Part shown: in pieces, positions 1 through 64,000 of the stretch
Layout of the letters: each line of letters begins with the position of its first letter
How positions within the stretch are numbered: position 1 is the stretch's first letter
NCBI RefSeq assembly: GCF_006345805.1
Contig: NC_043005.1
Span: 31,496,001-31,560,000 of the forward strand
Direction: 5' to 3'
Origin: Octopus sinensis
Taxonomy: Eukaryota
DNA length: 64,000 bases
Notes under the pieces: model-generated
The model's database searches: none
Seen by the model: only the letters and a program-made list of their open reading frames with translations
What the model was told of the DNA's origin: nothing
Program-made: the position numbers and the translations under genes

Positions 1-3000
1 CCTATATTTCTATCTATCCATCTTCATTGTCAATGGAACCTCATTCAAACAAACAAAAACAACGTTCTCTTCGAAACAAAAAAAAACCCCACAAAACATG
101 TTTTATATGAATGAACAAGCTGTTAGAGAAACGAACGAAAGCGATAATAACAACGAAGAAATAAACAAATTTTTTCCAAACTTCTGATGACTTTTTCTCA
201 ACACACACACACACACACGCACGCACACTCCTACACTGCGCGCATGCGTGACGATAAAACACTGTTTAATGTCATGTTGTTTATCTTCAAACTTCAAACC
301 AAACATCACTGCTACAAAAATCTTCGTAGACTTAACAAAATCCTCTGCCACGAAGTTCATATACAAAATAAATAAATAAATAAATAAATAAATAAACCGA
401 ATGACAAAAATATAAATGTTATTTCGAACACGTATCAAGAATGTTTAAAGAAATACATTGATCGATAATTCAAAGTGCAATTCCACCGATCTGTAGATCA
501 AAGAGGCGCAAATATTGGCAAAATATAACATGTTAATGGCCATGCAGTTAAATTTGATCAAGAATCTCTACAAGGTGTTCAACAAATGCTACCAATTAAT
601 GTTCTTGCATTAAAGTACATTCAACTTGTCGACTTCTTGAAATCAGCCTGGCTGACTATTCACATATTCAACAGTGACTTCTAGACTAAGGCATCAATGT
701 ATACTGCCACTTCAACAATACGCACAAACTGCATGAAATACGAGTTATCGATCAGCTAGAAAGAGCAGCCAAAGTTACCTAAAATCGAAGTATACTCTCG
801 TAACGCAAATGATTCTTTGATAGAGTAGTCCCGATGTAACTCCATCTGAAACAACGTCTAAATACATAAATCTCGACAGAGACAGGGGAGATCTGAGCTA
901 AACAACATCACGCACCATCTACTGTTGCGTGGATAGATATGAAAAAGTTCGTCAGAACTTTTAAAGCAGTATGGAACTGGATGGTAGTGTTACCTTGGCA
1001 GTCACTCCACAGTAGAATGGTACATTTCAAACAATCGCTTTTCAAACTTGAGAATTTCAGAAAAAGCAATCTTGTTGCAACGACATCATCAGCAGTGTGT
1101 CAGCTCCCACAATATCAATCTGTAATAGGAAAACTGTTTTCGTTCGAAATGTCTCATTTCTGATGTAACTAACTGTATTTTCTCCACAATCTTTCTTCTT
1201 GATATGATCTCTATAATCACTCACACTGCTCTCTAAAACAATATTACCTGTACCACTTCACTCAATTTTAGATGTTATACATTTACAATCTGAAAACGAT
1301 ACACCTGGTAAACTCTTAAGTCTAAAAAACAAAATAAATCATCTCAATTTTTGTTGTTCGTTTATGGAAACAAGTATATTAAGAGCATTCTTCTTCAATT
1401 TAGTGAATCTACATCTCTGTCCTTACTTCTTTAACCATTTCTTACTTTGTCTCATTTCTTTTCCTTTTTATTCTTCCTTTATTTACGTTTCAATTTAACC
1501 TCTTACTAAATTCCAATCCGTTTAACTGCAATATATAAAAAAGAAAGAAAGCTAACTGCTATAGGAAGTGAACACATTGTACAACTGTTTAATGTGTTGT
1601 ATACAAATCCTGCTCTGAAAGAAGCCTGCAATCGACAGGCATTTATGGTCAGTAGCGGAGATATTTAAGAAAAAATGAAACGTGATCATTGGAAAGAATT
1701 CATAATGAAAGACTCTGCACAAATTTAGCTTTGTGAACTCTCACTCTCTTCTTAATAATTCATTTCTACCTATTTGTGTCTGTTGACTGAATCAAATAAA
1801 TGAGAAAGGAATGATGCAGAAGATAAAGAATAATGAGTGATGACCAGATGGATATACAACAAAATGTAGAAATTTGCGTCCAATCTCTGAACAAGATACT
1901 CAATCTTAGAATAGAGAACAAAACACTCATCTTTGAAAGTTAATTTACATTAGTGTATGATCCTAATTTCTGACTTTCAGCGAGAAACGTGTCTTTGTTT
2001 CATTCAATTTATCGAATCGGATAACATTTACAAAAGTTATAGGCTAGATTCCCTATACTCATTACATCTTATAATATTTCACTTCCACTACTATTATCAG
2101 TGTTATATTAATCATTCTAACTACTATGATATAGTTCTTTGTCTAGTAAACAATAATAGCTACAACTTTGAATGCTAATTTAGTGTTCAAGTGGAAACTA
2201 GATATTGCCTCCGCTTAATTTTACCTTGATAGAAATAGATGTAAATGATCCATTATGTATCTTAAAAGAAACTATATTAAGACATATAATCCATTGACTC
2301 TTTAGTATATATGACTGGTAAAATGACGTACCTTAGATTTGATCTTTCCACATCACTAATTTTCTAAACAAAAATGTTTATAACCGCGATAAAAGTTGTT
2401 GGCGGTCTGAGCCTATCGTACAGAGGCATATTCTTTGTCTAATATTGTTGAGGTTCATCACTAAAATTATATAATGTAATCTCTGAGCAATTTGTCTGGC
2501 GTCACCTCAACGCTGTTTTATTTCGCGTAGTCAGAGTAAGAATGATATCACACTTGAGACCCTCTGAAGTTTTTGGGTCTTTCGAGACTGGAGGGAGAAG
2601 GAAGGAAGGCATTTATTCTCGTAGTGCATACCTAGCTTTAATGTCTGCAACTCTGCTGAAGATACCCTAGGACCAGTGGGGCTGTCTAATTAAGATTACT
2701 ACCCAATATTAACCACTAAACCTACCTAATTTACATTTTCATAGCAGAGATTTAATTCATCTCCGAGTAACTGTGAACCCCTCACACTTTCTTTCAAGGT
2801 TGCCCGTGATTAGATTTGTGTTTATATGTAATACAGTTTCTTTTGGTAGGAAACAAGTACCTGGAAATATGATTGCTGGGATTTTCCATAGATAATATTT
2901 GGCACTCTGTTGTATTTGATTTGGTTTGCAGAAATCTGCCCTGAGAATAGTTTCTCCTTCGGTAACTTTGCTGGGAATGTTTACTGTTAATTAAACTGGA

Positions 3001-4012
3001 AGCTTTAAAAGCCTATCCAAGCAAAAGTTAATCTAATCAATTCCCCAACTTAAAACCATCCCTTAATGTGGTATACAAATACGTACGTGTTTGCACATAT
3101 ATGGCATTGCACATCCCATGTGTGTTTGTGCATCTTTTAGTTTTCACGTCACAATGTGGCTATAAAGTCTTTAAGTATAAAACGGTGTACTTATATATTT
3201 CTATGAAATTTAATGTATTTCTACATTTTGTGCATTAAATAGTGAAATACATATACAGTGTGGGTTATGAATAAGAAATATTTCAACTCATATCGATATA
3301 CATTTGTTCCTTGTCCAGGAACCAGGGTCATGAATTATGCTGTATTTATAATTTCCCGATGATCAACCGCGTGTTTTCATGTAAACGAGGGATATATTTG
3401 TTTACATTTTAATAAGTGACCTTCACCTTCTATCAGCGACAGTTTTCGAGTGGTAGAAGTGATTGAATGCTGATAAAACTGGTCCTTTTGACCGTCATCT
3501 CCTAACTATCGAAAGAATGGGGTTTGGGCCTGATTTTACAGCGATAATAAAAAGTGCAAATATGAGATTTTAGTATTCTTTACATACTACATACATTTGA
3601 GGAAAAAACTATTTTGTAATATTTCTCTTCTACAAAGGCCACAGAGAGGTGAAGTTCCATTGAAATGGCGGTGTCCTTTCAATATTATCCTAACAAGCAT
3701 GCATTTGCCATTATACAGAGCTAAGTTAGCTAGCTTACTCAACTTTCTGTATTAACAAAATAAGAAACAAATTTTATACAAATGCTTCTTATTTGTCGTC
3801 TCTGTCACCGTTTTCCATTTTTTCTCCATAGTTATACATTTTCTTACCTCTTTTCTTCTTGAAGTAACAGTTTACACTTCCAACAACTGAACAGGAATTA
3901 ATCATCTGCACGAGCGTCTTGAAATTTTGATTAGTGTACAATATTCTTCAAAATATTAAACTATACGATAATGTTCTTAACATAATCTGCCCTTTCTAAA
4001 TATTCTCTAGGC

Positions 4013-4210
4013 ACAAGGCCCAAAATTCTGGGGGAGGGGGCCAGTCGATTAAATTGACCCCAGTACGCAACTGCTACTTAACTTATCAACCCCGAAAGAA
4101 TGAAAGGCAAAGTCGACCTCGGTGAAATTTGAACTTAGAACGTAAAGACAGACGAAATACCGTTAAGCATTTCGCCCGGCGTTCTAACGTTTCAACCAGC
4201 TCGTTGCCTT
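4013..4210 (-). mobile_element. tRNA-derived SINE (family B)
   Basis: Reverse complement reads tRNA-like head with B-box-like AAGTTCAAATT, then GAGGTCGACTTTGCCTTTCAT..TTCGGGG core; related copies at 15520-15715 and 59155-59345. Confidence 0.75.
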
Positions 4211-5052
4211 GCCCTTCCTAAATATTAAGTCTAAAAACTTATCATGGTGCATACTATTTTTATACAATGCCTGAAAAATTATGAAAAAAAATGGATGCTG
4301 TTACAATGAGTCTAGTGGTAAGGAAGTTGCATTTTTAAACAATTATTCTCCCTTGTACAATATTCTTCGAAGTATTAAACTATACGATAATGTTGCACCA
4401 TGTTGAACTGTTATGTAGCATAGTTCTAGTGTAATATGGTTCATTATGATGTGCTATGATGTATTAACTAACATTCTCTTCTCGTCGCCATCCTAAAATA
4501 CCGAGATACTGCATACAATAGTTTGGTTATATCGTGTTTATGAGATAGATTTCTAAACAGCTTAAAATTAAATCGATATTCTAGTAATTTCAGTAACTCT
4601 TAGGACTTTTCTTCATTCTGACAATTTAAAATTCCGGTTCAATGATAAAAACAGATTCGGTACAAATTTGTTACATACTCATCACAACTTATCATTGAAA
4701 ATTGTCCTTGCATTAAAACAAAACTGCAGTACTGTACACTTACATACAATTCATTTATACACATATAAATAGACATACGCAGACTCTAGGATTACGTGGA
4801 ATATAATATTACTTACACTTTTGTATAGGAGGAACATGTGTGATAAACTGTGCGAATTAGTTTACAACTGAAATTTTGTTATTGAAACTTTATATAAAAT
4901 ACTTTATTGCACCAGGAAGAATTGTATATCAATTGTATTTTGTGTTGTAATCTTAATATTGTAAAAGCAAAAATAGAAAAAGTAAATCGTAAACATGTAA
5001 AAAGTTATTGAAAAGAAACAGAAACGTGTAAAACAGGATAACCATACAACAA

Positions 5053-5261
<209 letters not shown>

Positions 5262-5286
5262 GTGGAAACAAATTATTTCTATGTAG

Positions 5287-5430
5287 AGTGAAACAGAATG
5301 GCTTCCTTGCAGATGTGGATTAAAATTATTACCTTCAATCAGAGAATTCAGAAAAAAAAAAATTATCCATTCAAAGAGAAATATAACTGAATCGCGTCTA
5401 CATGAAAGTCACTCTTACAGAAATTATTTA
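5287..5430 (+). CDS. Candidate internal coding exon, product unknown (SETEWLPCRCGLKLLPSIREFRKKKIIHSKRNITESRLHESHSYRNYL)
   Basis: Acceptor tttctatgtag, donor GTAAGT, 144 nt open in phase 0-0 in non-repeat sequence; no homology recognised and no partner exon established. Confidence 0.3.
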
Positions 5431-6439
5431 GTAAGTTCTTATTCGTTGAACTTGCTTCTTAATAGGTTTTTCATTGATTGAATTTTACATTTTCTTATAA
5501 CTTTCACGCTTTCTTTACTTTTTTCTCTTTTTGATAGCTTATAATTTTAATTTTAATTCTTTTAAATATTTTTATATATTTGGTATATTTTTATATGTTT
5601 ATTACATTTTTATTGTATATATTTCTCTTTTTTCCATTTACTATGTAATTAAATTTCTTTCTTTATCTCTCTCTTTCTCTACATCTTCCCCTTTCTCTCT
5701 GTAAGCATTCCTCTACTTGTAATGATGTCAATATTGGATGTTAAGATGTTATAGTAATATCGAAAGAAAACAAAATATTAAAAAAAACTATCATTCATAA
5801 GTGTACTTTTCTGTGTTATAAAAAAACGTCTAATTAGAACGTGTAGGTATGGGTGTCCGTGTCTATACCCGTGTTTGTGTGTGTACATATAATTGTATAC
5901 AACCCCACAAGTTTTGCAAATATGTATAACCGCTAACACGACTATGCCCGGCCTTTATTTTCTTTTGGAAAGGTGTTACTTTATTAATCCCTGATGTTTT
6001 GTTGTTAATGCTGAAATTGAAAAAAAAACAATAGACATTTTAAGACTTCCACAGTCTTATTGTTGTATGAAGAATTTTTGTTTAGTTATGTAATTAAAAT
6101 ACAGAACAACTTGAAATGCTGATGGCACGAAAAAATAATTAGGATTGATATAGTAGAAATCAATGTTATTATATTAATAAAAAAAACCTCGAGAATATTT
6201 GTGAAATATTGACAGAATCTTTAAAAGCTTGGCATTTTTTTTATTTAACATCCTTCGTGTTCAGTGTTTCAACATACCAAAGTCAGCTTCGCCTATCATA
6301 TTTCACAGGTTGATTGAATACAGTGTCAATCAATCACATTTAAATTTGACGTATGATTAAAAAATAACAACAGCTATTGTTCTGTCCTACTGATTTTCCA
6401 TTCTGCTGATCACATGCCAATATAACTTTTTTCACTTTT

Positions 6440-6641
6440 TCTCCTTTTACATGTTTCTCTTATTTGACTGTAGCCATGCTGGGGCACCATCTTGAAGGGT
6501 TTTAATCGAACAAATCGACCCAAGGATTTTTTAAAGTCTAGTACTTATTCTATCGGATCTTTTGCTGAACCGCTGTTAAGGAACGTAAACACACCAACAC
6601 CAGTTGTCAAGCGGTGACACTAAGACATACACACATAAGCA

Positions 6642-6685
<44 letters not shown>

Positions 6686-6760
6686 TATATATATATATAT
6701 ATATACATATATACGACGGGCTTCTTTCAGTTCCGTCTACCAAATCCACTCACAAGGCTT
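6440..6760 (-). mobile_element. tRNA-derived SINE (family A), head truncated by a hammerhead-bearing insertion
   Basis: Family A tail (GACTGTAGCCATGCTGG..TACTTATTCTATCGG..GTAAACACACC), internal (TA)n, then CGACGGGCTTCTTTCAGTTCCGTCTACCAAATCCACTCACAAGGCTTT broken at 6760. Confidence 0.75.
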
Positions 6761-6929
6761 TATCTCCCCCAAGAAAAAGTCAAATTTTAATTATATATCC
6801 TTCAATATTTTTAAAGACTAAATATCATACACTCATAATAACAATAATTGTTTGATTGTTTTGTTTTCTCTGCTCTATGTACGATATGAATTATCATAAT
6901 AAAATTTCGCCTCTAGTCGAACAATTATT

Positions 6930-6971
6930 CTGTGCTGATGAAGGGAAATAGCCCGAAATCGCGATACGCAG
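6930..6971 (+). ncRNA. Minimal type I hammerhead ribozyme motif
   Basis: Stem I CTGTG/CGCAG; CTGATGA + extra A; stem II GGG-AAATAG-CCC; GAAA; self-complementary stem III ATCGCGAT; AUA cleavage triplet. Confidence 0.75.
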
Positions 6972-7147
6972 GTATTTTTTTGAGCTGAGTGGGGATGCAA
7001 TATTCCTTGTTCGAAAATATAAGGACAAATATCGTGTCATATAGCCAGCTGGAGACGATGTTTCCAGGGGCTAAATTACAGCAACATTCGTCCTAAACCA
7101 GGACTATGTTATGTTGGCAAACAATCTTTATTACTATTATATATATA

Positions 7148-7178
<31 letters not shown>

Positions 7179-7320
7179 AGTGGATTTCCACTTCGGCATC
7201 TGAAACTCAGAGTTTTATCTTGACTATTGAGTAAATGTAACATATTATTTTATAGATAAATTTCCTCTATTTACATAATATTGAGATCTCTTTCTTTCTT
7301 TTGTTATCTCACCGTTTTTA

Positions 7321-7383
<63 letters not shown>

Positions 7384-7388
7384 TATAT

Positions 7389-7452
<64 letters not shown>

Positions 7453-7672
7453 TACGACGGGCTTCTTTCAGTTTCCGTCTACCAAATCCACTCACAAGGC
7501 TTTATCTCCCCCAAAGAAAAAGTCAAATTTTAATTATATATCCTTCAATATTTTTAAAGACTAAATATCATACACTCATAATAACAATAATTGTTTGATT
7601 GTTTTGTTTTCTCTGCTCTATGTACGATATGAATTATCATAATAAAATTTCGCCTCTAGTCGAACAATTATT

Positions 7673-7715
7673 CTGTGCTGATGAAGGGAAATAGCCCGGA
7701 AATCGCGATACGCAG
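7673..7715 (+). ncRNA. Second copy of the same hammerhead motif (extra G before GAAA)
   Basis: Same as 6930-6971 but CCCGGAAA. Confidence 0.65.
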
Positions 7716-7892
7716 GTATTTTTTTGAGCTGAGTGGGGATGCAATATTCCCTTGTTCGAAAATATAAGGACAAATATCGTGTCATATAGCCAGCTGGAGA
7801 CGATGTTTCCAGGGGCTAAATTACAGCAACATTCGTCCTAAACCAGGACTATGTTATGTTGGCAAACAATCTTTATTACTATTATATATATA

Positions 7893-7923
<31 letters not shown>

Positions 7924-8065
7924 AGTGGATTTCCACTTCGGCATCTGAAACTCAGAGTTTTATCTTGACTATTGAGTAAATGTAACATATTATTTTATAG
8001 ATAAATTTCCTCTATTTACATAATATTGAGATCTCTTTCTTTCTTTTGTTATCTCACCGTTTTTA

Positions 8066-8132
<67 letters not shown>

Positions 8133-8156
8133 ATACGCGCGGACACACACACATAT

Positions 8157-10987
8157 ATGAAGTTAAACGCAAATGTTATTCAAATCTTTATACTACCGAC
8201 ATATGTTTCGAAGAAAACATTGGTATTATTTCAGAAGGAATAAAATGATGTAAGACAGAGCAATCTTCTCAGCAGGGGATAAAAGAGAAACAGAACGCAT
8301 CAATAAGACATTTTTACCGAATGTGATTGCTGCATATATGATGAAGGGAACGCTGGTAAGTTATTTTTTTAGAAAACCGTTAATAGATATAACGTCTTAT
8401 TAGTAAGACAAACTTCTATATTAACCGACAATAAAGACATTAAACAGCCTTCTAACGATCTAACTTCTGAATTCAAGAAATTGTTTAAATCTAAAAACAA
8501 TCCTCCACCTAACCTAAAATTGAAACACTTTGAAAACTGGTCTGTCGTGAGGAATGGGAAATTCCACCGTTCACCCGTAAGGAATAAACATCTTAGCTAT
8601 CTTCCCAATATCACCAAAGAAATTCATAACATGGATGGGATACTGGTTCAATCGGATAAAACAGGAAACTTATACATACTTACCAAGGATTTTCCCTAGA
8701 ATTGCTTAGAAAAGAAATACAGAAGAATTATAAGATTACTGGTAAAAGTGCAATCAGGAAAGCCAACCTTGAGGCTAAGAAAATTATGGACATGAAAACC
8801 GAAACCCATCATCCCAAACAAGCTCGTTTTATTTTAAAAGATCACAAACAAAATTTGTTTAATAACCCATCCTTACGACTTATTTGTCCTTCTAGCTCTG
8901 ACATCTGTGTACTTAGTAAAAACATTATAGACAAATATATTCCTACCGTAGTTAAAAAAATTAAAGCTTAATTTATGGTCTAATTCGTTCCAAGTGGTGG
9001 ACTGGTTCAATTCTATTAATAACAAGAAGTGCACTAAGTTTGTCTAGTCTGACATTTTTAGTTGCTATTCCTCTATCAACCTAGTTGTACTTAACAAGGC
9101 ACTCTGGCTCGCTTACAACAAAGCAGGTCTCACCAAGGAGGGAATTAATGTCGCGTTAGCCGCCGGAAAATCTAATATTTAATTTGAGAACAAGCTGTGG
9201 GTCCGTTAAGATAAGCCCAACAGTTTTGATGTCACGATGGGAAGTTCTGATTCAGTACAAATTGATGGTTTGGTCGGTATATATATCCTTTATGAGATGG
9301 CTGAGCAATTCCCAAACATCAACGGAGGTCTATATCGTGATGGTTGTCTACTCTACTTTCAAAATACTTCTAACCAAAATCTACAAAGGGTTAAAAATAG
9401 GTGCGTTAAATTTTTCCGAAACGTGGGCATTGTTTTCGATGATGATATAACTAAAGCCAAATTTTTGGATATTACCCTTAACTTATATAATGATTCATAT
9501 TTCCCATACCATAAACACTCAACTAATTTAAAATATATTAGCTCTTTCAGTAATTATTCTAAGGTTATTACAAGGAATTTACTTAAGAATATTTCACTTA
9601 GACTTTCTAGATTATCTGCCAGTATTGATTTCTTCAACGATAAAGCCGAATTTTATAAATCTGCCAAACCTGAAGCTGGTTATAAAGAAAAATACCTATA
9701 TCAACCTTATTGACATTAAATCCACCTCTATTAATCAGGACATGAAATCAAGTCATAACGGTAATAACAATATAAATTTTAGTTCGAATAACAACACTAA
9801 ATTGAGAAATGTAATTCTACAGCGTAAGGGAGCTAACCGTTCTTTAAGGCCCTTTTTTTCTTTGTAAAAGTACATCTAGGACTTTTAAAGATAATTACCC
9901 TAATAATAATGGTTGATAATTCCATACGGTAAGCAGATCAAATCTAACCTCCCTTACTAGTTTCGTGAGGCTATAGATAAGAATTTCCCACAAAATTCAA
10001 GATACTATTCCATTATCAGTTCACACCGGATCAGGATAGGGTTATCAAAAACCTTTCACAAATCATCTCTTCTCATAACAAAATTTGTTAAATAAAAATC
10101 CACTTAATGAAAATTATAACAATGATATTATTGACACTAATCGTTCCTTAAACAATAATAGCAACAATATTAGTATTTCTGATATAAATTCCAATCGCAT
10201 TCGTTTCCTTAGCAGTAATTCTAAGACTAAAAACTATTTATCAATATATATATAATGGAGTTTTTTATATAGGTAGTTCTTCATCTCAGTTGTTCAAAAG
10301 AATATCTTACCATTACTCGACATTTAGACATATCAATGAACGTAACAATAATGGGCTTAGTAAATTAATTTGGTCTTTAAGGAACATAATAATTTGATTT
10401 GGAATGGAATATTCTATCTAGAACTTTCCCGTATGATAAAAGTAAATCTTTTTGCTCGCTCTGTAACGATGAACTGTATTTCATCCTGTTCTTAGAGAAT
10501 CCTCTTGTAAACACGTTTAAAGAACGCGTTTATCGTTGCAAACATTGGCAAGAAATATACCTCTAGTTCCTATAAGTGATTTCTGCCACACTATAAAATT
10601 CGAACTTTTAAGTGTCTTCTTACATTTACTGCCACTAAATATAACTATTTACACACCTTTAATCTGTATTCCTATTCACCTATCGCATTATATTTCTCCA
10701 CTTTAGTTTTCTGCTAATTTCTCTCTTCCTCCTTTTTCTCGTTCTATAGATTGTCTTTGACGTTATATCTAAGAACGGTTTTTTTTAATGACTTACTAGC
10801 GTTCCCTTCATCTTAAATGCAGTAATCACATTCGGTTAAAATGTCTTATTCATGCGTTTTGTTACTCTTTTTTCCAAAGATTGTATTGTTTTGCATCATT
10901 TTAGTATTTCTGAAATAATACCAATGTATTCTTCGAAACATATGTCGGAAGTATAAAGATTTGAATAACAACTGCGTTTAACTTCAT
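8157..10987 (+). mobile_element. Penelope-like element, Naiad-like, degenerate ORF, flanked by ~240-bp inverted repeats
   Basis: RT fragments LKDHKQNLFNNPSLRLICP, MGSSDSVQIDGLVGIYIL, GLYRDGCL, AKFLDITLNL; GIY-YIG region FYIGSSSSQLFKRISYHYSTFRH..LSKLIW and C-terminal FCSLCNDE..YRCKHW; 8157-8396 is the reverse complement of 10759-10987. Confidence 0.85.
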
Positions 10988-11191
10988 TTCTTTATTTATG
11001 TATGTTAAATAAAAAGCATTTCACCAACACCTCGAATTTCTACCTTTATAAGTAGGCTGTTACATCCTTGGAACTTATATGAATTTTTGCTACCCTGGTA
11101 ACTATTCATTTATTTTTTCCGTGTTATTTGTAAACATAAAAAAATACATATACATTTATATATATATATATATATATACTATATATATTAC

Positions 11192-11226
<35 letters not shown>

Positions 11227-11284
11227 AACTGGTGTAATTAAATCATCGATAGTTTAATATAATTTTCAGAATATAAAATTATAT

Positions 11285-11320
<36 letters not shown>

Positions 11321-11469
11321 ATATATATAAACATGTAAGACATTAAAAATATATTATCAAATATTTATCAAATACATAGTATATATGTATATTATAGGTT
11401 GTGCAAATATACTTATGGCAGTATGTTCAACTACGAAATATTTGTATTATCATATATATATATATATAT

Positions 11470-11650
11470 CATGTGACACATCGCTGGTCACAATGCGTTC
11501 GCATTGTTTTAGCCTTCGGATGACGCCACCCCGCTCGTGAGCTTTTAGGTGTTTTCGCTCAATAAACACTCACAACGCCCGGTCTCGAAACCGCGAGATC
11601 CTACGACCGCGAGTCCGCTGCCCTAACCACTAGGCCATTGCGCCTCCATT
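11470..11650 (-). mobile_element. tRNA-derived SINE (family C)
   Basis: RC begins TGGAGGCGCAATGGCCTAGTGGTTAGGGCAGCGGAC (A-box) with B-box-like GGTTTCGA; related copy at 17300-17520 and tail at 44455-44545. Confidence 0.8.
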
Positions 11651-11672
11651 ATATATATATATATATATATAC

Positions 11673-11712
<40 letters not shown>

Positions 11713-11724
11713 TATATATATATC

Positions 11725-11816
<92 letters not shown>

Positions 11817-11847
11817 CGCGAGAAAGAAGCAACAAGAATGGATAGGT

Positions 11848-11938
11848 TTTTAGTACGATCGTTTCATACAAGGACAGGTTTTATTAAAAGTGCAAAGATA
11901 CAGCAGATATAAACGAGTCCCGTACTCATCAGCTAAAA
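11848..11938 (-). ncRNA. Type I hammerhead ribozyme motif with long stem II
   Basis: RC: stem I TTTTAG/CTAAAA (6 bp); CTGATGA; stem II GTACGGGAC..GTCCTTGTAT; GAAAC; stem III ACGATCGT; GUA triplet. Confidence 0.75.
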
Positions 11939-12386
11939 TACATGTAAGTTCTCTAGACATCCTAGTGTTTGAGGCTATACTCATGAAGTAATGTAGATAA
12001 TTAAACAGATTTCTAAAGTTCATTAAAGTCTTATTGTATATCGATATATAATATATATATATATATTGTTGCGTCTGAGGAGACTCATTCTCTTTTAACG
12101 CCTTTAACACACTAACCGGTAAAGTTTCCACTCATTTACTTATTTATCTTTCCTAAAATTTTCGTTGCGTCTTGCAAACTTTTCAATAGTTCTTGACTAA
12201 GTCTGTTATCCGAGGTGCGTTCTTTTTTATTGTTTGTGCGCATGTGTGCGAGTCAGTGCGTGTGCACATATACATGTATGTATGTATGGGTGTGTATGCT
12301 TGTATGTATGTGCGTGTGCGTATGTATATATATATATATATATATACATAAAATATATGTATGTATATATATATATACATAAAATA

Positions 12387-12458
12387 AAAGGGCGGTGCCC
12401 CAGCATGGCCTCAGCCGGATGGCTGAAACAAGTAAAAGAGTAAAAGAGTAAAAGAGTA
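12387..12458 (+). mobile_element. SINE family A 3' tail fragment
   Basis: GGCGGTGCCCCAGCATGGCC..GAAACAAGTAAAAGAGTAAAAGAG. Confidence 0.65.
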
Positions 12459-13563
12459 TATATGCATGTATGCGTATGTATGAGTTCGTTTGTATGTAGG
12501 TATTCTGCATATTCATGTTTGTGTTTGTGTGTTCGTGTTTTTGTGCTTTTCTTCAGTGCGCGCGTGTGTGTATGTTTTTGCATGTGTGTGAACTTTTGTC
12601 TCCTTGTATGTGCATGTCTGTGTTTGTTTGTGCGTATGTGTTTTTGACTATGTACTGTGTCTCAATGTATGGATGTGTATCTGCATATATATGGGATATC
12701 TGTCTTCATATCTCTCCTTGTGTGAAGTGAAGTGCATGTGCTTCAGTCTTTATTTGCGTATGTGTATGTGTGCTTGTCTGTACATATTACCTATGTACCT
12801 ATCCATATGTATGTCTATCTGTTTTCATTCATATCCATTTGCCTACATACATGAGCATACATATACGTATACATACACACACATACATACATGTACGTAC
12901 ACACACATACATACATATAGTATACATACATACACACATACATACATGTACATAACAGCCCACTAACTGTTCTTCCTGTATATAAATGTAAACTGTGGGT
13001 ATGAGAGTATGATTACCAGCCACGTATATAGGGAGAGACATCTAGGACCATCGCGGAAAGACTGAATTAAAATTTGAGACAATATGACGACAAAAAACAG
13101 TCCTCCATACTCTACCAACATGGAGGCAACCTGGGTCAACTTGAGATCTGCGTTTCATCCAAGCACCCACAGGACCCAACCCTCAGAGAAATACAGGAGT
13201 ACATTCTCATAAATGAAACATCCCCAGTACTAAATAGAAAATATACGTAGTAGGTAATCAAATACATATATATATATATACCAATTATATACGTTTTTAT
13301 TATTTTTTTGCAATTTACTTAATCATTGGTATTTTATTGCTATTTTAATTTTGATATTACTATTATATGTAATTTTCTAGATGGTGTAATTTAATAGTTC
13401 ATTTGGGATTGATAAATGGTGGTTTTTTCTAATTTTTATATATATATATATATATATATTATATTGTGTGAAATTTGATTTAGTATTCTCTAAATTAAAT
13501 TTTTTCCCTGTAAGTTAGGATTAATATTCCCTCAAAATAATATAATAATTATATATATATATA

Positions 13564-13643
<80 letters not shown>

Positions 13644-13681
13644 ATATATTATCTATATATATAGACATATAGATAGATAGA

Positions 13682-13836
13682 TAGGCGCTGTAGTGGGTGT
13701 GTGGTAAGTAGCTTGCTTACCAAAGTGGTTGCGGGTTCAGTATCCTTGGGCAAGTGTCTTCTACTATAGCTCGGGCCGACCAAAGCCTTGTGAATAGATA
13801 TGTTAGACGAAACTAAAAGAAGCCTCTCGTATATAT

Positions 13837-13933
<97 letters not shown>

Positions 13934-14135
13934 GTGTGTACGTGTGTGTATGTGTGTTTGTGTGTATGTGCTTCTCCCCCACCATTTGACAACAAATTTT
14001 GGTGTGTTTAGTCCCCGTAACTTAGCTGTTCAGTGAAAGAGAGCGATAGAATAAGTACTAGACTGCAGGCAGTGCTTCAGCATGGCCGCAGTCAAATGAC
14101 TGAAGCAAATAAAAAATAAAAGAATAAAAGAAAAG
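13682..14135 (+). mobile_element. tRNA-derived SINE (family A), full length with internal (TA)n(TG)n
   Basis: Head TAGGCGC..GTGTGGTAAG..GGGTTCAG, core GGCAAGTGTCTTCTACTATAGC, microsatellite, tail CAGCATGGCCGCAGTCAAATGACTGAA. Confidence 0.8.
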
Positions 14136-15081
14136 AATAGACATATAAATGCTTATGTTATGTATATATAAATGAATGTAATTTATGTATATATGTTGGC
14201 ATGTATGTATGTATAATTGATCTATATTGACTTCGTGTTGTTTTGCAATGTATGTATCGACAATACACCTTAGGAGGTTTAATCCAACAAATCTCATTAA
14301 ATATTTCATTAGTTTTCCTGATTGTTATACGTCAATACATCTTGATACAATTATATTATATACTTGTCAGATTTTTCTCATGCTTATTTCTGTCTTTCTA
14401 ATTTGCTGTCATGTTTAATTTACAATATGTTGTATAAAGGTTTAATAAAATATAACCTAAGTAATATGCTTGTATGTTTAAAATGTATAATAACCATTGT
14501 TTCTCAAACGCTAATGATATTCTGTTCGTTTATTTACTTATTCTTGTTAACTAGGCTTGCCTATACTTCTGGGGTTGTATGTTTCGTATGATTTGGTTTC
14601 GAAGGAGACCTCCGTCGAGTAGTGCTTTTGATGTTGATTGTCAATAACTGCAGGAGAAATACGGGGAAGAAGAGATTGTAGAGAGTCAATGTTCTGAAGC
14701 GAAACGGTTGCAATTTGTGTTTATTGTGGTGCCTGAGAAGATGAAAATTATACGAGTGGTGATATGGAAGTGAATATGTGTTGGCTCACCTCCATATGGC
14801 ACTTAGAGAAAGGTGTCATGTAACGAGGCAGTTCCAAGGGGCAGAGTTTACAAAAGCAGTAACTGAAAAAAAATTACAGAATGAGGAAACAGCAACCCTG
14901 GGGACGAAAAGCTAAATGTATTGATAAGTAATTCCATGTAGGGTGTTGCTTAACACACCCAAATTTTGGAGTAGAATTCAATTGTCTCACGTGACCAATA
15001 TGGAGAGTTAGTAATAGTTAGAAGTGTAAGTATTCTCTTACTCGCTTGACAGATGCATTTAAGTAATTTAAGTTAAATTTT

Positions 15082-15163
15082 AGCTCATCTGCCGTCGTGG
15101 TTAAGAACCCGGGCTACTAACCTCAAGATTCCGAATTCGATTCCAGGCAGTGACCTGAATAAC

Positions 15164-15230
<67 letters not shown>

Positions 15231-15413
15231 GCAACATCAAAAACACCTTAGGAATGAGAACCCAGGTTCGAAATTTCCGCAAAACATCTGATGAAGGCTG
15301 GAGGGTATATCAGCCGAAACGTGTCAACAACAAACAAGGTGAGGACAAATATTCGTCAATTGTAAATAATGTAAATAATGTACATAATTCCTCATCTCTT
15401 AAATATAGAACTG
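15082..15413 (+). mobile_element. SINE-like element: tRNA-like head, (AAT)n, degenerate hammerhead core in its body
   Basis: A-box-like GTCGTGGTTAAG, B-box-like GAATTCGATTCC; CTGATGA-A-GGCTG(10 nt)CAGCC-GAAAC-GTGTC at 15288-15325. Confidence 0.65.
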
Positions 15414-15519
15414 CTTGAGTTTGATATTGAGAGGTGGGGCAAAATTACTGTAAAAACAAAATCCCTCGCACGTGCATTTGGGCCATTCCAACAAAATCTC
15501 TGTCAATACTGCTTTCAAA

Positions 15520-15715
15520 TTTTGGCACAGTCACAAATTTTGAGGAGATGGTAAGTCTATTATATTGAGCCACAGTGTTCAACTGATACTTATTTTATCA
15601 ACTCCGAAAGGTTGAAAGGCAAAATCGACCTCGGCAGCATTTGATTTCAGAACGTGAATTTGGAAGAAATGCTGCTGAGAATTTTCTCAAGTGTGTTAAT
15701 AATTCAACTAGCTCA
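15520..15715 (-). mobile_element. SINE family B, degenerate
   Basis: GAAAGGCAAAATCGACCTCGG core shared with 4013-4210. Confidence 0.6.
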
Positions 15716-15840
15716 CCTCCTCAATATAATCTCTCTCAATATTACTTAAACCAAGTGTCAATGCAACACTTCCTTTATAATTTAAATTGAATAGCTCAGC
15801 ATTTACATATGTAGATATACATACTACATATTCATTTATC

Positions 15841-15909
<69 letters not shown>

Positions 15910-16846
15910 AAACACATATACGTGTGTATAGTATGTATATGCACATCTATAATAATAAATGGCAAGTTTGTGCTTGCAACAGTTGATGAAACTTGACACG
16001 TGTGTGGGGCTTATCCCCATGCAGTCACTTGGAATTTTTTAAAAATCGATTTTTAATCAGCATCGATTTTTCAAAAATCGTAAAATTCCGGCATTTTTCG
16101 CACTAGCCATTGTGACATCGATTTGACGAAAAATGCCGAAATTTGACGAAAAATGTTTCATGGGTGACAGCTTATTAACGGTAATCTTATTAACGGTAAT
16201 TTTGTTGGAAATAACTTTGTCTTCCTTTATTCCGATATCACCTATTAACGTTGATGTAACCCTACTTACCCTTTCGCAAGTGGTCTTATGGGAATTGTTA
16301 ATTAATTATCCGTGGATAAAATACCGGGTGATATTAATCTGAGCTTTTGATCCCGGGAAAGAATTAGCCTGAATATACTCCATATTCAGCAAATGTTTCC
16401 TCTTAACCCTAATTTGGTGACCCTCTTCAATTTAGGAGAATAGTCTTATATTAGATTACTGCTTATACATTGAGATCTTGCTGTTGATAAACACAGATAT
16501 CTATGACTACATAAAAAATAACATCACCAAGTAATAAATAGCTAAAAGATTCACTCAGCAGAAATATTAAAGTTTTAGCACAACTCAGCTGACAAACTAG
16601 GGTGGCTTTTACTAGATAAACTGAGTTTGGCAGTGTGGCAGGCTGACAGTGTAACAAGAGTGGACAGTGTGACTATCATTCCCATCATAAGTAGTGAAAC
16701 GGAATGTTATGCAACCACATACTTAAAAATTTTGTTTGATTATCTACAAGTGTAAACATGTAGACACGCTCCACAAAGTAGAAATATAGGATCTGTACAC
16801 GCTCAGCCTCCGCCTACTACTATTTTCCTCCTTTTCGTCCCCTTCT

Positions 16847-16877
<31 letters not shown>

Positions 16878-17299
16878 ATCATCATCATCTTCTTCTTCTT
16901 TAAGGGGGATCAGTAATATAGACTTTGTGGACTTATTCAAGGTATTGTTCAAATGTACGAAATTAATAGCCATTAACTCCCTCCACTACAAATAATCCAC
17001 CTCTCTCTCCTTCTCTCCCTCCCTCTCTCTTTATCACTCTCTATCTTACTCTCTCTTCTGTTCTCTATCTCCAAGTAGCTCTCTGCTCTTCTCTCTCTTT
17101 CCATTTCTCTGTCTCATGCTCTGTGTCTCCTACATACTCTCCTCTCTTTCTCCAACTCCATCCATATCTTTCTCCTGCTAGCTCATCTACTCTGTCTCAC
17201 CCCCATTTTTCTGTCATTTTTTCATACTCCCTCTATCTCTCTATCTCCCCCTCTCTCTCTCTCTATCTCCCTCTCTCTCTCTCTATCTCCTCGCGTGAC

Positions 17300-17520
17300 T
17301 TACCCACAGGCATTGGTGATATGATCCTACACACCCGCTTGTCCCGGACATAACATTATTTGACAAATTTTTCTGAAGTAAGACCATCGAATAACTTGGC
17401 GTTCTGTCTTTCCTGACATCTTTCTTTCAGTGTTTTCGCTCAACACCCGGTCTGGGAATCGAAACCGCGATCCTACGCCGCGACTCCGCTGCCCTAACCA
17501 CTGGGCCATTGTGCCTCCAC
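17300..17520 (-). mobile_element. SINE family C
   Basis: Head matches 11560-11650 (GCTGCCCTAACCACTGGGCCATTGTGCCTCCA). Confidence 0.7.
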
Positions 17521-18199
17521 ATATTGATATATATGGATGTGAATGAAGGTATACTTATACCTATTAATTTATACTTATGGTTCTAATTGAATACATAGCC
17601 TTATATGTATATAATGTAATATAGGTATTTATATAGATATTTGAGTCTACGTAAATGTATATATAGGTATAAACTAGTATGTGTGCGCTTTTGATAAGTA
17701 CACTTAATTATATATGAATGATCTAGTGCATACATTGCTGAAATAATTGTTTATACTTTTTACTTATTTGTTATTCAATTACTTTGTTTATTCTTGATAA
17801 TCTAATCTATGCTAAGTGATAAAATAAATATACACGTATATATAAAATAAACATACACGTATATATATATAATATAAATAATTTATATACATACGTATAT
17901 GTACTTACATCTGTACGTATTTTTATGCATATGTGGGCACAGGAAGTCATGAAATGCGTACAACCAAAAATGCGAACAACGAGTACATGGGACATGAACT
18001 ATTCTTTTGAACAACGAAAGGCATAACTGGAAAAAAAATATACAACATAAAGAACGACCTTTTATCAGTTGTTAGCTGTTTAATCTAGTCTCGTACTTCG
18101 AGCATGTAACAACAATATACACTTTCGATAAAACAGTTACTCCCGCAAAGCAAATTATATATATTTATTGGCCAAACTGGCAAAATGACCATTCCGAAT

Positions 18200-18247
<48 letters not shown>

Positions 18248-18249
<2 letters not shown>

Positions 18250-18487
18250 CTTTTACTCTTTTACTTGTTTCAGTCATTTCACTGCAGCCATGCTGGAGCA
18301 CCGCCTTTAGTCGAGAAAATCGACCTCAGAACTTATTCTTTGTAAGCCTAGTACTTATTCTGTCGGTCTCTTTTGCCGAACCGCTAAGTTACGGAGACGT
18401 AAACACACACACCGGTTTTCAAGCGATGCTGGGGGTACAAACACAGATACACAAACATATACACACATACACATACGTATATATATA

Positions 18488-18536
<49 letters not shown>

Positions 18537-19134
18537 TATATATATATACGACGGGCTTCTTTCAGTTTCCGTCTACCAAATCTACTCACAAGGCTTTGTT
18601 CGGCCCGAGGCTATAGTAGAAGACACTTTCCAAGGTGCCACGCAGTCGGACGAAACCCAGAATCATGTTGTTGGTAAGCAAGCTACTTACCACACAGCCC
18701 TTTTACTCGTTTATTTGTTTCACTCATTTGACAGCGGCAATGCTGGAGCACCGCCTTTAGTCCAACAAATCGACCCCAGGACTTATTCTTTGTAGGCCTA
18801 ATACTTATTCTATCGGTCTTTTTTGCCAAATCGCTAAATTACGGGGACGTAGACACATCAGCACCGGTTGTCATGCAATGTTGAGGAGGGGGTACAAACA
18901 CAGACGCACAAACATACAAATACACACACAGACGCACAAATATACAAAGACACACACAGACACACACACATATATTTATATATGACGGGCTTCTTTCAGT
19001 TTCCGTCTACCAAATCTACTAATAAGGCCTTGGTCAGCCCGAGTCTATAGCAGAAGACACCACCACGCAGTGGGACTGAACCTGGAACCATGTGGTTTGT
19101 AAGCTACTTACCACACATCTACTTCTGCGCCTAT
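18248..19134 (-). mobile_element. Two tandem SINE family A copies
   Basis: Tail-microsatellite-head pattern occurs twice (18248-18700, 18700-19134). Confidence 0.8.
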
Positions 19135-19136
19135 GG

Positions 19137-19171
19137 AAAAATATGGAACGCTTCACAAATTTGCTTGTCAT
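19137..19171 (-). pseudogene. U6: 3' 35 nt of U6 snRNA fused to a SINE head
   Basis: RC ATGACAAGCAAATTTGTGAAGCGTTCCATATTTTT versus U6 ATGACACGCAAATTCGTGAAGCGTTCCATATTTTT (33/35). Confidence 0.85.
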
Positions 19172-19740
19172 ACCTCGTCTACATTAACTAGAATTTTTTT
19201 GGAGGTACAAGCGCCCTTACGCCTTAAATAATTTTAGTTTTATTTATATTGATATAAGTGTTGCTTTTTTTAGAAGCAAAGCATCTTATTTTTTCCATTT
19301 GATCGATCCTATTAAATTACACAGGAACGTCATCTATTTTTAAAAATATTAAAATAATCACTTTTTTAGGGGTGAGTGTACAATATTTGAGTGTGTATGT
19401 ATTATTCATGTATACATACTTGTTCACCGATCTGTGTGTACATACACGCACACATGTACGCACACATCTATATGTGCATGTATATAAAGATATACTTGCC
19501 TTATACGGAGAAAATGTGCTTTATGTATGTGTACTTATGTGCGTTCACGTGGTTGTTTGTGTACGTGTGTATATATGGATATATATATATATATGGGTCT
19601 GTGTGCGTATGTATATACATATATATGTGTGGTTGTTTATATGTTTTCATTTACGTGAATCGGTGCACATACATGAATCTCCATGTATGTGTGCATATGT
19701 GCATAGTTATTTGTAGCTATTGTCTGTGTATCACACACAG

Positions 19741-19741
19741 G

Positions 19742-19836
<95 letters not shown>
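19741..19836. repeat. (GATA)n microsatellite
   Basis: Directly visible; another at about 20574-20640. Confidence 0.95.
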
Positions 19837-20480
19837 CTCAACAACCATAAAGCACATAGTTTCTGCCAACCAAAATCCACTCAGAAGGTATTACGAGGGT
19901 TACGTAACAAAACCCAAAACCAAAGTGCTGCAGACTAGAATCGAACCAGGAGCAATATAGATGCGAACAAACTTTTTGATATCGACACTGTGCCTGCGTG
20001 CAAAGTTGTATGGAAAACTTCGTGACCGAGTCTATAGCAGAATCATTCATTATAAGTCTATGGTTATAACATTAAAACATATTTAGAGTTGCTAAAGAGA
20101 GTAATTTATTACCAAAAATGACAGCAATGTCACGCTAGAAAGGAAAGCAATATTTTCAAAGTTCTGGTTTCTTTCAGGCTTCTGGTTTACACGCACATAT
20201 CGTACAAAACCTAGTAAAAAACGACTAATTAAAAAAGTATAATTGTAGTGGCTGCTGTTAATCTAAGAACGAGTCAGCGTAAAGTCTAACCAAAGGTTTG
20301 GAGTTGAATCGTGATTCAACTGATCACAGGGAACACAGTTACTTCGGTGTATAACATCAACTTGCGAGGGAAATGATGTTTCCTTTGGCTTTTATCATCC
20401 AATAAAAAGCAATCTGTGTATTAATGTCAACATATGTTTACGTTGCGTATATGGCGTATATATATATATATATATTATAT

Positions 20481-20552
<72 letters not shown>

Positions 20553-20572
20553 GTGTGTGTATATATATATAT

Positions 20573-20640
<68 letters not shown>

Positions 20641-21467
20641 GGATTAAGGAGAAAGTCATTGAAAAGGTTGCAAGTAACAACGAAACAACGTTCAAAAACA
20701 AAAACGAAACAAGTGACTTACTGTTTAACCAAATTAAACAAACAATCGCTTAATTAATGGGATATTTAACTAAAATTGACTAATAATAAAGGAGTAGAAT
20801 TGACCTAGTGCGTGTGTTAATAGTATTATTATAATCACTCTCCCTAGACACAATACATATGTGTATGTATATGTATACAGACAAACACAGGCACAGTTTC
20901 ATGCACATAATGGTATGTATAAACATGTATATATGTATAAATGTGTGTGGTAAGGTAGCAGAAAGTGAAAGAGATTATGAGGAGTTTTCTTAACGTGTTT
21001 ATGTTTGTGTGCATATGTACATGAGTGTGTGTGTGTACGTGCGTGTGTTATGTGTGCTTGGTCAAAACACTCATTGATACGTCTGTAAGATTGTATCATG
21101 TTTAATTTAAATTCAAGATTATTAATCGTATATGTGAAGTTATTTCCTTTTTGTTTGCTTCTTCATGTCATAAGAAACTTTACTTTAATTTTAGTTTCAT
21201 TCCCATTTGAATTAAATTAGATAGCATGACTAAAAAATTGGCACTGCTGACCCGACTGTCTTCTAGGACATATCGATAACAGTACTATGTCGATCGGCGG
21301 AATGATTAATGACATATGACTAGAATTACTTTAGTGCAAATTAATAACATTCGTTGATATAGAGAAGGAAATGTAATTCCTCTGAATCACAAGAAGATAC
21401 GAAGATATTCTGTTAAAGTCTGTGAACTTACCATTGTCACACACAAACACACACATGCACGCCCCCT

Positions 21468-21553
<86 letters not shown>

Positions 21554-22016
21554 ACCATGCTTGATCGCCACTAAATCCACAATTTTTCAAAAATTCTCTG
21601 TTTATTTTCTCTTATTCTTTTCTGTTAAAGATCGTAAGGTCGGAACGTTAAATATTTTCTCACTTTCCCAAGCATCAAACTTATACACCTGTTCGTTGTT
21701 CACACCTGTCTTATACCATTTAACAGCCACCTGTACTACCATTCTGTTATTGAACGTTGATATGTTCGCATATTTTTCTTGGGATGTCTACTATATAAGG
21801 ACTTTAACCCGCATGGATATACGCACTCATGGATATACACAGGATTGCATCTAAGGATTTATGCTTTGGTTTATATCACTTCGGAAAGTTGAACTACGAA
21901 CTTTTATGCCCCTTTTTTCTTCTCTCTTTCCATCTCCTTATTCTTTTACTCCTTTCCTCTGTGTTATAATCTTATTGATATATACCATTCTCATTTTCCA
22001 TATTTTCCCCCAGTTT

Positions 22017-22072
22017 GTCTCTGATGACGGAATATCCCATACTCGAGGACATCCCACGAACAGCTGTAAGAT
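22017..22072 (+). ncRNA. Degenerate hammerhead motif
   Basis: GTCT-CTGATGA..mismatched stem II..GAA-CAGCTGTA-AGAT; GAAA has lost one A. Confidence 0.4.
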
Positions 22073-22206
22073 TTTGAATTTCTTCCTGTACTAATTTTGT
22101 ATATGACTTGAGATTTTTGCCTTGCCTTAATGTCTGACGTCCTGTTTAACAATTATATATATATATATATATATAATGTATGTATGTATACATACGTATG
22201 CATATA

Positions 22207-23471
22207 TTGGGTTGGCAACAAAGTTCCCGCTGTTTTTTAAAATTAAAATTTTTTAAAAGGTTTAATAAAAAATAACAGCTAATTAATCAATAATATATTC
22301 ACCCTTGTTGTTTACAACTTCCCAAAGTTCAACAAGATTTTCAATACCTCGTTGGTAGAAATCACCCGATTTCGACTCGAAAATTGATCCAACAAAGCTC
22401 TAAATTCTGCACCAGTATTGAACGAAACTCCGCGCATAGCATTTAAAAGAGATCAAAAGAGATGGAAATCCGTTGGTGCCAAATCAAGAGAGTTCGGCGG
22501 GTGTGGCAGTACTTCTCAGTCATGCGTTTGAATGGCTTTCTCGGTCATATTGGCGATATGAGGGCGGGCGTTGTTGTGCAGCAGAAGAACTCCATGCTGC
22601 TGAATAGGTCTTTTCTTTTGAATAGCAGCCAATCCATCTGTTGAACATAGAGTTCCGCGTTGACTGTTCAAGCAATTCGTAATGGATAATACCATCCCAG
22701 TCCCACCATACGCACAACATCGTTTTACGCGGATGAAGATCTTGTTTCACGCGCGGTTTCGCTTCTTTACCGGGGCTAAGCCATTCCTTGCGCTGCTTCA
22801 TATTGATGTACAGGCACCGTTTTTCGTCGCCTGTAGCGATTCAGTACAGAAATCATTGCTTGTGTCCATGGGTTGAGCGGTGACGAGCAAGCAAACTAGC
22901 GGAGATCGTGGCTCGTTGATTTTTGTTGTTGTCACTTAAAGCATGCGGAACCCATGCTCCATACTTCTGAACCTTTCCCATCGAGTGGAGATGCTTCCCT
23001 ATAGCAGTGTGGGAGCATTCCATTTTCTCTGCCAGTTCCCTTGTCGTTTGACGAGAATTTTTGTGCAAAAGATAGTTTAATCGCTGTTCACCTAACTCAA
23101 CTGGACGGCCAGAACGAGGTACGTCTTTGAGGTCAAAATTTTCATTTTTGAACTTGGCATACCAATCACGAGCGGTTCTTTCAGCTATGGTACCCACTCC
23201 ATATACAGCACAAATGTCACGAGCAACTTTTTCGGCCTTTAGAACCTTGATTAAAAGCAAAAAGAAGGAAGTGTCGAAAATGCTCGTTTTTCTTAACTTC
23301 AGATTCCATTTTAATGATCTGAAAACAAACAAAAATTAACTAAAATTAACTAGAAAAAATAGATTCCAAAATGATTCAATAATAGAATTCTCAATAAACA
23401 TAGATTCCACAATTAAAAACGCAATAAATTCCAAAATTTAAAAAGACCGCGGTAACTTAGTTGCCAACCCA

Positions 23472-23472
<1 letters not shown>
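22207..23472 (-). mobile_element. Full-length mariner DNA transposon, inactive transposase
   Basis: TIRs TTGGGTTGGCAACAAAGTT.. / ..AACTTAGTTGCCAACCCAA with TA on both sides; ATG at 23309 (MESEVKKNEHFRH), RSGRP, WVPHAL, TGDEK, LHNNARPH, HPPNSLDLAP; frameshifts and stops. Confidence 0.95.
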
Positions 23473-23560
<88 letters not shown>

Positions 23561-23829
23561 TGTGTATGTGTGTGTGTGTATGTATACATATATATGCCGA
23601 CATAAAAATATCTGTCATATTCATATTAAAAACTTGTTACGTTCTTAGAGAGAGGTTCTCCGCTTTGTAGATGGAAGTCCTCTGAAATACAATAAAATAG
23701 TTTTAAATCTATATATCAAGGCTAGTCGGGCTAAATTTGATGATGTCTCCATTTTTAAGGAAGAACTTGATGTGTTGGTTAACAGTCAACGGCGTTCAAG
23801 AGCATAAAGATTAAAGTTGTAGTTGAGAA

Positions 23830-24520
23830 AAAGTTACTTGACAAGGATGACTGGAAGCCCTCTGAATATTGAAGGAGAGTTAACCGGGTATCAAAATGCT
23901 ATCATGATCGCTGCTCAATGCTCTGTGAACATAGTAAAGTCCGTAAGATATGACATGGACATCTTGAAAACCAAGTTCCCCCAAACTGTGATGGTCATAG
24001 GGAGTGTCTCTAGTCAGAGTGACGTCATGCTGCCACACATCTTTGAACAGGGACTTAGGCTGTTGGAGACTGTAGCCAAACTGTGGCTGGAGATGGTTAT
24101 TATATATGTGTAACAGCAGGATTTGGCTCTTTGACTTACATTCGGAAGGAGTCAGAAGTTGTTGTCGAGAATTTCTTCGATTTCACCGGCCTAAATTTCT
24201 GGCCTCCTGATTCCCCCGATTGTAATTTCATCGACTGCCTTGTGTGGGGTGCGGTTGACAACACCAAGGCCGAACTGGGAACTAAGATCAAGGGGGTGTT
24301 CAAAGATCATACCAGGGGCCTAGTGAAGAATGCGTGCGCAAGGTTCGGAGACCGTCTTGAGACCATGGTGCCAGCTGAAGGTAGCTAGTTTGAGTAAATA
24401 GTTTGAGTAAATATCTCAGCTATAGTCTAATCGATCTAGTTTTTTTTTAAATAAATACTTTTATTTTGGATGGAATATTGCGTTTTCTTTTTATGCCAAA
24501 TGTCAAATATAGTCTGAACT
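23830..24520 (+). mobile_element. Tc1/mariner-superfamily (maT/rosa-like) transposase remnant
   Basis: KTKFPQTVMVIGSVSSQSDVMLPHIFEQGL and FWPPDSPDCNFIDCLVWGAV resemble DDD-domain motifs. Confidence 0.75.
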
Positions 24521-25095
24521 CCCTATAGACTACGGTACACAATAAAGAACAAAACGCTTTATTCTAATGTTAGTTTTGAATGTAGTAGGAGTTGGAGTTG
24601 AAAGAAGCTTTAGGGATAAACAACATGCTCAGTTTCGTTTCATTTTCAATTATTTCACAATTCGTGTTTACTGAGTCACTGCAGTTCATGAAGCATTGAG
24701 TAAACATTTCTAAAACAAAAAATGAATACGAAAACTTATCTTTATTTAAAAACATTATTAATGTTACATATGTTGAATTCATAATTTGTTTTTATTATAG
24801 ATCTGCTTATTGTTATCAGATGAAATTCAGTAGATAGTTTATACAATAAGTTTATAATTCAGACTAGTGAAGTTGATTCTGTTTAGGAAATGACACTGGC
24901 CGTTGCAGTTTGGAAGATTATTTGTCTATTTCCTCATAACTTATGAAATATTTATTCCATTCATTTGAAATTTTCAGGAAATATATATATATATATAGTT
25001 AATCCAAACATGAACAAAGAGAAAACACAACAACGCGAGGACGTGGAACAAGTATAGTGTTATTGGACGCTCAGGAAAGGAAAGAAAGAAGGAGG

Positions 25096-25130
25096 ATTTA
25101 ACGTTTCGAGTGGTGCTCTTCGTCAGAAAC
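25096..25130 (-). ncRNA. Minimal hammerhead motif in a Penelope-type terminal repeat (about 24990-25200)
   Basis: RC GTTT-CTGACGA-A-GAG-CACCA-CTC-GAAAC-GTT-AAAT; stem III AACGTT; mutated copy on + at 28178-28213 in repeat 28100-28315. Confidence 0.65.
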
Positions 25131-25259
25131 ATAGAAAAAGGAATGATCCAAAGAGAAGACGGAGAAAGAAAATCGCCACCGATACACAAGCGGTCACATA
25201 TTATTCGTAAGGAGTTTATTCAACATATTTTATAATGTTTTGGAAGAGATTCTGATAAA

Positions 25260-25850
25260 TCTCTAATTATGTAGGTAGGCTGTTGAACGATTTAGGATCT
25301 CTTACTGCACAGACTGTTACAGTAAAGTGTTTATGCTCGTGAATTCGAAATGGGCACGAGGGTTGCTGAAAAGGTTTTGGCTTAAACATCCACAGGGACT
25401 CACGGAGCTCACGCTTGCAAGTAGCCATCTCCGACCCGATAGCGGTGATTAGTGATGTGGTCCAGGGGCTGAGAACGTCGGAGATCTCCACTGCCGCTGG
25501 CTCAACCACAAACCAGTGACAGAGCGGCCATACTTTGACAGTGTACCCTTCTCGGTATAATGGAGCCTGGGCTGGTAGCTGTGGATTCTTCCTTCCACCG
25601 CCCATTGTCATGCCATTATAGTACCAGTCGCTCTCCACGCTATACTGCTCTTAAAGAGATCAGACAGTATGGCTAAGACGCCGCAGGTTTCCTCGAACTC
25701 GTGGGAAAAATCGAGGAGACGGTAAAAAACCTGACGGTAGTGGGACTCTCTTCTGGGATTGCACAGATGGTGAAACCTTCTCCAACGGTGACTTGAAGGC
25801 TTTAATTGAGGAAGGTTTACATAATTCATTGTTCCCTATGTAAGATTACG
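25260..25850 (-). pseudogene. Degenerate coding-like remnant, possibly 3' part of the adjacent LINE
   Basis: GC-richer island with broken ORFs on the same strand as the zinc knuckle at 26424-26465; no diagnostic motif. Confidence 0.25.
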
Positions 25851-25918
25851 CAAATCTGAAACATACATATCAACAGGTTTGAAAATACCACTATTTGTTT
25901 TGCTTTAATTATTACAAC

Positions 25919-25955
<37 letters not shown>

Positions 25956-25957
25956 TC

Positions 25958-26362
25958 TTTCAAGGCTACTGAAACTCGAAGCTGCAGACAGAAAGGATTC
26001 TAAAGCCTTTTATGATGGCCTCAAGAAAGTCTATGTTCCTCAAGAGCGTGATGTTACTCCTATTTTTTCAGCGAATAGAAGGACACTCCTCACTGACAAA
26101 TCTGACATCTTGAAATGATGAGAAGAGCACTTTGAAGCGGTGTTGAACTACACCTCAGTCACTAATGACGTCATAATGTTTGGTCCACAGCACACTGTAA
26201 TACCGGAACTGTCGCTGGAGCCAACATTTCTGGAAGTGGTAAACTCTATTAAACATGTAAAGCACCTGTTAGGAATGCTATTCCCCCTGAAATTTACAAA
26301 CAGGGTGGATATAAGCTTTTTAAGAAACTGCATGACCTCTTCAAAACCAAATGGAATGTAGG
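25958..26362 (+). mobile_element. RTE-clade LINE fragment
   Basis: DSKAFYDGLKKVY..TDKSDILK..EHFEAVLNYTSVTND; same family as 31490-32775. Confidence 0.8.
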
Positions 26363-26369
26363 CCTTGTA

Positions 26370-27480
26370 CCACAGTTGAGAAGGGACCTCTGCTTTCTTT
26401 TGCGTCGACTTTTTTATCTTCTCGCATTCGGAGCGGACGTGACCCTTCTCACCGCATTTAAAACATCTGGACTTTATTTTACCCCAAATGGGAGCGAGAC
26501 ATTTTCAATTAATTCGGTTTTCATTGCCATAATGCGTTTCTCCTTTTTTTTGTAAGTTATATAAACAACCGTTCTCACTGCAAGATTTTGGATTATATCT
26601 TTAGGTGGAATAAGCCTTGTTTAGTTTCCGGTTCGTGTATTAAATTTCTGTATTTAAACAGGTGTTCTTTCGAAACTACTAAATCAACGAATCGACCGCC
26701 AACGGCAGCAGAAAAATACTGTTAGCCCATTTTTCGACTTTATATCTTTCAGGGTTAACCTGTTCAGAACAATTATTTTCTTCCTCCAAAAGCGGGAAGT
26801 CAACATTGCACAGGAAAAATTATTTTTCCTTCACGGAAAAAGAGTCCACAAAAATTAAGTTTTTCTTTATCAGAAAAGCAGTTCACAAATTCTCCTTACA
26901 AAAGGAGCACAAAAATAATTTTTCCGCCCCGTAAATCAGCAATAGAAAAACAGCAAAAACTCACTAAATCGCAGAAGAATAACAGACGCAAAGTATAATC
27001 ACCTCTTGTCGGAGTAGCATGGCCTGCTTTTCTCTTTATTATAGGCACAAGGCCTGCATAAAGAGGGGACATACAAAGACATGCAAGGACATAAAAACGA
27101 ATGGAAAATAATAATGAAATGAATATAATTATGATGCAAATGAGACGGCCATCTCGCCCCCGCTGCGAGACGAACCATGAATACCTTTACAATTCCTTTT
27201 TTTTTTCAACAAAAATAACATTTTAAATACTTGTTTCTACCATTAAACTTTACAATTATCTTTACAATAACACTTTACAAACACACTTTATGATTAAACT
27301 TTACAATTAACTTTACAAATAACTTTACAATTAATCTTAAACCCACCTCTAGTTTCGCTGCGATGCGAAACCGTGACCTTTCCTTTCTTTTCCTGCCTTT
27401 AAATCAAACGTTCATTTGTGTCCTTTTTTACAACAAAAATAACATTCTAAATACTTGTTTGTTCATCAATTCATTATTTC
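26370..27480 (-). mobile_element. 5' region/ORF1 remnant of a retroelement with CCHC zinc knuckle
   Basis: RC 26424-26465 encodes CFKCGEKGHVRSEC; short direct repeats at 27150-27460 upstream. Confidence 0.6.
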
Positions 27481-28038
27481 TTCTTTTTGTTTACAATAAT
27501 TTACAATGTTCATGTTATTTCTTTTAATTGTAGTTCTTTCCACAATTTTATAGACTTACCTTTCTTTAACCTATCTCACTCTGTTTTACTTCTTGTTTTT
27601 GTTTTCCTCGAAATTTCTTTCTTTTTCATTTCCATGCTCTTCCAATACATGTCTCCGCTGTGGTCCTTTCATTTGTATGCTTTCGCACTCTTGCTTGTCT
27701 GTGCATTCATCCGACTGCACTTTCTTATCCTCTTTGTGTGTTTTTCTCATGAGAGTCTAGGCATTTTCATTCAACCTCCTCGTCGCTTTGTAATTCCACT
27801 TCTGTTTCTGGTATCTCTGTTGATGGTTTCTCAACATATTCTGTTGTTTGTTGCATTTCCTCCTCCATTCCTTTACTCCCCTTTATCTCTGCTGTTGTTG
27901 GAGACTTCTTTCTTTCTCTTTTCCTGCTTTTTGTCTCTACCTGTTTTTCTTTGTGTCATAAAAGCTACATCTGCGTATCTTAATAACTCCTCCAGGCATT
28001 TTTTCATTTTATGTCCAACAAGACATATCGTATGTTTA

Positions 28039-28101
<63 letters not shown>

Positions 28102-28318
28102 CAAAATGTGATCTCGTGTGTACCGTTGGCGATTTCTTTTCCTCTGTCTTCCCTTCTCTGGATCTTTCCTTCTCCTATGTTTCGGACGAAGAGCTCCGCT
28201 CGAAAAGTTAAACCCTCCTTCTTTCCTTCTTTCCTGAGCGTCCAATAATACTATATTTGTTCCACGTTGTTGTGTTTTTTGTGCTTTCTTGTTTGGATTA
28301 ACTTTATATATATATATA

Positions 28319-28863
28319 CTAGCAGTATCGCCCGGCGTTGCTCGGGTTTGTAAGGGAAATAACTATATAAGCATTTTTAGAGAGTTATAGCCAAAAAATA
28401 GCAAAAAAAATGCATTAAAATGGAAAAAAAATTATGGTAAATTTTTTTTAAAATTGTTGACTCATCGTAGACATTTTCTGTTTTGGTGTCTTCAAGCCAT
28501 GAAGTCGTTGTTCTAAAAGAACGCTGGTCTCCTTGACAACGCTTTACGAGGTTGATTTCCTTACACTCCCTTCCCCACAGCTTCACGAGGGAGGGAAGAA
28601 GGGGGAGAAGCAACACAGGTGCAGGCGTGAGCGTGGACGCCAACTCCGCCGCCATCGACACACAAAAAATATGCATTAAAATGGAATAAAAAATGATGTT
28701 AAATTATTTTTAAAATCGTAGACTCATCGTAGACGCGTGTTAATACCCAGACAAGCTCGATATGAATCACGACTATAAAATACCCGAATTTGGTTAAACT
28801 GCATCGCAAAATGTAGGAGTAGTTAGGAATCTAAATCGAAGGGGACAGACACTCACACAACTA

Positions 28864-28870
<7 letters not shown>
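28319..28870 (-). mobile_element. Non-autonomous Helitron-type element
   Basis: RC 3' end CCCGAGCAACGCCGGG hairpin, then CTAG followed by T; degenerate relative at about 41520-41735. Confidence 0.7.
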
Positions 28871-28932
<62 letters not shown>

Positions 28933-29394
28933 GTGTGCGTGTATGTATGTATGTATGTATATTGTTAATATATATATATATAGATAGATAGATATAAACA
29001 AACTGATTTGACTTCATAACGTGTTACTAACATACATACACACTTAAAATGCGTACACACCTAAGCAATAGGGATCTATAAAAGCACACACTCATGCATA
29101 AACGATGACATCCATACTTGTATTCAATATCCTTATGCCGACATACACACACATATATGTACACATAAATTAACTTAGGAAGTAAACATACGTATATACA
29201 CATGCGATCACATATATAAACACACGAACATACACTCACACATAAACCAAACTGGACTATGGACATACATGTTTTGAGAAAGAAACTTTTATTTTATTTC
29301 ATTTTATTATTTTTATTATCAATATATTTTATTATTTTCATTATCTATATTTTTATCATCTTATATACTTTAATTCATTATTATTATTATTATT

Positions 29395-29443
<49 letters not shown>

Positions 29444-29982
29444 TGTTGTTGTTGTTGTTGTTGTTGTTGTACTTAGATAAAACTATTAACGCATGCACTC
29501 ACACACAATAACCACGCTTTCAACTGCTTAGTCTGTTGGAGTGTTTCAACTAATCAAAATGTAACTCTATAATGTCCATTTTTCCCTGAATATCTTACGC
29601 CCAGGATACTCAAAATGTAAACTTATATTATTATATATGTTTTGTAATTTAAATTGGGTGCGAAGTGAAACAATTGTAGGCAATCTATTATAATAATGAG
29701 TTTGTTTGTAAGTTTGTCCAAAATCACGCAATAAGTGAGTAACAAAGTAAGACTATAAAAAGAAAAGAGAAAAAACGGTAATAACAATGAGAGAGGGAGT
29801 GGTATCAAACAGTGCCTCTCACTCTCTCTCTCAACAGAAGCCTTTTCACTTTATTGATGAACACTGCCTCCCACCTCTCTCTCTCTCTCTCTCTTTGTTT
29901 CTCTATCTATCCATCTATCTATCTAGCTACAGACGCACGCACGCATTCTCTCTACTGTCCCTTTTTTCACCCATTCTCTCTC

Positions 29983-30021
<39 letters not shown>

Positions 30022-30468
30022 AACCACAACATTTTCATTTTTATTCGTTGAATGCTGAGTTTTTTTCTGGTAAACATTAATAACAATATATAAGGTAAGT
30101 AAATAAGAGTTTGCGCCTCAAAATTAATTTTCCTTGTATCTCTATGGATGTTTGACTGTTCTGGAAGATTTTTCTGCTTAAAACGTTGTAAGGTCAATAG
30201 GATATAAGATACATAAGCAGTAAAATTAAAATATTTTCTATTGAAAGAAGACTTGATAATATTGTCTGTTTAAAGAAAGCTAAATTAAAATGTAAGGTTT
30301 TAAATATTTACAAATACTTGCCGATACAGTTATGTTTGTAAATACTTATGAATGAAGAATTTTGCCAAGGCAGTGAAGTTTCTCTTCAAGATCTTTTTCC
30401 GTTTCAGGCGGTAAAGACAGTGAGTGAGAGAGAGAGGAGAGAGAGAGAGAGAGAGAGTGAGAGAGAGA

Positions 30469-30500
<32 letters not shown>

Positions 30501-30648
30501 TAGACAGACAGACAGAGATAGAGAACGCGTAGACGTTGCTGGAAAAAATAAATCTCTGTGTGTATGCCGTTAATGTAATCCTGTGTAATTTTGACCTTTG
30601 GTTACGTATAAAAATATAAACAAGCTAACGTACACGCACACGCACACA

Positions 30649-30700
<52 letters not shown>

Positions 30701-30764
30701 TATACTCATTTGTTTTGAAGTTTGTGTTCCATTGTATTAAATATACTCTTCCACCTGCTATGGA

Positions 30765-31365
30765 GATTGAATCAGACAGAAGGCGACGGTTAGCCAGATA
30801 GAGAGAAAGAGACACAAAGGTGAAGAACAGCCAGTCTCACTCAGGAAGAACTGGATGCAAGAAGATTAAGCAATGCATTAAGGTTATTAAATCAATCACA
30901 AGAAGTGAGACAAGATGCAAGAAGTGAGATAAGACCCAAGAACACAGACTCTCAGACGTCAAAACAAAAAGGAGCATCTAATTGCACAAAGGAGAGATAT
31001 CCAAAGAGAGAGAGAGAGAGAGAGAGAGAGCAGCACAAAAGCACCAAGAGGAAACAGAAGAGCAAGCAGCAGTGACGAGAGAATATTTGAGAATGAGGGC
31101 ATCGCAAAGGTGACAAGATGAAACGAGAGAGAAAGCAGTAGAGAGGAGAGTAATCACAAGAGAGAGAACATCGAGGAGAAGAATGGAAGATTTAATTAAT
31201 ACTGAAACGGACCATCGAAAACAAGCAGAACTCGTTGCTGGTAGGGTTTTCACCAGAAATGTGGTGCTGAAGCAATTACTGAGATAAAGGTTGTAATGTT
31301 TATATTTTAATTTTATTTTCATGTCCATTTTCATGTCCTCAGTTCTGACGGCACGGGAACACTAG
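30765..31365 (+). mobile_element. Probable Helitron derivative with R/E-rich coding remnant
   Basis: Broken frame QEETEEQAAVTREYLRMRASQR*QDETREKAVERR resembles RepHel N-terminal repeats; ends GGCACGGG-AACA-CTAG|T. Confidence 0.45.
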
Positions 31366-31489
31366 TGTTAAATAATTAATAAATTATCTTATATCCATTA
31401 AAGATATCTAGTTGGTTAATGTGTCATGTATAGGTATCCACGATTCTGAGTAAGATTGACTGCTTTATAGACCAGTACTTTGTTGTCAA

Positions 31490-32775
31490 GTTTGATGTCG
31501 CTTTTATTCCATCGACGATGGAGTTTGCCAAATGCGTTGGTTGCCTTTGTAAGACGGTTAACGATTTCATCATCAAGGGTAGCGCTCAAATTCACTTTAC
31601 TACCAAGTTATTTAAATGATTTCACATAACTTAGGTCTTTCCCATGACCCTGTATAGAAGTGTCAAGAAAATTGTGAACTGGTGGTCTCTGCTTGACACT
31701 TCGGATTTGTTTAGGAATAGGGCAAGTTTGGCAGATTACTTCTGTCTTCTTTATGCTAATGGTCAAACCAAAGGCTTTACATGCAACAGAAAACCAATCT
31801 AAACGTTCCTGAGCTTCCTCTAAAGAGGTTGCTACTAGTGCAGCATCATCTGAAAAAAGTAGATCACGAATGATACTGGTGAGTAACAGTGTTCTGGCTT
31901 TGAAACGCTGATTATTGAACAGTCCCCCACTTGTTCGAAACTGAAATTTGACACCACTTAGTATGTCGCCAAAAGCATACCTCAGCTTCACTGAAAAGAA
32001 GAGTACAAACAAAACAGGAACCACAACACAACCTTGCTTTATGCCGTTTGTAACATCAAAGGATGCCGAAAATTTCCCATCAGACACGATAGCAGCCTTC
32101 ATTCACTCTTGAAAGGAGATGATAACATTCAACATCCTGTCAAGTATGCCAAGCTTTTTCAGAACTTTCTATAGTGCTTGCTGGTTAACAGTGTCGAAGG
32201 CCTTAGTAAGGTCAACGAATATCAAGAACAACTCTTGATTTTTCTCACGTACCTTCTCCGTGACCTGTCGGAGGGAAAAGATCATATCGATAGTGCCCCG
32301 ACTAGAGGGAGACCCGCACTGGGATTCTGGATAGATATTATTTACAACGTGTTTGATGACCCTGTCAAGAATGAGTCGAGCAAGAATCTTACTAGCAATA
32401 GACAGAAGCGATATTCCACAATGATTATCGCAGACAATTCTGTTACCTTTCTTCTTATATGGATGTTGACGGCCTACCTTCCAGACGTTTATGAAGAGGT
32501 CATGCATTTTCGTAAAAAGCTTCTGTCCACCATGTTTGTAAATTTCAGGCGGGATAGCATCCCTATCAGGCGCTTTACCTGAAGAGATCTGTTTAATGGA
32601 GATTACCACTTCCAAAAATGTTGACTCCAGAGACCGTTCCGGTATTACAGTGCGCTGTGGAACAGACATTATGACGTCGTCATTAGTGACTGAGGTGTAG
32701 TTCAACACGGTTTCAAAGTGATCTTTCCATCGTTTCAGGATGTCAGATTTGTCAGTCAGGAGTGTCTCTCTATTG
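31490..32775 (-). mobile_element. RTE (BovB-like) LINE reverse transcriptase fragment
   Basis: GKAPDRDAIPPE, GISLLSIASKIL, FVDLTKAFDTV, GIKQGCV, DLLFSDDAAL; stops and both ends truncated. Confidence 0.9.
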
Positions 32776-32797
32776 TATGAGTAAATAGAACACCGTG

Positions 32798-32928
<131 letters not shown>

Positions 32929-33024
32929 ATAATAAAGGGTGAAATTAATTAATTTAGAAATAATCAATAATTTCACCAAGTAGAGTTCGGCATGTAAAAG
33001 ACCCATTCAAGGAAGGTTTAAGTA

Positions 33025-33487
33025 ATACTAATTAATTAAGGGTTCAGCAACGATTTGCCTCACCACACACTGAATTTAGAAATAGCAGTCAAAAAGTTTT
33101 GGCTATTCTTTCTACTTAAAAGGGAGATCCCAGTAAAACCGAAGCACTTAAAAAACAAACGACGCAGGCAAAAGAGAAAGAAATGACGAAAATCATTCTA
33201 TATTAAGTTACCTACGGACGTACGTTTCGGAATTAAGTCATTGCCGAGCATATTAATTTTTATGCTCTGCAATGACTTAATTCCGAAACGTACGTCCGTA
33301 GGTAACTTAATATAGAATGATTTTCGTCATTTCTTTCTCTTTTGCCTGCGTCGTTTGTTTTTAAGTGCTTCGGTTTTACTGGGATCTTCCTTTTAAGTAG
33401 AAAGAATAGCCAAAACTTTTTGACTGCTATTTCTAAATTCGGTGTGTGGTGAGGCAAATCGTTGCTGAACCCTTAATTAATTAGTAT
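33025..33487. repeat. ~460-bp near-perfect palindrome of a Penelope-type terminal repeat
   Basis: 33025-33250 is the RC of 33262-33487; arms contain GAAACGTACGTC (hammerhead 3' half). Confidence 0.9.
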
Positions 33488-33492
33488 ATATA

Positions 33493-33525
<33 letters not shown>

Positions 33526-34347
33526 GCACAAATAAAAGTTACAAAATCCTATGAAAGTACTGCTTAGTTACCTATACAAAGAATATTGAACATTACAGTT
33601 AATACTCAACTGCCAGGTAGCTATATAATGCGTGGTTTATATATATATATATTATATAAGATGAGAAAATAGAAAGGTATTGAATTATTATTCATCAATT
33701 AAAAAATTGATAAACATCCCTTACAGCTGCTACATTTCCAGACCTTCAGAAAATTCATTAATTAAAAATTATTTAAAAGTTGAATCTCTTCAGAGGTAGT
33801 TAAAGATACACAAAATAAATGTGAAATTCCTGCATGTTGAGTAAACGGCTACAAACCGTTAACTGATAAAATTTACACATAAAGAACATACTTTAGGAGA
33901 GGAGTAAGGTTGTATATACTGGAGTTGTAAAGTAAGAATATAATATTTTCATCTAGAGTATTAAGTATAAGAAAACTCAAGTAGATATAATTGGTAAAAA
34001 TGTCATATTGTGATATTATGTCTATCCTTATTAAATCAATAGAAAATTAGCAAGTGGAGTTTGATTCAAGTATGCATAGTTATTATTAATATTTAATTAA
34101 GGTGGAGGACATTCCAGGCAATATATTTCTTATTGTAAATATCGAAAGGTTTCAAAGACTAATAAGGATATTAACTTAATGTTAGAGTACATAAAAATTA
34201 TAAAATGAATATAAAAACAAGAATAAGGTAAAATAAATAAATAAAAATAGATAGAGTAAAGAGTGAAAATAGATAGAGAGAGAAAAATAAATAAATAAAG
34301 ATTTATAAATTATTACCTTTCACTTCTTAAAAAATTATTATTGAGCA

Positions 34348-34461
34348 AGACTAATAACGATACAGAAGATTTGGACAAAATTCAAAGACTAATAAAGATA
34401 AAGAAGATTGGGACAAAATTCAAAGACTAATAAAGGTTAAGAAGATTTGGACAAAATTCAA
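34348..34461 (+). repeat. 38-bp tandem repeat, about 3 copies
   Basis: GAAGATTTGGACAAAATTCAAAGACTAATAAAG at 34365, 34403, 34441. Confidence 0.8.
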
Positions 34462-34682
34462 AAATTTCAGATATGCAGCGTTCGCTGGTGAGATACCGGA
34501 TGTAAATATGTTAAGTGGCTCAGGTAGAAGATATAGTATTTAAGGTAAATAAATAAGAATTAAAGAGAATAAATATATGCTAATAAAAGTACTAATACGG
34601 GCTTAAATGTGGGTCAAAATAGACACATTATTCTAGTTTAGATTTAGTAGTTGATAAAGAGATAAATGAATAAGAAATGTAT

Positions 34683-34724
<42 letters not shown>

Positions 34725-35066
34725 TGTACGTGTGTATGTATATATGTGTGCAAATATACAGACATATATATATATAAATATTATATTCTTTTATTTGTTT
34801 CAGTCATTTGCCTATGGCTGTGCTGGAGCATCGACTTTAGTCGAACAAATCGACCACAGCACTTATTCTTTGTTAGCCTACTACTTATACTATCGGTCTC
34901 TTTTGTCGAACCGCTAACTTACGGGAACGTAAGTACATCAGCATCGGTTGTCAAGCGATGGTAGGGGGACAAACACAGACACACAAATATATAAATACAT
35001 ACATCCATATATACATACATATCTATATATATATACATATATATATACATATACATACATATATAC

Positions 35067-35102
<36 letters not shown>

Positions 35103-35126
35103 CTATATATATATATATATATACAT

Positions 35127-35227
<101 letters not shown>

Positions 35228-35274
35228 GTATATGAAAGAATGGAGTTGAACGACTAGTTAACAAATATCCTTTA

Positions 35275-35357
35275 TTCTCGACATATGTTTCGAAGGCTGC
35301 ATATTTCTAATTCCGATGGAATAAGGAGTACATTATGCAGATTTCTCATCAGGAAAA
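35275..35357 (-). ncRNA. Type I hammerhead motif, extended stem II
   Basis: RC TTTTC-CTGATGA-GAAATCTGCAT..ATGCAGCCTTC-GAAACATATGTC-GAGAA. Confidence 0.75.
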
Positions 35358-36253
35358 TCAAGGAACTTATGTCGACATCAAAATGCACAAAACACTTTTA
35401 GCTGACCGCTCTCAAGGAGCCCATGGCGATAATGAGTGTCTCTTTATAATGAGTGACGTCAGAGTGGCTGAATGTAGAAGGATCTAGAAGTTTCTAAAGG
35501 TTCAAGAGTTCAAACGAAGTAGGAGGAGGGAGGCATAAGAATAGTAAGGTGAGAGAGTGCAGGTCAAAAGAATGGTGGGTTTAAATGATTTCTTTTGTGA
35601 ATGAGTTCCTGTCTGTGTGACTGTATATAACTGTCTTAATGTGTGTATGTGTGTGTCTGAATGCGTGATTGTGTTTGTGGATGGGTAGATGTTAGAAAAC
35701 TGACATCTGTGAGGTGAAAGGTTTATGTCTGTGTGTTCGATTATGTTTACTGTAGTGAAAGGAAAGTAGATAGCGAAAGGGAGAAAGAATCGGGCGAGGT
35801 GAGAGGCAACGCAAGGATGGATAGTAGTAATTGGGAATATAAGAAAATCTTTTTGAATATTGGGGTGAAATATAGCAAAAATATTTTTGGAAATCGAGGG
35901 GTTATCTATATTAGTCACTATTTATATGAGTGAAAGGTGTGTCTTTTCCAGTGTAAACACCTGTATGATCTTTCGACGATTGTGTTTATTAAAGGGCCTT
36001 TGGCGAACAAAATATGAAAAAGTTCGGAATTACAGATGCCACAAAATTCCCGTTTGATAAAGGCAGAAAATTTTGTGGCATCTGCAATTCCGAACTTTTT
36101 CATATTTTGTTCGCCAAAGGCCCTTTAATAAACACAATCGTCGAAAGATCCTACAGGTGTTAGATAAAGAGACACTCATTATCGCCATGGGCTCCTTGAG
36201 AGCGGTCAGCTAAAAGTTTTTTGTGCATTTTGATGTCGACATAAGTTCCTTGA

Positions 36254-36336
36254 TTTTCCTGATGAGAAATCTGCATAATGTACTCCTTATTCCTTCGGAA
36301 TTAGAAATATGCAGCTTTCGAAACATATGTCGAGAA
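36254..36336 (+). ncRNA. Type I hammerhead motif with canonical core
   Basis: Stem I TTTTC/GAGAA; CTGATGA; stem II GAAA/TTTC plus CTGCAT/ATGCAG; GAAA; stem III ACATATGT; GUC triplet (cut after 36331). Confidence 0.8.
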
Positions 36337-36551
36337 TAAAGGATATTTGTTAACTAGTCGTTCAACTCCATTCTTTCATATACTTATAATTTTAAAATAA
36401 ACATACAAATTTCCGCACGAAGACACGTAGTCTATGCCCTAGGGACGTAGCTTCAACCGTGTTCTTTCTGATGTGAATTTGCTACCCAGGTATCGGTTAT
36501 CTTTCGAATTATCCTTAATAAGATAATTCATTCAATTACTCAAATATATAT

Positions 36552-36609
<58 letters not shown>

Positions 36610-36776
36610 GACGGTTTTCTTTCAGTTCCATCTACCAAATCCAAGGACAAGGCTTTGGTTCGACCGAGGGTATAGTAGAAAACACTTGCTCAAGTAGCCA
36701 CGCAGTGGGACTGACCTCGGAAACCATGTGGTTGGGAAACAAGCTTCTTACCCCACAGTCACTCCTGCGCCTATGG

Positions 36777-36811
36777 AAAAATATGGAACGCTTCACGAAT
36801 TTGCTTGTCAT
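36777..36811 (-). pseudogene. U6: 3' 35 nt of U6 snRNA fused to a SINE head
   Basis: RC ATGACAAGCAAATTCGTGAAGCGTTCCATATTTTT, 34/35 to U6. Confidence 0.9.
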
Positions 36812-36888
36812 ACACAAATATATAAGTAGATATGCAAACATATATTTATGCATTTATATGTACATACAGATGGATAGATGTATAAATA

Positions 36889-36931
<43 letters not shown>

Positions 36932-36960
36932 TATAATATATATATAATATATATACAAAT

Positions 36961-39324
36961 ACAACAATTGAGGGTAAAATTAATTAATTAATCAATTTCA
37001 CCAAGTATTCAGTATGCAAAGGGACCAATTAAGGCGAATTCAAATTATTACATTATATAAAAGGGCTTAGTAAAATAAATTACTTTGCCGCATACTGAAC
37101 TCATTAGAAATAGCACCTAAAAAAAACTTTTTTAAAACTATTTCTAATACTTAAGAAAACCTCTCTCATATAGTGTTTGCTCAATTCAACTCACGAAAGC
37201 ATGGGGGTAGAGACATTAAAAAATCAAATGCAAAGGTTATTTGAGAACGTACGTTTCAAGATTTCAAACTCGACACTTCTATCATCAGCTCAGAACTCCC
37301 TGGTTTGGATTTGAAAACACTGAAAGTGGGAGCATACCTTTTCGGCTTCTTATCGCTTCTGAAGATCTGCTCGAAACTAACAGTGCCAGCAAACTCAAAA
37401 ATGCAAGCGAAGAATTTCTGCTCTCCCCTTTCCACCAGCGTGGGTTAAAATCAGTAAACACTATGCTTTTTTCGGTAAAATCCGAGGCATTATATAGAGA
37501 GAGATGAATTATAATTTCAACAATTGAGGGTAAAATTAATTAATTAATCAATTTCACCAAGTATTCAGTATGCAAAGGGACCAATTAAGGCGAATTCAAA
37601 TTATTACATTATATAAAAGGGCTTAGTAAAATAAATTACTTTGCCGCATACTGAACTCATTAGAAATAGCAGCAAAAAAAACTTTTTTAAAACTATTTCT
37701 AATACTTAAAGAAAACCTCTCTCATATAGTGTTTGCTCAATTCAACTCACGAAAGTATGGGGGTAGAGACATTAAAACATCAAATGCAAAGGTTATTTGA
37801 GAACGTAACTTTCAAGATTAGTCAAACTCGACCCTTCTATCATCAGCTCAGAACTCCCTGGTTTGGATTTGAAAACACTGAAAGTGGGAGCATACCTTTT
37901 CGGCTTCTTATCGCTTCTGAAGATCTGCTCGAAACTAACAGTGCCAGCAAACTCAAAAATGCAAGCGAAGAATTTCTGCTCTCCCCTTTCCACCAGCGTG
38001 GGTTAAAATCAGTAAACACTATGCTTTTTTCGGTAAAATCCGAGGCATTATATAGAGAGAGATAAATTATAATTTCAACAATTCAGGGTAAAATTAATTA
38101 ATTAATCAATTTCATCAAGTATTCAGTATGCAAAGGGACCAATTAAGGCGAATTCAAATTATTACATTATATAAAAGGCGTATTACATTATATATAATGT
38201 AATAATTTGAATTCGCCTTAATTGGTCCCTTTGCATACTAAATACTTGGTGTGAATTGATTAATTAATTAATTTTACCCTCAATTGTTGAAATTATAATT
38301 CATCTCTCTCTATATAATGCCTCGGATTTTACCGAAAAAAGCATAGTGTTTACTGATTTTAACCCACGCTGGTGGAAAGGGGAGAGCAGAAATTCTTCGC
38401 TTGCATTTTTGAGTTTGCTGGCACTGTTAGTTTCGAGCAGATCTTCAGAAGCGATAAGAAGCCGAAAAGGTATGCTCCCACTTTCAGTGTTTTCAAATCC
38501 AAACCAGGGAGTTCTGAGCTGATGATAGAAGTGTCGAGGTTGACTAATCTTGAAACGTACGTTCTCAAATAACCTTTGCATTTGATTTTTTAATGTCTCT
38601 ACCCCCATACTTTCGTGAGTTGAATTGAGCAAACACTATATGAGAGAGGTTTTTTTAAGTATTAGAAATAGTTTTTAAAAAGTTTTTTTAGCTGCTATTT
38701 CTAATGAGTTCAGTATGCGGCAAAGTAATTTATTTTACTAAGCCCTTTTATATAATGTAATAATTTGAATTCGCCTTAATTGGTCCCTTTGCATACTGAA
38801 TACTTGGTGTGAAATTGATTATTAATTAATTTTACCCTCAATTGTTGAAATTATAATTCATCTCTCTCTATATAATGCCTCGGATTTTACCGAAAAAAGC
38901 ATAGTGTTTACTGATTTTAACCCACGCTGGTGGAAAGGGGAGAGCAGAAATTCTTCGCTTGCATTTTTGAGTTGCTGGCACTGTTAGTTTCGAGCAGATC
39001 TTCAGAAGCGATAAGAAGCCGAAAAGGTATGCTCCCACTTTCAGTGTTTTCAAATCCAAACCAGGGAGTTCTGAGCTGATGATAGAAGGTCGAGTTTCGA
39101 GTTTGACTAATCTTGAAACGTACGTTCTCAAATAACCTTTGCATTTGATTTTTTAATGTCTCTACCCCCATACTTTCGTGAGTTGAATTGAGCAAACACT
39201 ATATGAGAGAGGTTTTCTTTAAGTATTAGAAATAGTTTTAAAAAAGTTTTTTTAGCTGCTATTTCTAATGAGTTCAGTATGCGGCAAAGTAATTTATTTT
39301 ACTAAGCCCTTTTATATAATGTAA
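36961..39324. repeat. ~2.3-kb palindromic array of ~556-bp hammerhead-bearing units
   Basis: Units start at 36962, 37518, 38076; orientation flips at about 38180-38195; motifs at 37242-37292(-), 37798-37850(-), 38515-38567(+), 39072-39130(+). Confidence 0.9.
38515..38567 (+). ncRNA. Hammerhead motif, best-preserved copy in the array
   Basis: TGAG-CTGATGA-T-AGA..GTCG/TGAC..TCT-T-GAAAC-GTAC-GTT-CTCA; U.U at 10.1-11.1. Confidence 0.6.
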
Positions 39325-40738
39325 AAATATATACAAATACATATAACTTATATATACACACGCACGCATGTATGCGCGCACACACACACACACTCATACA
39401 CACACATATATATGTGCGTGTGTATTCTGCAGACGCTTCTCTGTGTTATAGTGAACGTGTCTGGATCGATATTGAGCTATATATTGTGCTCATAATTAAA
39501 GTCAGTAGAAATTGTGATCAAGTAATTTTACAAGCTAAAAGGAATTACTGTGACAAAATTGAAGCTGACAGTAATCTTAAGTTTGTGATATTTCTGACAT
39601 TATTTTGAGAAACACCATTTTGTTTATTAGAAACTTGACGTGTACTTCCAAGTAAAATCTTTTGTCTTCGTGATCTGATGTAAGCGTATTGCATAGGCCA
39701 GTATATTTTATATTTCTTGAAAGTACAGACACTTACTCAAGAGCATAATTTATCACTGCAACAAATAAACTTATTGTCGCAACACAGGCGAGTTTATTTC
39801 CACTCTCAGTTATGCAGACAGCAGAAAACAGTCAACGATGGATTATATGTGCTGCACGTAAATGCGCGCAAGCATGCACACATAGGCACATGCACACACG
39901 CATCCACATACTCAGGCACGCTCACATACATACCGGACCTATCTCACACCCCCACACACCCACACACCCACACACACATATATATATTATGTTTGAATGT
40001 ATGTATATTTATATATCAAAACAAATAGGGATTAATAAGAAATAGTACAGGCGAAATACGCCTTAAGCTCTCTGTAACTGAAGATACACCAGGTGAACAC
40101 AAACATTATATGATAGAGATTGTAGTCAAGGTAATCTGATATTAAGATCTCCAGTTAAATTTGTAAATCGATGGTTCCGTTACCTCTGGACACTCATCAC
40201 GTATGAGATCATGACCAACTCATATTTAAATATATATTCGTGTTTACATTCCTTTTCCAGTCCCTTTTGTTTCAATACGTTACTGAATCATAACTTGCCT
40301 CCAGCTTTTGTAATCTTTTACTTCCTTCTCTCATGTGTTTTCTTTCCCACTTACATTCTTGTCTTTCTCTCTTTCTCTTTTTTCTATCTTTTGAGTGTGT
40401 TTATATAACATATAATATAGTTTTATACTTTCGTTAATCCGTTCAATGGTTCTCCAAATTACTTCACCTTGCTTTCTTTTTAGTTTCTTTTTTCGTTTTT
40501 CCTTTTCGTGTTCTCTCAATTTCTTTCTCTTTCTTGTTTTTTAAAATCCTTATCTCTTTCTATTCTCTCTTCGTTTTCCTTGTGTATCTTTCACCGTGTC
40601 CCTTCTCTCTTTTTTTGTCATATTTTGTTTGTTTGTGTGCGAATTGAATTATTTCTCTCTCAAAGTACATATGACATGCCCCGCGATCAATCCAACTCTT
40701 GACATTCGTTCTCTATAATTTAATGCAATAAATTGTTA

Positions 40739-40904
40739 CCTGATTATCTATTCTGGTTAAGTATCGAAATGCATTTGGATCATCCAGTGCAGTGTTCCAA
40801 GCAATCACAATACTGGAACTTGTGTTCATCTTAATATCTTTGATATTTGCTCTGTACATCATAACTGGTAATACTGCTAAGTACAATAGTTGCTTGACCA
40901 ACAT
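40739..40904 (-). CDS. Candidate first coding exon with signal-peptide-like start (MLVKQLLYLAVLPVMMY..TSSSIVIAWNT..RIDNQ)
   Basis: ATG with A at -3, hydrophobic N-terminus, donor CAG|GTAACA at 40739; no homology recognised. Confidence 0.25.
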
Positions 40905-41906
40905 AATGGAAGCAGACCGGACTATGATAGTCTACAGCAGACGTACATCTATTTCTACTAACAATATACAGTATACACCCACACGCGCGTGCATGTACAC
41001 ATGTATATAATATATGCGTGTTGCAATTTTGCCTGGCTCTGGTTATTTATCTCCTTCAGTTTTTCCTGGAATGTCAACTAAGCATTAACTGCGAAATCTC
41101 TGTTTAATTCCGTTGTTTTTTTTTTTTTGCTTTCTCTATTTTCTTTGTGTGTGTGCGCGCGCGCGTGCATCAAAAAGGACAATACTTGTGGGAAGAAATC
41201 TGTATTTAAAAGTTATTCAAATAAATATTGTTATACATACACACGTAACATAAACACGTGCGCATACATGCACATACATACACACCCGTACACACAACAC
41301 ACCCTCCATACCCATATATCGCATCGCTGATTGAATACCATAAATCGTTGTCGCGCAACCATTCATAGGGATGATTTCTTTACAATAATTTACTTTTGCA
41401 TGCAAATCCCAACACTTCATTAAAATGCCATTGATGCAAGTCTATGTGCTTGATTCCGAATTCCTTTTACTTCCACTTCTAAAACCTGTTCATTTAATCA
41501 AAATTCAATAGTATTTAACAACTACCAGAGATGCCCGGCATTGCTCTGGATTAAAATGGAATAGTTTGTATATTACAGTATATATCCCACGTAAAATACT
41601 GTCTATGTAATCTCTAATTTTGAGACAAACTCATAATGATTTTGCGCCACCGAAAAACAAAAGAAAGCGGGCACTTTTACTGTCTAGAAGTGACACTGAA
41701 TGACAGAATGATTACGTTTGATATATATATATAGATGAGTTATAGCATATAACGTTGTTTGAAACAATATAAATTGCGTTCAGTAAATCACTATACATAT
41801 CTATCATTTCTTGCTAAAATGTCCTATTGTTTTGAATAATATCAGTGGAATTTTCGAAACATGTGTCGAAAGTAAAAGTATTTCATTTATACCTGCATTA
41901 AACTCC

Positions 41907-41956
<50 letters not shown>

Positions 41957-41968
41957 ATATATATATTA

Positions 41969-42009
<41 letters not shown>

Positions 42010-42015
42010 TATATA

Positions 42016-42071
<56 letters not shown>

Positions 42072-42174
42072 TATATACATATATATATATGTATCATTAT
42101 TCTTTTACAAAAAACAATGCAATTTTCTTTTTTTCCCCCTTTCTAATTTTTAAAAAAACTTTTTAAAACATAAA

Positions 42175-42215
42175 TATTCTTGACAAGTCATACAATGACG
42201 AAAACCGGTTGAATA
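42175..42215 (+). ncRNA. Degenerate hammerhead motif
   Basis: TATTC-TTGACAA-GTCA(TACAA)TGAC-GAAAA-CCGGTT-GAATA; stems intact, core mutated. Confidence 0.45.
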
Positions 42216-42351
42216 AATATATATTTATATATTTTATCAATTTCTCATTTTATTAAAATTTTCTTTCATTTGAGCATTCTGCATTTTTAAAAAAGATTTT
42301 TCCTTACTTATCATTTCACCACGTGCGGTCAACACAACCCCACCATTTATT

Positions 42352-42404
<53 letters not shown>

Positions 42405-42590
42405 TTATATATATATAATATATTTTATATATTATATATATATATATAATATATATTTATTTATATATATATTTATTTATATATATATTATTATATATAT
42501 ATATATATATATTATAATATATATATATATTATATATATATATATATATTTATATATTTTATATATATATATTTATATATATATTATATA

Positions 42591-42621
<31 letters not shown>

Positions 42622-42664
42622 ATATATATATAATATATTTTATATATATATATATATTTATATA

Positions 42665-44345
42665 TAACTTAGAATAACTTAGTAACTTAGAAAGGTTTTG
42701 GCCAGTATTGGCCCAGGCCATGTCTAACTTAATAGCACCACCTAGCGAAGTCTTTCAATTCAGGATTTGGGCACCGAGGCCCATTCGAGCAGAGAGTTAT
42801 TGTTTGCGGAGACATATCCGGGTGTGGGTGGTTGTCCGTGACTGTTTGAAGGAATTTGTCCAAAGACTTCTTGAATTTTGTGTGGTCAGTTTCTGTTTTG
42901 ACGTGTCGTGGTGTAACGTTGAAGAGAGCGAGTCCAATTGAGGTGAAATAATTGTGCAGTATTGTCGTTATGTGATGCGATTTAGATTTTTGTTATGGAC
43001 GGATGGCACGTGGTCCAAGCCTTGGATGTATTTTGAAGGTGATGCCAACATCATTCGGGCAGTGCTGATGGAATATTTTCCACATCATACAGATAATGTA
43101 GCGTTCACGGCGTCGTTGGAGTGAATACAGTTTCAGCTTCTCTAGTCTACCCCAGTAGTCAAGGTTTGACATGCCATCTATCTTTTTTGTGATTGACCTT
43201 TGGGGAGCTTCAATTCTCATAATATTTTGTTTCGTGTAGGGAGACCACAGTGGACAGCAGTATTCAAGGTGGGTCGGGCAAAAGTGGAGAACAGAAGGAT
43301 AATAGTGTGGGAATCTCTCGACTGGAAGGTTCTGAGAATCCAGGAACACATTCTGCGGGCCATGTCAACTTTGCTGCTTATATGTGTAGCCCAGCTTATG
43401 TTGTTGTCCACTGCTACTCCCAAGTCTCTGATGTTGTTGGACGCCATGAGAATTTCTCCAGAAGGAAGGGAGTATGGGATTTTCAGAGCGTCCTCCTTTC
43501 CAAAGTGGATCAGTTCGAATTTGTCTTCGTTTAGCAACATGTTGTTCTTTTCCGCCCTTTGGACAACAGCCAGTAGGTCTGACTGAAGGCCTATTCGGTC
43601 ATCCACGCCATTGATGACCTTCTGGAGCTTGGAATCATCAGCGAAGGTTCTGATGTTACTGTGTTTGATGGTGTCAGTAATATCATTTATGTAGATGATG
43701 AAGAGAAGTGGGCCAAACACAGTGCCTTGTGGGACACCACTGCTGACTTTGGCTGGGCTGGATTTGACTCCTTCGACTACAACATGTTGGGTTCTGTTAG
43801 ACAGGAAGCACTTGATCCACTGCAACAGCCTTCCAGTGACACCAATATTGGACAGCTTTCTCAAAAGGATCTTATGATCAACCCTGTCAAAGGCCTTGCT
43901 GAAATCAAGGTAGATGACATCAGTGTTGGAACCCTCTCCCAAGGCTCTCAAAATGTCATCAAAATGATGCAGTAGCTGCGTCAGGCAATCTCTTCCATTA
44001 CGGAATCCATGCTGGTTGGAGTTCAGCATATTATGACTCTCAAGGAAGTTAGTCATACGCGATCTCAGCACTCTCTCAAATACCTTAATGATATGAGAGG
44101 TGAATGAGATTGGACGGTAATTCACGGCAAGCGATTTGTTTCCTTTTTTGAAAACTGGGACAACAGACTGGGATAGGTCTTCTGGTATATATCCAGCATC
44201 CAGTGAGTTCCGCCACAGATTGGCTAGAGGGGGTGCAAGTTGATTTTGACACATCTTCAAGACACAAGCAGGGAACCTATCGGGACCTACTGCTGAATTA
44301 TGCTTCATTTCCTTTATTGCTGCTATATACAAATCCGACGAACGG
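42665..44345 (-). mobile_element. CR1-like LINE, 5'-truncated, with CTAAGTTA-type repeat tail
   Basis: ORF 43217..44332: NYRPISFTS, QHGFRNGR, YLDFSKAFDRV, SGVPQG, FADD; one frameshift; tail at 42665-42692. Confidence 0.9.
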
Positions 44346-44727
44346 GAACGTGAAACTCTGAGTAATAGCTTTTGTCATATTTCTGCTACTTTTAAATAAA
44401 GTATATATATATATATATATATATATATCACCATGACCGTGACCTACCAGGCTATCAGATGTTGCTACACATCACTGGTCACAATGCGCTTCGCATTGTT
44501 TTAGCCTTCAAATGACGCCACCCCGCTGGCTAAGCGAGCAGGCCAATATATATATATATTATTTCTAAATCTCCTAGAGATTTATACAGTAGCAGCACGA
44601 TAAAGTGATGGTATGTTGCCAACTTAAGGTGGTAGTCCCATGAAAGGGAAGAATGCTACTGCTATTTAGTCCTAGGAAACACTGTTTCCAGTTGGCCATG
44701 ACAAATTTTTCCTTAAGTTTTCAAAGG

Positions 44728-44764
44728 GGAGACTAGTTTCAGAGTCATTACTCATCATCAGTCC
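44728..44764 (-). ncRNA. Minimal hammerhead motif
   Basis: RC GGA-CTGATGA-T-GAG-TAATGA-CTC-T-GAAAC-TA-GTC-TCC; stem III ACTAGT; GUC. Confidence 0.5.
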
Positions 44765-44959
44765 GGAGTAGCATGTAATATTTCTATTTTTGAAATCAGT
44801 GAATGTATTTCACTTGAAATCTATGTTTTCAAAGGTGAATAAGCATGATTAATATTAAGCATGATACTCAAATGATACAAAATTCTGCAGGAAATGAAAT
44901 AATTTCAACCACAAATGCAGTTACCACAGAAGTCTAAACCGCTTTATGGATTTATGAGA

Positions 44960-47480
44960 ACTCAGCAACGCCCTCCAACCAGCATATTGGAACTGTGACG
45001 AGTAGCACTATGCAAATTATTGTCCGTACAAGATTTTATCAACTAAACAAAAAGCCAAGAATGCTTCCAACCAGCCATCGGTTATCAAAGGAAAAATATG
45101 TTTTTATTCACACAGAAACTCGATTCCGATTCATTCGGGATTCTATTACATTAATGAGAATTTTTACCTGGACATCCTCGGAAAAGCCTGGATTGAGAAA
45201 TTTGGATTATGGAATATACCACGAAGTAAAGTAATACATACCATTTTAAATAGGACTGGCAGTGTTGATGCTGAACATGTTACATACACTAACCATATCG
45301 GAAATTTTCAGCAAGAATTCATGCAAATTTTAACAGTTGACTTAAGATTTTGCTCAAAACTTATTACATCTTTGTATCTTAAACCAAATGCCAGACCTGT
45401 TTTCAAGCCAAAGCGTTTAGTACCTTATGTTTCATTACTGCTAGTTGAAAACAAGCTGGGTAGATTAGAAAATTTGAATGTTATAAAAAAAGTGAATTAT
45501 TCATAAGTGTTATAGTGAAAAAAAACCAAAACAACATAAAGAGCGTACAAAGAATCTCTTGAAACGAATTAAGGAGTATAGTCTTCGTCTAGAACCAAAA
45601 AATGCCAACTTTTTCTTCCTTAATTAGCATATTTAGGTTTTGTCATGAATAAAAATGGACGTATTCCAGATCCGGAGAAAACGACTATTATCAGGAAGTT
45701 ATCGTCACTCATAGTCGTGTTTAAACTGCATTATTTTTAGGAATGATTAGTTATTAAAGCTTATTTATACCTAACATGCATCAAATAAGGGGTCCACTCA
45801 TTACTTGTTAGGAACGCGAAATGGGACTGGTCTGTACAATGTTAAAAAGCATTCGAGAATTCAAAGAATTACTATCTTTTGATCAGACATTGATTCAGAT
45901 TGATACAAGTATGGAGATTATCGTTGCTGCAGATGTAACAGGTTATTGAATAAGAGCAGTACTCTTGCATAAAATGGTTGATGGATCCCATAAGCCAATT
46001 ATGCATGCTTTAAAATGTCTATCAAAATTTGAAAGGAAATATTCACAAATAGAAAATGGAGCATTGGCACTCGTTTATACAGTACAGAAATGTTATCGCA
46101 TGATACAAGGCAGAATGTTCACTCTTCAAACCGACCATAGACCACCCTTGAAAATGTTTCGTTCAAAATCTGGAATCTCGGTATATACAGTGAATTGTTT
46201 GCAATGTTGGGAAACTATTCTTTTGGGCTACAATTTCAATATAAGTTATGCAACAACTTTATCGTTTGCTTATGCAGATAGTCTTTCACACTTAACCGAA
46301 TACCCAGCAATGACAGAAGACATCGTAATTGCTAATATAAGTATTGAAGCTGAGACCCATCAAGTGCTAATGGATTCAATAAAATTTATACCTGTTAGTT
46401 TACAGCTGGTAATACAAAAAAACCATTAAATTAATCTGTTCTACATGAATTTATTAAATATCATAGGTATGGTTGGATAGAAAAAGTCTGCAATAAAGAT
46501 ATGCAACTATTTTATTTGAAGCGTGATTATGTCTCAGTTGCTGATAACTTTTTAATGATGGCTAATCATACTGTTATCCTAAACAATCTTAAAAAGTCGG
46601 TACTTTACCAATTTCACACACATCATCCAAGAATTTCAAGAATGAAAGCTTTAGCAAGATATTTCAATTATTGTCCAGGACCTGTGCAAGCATGTTCGAA
46701 ATGTGTAAAAGCCTCAAAATTACCTATTCAGATAAATACTCTTTAGTCAGTTCCAAAAGCACTCGGGTCTAGATTACACATAAATTTTGCAGGACCTCAT
46801 TATGGCAACTACATTTTTATTGTGGTTAATGCATTGTCTAAATGGCTGGAGGTATTCATTATGAGTCAAACAACAACTTCAGCCACAATACAAAAAGCCA
46901 CGTCAAGTTTTTTCAAGATTTGGGTTATCAGAAGTTTTAGCATCGGATAACGGTTCACAACTCACTTCACTAGAATTCATAATATTTTGTAATCATGTAA
47001 GACCTCCTTCTTTCATCCTCAATCTAACGGGTTAGCAGAAAGATTCTTGGATACTCTTAAACGACCATTACTCAAAATTGAGGGGATTTGGTAAGTTATA
47101 AAAGAAAGTTTGCAACTCTTATCAATGAACTACAGAATAACACCGAATGCTGCTGAGCCTGGGGAAAAGTCACCTGCAGAAATAATGTTTCAGAGAAAAA
47201 TTCGCAGTCCTTTTGATATGATGAAACCTAGAAATGCAAAGCATTCACGAAAATTAACTAGTATAACAAGGTACAGGCGGGGAGATCTAGTATATGTACT
47301 TGATACTCGACCAGGCCATCCCAAGTGGCAAGATAGTCAGATGATAAAGCAGAGAAGTAACGTCATATATAAAGACCTTTCACCATAGTATGGCACGTTA
47401 ACCAGAAGAGAAAGAGCCGTCATTACAATTATTTATGAATCAAGATCAAGGAAATACGAAAAATCAAGTTATTCGAACTC
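44960..47480 (+). mobile_element. Gypsy (Mag-like) LTR retrotransposon internal remnant, no LTRs seen
   Basis: Knuckle-like WNCDE*HYANYCP; ARPVFKPKRLVPY; RNase H YSQIENGALAL..TLQTDHRPP; integrase HPRISRMKALAR, SDNGSQ, HPQSNGLAERF. Confidence 0.85.
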
Positions 47481-47639
47481 AATTAGAAACTACTTCATTA
47501 AATTTGATAGAAAACCTGCTGAGCACATACAAAAAGGATGCGTGGCGTTCGATCATATAATAATATAATTAATATATAAATATATGCATATATATACATA
47601 CATATATGTACATACCTACATATATATGTATATATACAG

Positions 47640-48170
47640 GCATATATGGGTACAGGACATAAAAAAACGTTGAACACAATGAGAAATGAAAACAAAAACA
47701 AAAACATAGAAACGAACTTTGTTTCAAACAACGAAAAACACAGAGTACAAGACATACAACACAAGGAATATTCCCCTTCTTCAGTTGTCCTTGTTTCGTC
47801 TACTCCGCGTTTCGAAGGATATTTCGAACGCTTAAGGAGACAGCTTAAGCTGTCTCCTTCAGCGTTCAAAATAATGTTTCCATCGTCTTGGTTTAACTGC
47901 CCTCATCGTTTGTTTTTATTGTTTTATTCTCATTGTTCTATCTTTTACTGTTTTTACTTTTTTATTGTTTTTACTATCTTGTTTTATTCTTACTGTCCTG
48001 TTCATGTTACCACTTTTACTCTCCGCAAAAAATCCCAAATTTTATTTAATTTGCTTTGCGGTTAGGACTGTTTCAACGAAGTCGCGTCTTGTTCTTACCT
48101 TCTCAATGTGTAGTAACCATTTCTTTTGGCTAAAAATAAAGTACTCCTTTTGTTCTTAAAATATCAGGTG
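47640..48170. repeat. Probable Penelope-type terminal-repeat remnant containing a 26-bp perfect palindrome
   Basis: AAGGAGACAGCTTAAGCTGTCTCCTT at about 47835-47860; A-rich/T-rich layout like other such repeats. Confidence 0.35.
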
Positions 48171-49135
48171 ACAGAAAGAATTAATAATTACCAAGAAGAA
48201 TTTTCACGGAATGATAACGATACCTACTTGTAGCACTTCAAGAGCAGAAAGGGTGTTCCTCAGAGATTATGATACCATTGTAACAAATAGGAGCGTCTTT
48301 CAGAGTCTTTGAACTCTTGGTAATTAATATTTGATCATTTATGCCCTTTGTCTTAATTTCAGATAATTAATAATCTATAGTTTGTAATAGTGGAACCAGG
48401 AAATGAAGAATTTCCTCGAAAGGTTTTCAAATTTAGGAAAAACAATTCTTTTTAATTTGCAACTGAAAGTCAGAAATTTGCTTCAGAGATGCTAAGGTTT
48501 CGATTCCGAAAAAACATTCTACTTCGTATTTGTTTTCTTTAAGTGGCATCAGAAAACGAGAAAGTCATTTAATTCTTCAACTAAAGTGATTCGAATTGTA
48601 TGGAATAAGAATTTTCGTTTCTAATGACAATATTCTAAAAGAAAACCAAATTTATAAACGAAATATAAAATACTGTGAAACATTTTAATGAAAACGTAAT
48701 GTATTACCCATTACCAGTAAAATATTACCTTCTTTTCGTTTAGTCTTTTAATGAATACAATAGTCCTGGTTCGTAAGACGGATTTACAAGAAGATGAATT
48801 TCAATGATTTAAATACAGTAAGATATGTTATGGTGGATGTAAATGACCGATCATTCATTTTAAAGATGCAAGAGAAATATTAACTAGATTGTGAAACATT
48901 TGCAAAGTGTTCAAGAGAGAAAAGTTTGAAATTTCGAAGGAAACAATGCGAATTTTGGTGCTGCCAAAACTCTATATATGTTTGGAAATTCGCTTTCAGT
49001 CTTCATTTAAACTGAATGACATTAGGAACTTCTTACAGACAATATTGATTCCATTCTATGTGTCATATGTTAGAAATGTCGAAATAAGTAAAGTGGAAGC
49101 GTTTTTAAACTGCTAATTTTGAAAGATTCTATATA

Positions 49136-50379
49136 GAGGAGACCGGATCTAGTTGTTACACGGGTAAGTTGTTACAAGCCCATATTTTCCAACTTCAAGA
49201 AATAGGTGGCACTCGGGTCTCTACCTCGTGAAGGCCAACTCCATAGCATCATGACTGCACATGTGTATTGCACTAGCGGGCTGTCACTAGAAAAGGCATG
49301 GCTCAAAAAATGATTTTTCACTCCATAAGTGAAATTTTGCCACAAAGTTATTTTCGTAACTACTAAAGCACAAGTGGTGTTACTGAAGTAGTTTGTGGCT
49401 CATTAGGAAGTGTTGTAAGTTGCCTTCGATACATGAAAGTGTGTCCTGGTTGACATACATCGTTAGTGCTGTGTACGAGGTAATCCACAGAAATCCATTG
49501 TCTGGGGTAATTGTTACAGTGTATCAACTTACCCCAGGCATGTAACAACTTACTCCTATTTCAGTTTAACACGCCAAGCCTAGAGATTATAAAAGGAAGT
49601 CTAGAAGGGAGGATACACCTTCTGATGTCATGGAAAGAGCCGCCAGAAAAGTAGCGGATGAAAAGCAATCATTACGAGATGTTGCCGTAAAACAGCGCAT
49701 AGTGGATAAAATAAACGAACGGAAATCCAAACCAAAGAAGGCAACCGGTACAGAAAAGGCAACAAAAAGGAAGGGAAAAATCAACTAAAACAGGTAAAGG
49801 AAAGGGAAGCAGCTTCGCAGCAAGCCAGTCGCCGATTGGAAATGCCTTGTCTGCTCAGAATGGTATTCCAACTCCCTTCCAGGTGAAGAATGTGTATAGT
49901 ACATGATCTGTAAAGACTGGGCACACACTCGATGGACGTCAGGACTTTTTGTGTGATTTGTGTGGTGAGAAGTTAATGGAGGACGAATCCGACTAGATGG
50001 CACATGTAACAACGGGGATATTGGCTAATGAGGACTCTCAGTACCACAGTTAAGATATGAGATGGTTCAAAGCACATTTGATTAATTAAAATAATACTTG
50101 TTTGTTAACATAATTCCAAGTTATCGACATTTGTAACAAAGTACCCCAATAAGTGTCACAACGTACCCTACACTCGGAGAAAATGGTTACAGCTGACACC
50201 ACCTCATTAATTAGAGCCTGTCTAATTAATGTTATATAATTTCTGCTTTTTGCTGATGATAACAATAAATAGAGATGTATAATTAATTAAATCTGCAAAG
50301 GAACTTCAGCTGTGTTCATTTATGTGGGTTCTAAGACAAAACAAAAAGAGAAAACGTAACAACTAGATCCGGTCTCCCC
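49136..50379 (+). mobile_element. Internally deleted pogo-like DNA transposon
   Basis: 24-bp TIRs G(A/G)GGAGACCGGATCTAGTTGTTAC with TA on both sides; N-terminal PRDYKRK..MERAARKV..SLRDVA joined to PHD-like CLVC..C..WAH..VCDLC. Confidence 0.8.
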
Positions 50380-52563
50380 TATATTCGTCATTTATTAACG
50401 ATTGTGATTCTCTTCTATTGTAGTGTCTGGATAGATACAACACATCTGTGGTTAATATAACACTAGAAATGTGTGTAGAAGTAGTTACACGATACTTATT
50501 TCTCAACACAGAAGAGACGGAAGATTTCAGGCATTATACAAGTACCAAAGTAATTAGGATTCTTTCGAAGGAATAGTTATTTCTCTGAGAATAGACTAAT
50601 TTTTTTTTTCATTTACGAGTTATTCTATCAACTAACACATATTCTAGAACTAACACATATTACCATAAATACCATAATTGTTAAACAGCTAGAATCATCA
50701 TGGTTATTCTGTCTATACACAACACCTAATGGATATTAATGGACATCCATTCAGTACATCTATTCTAAACTGAAGCAGTAAGGAAGAGAAATTAAATGTT
50801 TATGATCCACATATCTCTCTTTGTTATATATGCCATGATTACCTGCCCATACCGTGATATTAAAGCAGAAACGAATGAGGTGAACAATGTTACGGACGAT
50901 GCTCTTGATAGTTAACTTTGTGTTTGTTTGGCCCAACTATTCGTTTGCAAATATATAAACCTATAAATATATCTTTTCGTGATTTTTGTATTCCGTTTTT
51001 TGCATGAAATACAGTATTAAATTTTGTGAAGCGCTAGATAACCTCGCTTCAGCTTGTCTTTTGTCTATTTCCTCGGTTTTAAATACTGCATAGACAATCC
51101 TAAAGAACCGACCTACCATGCTTCTTTCCACACATCAAATAAGGTCACTTCTAATTTTTGTTTTGAGAGCAATTCCAAAGCCCTGCTATTTTTTAGAATG
51201 TACAATTTTGTGCTTTCTTCCTTGTTAATTTTCAGATATAAATTTCGAGTACGGCGAAACACTCTCACTCGCTTCACTGACTTTTGGCAAATTACTTTCT
51301 GTTGCATAAGTTTTGTCATATCCAGGTTTTCTGTTTCACGAGAAACGCAACCAAAATTGCCGCTTCCGTAAACATACTTGGTTACATTTTCTCCCGGGGT
51401 GTGTGTGTGTGTGTGTGTGTGTGTTAATTGCAAAGTTTTGTTAAGTCTATATCTTTCATTGTTATAAGTTATAAGTTATAAATATTATAATTCATAACCT
51501 TTTGGATTGCTAGCAATTCATTATCTTCCCTTACAGTTACCCCTTTTCAGGGATATATGAAAATAAAAATGCTTCCATTTCAACTCCTGCTAAATCCTTC
51601 CAGTATATAATATATATCTTCACTGTACACCTCAACGCATTACGTTGCTCTGGATACACCACTTAACATTATTAACTTTATTGCAGCAGCATGGATATCT
51701 CTATCTAATCACTCAACAACTGTCGCCTCAAACCATATCTTCGTAGTTTAAAACAGGAACAGTACATTGGATGATGTAATAGTGGTTGATTTAATTGAAA
51801 ATAAGATGTGGAGTACTTTGATAGAACGCTTTGGTCATAGATCTTATTGGTCAAAGATGCCCTCGAACTAAAATAAGTTTCACAGTTTACACAAATAACC
51901 TTTGAAGTCTGTGTGAAACCTGCTGAAGCTGAATCGTTTTATTTGGATCACGAAAACCTAAATGTCACAATTTTTTCCCTTCCATTGAAATCATTGGGGT
52001 TTATACCACATTGTTGGAAGCGGATTATTAGGAACAAAAAAAGCAAAAAATGTATTCAATATTTAGGTAAATACGTATTATTTTAATTACGGATATTGGG
52101 AACGAAATAAGACGAGAATAAATTATTTTAAGAACTAAAGTAATTGAAGTTGAAATAAACAAGACCCGATCTACTTAAAAATGATAAATATAAAAAAAGT
52201 GAACTATGCAAACTCTTGTTACGTTTAGTAATTTAAAAATAGAAGGAATAAAAGACTTTTGTTGAATAAATTTATTTGAGAATCGTCGAACAACAAAATA
52301 TTGCAATATGTCAAAAGCTATTTTTCATATTTGTTTTTCATTTTCAGTTTCACTTTCCATTCAATATTCTCGCATTCTAATCTCATAACTTTAATGAATT
52401 CCTTTATGTTTCTGACAAGTGGAGTTGATATTCAAATTTTTGAATATTTTTAATACATTGTATTGTATTTTATTTTCAGAATCATCATCATCATCTTCAT
52501 CATTATTCATGATTTGAGAAATACAACTGATTCCTTTCTTCGATAGAATTATGTATATCTTGG

Positions 52564-52609
<46 letters not shown>

Positions 52610-52615
<6 letters not shown>

Positions 52616-54498
52616 GTTTAATTTTGCTTTGTATTTGTACAAGTTGACTCCAAGTCTCGCCCAGAGATCTCAAGAGACAACAAGTTAGAAGTTCAAGTTG
52701 GTGTTATGCTTAGGGTGTCATATATTTGGTTTTGCACATAGTATTGTTCTAGAGAAGGTTTAAGAAAACATAAGAAAACTATAAGTTTGTTTTAAAATTT
52801 GAGATTACATAGATAGTATTTTGCGTAGGTTATGGGCAGTTTATATGAGCACTATCTTTTGAATTTCCGCTATTTTGTGGTTTCCTGGTATCTGAGCTAG
52901 GTAGCAATCAGCCTCTTTTACTATTATTCCTAGGGCACCTATGACAACAGGTATTGTTTTACTCATGAGGTTCCACATTTTGCCAATTTCTCTTTCAAGA
53001 TCTTCATACTTGCTCAGTTTTTGGTAGGTCTTGACAGATACATCTATGTCCATCAGTTATATCAATGAGGAGGAATGATTTTTGCCTCAAGTCCTTCAAT
53101 ATAATATCTGGCCTATTCGCATCTATCTTTCTGTCAGTTTGAACGGTGAAGTTCCAAAGGAGTGAGATGTAATCACTTTCAAGCACTGAAGGTGGTTTGT
53201 GTTCCCACCAATTTTTATCATGGAGCAGGTTCAGGTTTTTGCAAATTACCTAGTGAATATATTGTGCTGTTCTATTATGCCTATTGAGATACACTGTAGA
53301 CTGCACATGGAGACAACATGATTGATGGTTTCATTTTGTTGTTTACATACACGACATGTATGCTTTCTTGTTTTCGTGATTTAAGACAAGCTTTAACATC
53401 CGGTGATCAGAGTTTTTCAGATTGCTGTTTAGGACATCTGTGACAATCTTCATTGTTAATTCAAGTTGTAAAAGTCCACAGCCACCCTCATTTCTTGGCA
53501 TGTAAACTCGTTCTGTATCTGACTTAGGGTGGTGCATTCTATGCATTGTCAACAATTTTGGTATTTTTCTGTCATGATTACATGTTTCAGTAATTGACCA
53601 GTTAATTATATTGAAACTGTTAGACAGGACCGGTATGACTATACTATTGATCGCTTCCATCCTGTTTCTTGCATTCAGCTCTATCTTGAGTATTGCTCTT
53701 ACCCTGCAATAACATGCCCTTCTGATCCTTTCCCTCCTCACTTAATGTTTGAATCCATCCCCTTCAAATTTTCCCTAGGTATTTGTAGCTAGTAAGCCCT
53801 GTAATTGTTGGTCATTTTTTGCAAAGAGCTTTAATTCATCTATGTAAAAGAGATGGTTTATATTTTTATCAAGCATTTTATAACCGTATTGTACATCATT
53901 GAGCAATTTCGTGAGAGGTATCAAGGCTAGACAAAAGGAGGAATGGTGATAGAGAGTCGTCCTGGAAAATGCTACATGAAATTCTTACATCTCCAGCAAT
54001 GAGAGATTCATTGTCACTGTTCAATGTCTATGATCTCATACTTATAGACAAGAAATTTCGCAGAGTAGGTGAGATTTTACACATTCCAGACATTTCTTAA
54101 TCGAGCTAAGTGGTAGACTTTCAAGTTGTTTTATAGTATACCCAGGCTATCCACAAGTTTGTAACAATCTTTCAAGATCATCTTTACAATCATAGGACCC
54201 ATGTTTACATCCTTTTTGCTCATTAAAGGATAAGCCACTTTCTATTAAAAAACCATAGATATATTAAGTCAAGACAGATGTCAGCATTTTATACATTGTT
54301 GTTAACCAGATTATAGGTCTATAATATTTTTGTTCATTTGTTTCTTCATGATTTGAAAGTAGGAATAAAACACCATTATCTAGTTAATCATAGTTTCTAT
54401 GATGCTATCGGTATCAAGTATGGTTTTCATATTATATTTTTCTTTAATTTTCAGATATTTGTTGGTTTGATAGTCCTGTAAAACATCATTGAGCAATT
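52610..54498 (-). mobile_element. Old R4/Dong-like LINE, degenerate, 3' end at (TAA)n
   Basis: MHHPKSDTERVYMPRNEGGCGL, LWNFTVQTDRKIDANRPDI, IPVVIGALG; (TTA)n at 52566-52612. Confidence 0.85.
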
Positions 54499-54839
54499 AA
54501 CGTAAACAAACAAACGAAGTTTGCTTTAGAAGCGTTGAGATGTCTTAGAAAGTTAAACATTTTTCAGACTTTCTTTATTATCTCCCCATGACCATTTTTC
54601 ATGCTTTTTCTTTTGGTTATTTGATGACGAGCGCCGATGGCCATCTGTTGGAATATTCCGGTTGTGAGGTACTTCCAGCTCCTCTGTTTCGGGAGGTATG
54701 ATGAGCTTGGGCGTTGACATTAGGTTACAGATCTGTCTGTTTAGGGTTAATGTTTTGAGACAACACCGTCTCCGAGTTCTCTGAATACAAACCTTGCTCG
54801 TAACGTAGCCTCTTAAGGCTAACACATCTGTATTCGTCT

Positions 54840-54893
<54 letters not shown>

Positions 54894-54894
<1 letters not shown>

Positions 54895-57800
54895 TTTTTT
54901 TTTCTTCTTTCAAATTTGCTTCCATTTCTTGCCGAGTGTCTTCCCGACTCCTAGGGCAAAGAAACTTATAGTATACATTGGTAGGCCATTAAACCAAACT
55001 CAGTAGTTCGTTCATTTTTTTTTTTTTTAATTAAATTAAAATACATGAGCAGCAACAGTTCTCACATCGACAATGCTCTTCTCAATACGTGTGATGTACC
55101 AGTTAAGACAATCTTTTGCACTTCTTGCAGGGATGGTAAGCCAGGGATCATTCTCATATAATTTTCAGTTCCCTTCTTGATCATTCCTAGTGCTCCTACG
55201 ATCACTGGTATTGTAACCGCCTTGAGATGCCACATTTTCTCAATTTCAATGAGTAGGTCTTTATATTTTCTGAGCTTGTCAAACTCTTTCGCTGAGATAT
55301 TATGATCACAGGGGATGCTCATGTCGATCAATAAGCAAACTTTATTGTTTTGGTCTTTCACAGCAATATCTGGTTTATTGGCCTTGATGGTTCGGTCTGT
55401 ATGTACTGGAAAGTCCCACAGAATGGTTACATTTTCTCCTTCAGTTACAGCCTCAGGGTGGTGATTATACCACTTGTCGGCAGTTTTGATATTGTAATGC
55501 CGACTTATTAGCCAGTGGAGATATTGGCCAACTCTGTCATGTCTTAATTTATACTCCACTGGTGCTAAGACTTTACATCCAGAGATTAGGTGGTCCACTG
55601 TTTCAATCATGTCGTTGCAGAATCGGCATTTTGGGTCTGCTCCATTTTTCATCACATTGGCCTGGTAGTTCCGGGTTAATAGGCTTTGATCTTGAGCAGC
55701 CAGGATGAAACCTTCGCTCTCTGCTTTTAGCCCTGAGCTCCGTAGCCACTGATGGGTTTGCTTCTGGTCAACATCAGCTTGTTTGCTGCGGGCCACATAT
55801 TTGCCGTGCAGAGGTTTCTCCTCCCACCTATCAGCCAATTGCTCGTGCGCTTTTTTCATTGCCATCATTTTCACCTTCTTTGCAACAATAGTTGCCGTAC
55901 TTCCCTCGGGTTGTTCAGTTTGGGTATCCTGCACGAGATCAATAGCAAATGTTTTGCTTTCCTTGATGATAGAATGAAGCTTCTTTCGTCTCTCGTGATT
56001 TTCCACGAGCTTTAGCATCCAGTCATTCGATATTTCGAGATATTTGGCCAGCCCAATTGTGGTTGTTTTGTAAGCTAGTTCAAATTGGATCAGGCCTCGA
56101 CCTCCTTGGGCTCTGGGAAGGTAAAGGCGATCTACGTCTGCCTTTGGGTGGTGCATCCTATTACAACTCAGCAGCTTGCGTATTTTTCTATCTATATTCT
56201 TTACTTCACTCATATTCCAGTTCAACACATTGTAGCTATAAGTAACAACTGGAACTGCTAAGGAATTTATAGCTAACACCTTGTTACGTGCATTTAGTTC
56301 AGATTTCAGGACTGCACGAACTCTCCTATAACATTCCTTCCTGATTTTCCCTTTCATGCTTACATGCTGAATACCAGAGCCTTCATTTATCCCTAAATAT
56401 TTGTATGTTTGTTCTTGCTCAAGCTCTCTTATGACTGTGTCAACATCTAACACGACTGAATTTGTGGTCTTCACTTTCCCTTTCTGGAAAGTGGCCTTGG
56501 CACACTTCTCAAGTCCAAACTCCATCCCGATGTCATCGCTGAATGCTTTCACGGTGCGCAATAGGCCTTCAAGTTCATTATTGTCTTTACCATAAAGTTT
56601 TAAGTCATCCATATAAAATAGATGGCTTATTTTTTTATTGGCAATTTTATACCCATACCCTGTTCTGTTTAATTCACTTGTAAGGGGTATTAGGGCTACG
56701 CAGAATATTAAAGGTGAAAGTGAGTCACCTTGAAAAATTCCACAGTTGATGTTTATATTTTCTGAGGCAAGTACTCCATTAGAGTGGTATAATTGGAGAT
56801 TCGTATTCCACAACGACATATTGTGCTTCGGGAAGTTTGAAATCACAGGGGAAATTTTGAAGATGTCCAGCGATCTCAAGATCCATGGATGCGGTATACT
56901 GTCGAAGGCCTTTTTGTAGTCAATCCATGCGGTGCTGAGATTTCTGCGCTTGTTGTGACAGTTCTCAAGGATCATACGATTGATTAGCAGTTGATCTTTG
57001 CATCCGTAAGAGCCTCGGTGGCACCCTTTTTGTTCAATGGGGAAAATATCGTTCTTCTCCATGAATGCATATGTTTTCTCCGCCAGGATAGATGTTAGGA
57101 TTTTATACGTGGTGGATAGACAGGTTATAGGCCGATAGTTTTTTGGAAGGTTAGTTTCGTTATTCTTTGGGAGTAGGTAAGTAATGCCACTTGCTAACCA
57201 TTCAGGTGTTTTCTTTGGGTCTCTCATAATTCCATTGAGCAGCTGAACTAGCTTACCGTGTGCGCATGGGAGCGATGCGAGCCAGAAATTCGGCACCCTA
57301 TCTTTACCGGGGGATTTCCAATTATGGCCTTCGTGAGTGCCTTTCTTAGGTCTGCTATTGTGATGTCTTCCCATGCTTGTTGTTGTAATTTTGGTAGGAT
57401 CCTTCAGTTTGTATAATCCAGTCTGCATTTATGTTGTACGTCTTCTTGTCACTCCAAATCCTTTTCCAAAAGTTTTGAACTTCTTCCATGGGAGGGGGGT
57501 CTTTAACGGTTACTTTCTCCTTCCCTATTTCTCTGTAGAATTTTTTGGCATTGGATGTGAACAGCTTATTTTGCTTGTAAAACTTGTTTCTCTTCTCAAA
57601 TCTTCGTATTCTTTGGGCTTTTGCTTGGACTTTTTGTTTCAGCGTTTCTTTTATTGATATCAGTTCTTCTCTTGGTGAGGATCCAAATTTTCTCTTCATC
57701 TTTCTTCCTGTTCTGGATCTTACATCAATTCCACATATTAGTTCATTTAATATTAATATTTCCCCTCTCATAAATTCAATCTCTTTTTCAATTTTACTTC

Positions 57801-58720
57801 TCCAGGTTTGATTTCTTCCCAGGTTTTGTTTTCTTTGTTTTTTCGGGGGCATTCAGCTGGTTTCAATTGCCCTAGCAAAAGCGTAAATAATTTCATTTAA
57901 CTCAGTAAAATCAGGTTTTAATTCTCGTATTATTTCATTTGTTACATAGTTGCCAATTTGGATTTGTTTTTTATTTTGGTTTGTATTTGAGAGTCTTACA
58001 ACTTCAAGCGTATTCAGGATTTTCTGCCTCATTTCTGCCATAGACTCTCTGTGTTCTTCAGCAAATGCGAGATCTTCAGTTACTGTTGTTTTTTCGTTTT
58101 CCTGGCTATCTTTAACAGGTACAATAGAATTTCTTGTATCTTCAGGCCTTTGCGTACTTTGGTCAGATGGCAGTCTTTCAATTAAGCCTCGTGGCGGGCT
58201 ATACTGTTCATCTGATTCTTCATTTCCTTTGTGTCTTATATTTATGTCATTTTCCGTTGCGTGCTTGATCGCGCTTATTTCACTGTCTGTGAGTCTGTTA
58301 TTTCTAAGGATATCCCTCCTCACATTTGCTAATTTGTTCTCGTCCAAATAGGGCCTACTGTCTTGATTCCGTGTTCTCCATATACTGTAAGAGTTTGCGG
58401 TGTGTCTCTCTTGAGATGGCCTACCTAATGCATAGTAATAAGCGTATATTACTTCTTTATACTCTTCTCGGGTCCATTTGTTCCGCTTACATTTTTCTTT
58501 CTGTGGTGGTTGTGGTGGTGAACTTGGAGGGCTCGAGTTGGGGGATTTCCCGTTCAAGTGACCATCCATGTCCGTATTCGGAGAAGAGTTTGTGCCAGTT
58601 GATGACTTTTCGATCCCAGGCTGGCTCTTCCCTGGGGGACGCGCTTCCAGATTAACCATAGGACAAGCGATTTGGTATACTAATTTAGTTTTCCTTTTAG
58701 TTTCCAAAAATATTTTGGTG
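54894..58720 (-). mobile_element. Near-full-length R4/Dong-like non-LTR retrotransposon
   Basis: Myb-like KWTREEYKEVIYAYY; RT (WIDYKKAFDS, GIFQGDSLSP, YMDD); CRFC..HLISGC; RHD; ANKPDI; IPVIVGALG; 3' UTR abuts (TAA)n at 54842-54893. Confidence 0.95.
55062..57428 (-). CDS. RT plus restriction-like endonuclease ORF of the R4/Dong-like element
   Basis: 788-aa open frame; upstream parts in 57355..57852 and 57853..58707. Confidence 0.9.
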   Translation of the reverse strand: MQTGLYKLKDPTKITTTSMGRHHNSRPKKGTHEGHNWKSPGKDRVPNFWLASLPCAHGKLVQLLNGIMRDPKKTPEWLASGITYLLPKNNETNLPKNYRPITCLSTTYKILTSILAEKTYAFMEKNDIFPIEQKGCHRGSYGCKDQLLINRMILENCHNKRRNLSTAWIDYKKAFDSIPHPWILRSLDIFKISPVISNFPKHNMSLWNTNLQLYHSNGVLASENININCGIFQGDSLSPLIFCVALIPLTSELNRTGYGYKIANKKISHLFYMDDLKLYGKDNNELEGLLRTVKAFSDDIGMEFGLEKCAKATFQKGKVKTTNSVVLDVDTVIRELEQEQTYKYLGINEGSGIQHVSMKGKIRKECYRRVRAVLKSELNARNKVLAINSLAVPVVTYSYNVLNWNMSEVKNIDRKIRKLLSCNRMHHPKADVDRLYLPRAQGGRGLIQFELAYKTTTIGLAKYLEISNDWMLKLVENHERRKKLHSIIKESKTFAIDLVQDTQTEQPEGSTATIVAKKVKMMAMKKAHEQLADRWEEKPLHGKYVARSKQADVDQKQTHQWLRSSGLKAESEGFILAAQDQSLLTRNYQANVMKNGADPKCRFCNDMIETVDHLISGCKVLAPVEYKLRHDRVGQYLHWLISRHYNIKTADKWYNHHPEAVTEGENVTILWDFPVHTDRTIKANKPDIAVKDQNNKVCLLIDMSIPCDHNISAKEFDKLRKYKDLLIEIEKMWHLKAVTIPVIVGALGMIKKGTENYMRMIPGLPSLQEVQKIVLTGTSHVLRRALSM

Positions 58721-59097
58721 CTACGATAATGTTATCATTTTTTAGCTTTGATTGGCTCGTGGGGAGACGGCCATCATTGCCGTTACAATTATAATCGTAC
58801 CATTATAGCAGCCGTAGTCTTATCATCACCATATTATGGTGTAGTTATTATCATCACCATTACCATCACTATCATCATTATCACCACCACCACCATCATC
58901 ACTATCATCATCACCATCACCATCACCACCATCATCATCAATGATATTGTTTTATGTGTAGTCACAGCAGTATCTTATTATTGTTATTTTTGTTTTTTTA
59001 ATCATTATCACCATCACAGTAGTGTCTGTCTGTCTCGTTTGCTGGCTTGGTGGTTGGCTGGCTGACTGTCTTCAACACCAGAGTGTTGAAGACAGTC

Positions 59098-59151
<54 letters not shown>

Positions 59152-59154
59152 GCT

Positions 59155-59345
59155 AAGGCAGCCAGCTAGCAGAATCGTTAGCACGCTGAACGAAGTGCTT
59201 AGCGGTATTTTGTCCGTCGCTTCGTTCTGAGTTCGAATTCCTCTGAGGTCGACTTTGCCTTTCATCCTTTTCGGGTCCATAAATTAAGTACCAGTAAAAC
59301 ACTGGGGTCGATGTAATCGACTATCCCTCTCTTCAAAATATCAGG
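59155..59345 (+). mobile_element. SINE family B, downstream of (TTA)n
   Basis: GAGTTCGAATTCC B-box and GAGGTCGACTTTGCCTTTCATCC core. Confidence 0.75.
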
Positions 59346-59399
59346 CTATGTGGTGAGACAGGACATTTGAGGGCTTTCTGCCCTTACCAGAAGACAGAA

Positions 59400-60520
59400 A
59401 ACTATGGAAGTCCTTTACTGCCAGCATCAGGTCCCCCAAAGCCTACAAAAAAAAAACATTAATGATCAGCATCAAAAGCAGCTCCAACCCCGGCATCAAC
59501 GGCATCATCAACAACAGGAAAAACAATATCAGTAAATGCTGGTAGATTACCAACACCAACAACAACAGCAACAATAGAAATCCCAGTATCTTCCTCAACA
59601 TCAGCCACAGCTGCAACACCAGCAACTACAGCAACATCAGCAACACAAACAATACCAACGACGCCAGCAACGAATGCACCACCATCACTCCCTTCAACAG
59701 CTGAAGGAATAATAAATATGGACACACATAGCACCTAGTAGCTCCCCCAACCAAACTCTCCCACATCCCTCCTTCCGTCTACTTCAAGCCCAAATACGTT
59801 CATTGACTCACACCTCAATTCCATAAACATGGATTCATCTGCAACATGCAGTGAATATGGAGGGTAACCCCCAAAACCAATACGAAAACTAAAAGGAATC
59901 ACAAGAAAACGTCATGATCTACATCAACACACACACACATCAGAAAACATAGCAAACAAACACACCTACAGAATCAACAACCCCTCCAGCACTGCAATCA
60001 CAAACAGTTCCAACAACACTAGCTCAACTGCAACAACCGCCCAAAAGAGAGCACTCGCAACAACAGCAATCAGCCACAGACACACACACCAAACTTCTTG
60101 GGAGTGAGGAGGACCAACAAATAATTGATGGATCTCATAGCGCGAAGGATGGAGGTCGAGAGAGAGGGTGTGATCTTGAGCACCATCCCTTTTCAAGTGC
60201 CAGAAATACTAGTATTGGTACGAATGCCCTTAGAAACTTATGAAAATATTAGAAAGAGTTTTCCTCAAGAAGCGGGAATCACTAATGTAAAATCCACGAG
60301 TAGGCTTATCATGGGGTTCACCGAAGAACACCAACAACTGATGGACGTTGAGTCAGCTGACCTCCAGCGATAATCGGGGGTAAGTAGACGCCCTTTTGTA
60401 TCTTCTTCAAATTCTGTCCGATCATCATTGTGTGTTTAAGAGTTGGTAATATAAATGTTCGTGGTGCGATTGGGACGCCATCTTGGATGCCTGCCTGGAT
60501 AGGGTGGGGCTAGCCAATAG
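59400..60520 (+). mobile_element. L1/Tx1-like LINE 5' remnant (ORF1 pieces and start of AP endonuclease)
   Basis: Low-complexity T/A/P-rich ORF1-like segment, ORF 60125..60373, then LRVGNINVRG at about 60437-60466 matching the N-terminal APE motif. Confidence 0.5.
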
Positions 60521-60549
60521 GAGAGATGAGTGCAAAAGACTCAGAAAAC

Positions 60550-61450
60550 TGTTCAGTCACTTTCAATTAGCTAACAGGTTCCGAACGATTTTCATAAATT
60601 CTTTTCCAGTTTCTACAAATATGCCCCCAGAATACTGTAACCTTACAACTGTCATAAAATAATTTTGATGTCTAACTAATTAAAGTTTCGCTTTGGTTTA
60701 TACGATAAATTCAAACACCTAAATTAACCATGTCGCTAATTAATGATATTGCTCTTCATATTCCACATTTACGATGACAGATTGCCGAAAATGAAATATT
60801 CCACTGTCTGATATTACTTTCACCGTTAAACTGGTTTTGTATTTTCAATTTTGTAGTTCAGTTCTTTTAAGTACTATATCAGGTTTCTCGTGCCTTCACC
60901 CGATAACTTTTAGGTTAAGCCGTATTTAATATCGGTTTACTTCTGTTCTGATTCATTTAGCTGAATATGAACCAGGAATGGTTTTCTCCGTCATAGTTTT
61001 GCTATTTTGAATTTATCTTTTTATTGATCCATTTAGTTTCTGTTTTATATAGTATTGCGTCCTTCTTATACAGAAAAGTTGATTCTTACTTATTTTATAA
61101 ACCCTCCTGCTAGTTATTCAATATCTGTTCTCTTTCAAATAATTTTCTAGTCTCACTGTACTTTCTTCTATAATAATTATAAAATATGATAAGAACTCTT
61201 CATCTTTGTGTACGTAGCAGATATTTTCCATGAATGTCAAACTTTAAGTGGCTAATTTCGATTACAGACAATAGCCTTCTGCTTTCATAGTTAAGCTTCC
61301 AATTTATTTAACTTCCAATATGTCATTTTCAAAATGCTGATTGTAATTGAGATAACAAATTACTTTACACCTCATCTAATGTCTGAGATTAATTTTCATT
61401 ATATCAGACTAACACTTTTCTAACAATCTTTCAAATTTTCTTCCTTATCT
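60550..61450 (-). mobile_element. Very old R4/Dong-like fragment
   Basis: RC traces IHGKYLLRT, KAEGY and KPDIVLK in the same order as in the young element. Confidence 0.45.
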
Positions 61451-61680
61451 GTGCATAATATATATCATACTTTGGGGAATTTGTTTTATTTATTTCACTC
61501 TTCACCATCATCATCGTCATTTTCATAATAATTCAAATTACGATGAACGTAAACAAACAAACGAAGTTTGCTTTAGAAGCGTTGAGATGTCTTAGAAAGT
61601 TAAAGAAGTCATTTTAAATTGATAATGCTAATAATAATAATAACAGGATAAACCACCCCTATTTTGCAGAAAAAAGTGTT

Positions 61681-61762
61681 AACGGCTGGCTATGAGATTC
61701 GAACTCACACCTCCGTGATTACGCGTCGCGGTGCTCTGAACCATTAAGCTAAACCGTTCGTT
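61681..61762 (-). pseudogene. tRNA-like sequence (pseudogene or short SINE) followed by a T6 tract
   Basis: D-arm GCTT/GAGC with AATGG, T-arm GTGAG-TTCGAAT-CTCAT, anticodon loop CG-CGT-AA; imperfect acceptor stem. Confidence 0.55.
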
Positions 61763-63038
61763 GTTATCATAAATGAATACATTTCCCAATAAAACGTGAT
61801 AAACCACCTGGCCCACATCAGCAGATTCACGTACATTACAATTGATTTATTTATCTCCTATTCGTGTATGTATTGTTTAGCAGAGTGGGCAGACAGCGCT
61901 ATTTTATGTGTTGTAGGGATGGGGCAGTTTTGATAATTATTATAGCATATGTATTTGTGTTGTTCTAAATTTCTATTAATTATAACACGTAATTTCGCTG
62001 CAAATGTTTGATGTTTCAACCTCTACTATTTGTATAGGATTTTACATTTAATAGTTTATTTAGGTATTCTGAAAAATATTTTTATCTACTGAAACTACTA
62101 TTAGCAGGTCTTTACTACATATATATTTTATCGTAAATCTTACTGTACCAGGTTTTCTATTAAATCTGAGAATTTTGAAACAACTTGATCAAGTGTTTTT
62201 CTGCGAATTCGAATGATCTATAACCATCTGAGATCATATTTCATGTCATATTCAGTGAGCAGCATACAAGAAAACCTTTAGTCATAATGTCAAAGTCAAA
62301 TATATGATTTGTGCCTGTCTTTCATCGTTGCTTAAAGAAAATCCTCTTTTTGTTTTCTTTTTTGTTTTTCACACAGTCTGTCTAATATAATATTCTGAAA
62401 TATTTTATTTCATTGTTTTTTAAATCTTTCCCCAAAAGATTCTCTTCTTTTTTTCATGTTCTCTTCTCTATTCTCTCTTTTATTTTACACACCTTTCTTG
62501 GAAATAGGGAAGCCGATATTATTTCATTATTTATTTCTTTTCATGCATATACTGCTGTCTACTAAATATGTATGTAAACATGCCATGTGTGTGTATGTAT
62601 GCATGTATATAATATATTTATATCTGTTTGTGTGTAATATACATATATGTGTGAGGTGTTTGTTAATATATATAGTTCTTTAGTTGTAGATGTTGATTTC
62701 ACATCCTATAATGACAATATTTTCAAATTCGTATTCTAAATTCTGCCACCACTGTTTATATTGATGTTGTTTTAGTATCAAATCTCATCAATTGTCTATC
62801 TTCGGAGTGATTGCAATAAAACTGTTCATTACTTATGATACAATTCAGCCTGTTATTGTATCATAAAGAGTTAATCTTATAATTCATTTAATTTCATATG
62901 TTTATACTGTGCCTGGATTATTTTTTCTTTTATATTTTCTCTTTTAATTATTCAATTAATTACTTTATTTTTTACTGATGACGTAATTGTGGTTCTGATA
63001 CAATAATTATCAATACTAAAATTGGGGCAATAACTCAC

Positions 63039-63230
63039 CAAATCCACTCAGCTGGCAGATTGCAAAGGAAGGAAAGAAGTCAGAGGGAAGCCAGCAATGA
63101 CTTAAAAATCTCTAGATTAAGGGTAGAAAGAGAAAAGCTGATTCTAGATGAGAGAGGTTTGTAGGTCAATGCCTACCTTCAAAAACCAACCTAATGAAAC
63201 ATCAGCATGAAGACTATAGAGACGGGAAAC
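63039..63230 (-). CDS. Two phase-compatible candidate exons (63177-63230, 63039-63111) with 65-nt intron
   Basis: Donors AAG|GTAGGC and TTG|GTGAGT, pyrimidine-rich acceptor; joined peptide VSRLYSLHADVSLGWFLKRFLSHCWLPSDFFPSFAICQLSGF unrecognised. Confidence 0.2.
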
Positions 63231-64000
63231 CTGAGCAATTGACAACATCTTTTGTAACAACCAGGTCCTCGTTTAAGTATATTCACATTTACGATATATT
63301 CACATTGCGAATATATTCACATTTCTGATTGACTTAGTATTCGGTGGCTAACATTGCGACTCTTTGATGCGAAAACTAAGAGTTTGGACAAGCCAGTTCA
63401 AAAACCAACATGTGAAAACGATATGACTATGATATTCTGGAGCATTCTAGTTCAAACAAGATTGAGGAACGTGTGGCGGAGGGACTGTGTAAATATAACA
63501 GAACTGTGGATTGGTAATTTATGTTTTCTAATAGATATCTAGATAAGTTTCTGAGAAAAATGCAATCCACGTGACAGATTCTTGAACTGGAAATAAACAA
63601 GTTGAGGGGTTAATAAGTCAAAGAACAAGGGGAATTAAATAAAATTAACAACGCCATAACAACGTATCGGGTTTTACATATACTAAAACGAATATCATAT
63701 AAGTCGCCGTTGAGTTTTAATTCAGCAGTTCGAGTTATCCCGTACAAAATCTATAAACATTCGGCAAAATCACCATTCAATAGCACAACCCACAAAACAC
63801 AACGAATCCTTAATAACACAATATTCACTCTTAAATGAGATCTGATACTGTAAGACATCTCTCATACTACCAATGACTCCCAATGCACAATCTACACTTG
63901 TGCCAGCGCAATCCACTTAAAATTCCCGATCATACTCTAATCAATCATCAACAGGAAATAAAACGCGCAACATAACTTACCCAGTATATACAAAAATAAC

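What the first reader, a model, noticed from the sequence alone, without database searches (positions are those of the whole stretch)
19081..19175. SINE with a U6 snRNA-derived 5' cap, copy 1
Seen: on the minus strand the last 35 nt of U6, including its terminal TTTTT, are joined by CC to the family A tRNA head (ATAGGCGCAG..). The same junction recurs at 36774-36813 with different flanks. Both copies share the same non-U6 change (ACACGC to ACAAGC) and the same 5' boundary (GT|ATGAC). Established: U6/L1 chimeric retrocopies exist in vertebrates and U1/U2-headed SINEU exists in crocodilians. Inference: a propagating U6-tRNA composite SINE subfamily, not a one-off chimera. I do not know whether it has been described.
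Basis: partly seen in the sequence, partly recalled or inferred. Interest (0 to 1): 0.8.

Follow-up and report, generated by a model that had tools for sequence, protein, structure and literature searches.

The report
U6 tail fused to octopus SINE
Two copies of a common octopus short interspersed repeat carry the last 35 bases of the U6 spliceosomal RNA on their front end, joined in exactly the same way; this is a retrotransposition by-product of a kind already known in vertebrates, and whether it has spread as its own subfamily is unproven.

Summary
On the minus strand, 19171..19137 and 36811..36777 match U6 snRNA nt 73-107 with 2 and 1 mismatches. Each match runs through the terminal T5, then CC, then the exact canonical first base of an octopus-type composite SINE (ATAGGCGCAG...). 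Both copies share the 5' boundary (GT|ATGAC) and a C>A change at an otherwise conserved U6 position (human C79). Their flanks are unrelated, so this is not a segmental duplication.

The best reading is a U6-SINE chimeric retrocopy. A LINE reverse transcriptase reached the 5' end of a full-length SINE RNA, added two bases, and jumped to the 3' end of U6. The two copies most likely descend from one such chimera.

The step from there to "a propagating composite SINE subfamily" is only partly supported:
- There are only two copies.
- About 100 kb sampled from Octopus bimaculoides and O. sinensis held about ten full-length heads and no U6 piece.
- The SINE's internal promoter should start transcription downstream of the leader.
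- The leader carries a Pol III terminator (T5).
- The two SINE bodies differ by about 19-20% while the leaders differ by one base.

5'-truncated U6 chimeras with SINEs and with stringent LINEs are described in platypus, lizard and opossum. This is therefore a new member of a known kind, in a cephalopod.

The parts
19137..19171 (-). Copy 1 leader: U6 snRNA nt 73-107 (33/35 to human U6; C79>A shared with copy 2, plus one private CpG>TpG), ending in T5. The two bases 5' of it (19172-19173, GT) are also shared with copy 2.
   Evidence: blastn; Rfam U6 alignment; sequence
19135..19136 (-). Copy 1 CC filler between the U6 T5 and SINE base 1
18984..19134 (-). Copy 1 SINE head and body, starting at the canonical first base ATAGGCGCAG. 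Box-A-like and box-B-like motifs are present. About 10% diverged from the consensus, with 4-nt and 10-nt deletions.
18891..18983 (-). Copy 1 internal (TA)/(TG)-rich simple-repeat spacer typical of this SINE
   Evidence: same layout in other copies
18700..18890 (-). Copy 1 SINE 3' part, ending ...GAAACAAATAAACGAGTAAAAG
18247..18699 (-). Copy 4: a 5'-truncated SINE (starting at consensus position 15) that abuts the tail of copy 1 head-to-tail. It could be part of one multi-jump insertion or a separate event.
36777..36811 (-). Copy 2 leader: U6 nt 73-107 (34/35; only the shared C79>A), ending in T5. The shared GT lies at 36812-36813.
36775..36776 (-). Copy 2 CC filler
36609..36774 (-). Copy 2 SINE head and body, from canonical base 1. 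It carries the older-looking variant states TAAGAAG and GTTTCCCAA (subfamily form GCTTCCCAA), and its box-B-like motif is damaged.
34781..34972 (-). Copy 2 SINE 3' part. It is separated from the body by the internal (TA)n, which was split by a later insertion (35201-36410 plus 36411-36544).
13681..14123 (+). Copy 3: the only other SINE in the window that keeps base 1. It has no U6 leader and starts ATAGGCGCTG after (GATA)n. Used for comparison.

Best explanation
These are chimeric retrocopies of U6 snRNA and a SINE. During LINE-mediated target-primed reverse transcription of a full-length SINE RNA, the reverse transcriptase reached the RNA's 5' end (A of ATAGGCGCAG). It added two untemplated bases (CC in the sense strand), jumped end-to-end to the 3' end of a U6 snRNA, and copied its last 35-37 nt before the cDNA was joined to the target. 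The two copies in this window are not independent accidents. They descend from one such chimera, or from one U6-led source RNA, that was copied at least twice. They therefore represent a lineage of unknown size that carries a U6-derived 5' extension. The U6 piece is a passenger with no promoter role. Shown: U6 identity, the exact junction at SINE base 1, the shared derived characters, and the unrelated flanks. Inferred: template jump as the mechanism, common descent, and how a leader-containing RNA was made again. That last step needs either transcription from upstream that reads through T5, or homologous template switching onto a U6-led RNA.
For: The U6 match is highly significant and limited to nt 73-107. 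At least six SINE copies in O. bimaculoides and O. sinensis loci, plus copy 3 here, begin exactly at ATAGG with unrelated upstream DNA. The U6+CC therefore sits on the true 5' end of a full-length SINE RNA, as an end-to-end template jump predicts. The two copies share four independent arbitrary characters: the U6 5' boundary with a preceding GT, T5, the CC filler, and C79>A at a conserved U6 position. The flanks are unrelated over 5 kb on both sides. Literature: template switching from LINE or SINE RNA to U6 is general among non-LTR elements. With stringent LINEs (L2, RTE, CR1) the U6 part is usually 5'-truncated and TSDs are short or absent, and U6/Mon-1, U6/AnolisSINE2 and 5'-truncated U6/RTESINE1 chimeras exist (PMC4476161). 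Shared 5' extensions that mark SINE sub-lineages are described for SINEU-2 (PMC4494074). My own inference: two unlinked copies 17.6 kb apart are very unlikely if only a handful exist in a genome of a few Gb, which I have assumed for an octopod. This argues for at least hundreds to thousands of copies. At around 10^4 copies, finding none in 100 kb is still expected.
Against: There are only two copies. No U6 piece or junction occurs in about 100 kb of two Octopus genomes holding about ten full-length heads. The canonical start lies about 13 nt upstream of the box-A-like motif, so the internal promoter would not transcribe the leader, and T5 is a Pol III terminator (established knowledge). The leader should therefore be lost at each generation. 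The SINE bodies differ by about 19-20% and carry different variant states in the head (TAAGTAG/CTTAC versus TAAGAAG/TTCCC). The two copies share only 2 minority states in the 3' part. No TSD was found to prove that the U6 piece lies inside the insertion.
Confidence: 0.55

Rival explanations
1. Recurrent independent formation. Each copy arose separately when the reverse transcriptase jumped from a different SINE RNA to the same kind of donor, an expressed U6 variant with A79. A reproducible stop inside the U6 internal stem-loop and a reproducible two-base addition would then give identical products.
For: The two SINE bodies look like different or older versus younger variants, and the leader is far less diverged than the bodies, as if it were added late onto sources that had already diverged. 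In vertebrates U6 chimeras arise repeatedly, and with stringent LINEs almost all are 5'-truncated. In SINEU-2, U1-like 5' additions occurred many times on different subfamilies.
Against: The same boundary, the same GT, the same CC and the same substitution at a conserved U6 position would all have to coincide. In SINEU-2 the independently added pieces differ in their end points by up to 22 nt. The obvious candidate for a stop, m2G72, is reported as conserved in vertebrates, and its enzyme as absent from Drosophila and lower eukaryotes (PMC11014329). Copy 2's box-B-like motif is damaged, so a source that had already diverged this way would be poorly transcribed.
Confidence: 0.22
2. A one-off chimera was copied locally at the DNA level, by segmental duplication or by ectopic gene conversion of the 5' end of a neighbouring SINE.
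For: The two copies are only 17.6 kb apart and in the same orientation. The nearly identical 51-nt 5' block against diverged bodies is the pattern a short conversion tract would leave.
Against: There is no similarity in 5 kb of flank on either side. The sequence immediately upstream of GT|ATGAC is unrelated in the two copies. A conversion tract needs homology on its upstream side, and none exists there.
Confidence: 0.06
3. A source SINE sits 2 nt downstream of a U6 (pseudo)gene. Read-through transcripts from the U6 promoter carry U6-CC-SINE and are retrotransposed, here twice, with 5' truncation at nt 73.
For: This explains CC (gene flank), A79 (a variant gene copy), the constant junction, and how the leader could be re-transcribed on variants of different age from one evolving locus. 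Master-flank-derived 5' extensions are documented for SINEU-2B.
Against: It needs read-through of T5 and two independent truncations at the same base. No U6 gene or longer U6 piece was seen anywhere in the sampled DNA. It does not explain why the leader is less diverged than the body.
Confidence: 0.12
4. The match is chance similarity or an assembly artefact, and the piece is not U6-derived.
For: None beyond the sub-threshold Rfam score (19.8 bits against a gathering score of 44), which is expected for a 35-nt fragment.
Against: blastn E values of 1e-12 and 3e-10. The 25-mer junction occurs twice, with zero matches in shuffles. The two loci have different surroundings.
Confidence: 0.01

Closest known systems
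U6/LINE and U6/SINE chimeric retrocopies (Buzdin 2002; Garcia-Perez 2007; 'Group IV' snRNA pseudogenes of Doucet et al. 2015, PMC4476161)
   Same: U6 lies in sense orientation with its intact U-tract 3' end fused directly to the 5' side of a LINE-mobilised element. With stringent LINE partners (platypus L2/Mon-1, opossum RTE/RTESINE1, turkey CR1, Anolis SINE2) the U6 part is usually 5'-truncated and TSDs are short or undetectable, as here.
   Different: The host is a cephalopod, and I found no such report for molluscs in the held library. The partner is a full-length SINE joined at its exact first base. Two loci share one junction, whereas classical chimeras are one-off events with individual junctions.
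SINEU of crocodilians and its snRNA-derived 5' extensions (Kojima 2015, PMC4494074)
   Same: An snRNA-derived sequence is added onto the 5' end of a SINE by template jump. Groups of copies share a 31-42-nt 5' extension that marks a source lineage. The open question of how a head without an internal promoter is transcribed is the same.
   Different: SINEU uses U1 or U2 5' parts, not a U6 3' end. It has dozens to thousands of copies and a Tx1 partner with target preference. Here n = 2, the piece contains a Pol III terminator, and the partner LINE is unidentified.
Octopus composite SINE (the abundant Octopus-specific family; tRNA-derived octopus SINEs were first described by Ohshima and Okada 1994, cited in PMC4758252)
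   Same: Both copies are ordinary members downstream of base 1: a box-A/box-B head, a body, an internal microsatellite, and a roughly 190-nt 3' part ending in AAAAGAGT-type repeats. They are 84-90% identical to a consensus that matches O. bimaculoides and O. sinensis copies at 92-97%.
   Different: Canonical copies have nothing conserved upstream of ATAGG.
Multi-jump (tripartite) chimeric retrogenes (Magnaporthe, PMC2104539)
   Same: The arrangement U6 piece, then full SINE, then 5'-truncated SINE (19171 to 18247, minus strand) could be one insertion made with two template jumps.
   Different: This was not shown. The two SINEs could be sequential insertions, and no TSD brackets the trio.

Membership tests
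U6-retroelement chimeric retrocopy (template-switch or ligation class) | U6 sequence in sense orientation immediately 5' of a LINE or SINE sequence | tested here: met
U6-retroelement chimeric retrocopy (template-switch or ligation class) | The U6 3' end, including the U-tract, is retained at the junction | tested here: met
   T5 is present in both copies and aligns to the last U6 model positions
U6-retroelement chimeric retrocopy (template-switch or ligation class) | A single TSD brackets U6 plus partner | tested here: inconclusive
   There are no convincing direct repeats. The best case is an 8-mer, TATATTTG, in AT-rich DNA for copy 2, and nothing for copy 1. The family gives weak or variable TSDs.
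U6-retroelement chimeric retrocopy (template-switch or ligation class) | Each chimera is an independent event with its own junction | tested here: not met
   The two loci share boundary, filler and a substitution
SINE subfamily with an snRNA-derived 5' head or extension (SINEU-like) | snRNA-derived sequence at the 5' terminus, shared by copies at unrelated loci | tested here: met
   Two loci with unrelated flanks; n = 2 only
SINE subfamily with an snRNA-derived 5' head or extension (SINEU-like) | Many copies genome-wide that form their own clade | not testable with these tools
   The source genome is not searchable here. There were 0 hits in about 100 kb of two Octopus genomes and 22 kb of Argonauta, and 0 relevant hits in the metagenome, prokaryote and viral collections.
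SINE subfamily with an snRNA-derived 5' head or extension (SINEU-like) | The source RNA includes the snRNA-derived part | not testable with these tools
   The sequence argues against the standard route. The canonical start is at ATAGG, about 13 nt upstream of the box-A-like motif, and the leader ends in T5.
Genuine U6 snRNA gene | Full-length U6 (about 107 nt) reaching the Rfam gathering score | tested here: not met
   Only nt 73-107 are present; 19.8 bits against 44
tRNA-derived SINE | Head recognisable as tRNA-like (cloverleaf or covariance-model hit) | tested here: not met
   ARAGORN finds nothing in the window or in the consensus, and the Rfam tRNA model gives no hit on a 95% consensus copy
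tRNA-derived SINE | Internal box A and box B at tRNA-like spacing | tested here: inconclusive
   By eye only: TGGCTGTGTGG at 14-24 (10/11 to TRGCNNAGTGG) and GGTTCAGTCCC at 57-67 (alignment)
Octopus composite SINE family | Canonical 5' end, body, internal microsatellite and 3' part | tested here: met

The most novel reading that the evidence does not exclude
In this octopod genome a SINE lineage with hundreds to thousands of members propagates together with a 37-39-nt leader made from the 3' end of U6. It would be the first U6-derived SINE 5' module and the first snRNA-capped SINE outside crocodilians. It would imply that its source RNAs start upstream of the tRNA-type start site and read through a T5 terminator, or that the leader spreads between SINE variants by homologous template switching.
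Probability: 0.3. Interest if true: 0.55.

Novelty: new member of a known kind. Interest (0 to 1): 0.35.

Why it matters
U6-retroelement chimeras are footprints of reverse-transcriptase template jumping. They have served as markers of LINE activity in vertebrates. Finding one on a cephalopod SINE extends the phenomenon to molluscs and to the unidentified LINE that drives the most abundant octopus repeat.

If a census shows a real U6-led lineage, it would be a natural case of a SINE acquiring a new 5' module. It would also pose a concrete question about how a leader containing a Pol III terminator is re-transcribed. If the census shows only a few copies, this is an ordinary by-product of retrotransposition.

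Tried and rejected
1. I searched for the junction outside the window. The metagenome scan with GCGTTCCATATTTTN{0,10}GGCGCAG gave 8 loci. All read as unrelated sequence with no U6 or SINE context. The genome contigs and viral-contig scans gave 0. These collections do not hold cephalopod genomes, so the result says nothing about abundance.

2. I tried to reach the source genome through window-encoded TE proteins. The LINE RT (788 aa) and the RT fragment (371 aa) have no near-identical entries; the best hits are 68% and 59% (Argonauta hians). The mariner fragment gave Octopus proteins, and these yielded four Octopus loci totalling about 100 kb. Two look-ups were not on record. One ENA contig was not octopus, and the Argonauta locus lacks the SINE head.

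3. A TSD search by longest shared k-mers was inconclusive in AT-rich, microsatellite-rich flanks.

4. I considered m2G72 of U6 as a reverse-transcription roadblock that could explain the boundary at nt 73. The modification exists in vertebrates (PMC10415138), but it and its enzyme are reported as absent from Drosophila and lower eukaryotes (PMC11014329). I dropped it as an explanation for an octopod.

5. RtcB-type ligation of U6 to a 5'-OH RNA is the model for U6/L1 chimeras cited in PMC11838501. It fits poorly here, because the partner starts at the primary-transcript 5' end and there is a 2-nt filler. It is not excluded.

6. A U6-gene-targeting insertion (Dada- or Tx1-like target specificity, recalled from memory) is rejected, because no U6 sequence lies upstream of nt 71-73.

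7. Supplementary tables of Doucet 2015 do not list the platypus U6 truncation points.

8. Nearly all hits in the whole-window Rfam scan are microsatellite-driven or palindrome-driven miRNA look-alikes.

Full report
**What is there**

Read on the minus strand, the region at 19173..18700 is:
- GT;
- 35 nt that match U6 snRNA nt 73-107 (ATGACAAGCAAATTTGTGAAGCGTTCCATATTTTT);
- CC;
- a complete copy of a composite SINE, made of a head and body of about 150 nt starting ATAGGCGCAG, a (TA)/(TG)-rich spacer, and a 3' part of about 190 nt ending ...GAAACAAATAAACGAGTAAAAG.

The second locus, 36813 downward, has the same GT-U6(35)-CC-ATAGGCGCAG. Its SINE is also complete. However, its internal (TA)n was split by a later insertion of about 1.3 kb, an element with 247-nt terminal inverted repeats at 35201-36410. 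As a result the 3' part lies at 34972..34781.

**Check of the observation**

It gives two significant hits only, both to nt 73-107: 34/35 with E 1.4e-12, and 33/35 with E 3.4e-10.
- The Rfam U6 model aligns the leader to its last 35 positions. The shared C>A falls on a conserved consensus position.
- By my numbering of human U6, the changed base is C79.
- The 25-mer that spans the junction is present exactly twice and never in shuffled sequence.
- The 5-kb flanks on both sides of the two copies are unrelated, so this is not a segmental duplication.
- The one weak point is the label "tRNA head". ARAGORN and the Rfam tRNA model do not recognise the head, even in a near-consensus copy or in the consensus. 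Only a box-A-like motif (positions 14-24) and a box-B-like motif (57-67) are visible.

**Whose genome, and what is the SINE's normal 5' end**

TE proteins encoded in the window have their best named relatives in Argonauta hians and Octopus species. Through Octopus mariner-like proteins I fetched about 100 kb of O. bimaculoides (L009, L011, L012) and O. sinensis (L010) DNA.

The SINE is abundant there. A consensus I recalled from memory matches those copies at 92-97%. At least six copies begin exactly at ATAGG(C/A)... with unrelated upstream DNA, as does copy 3 in the window.

So ATAGG is the true 5' end of the SINE RNA, about 13 nt upstream of the box-A-like motif. This is the usual geometry of a Pol III start on a type-2 promoter (established knowledge). 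The U6 piece plus CC is therefore an addition onto the end of a full-length SINE RNA.

**Mechanism**

The anatomy has four features: the intact U6 3' end with T5, two filler bases, the partner starting at its base 1, and U6 truncated at its 5' side. This is what end-to-end template jumping of a non-LTR reverse transcriptase produces.

- Doucet et al. (PMC4476161) show that switching from LINE or SINE RNA to U6 is general among non-LTR clades.
- With stringent LINEs (L2, RTE, CR1), almost all the U6 parts are 5'-truncated and TSDs are 1-9 bp or undetectable.
- U6/Mon-1, U6/AnolisSINE2 and a 5'-truncated U6/RTESINE1 chimera exist.
- The ligation route proposed for U6/L1 (cited in PMC11838501) fits less well, because the partner starts at its primary 5' end and there is a filler.

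I could not define TSDs for either copy. The direct test of whether the U6 piece lies inside the insertion therefore remains open, although nothing places it outside.

**One origin or two**

The copies share the U6 boundary with the same two preceding bases, the T5, the CC and the C79>A change. In SINEU-2, independent snRNA additions differ in their end points by up to 22 nt (PMC4494074). An identical product twice over is hard to obtain independently.

I considered a modification-induced stop at m2G72, immediately 5' of the boundary. That modification and its enzyme are reported as conserved in vertebrates and absent from Drosophila (PMC11014329). I therefore favour common descent from one chimera.

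**What speaks against a simple "propagating subfamily"**

1. There are only two copies. The roughly ten full-length heads in the 100 kb from two Octopus genomes have no U6 piece.
2. A U6-led copy transcribed from its own internal promoter would start at ATAGG and lose the leader. The leader's T5 would also stop Pol III arriving from upstream.
3. The bodies differ at about 20% of aligned positions and the 3' parts at about 18%. They carry different variant states in the head. Meanwhile the 51-nt 5' block differs at 2 positions (2/51 against 62/320, Fisher p = 0.0046).
   - Substitutions are concentrated at G/C sites and the leader is AT-rich.
   - It is real enough to note and I cannot explain it fully.
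4. The copies share only two minority states in the 3' part.

These points fit several routes better than a classical master gene:
- late or repeated addition of the same leader;
- spread of the leader by homologous template switching between SINE RNAs;
- a source that sits behind a U6 (pseudo)gene.

I list these routes as rivals or variants.

**How abundant could it be**

This is inference, and it assumes a genome of a few Gb, which I did not measure. If copies land at random, two unlinked copies within 18 kb are very improbable unless there are at least hundreds, more likely thousands. At about 10^4 copies, one expects about 0.4 per 100 kb, so the empty external sample does not contradict this. 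At about 10^5 copies it would. The window's SINE copies also differ from the O. bimaculoides and O. sinensis copies at one consensus position (GAGTAGATTT against GAGTGGATTT), so the species may be different.

**Comparison with what is known, and novelty**

The structure belongs to the known class of U6-retroelement chimeras. The shared junction makes it resemble the 5'-extension sub-lineages of SINEU. I found no report of U6-SINE chimeras or U6-derived SINE modules in cephalopods in the held literature.

I rate it a new member of a known kind, of moderate interest to TE specialists. It would rise to a new variant if a census shows a real U6-led lineage.

**In passing**

Copy 1's tail abuts a 5'-truncated SINE (copy 4, 18699..18247). 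The trio of U6 piece, full SINE and truncated SINE could be a single multi-jump insertion like the tripartite chimeras of Magnaporthe (PMC2104539). This is untested.

Noticed in passing
window 35201-36410: An element of about 1.2 kb with 247-nt terminal inverted repeats (96% complementary) and an internal 93-nt palindrome (35956-36161). It is inserted in the internal (TA)n of SINE copy 2. The palindrome accounts for the Rfam MIR2606 and mir-1010 look-alike hits.
   Followed up: partly
window 37614-38750: A large foldback element. It has inverted arms of 403 nt (98% complementary) plus outer arms of 101 nt and a central 64-nt hairpin. The mirrored 110-aa ORFs at 37733-38065 (+) and 38300-38632 (-) and the top Rfam 'mir-2513' hits (38130-38234) all come from it.
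   Followed up: partly
window 18247-19173: A head-to-tail SINE dimer. Full-length copy 1 (with its U6 leader) is joined at its tail (..GTAAAAG) directly to a copy truncated at consensus position 15 (GGCTGTGTGG..). This could be one insertion with two template jumps, or a tail-targeted second insertion.
   Followed up: partly
window 61688-61755 (-): A tRNA-like sequence scoring 34.2 bits with Rfam tRNA (gathering score 29), followed by a T6 run. ARAGORN does not call it. It may be a tRNA pseudogene or the head of another SINE family.
   Followed up: no
window 55062-58707 (-): A near-intact non-LTR retrotransposon with a 788-aa RT ORF and upstream ORFs of 165 and 284 aa. The closest proteins are only 68% identical, from marine ENA and Logan assemblies. 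It does not share the SINE 3' tail, so it is not the obvious partner.
   Followed up: partly
window 43217-44332 (-) and 31608-32708 (-): Further RT fragments. The 371-aa ORF is 59% identical to a hypothetical protein of Argonauta hians, which supports an octopod origin for the window.
   Followed up: partly
window 22853-23332 (-): A mariner/Mos1-type transposase N-terminal fragment, 76% identical to an O. bimaculoides 'SETMAR-like' protein.
   Followed up: partly
window SINE copies versus L009-L012: SINE copies in the window keep most consensus CpGs despite 7-14% divergence. Comparably or less diverged copies in the O. sinensis and O. bimaculoides loci have lost most CpGs to TpG/CpA. This may be a regional or species difference in methylation-driven decay.
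   Followed up: no
window, many sites (e.g. 12844-12916, 23538-23608, 47569-47639): Dozens of sub-threshold Rfam 'miRNA' hits (mir-297, mir-3149, mir-1277, mir-466) are (TG)/(TA) microsatellites, not RNA genes.
   Followed up: yes
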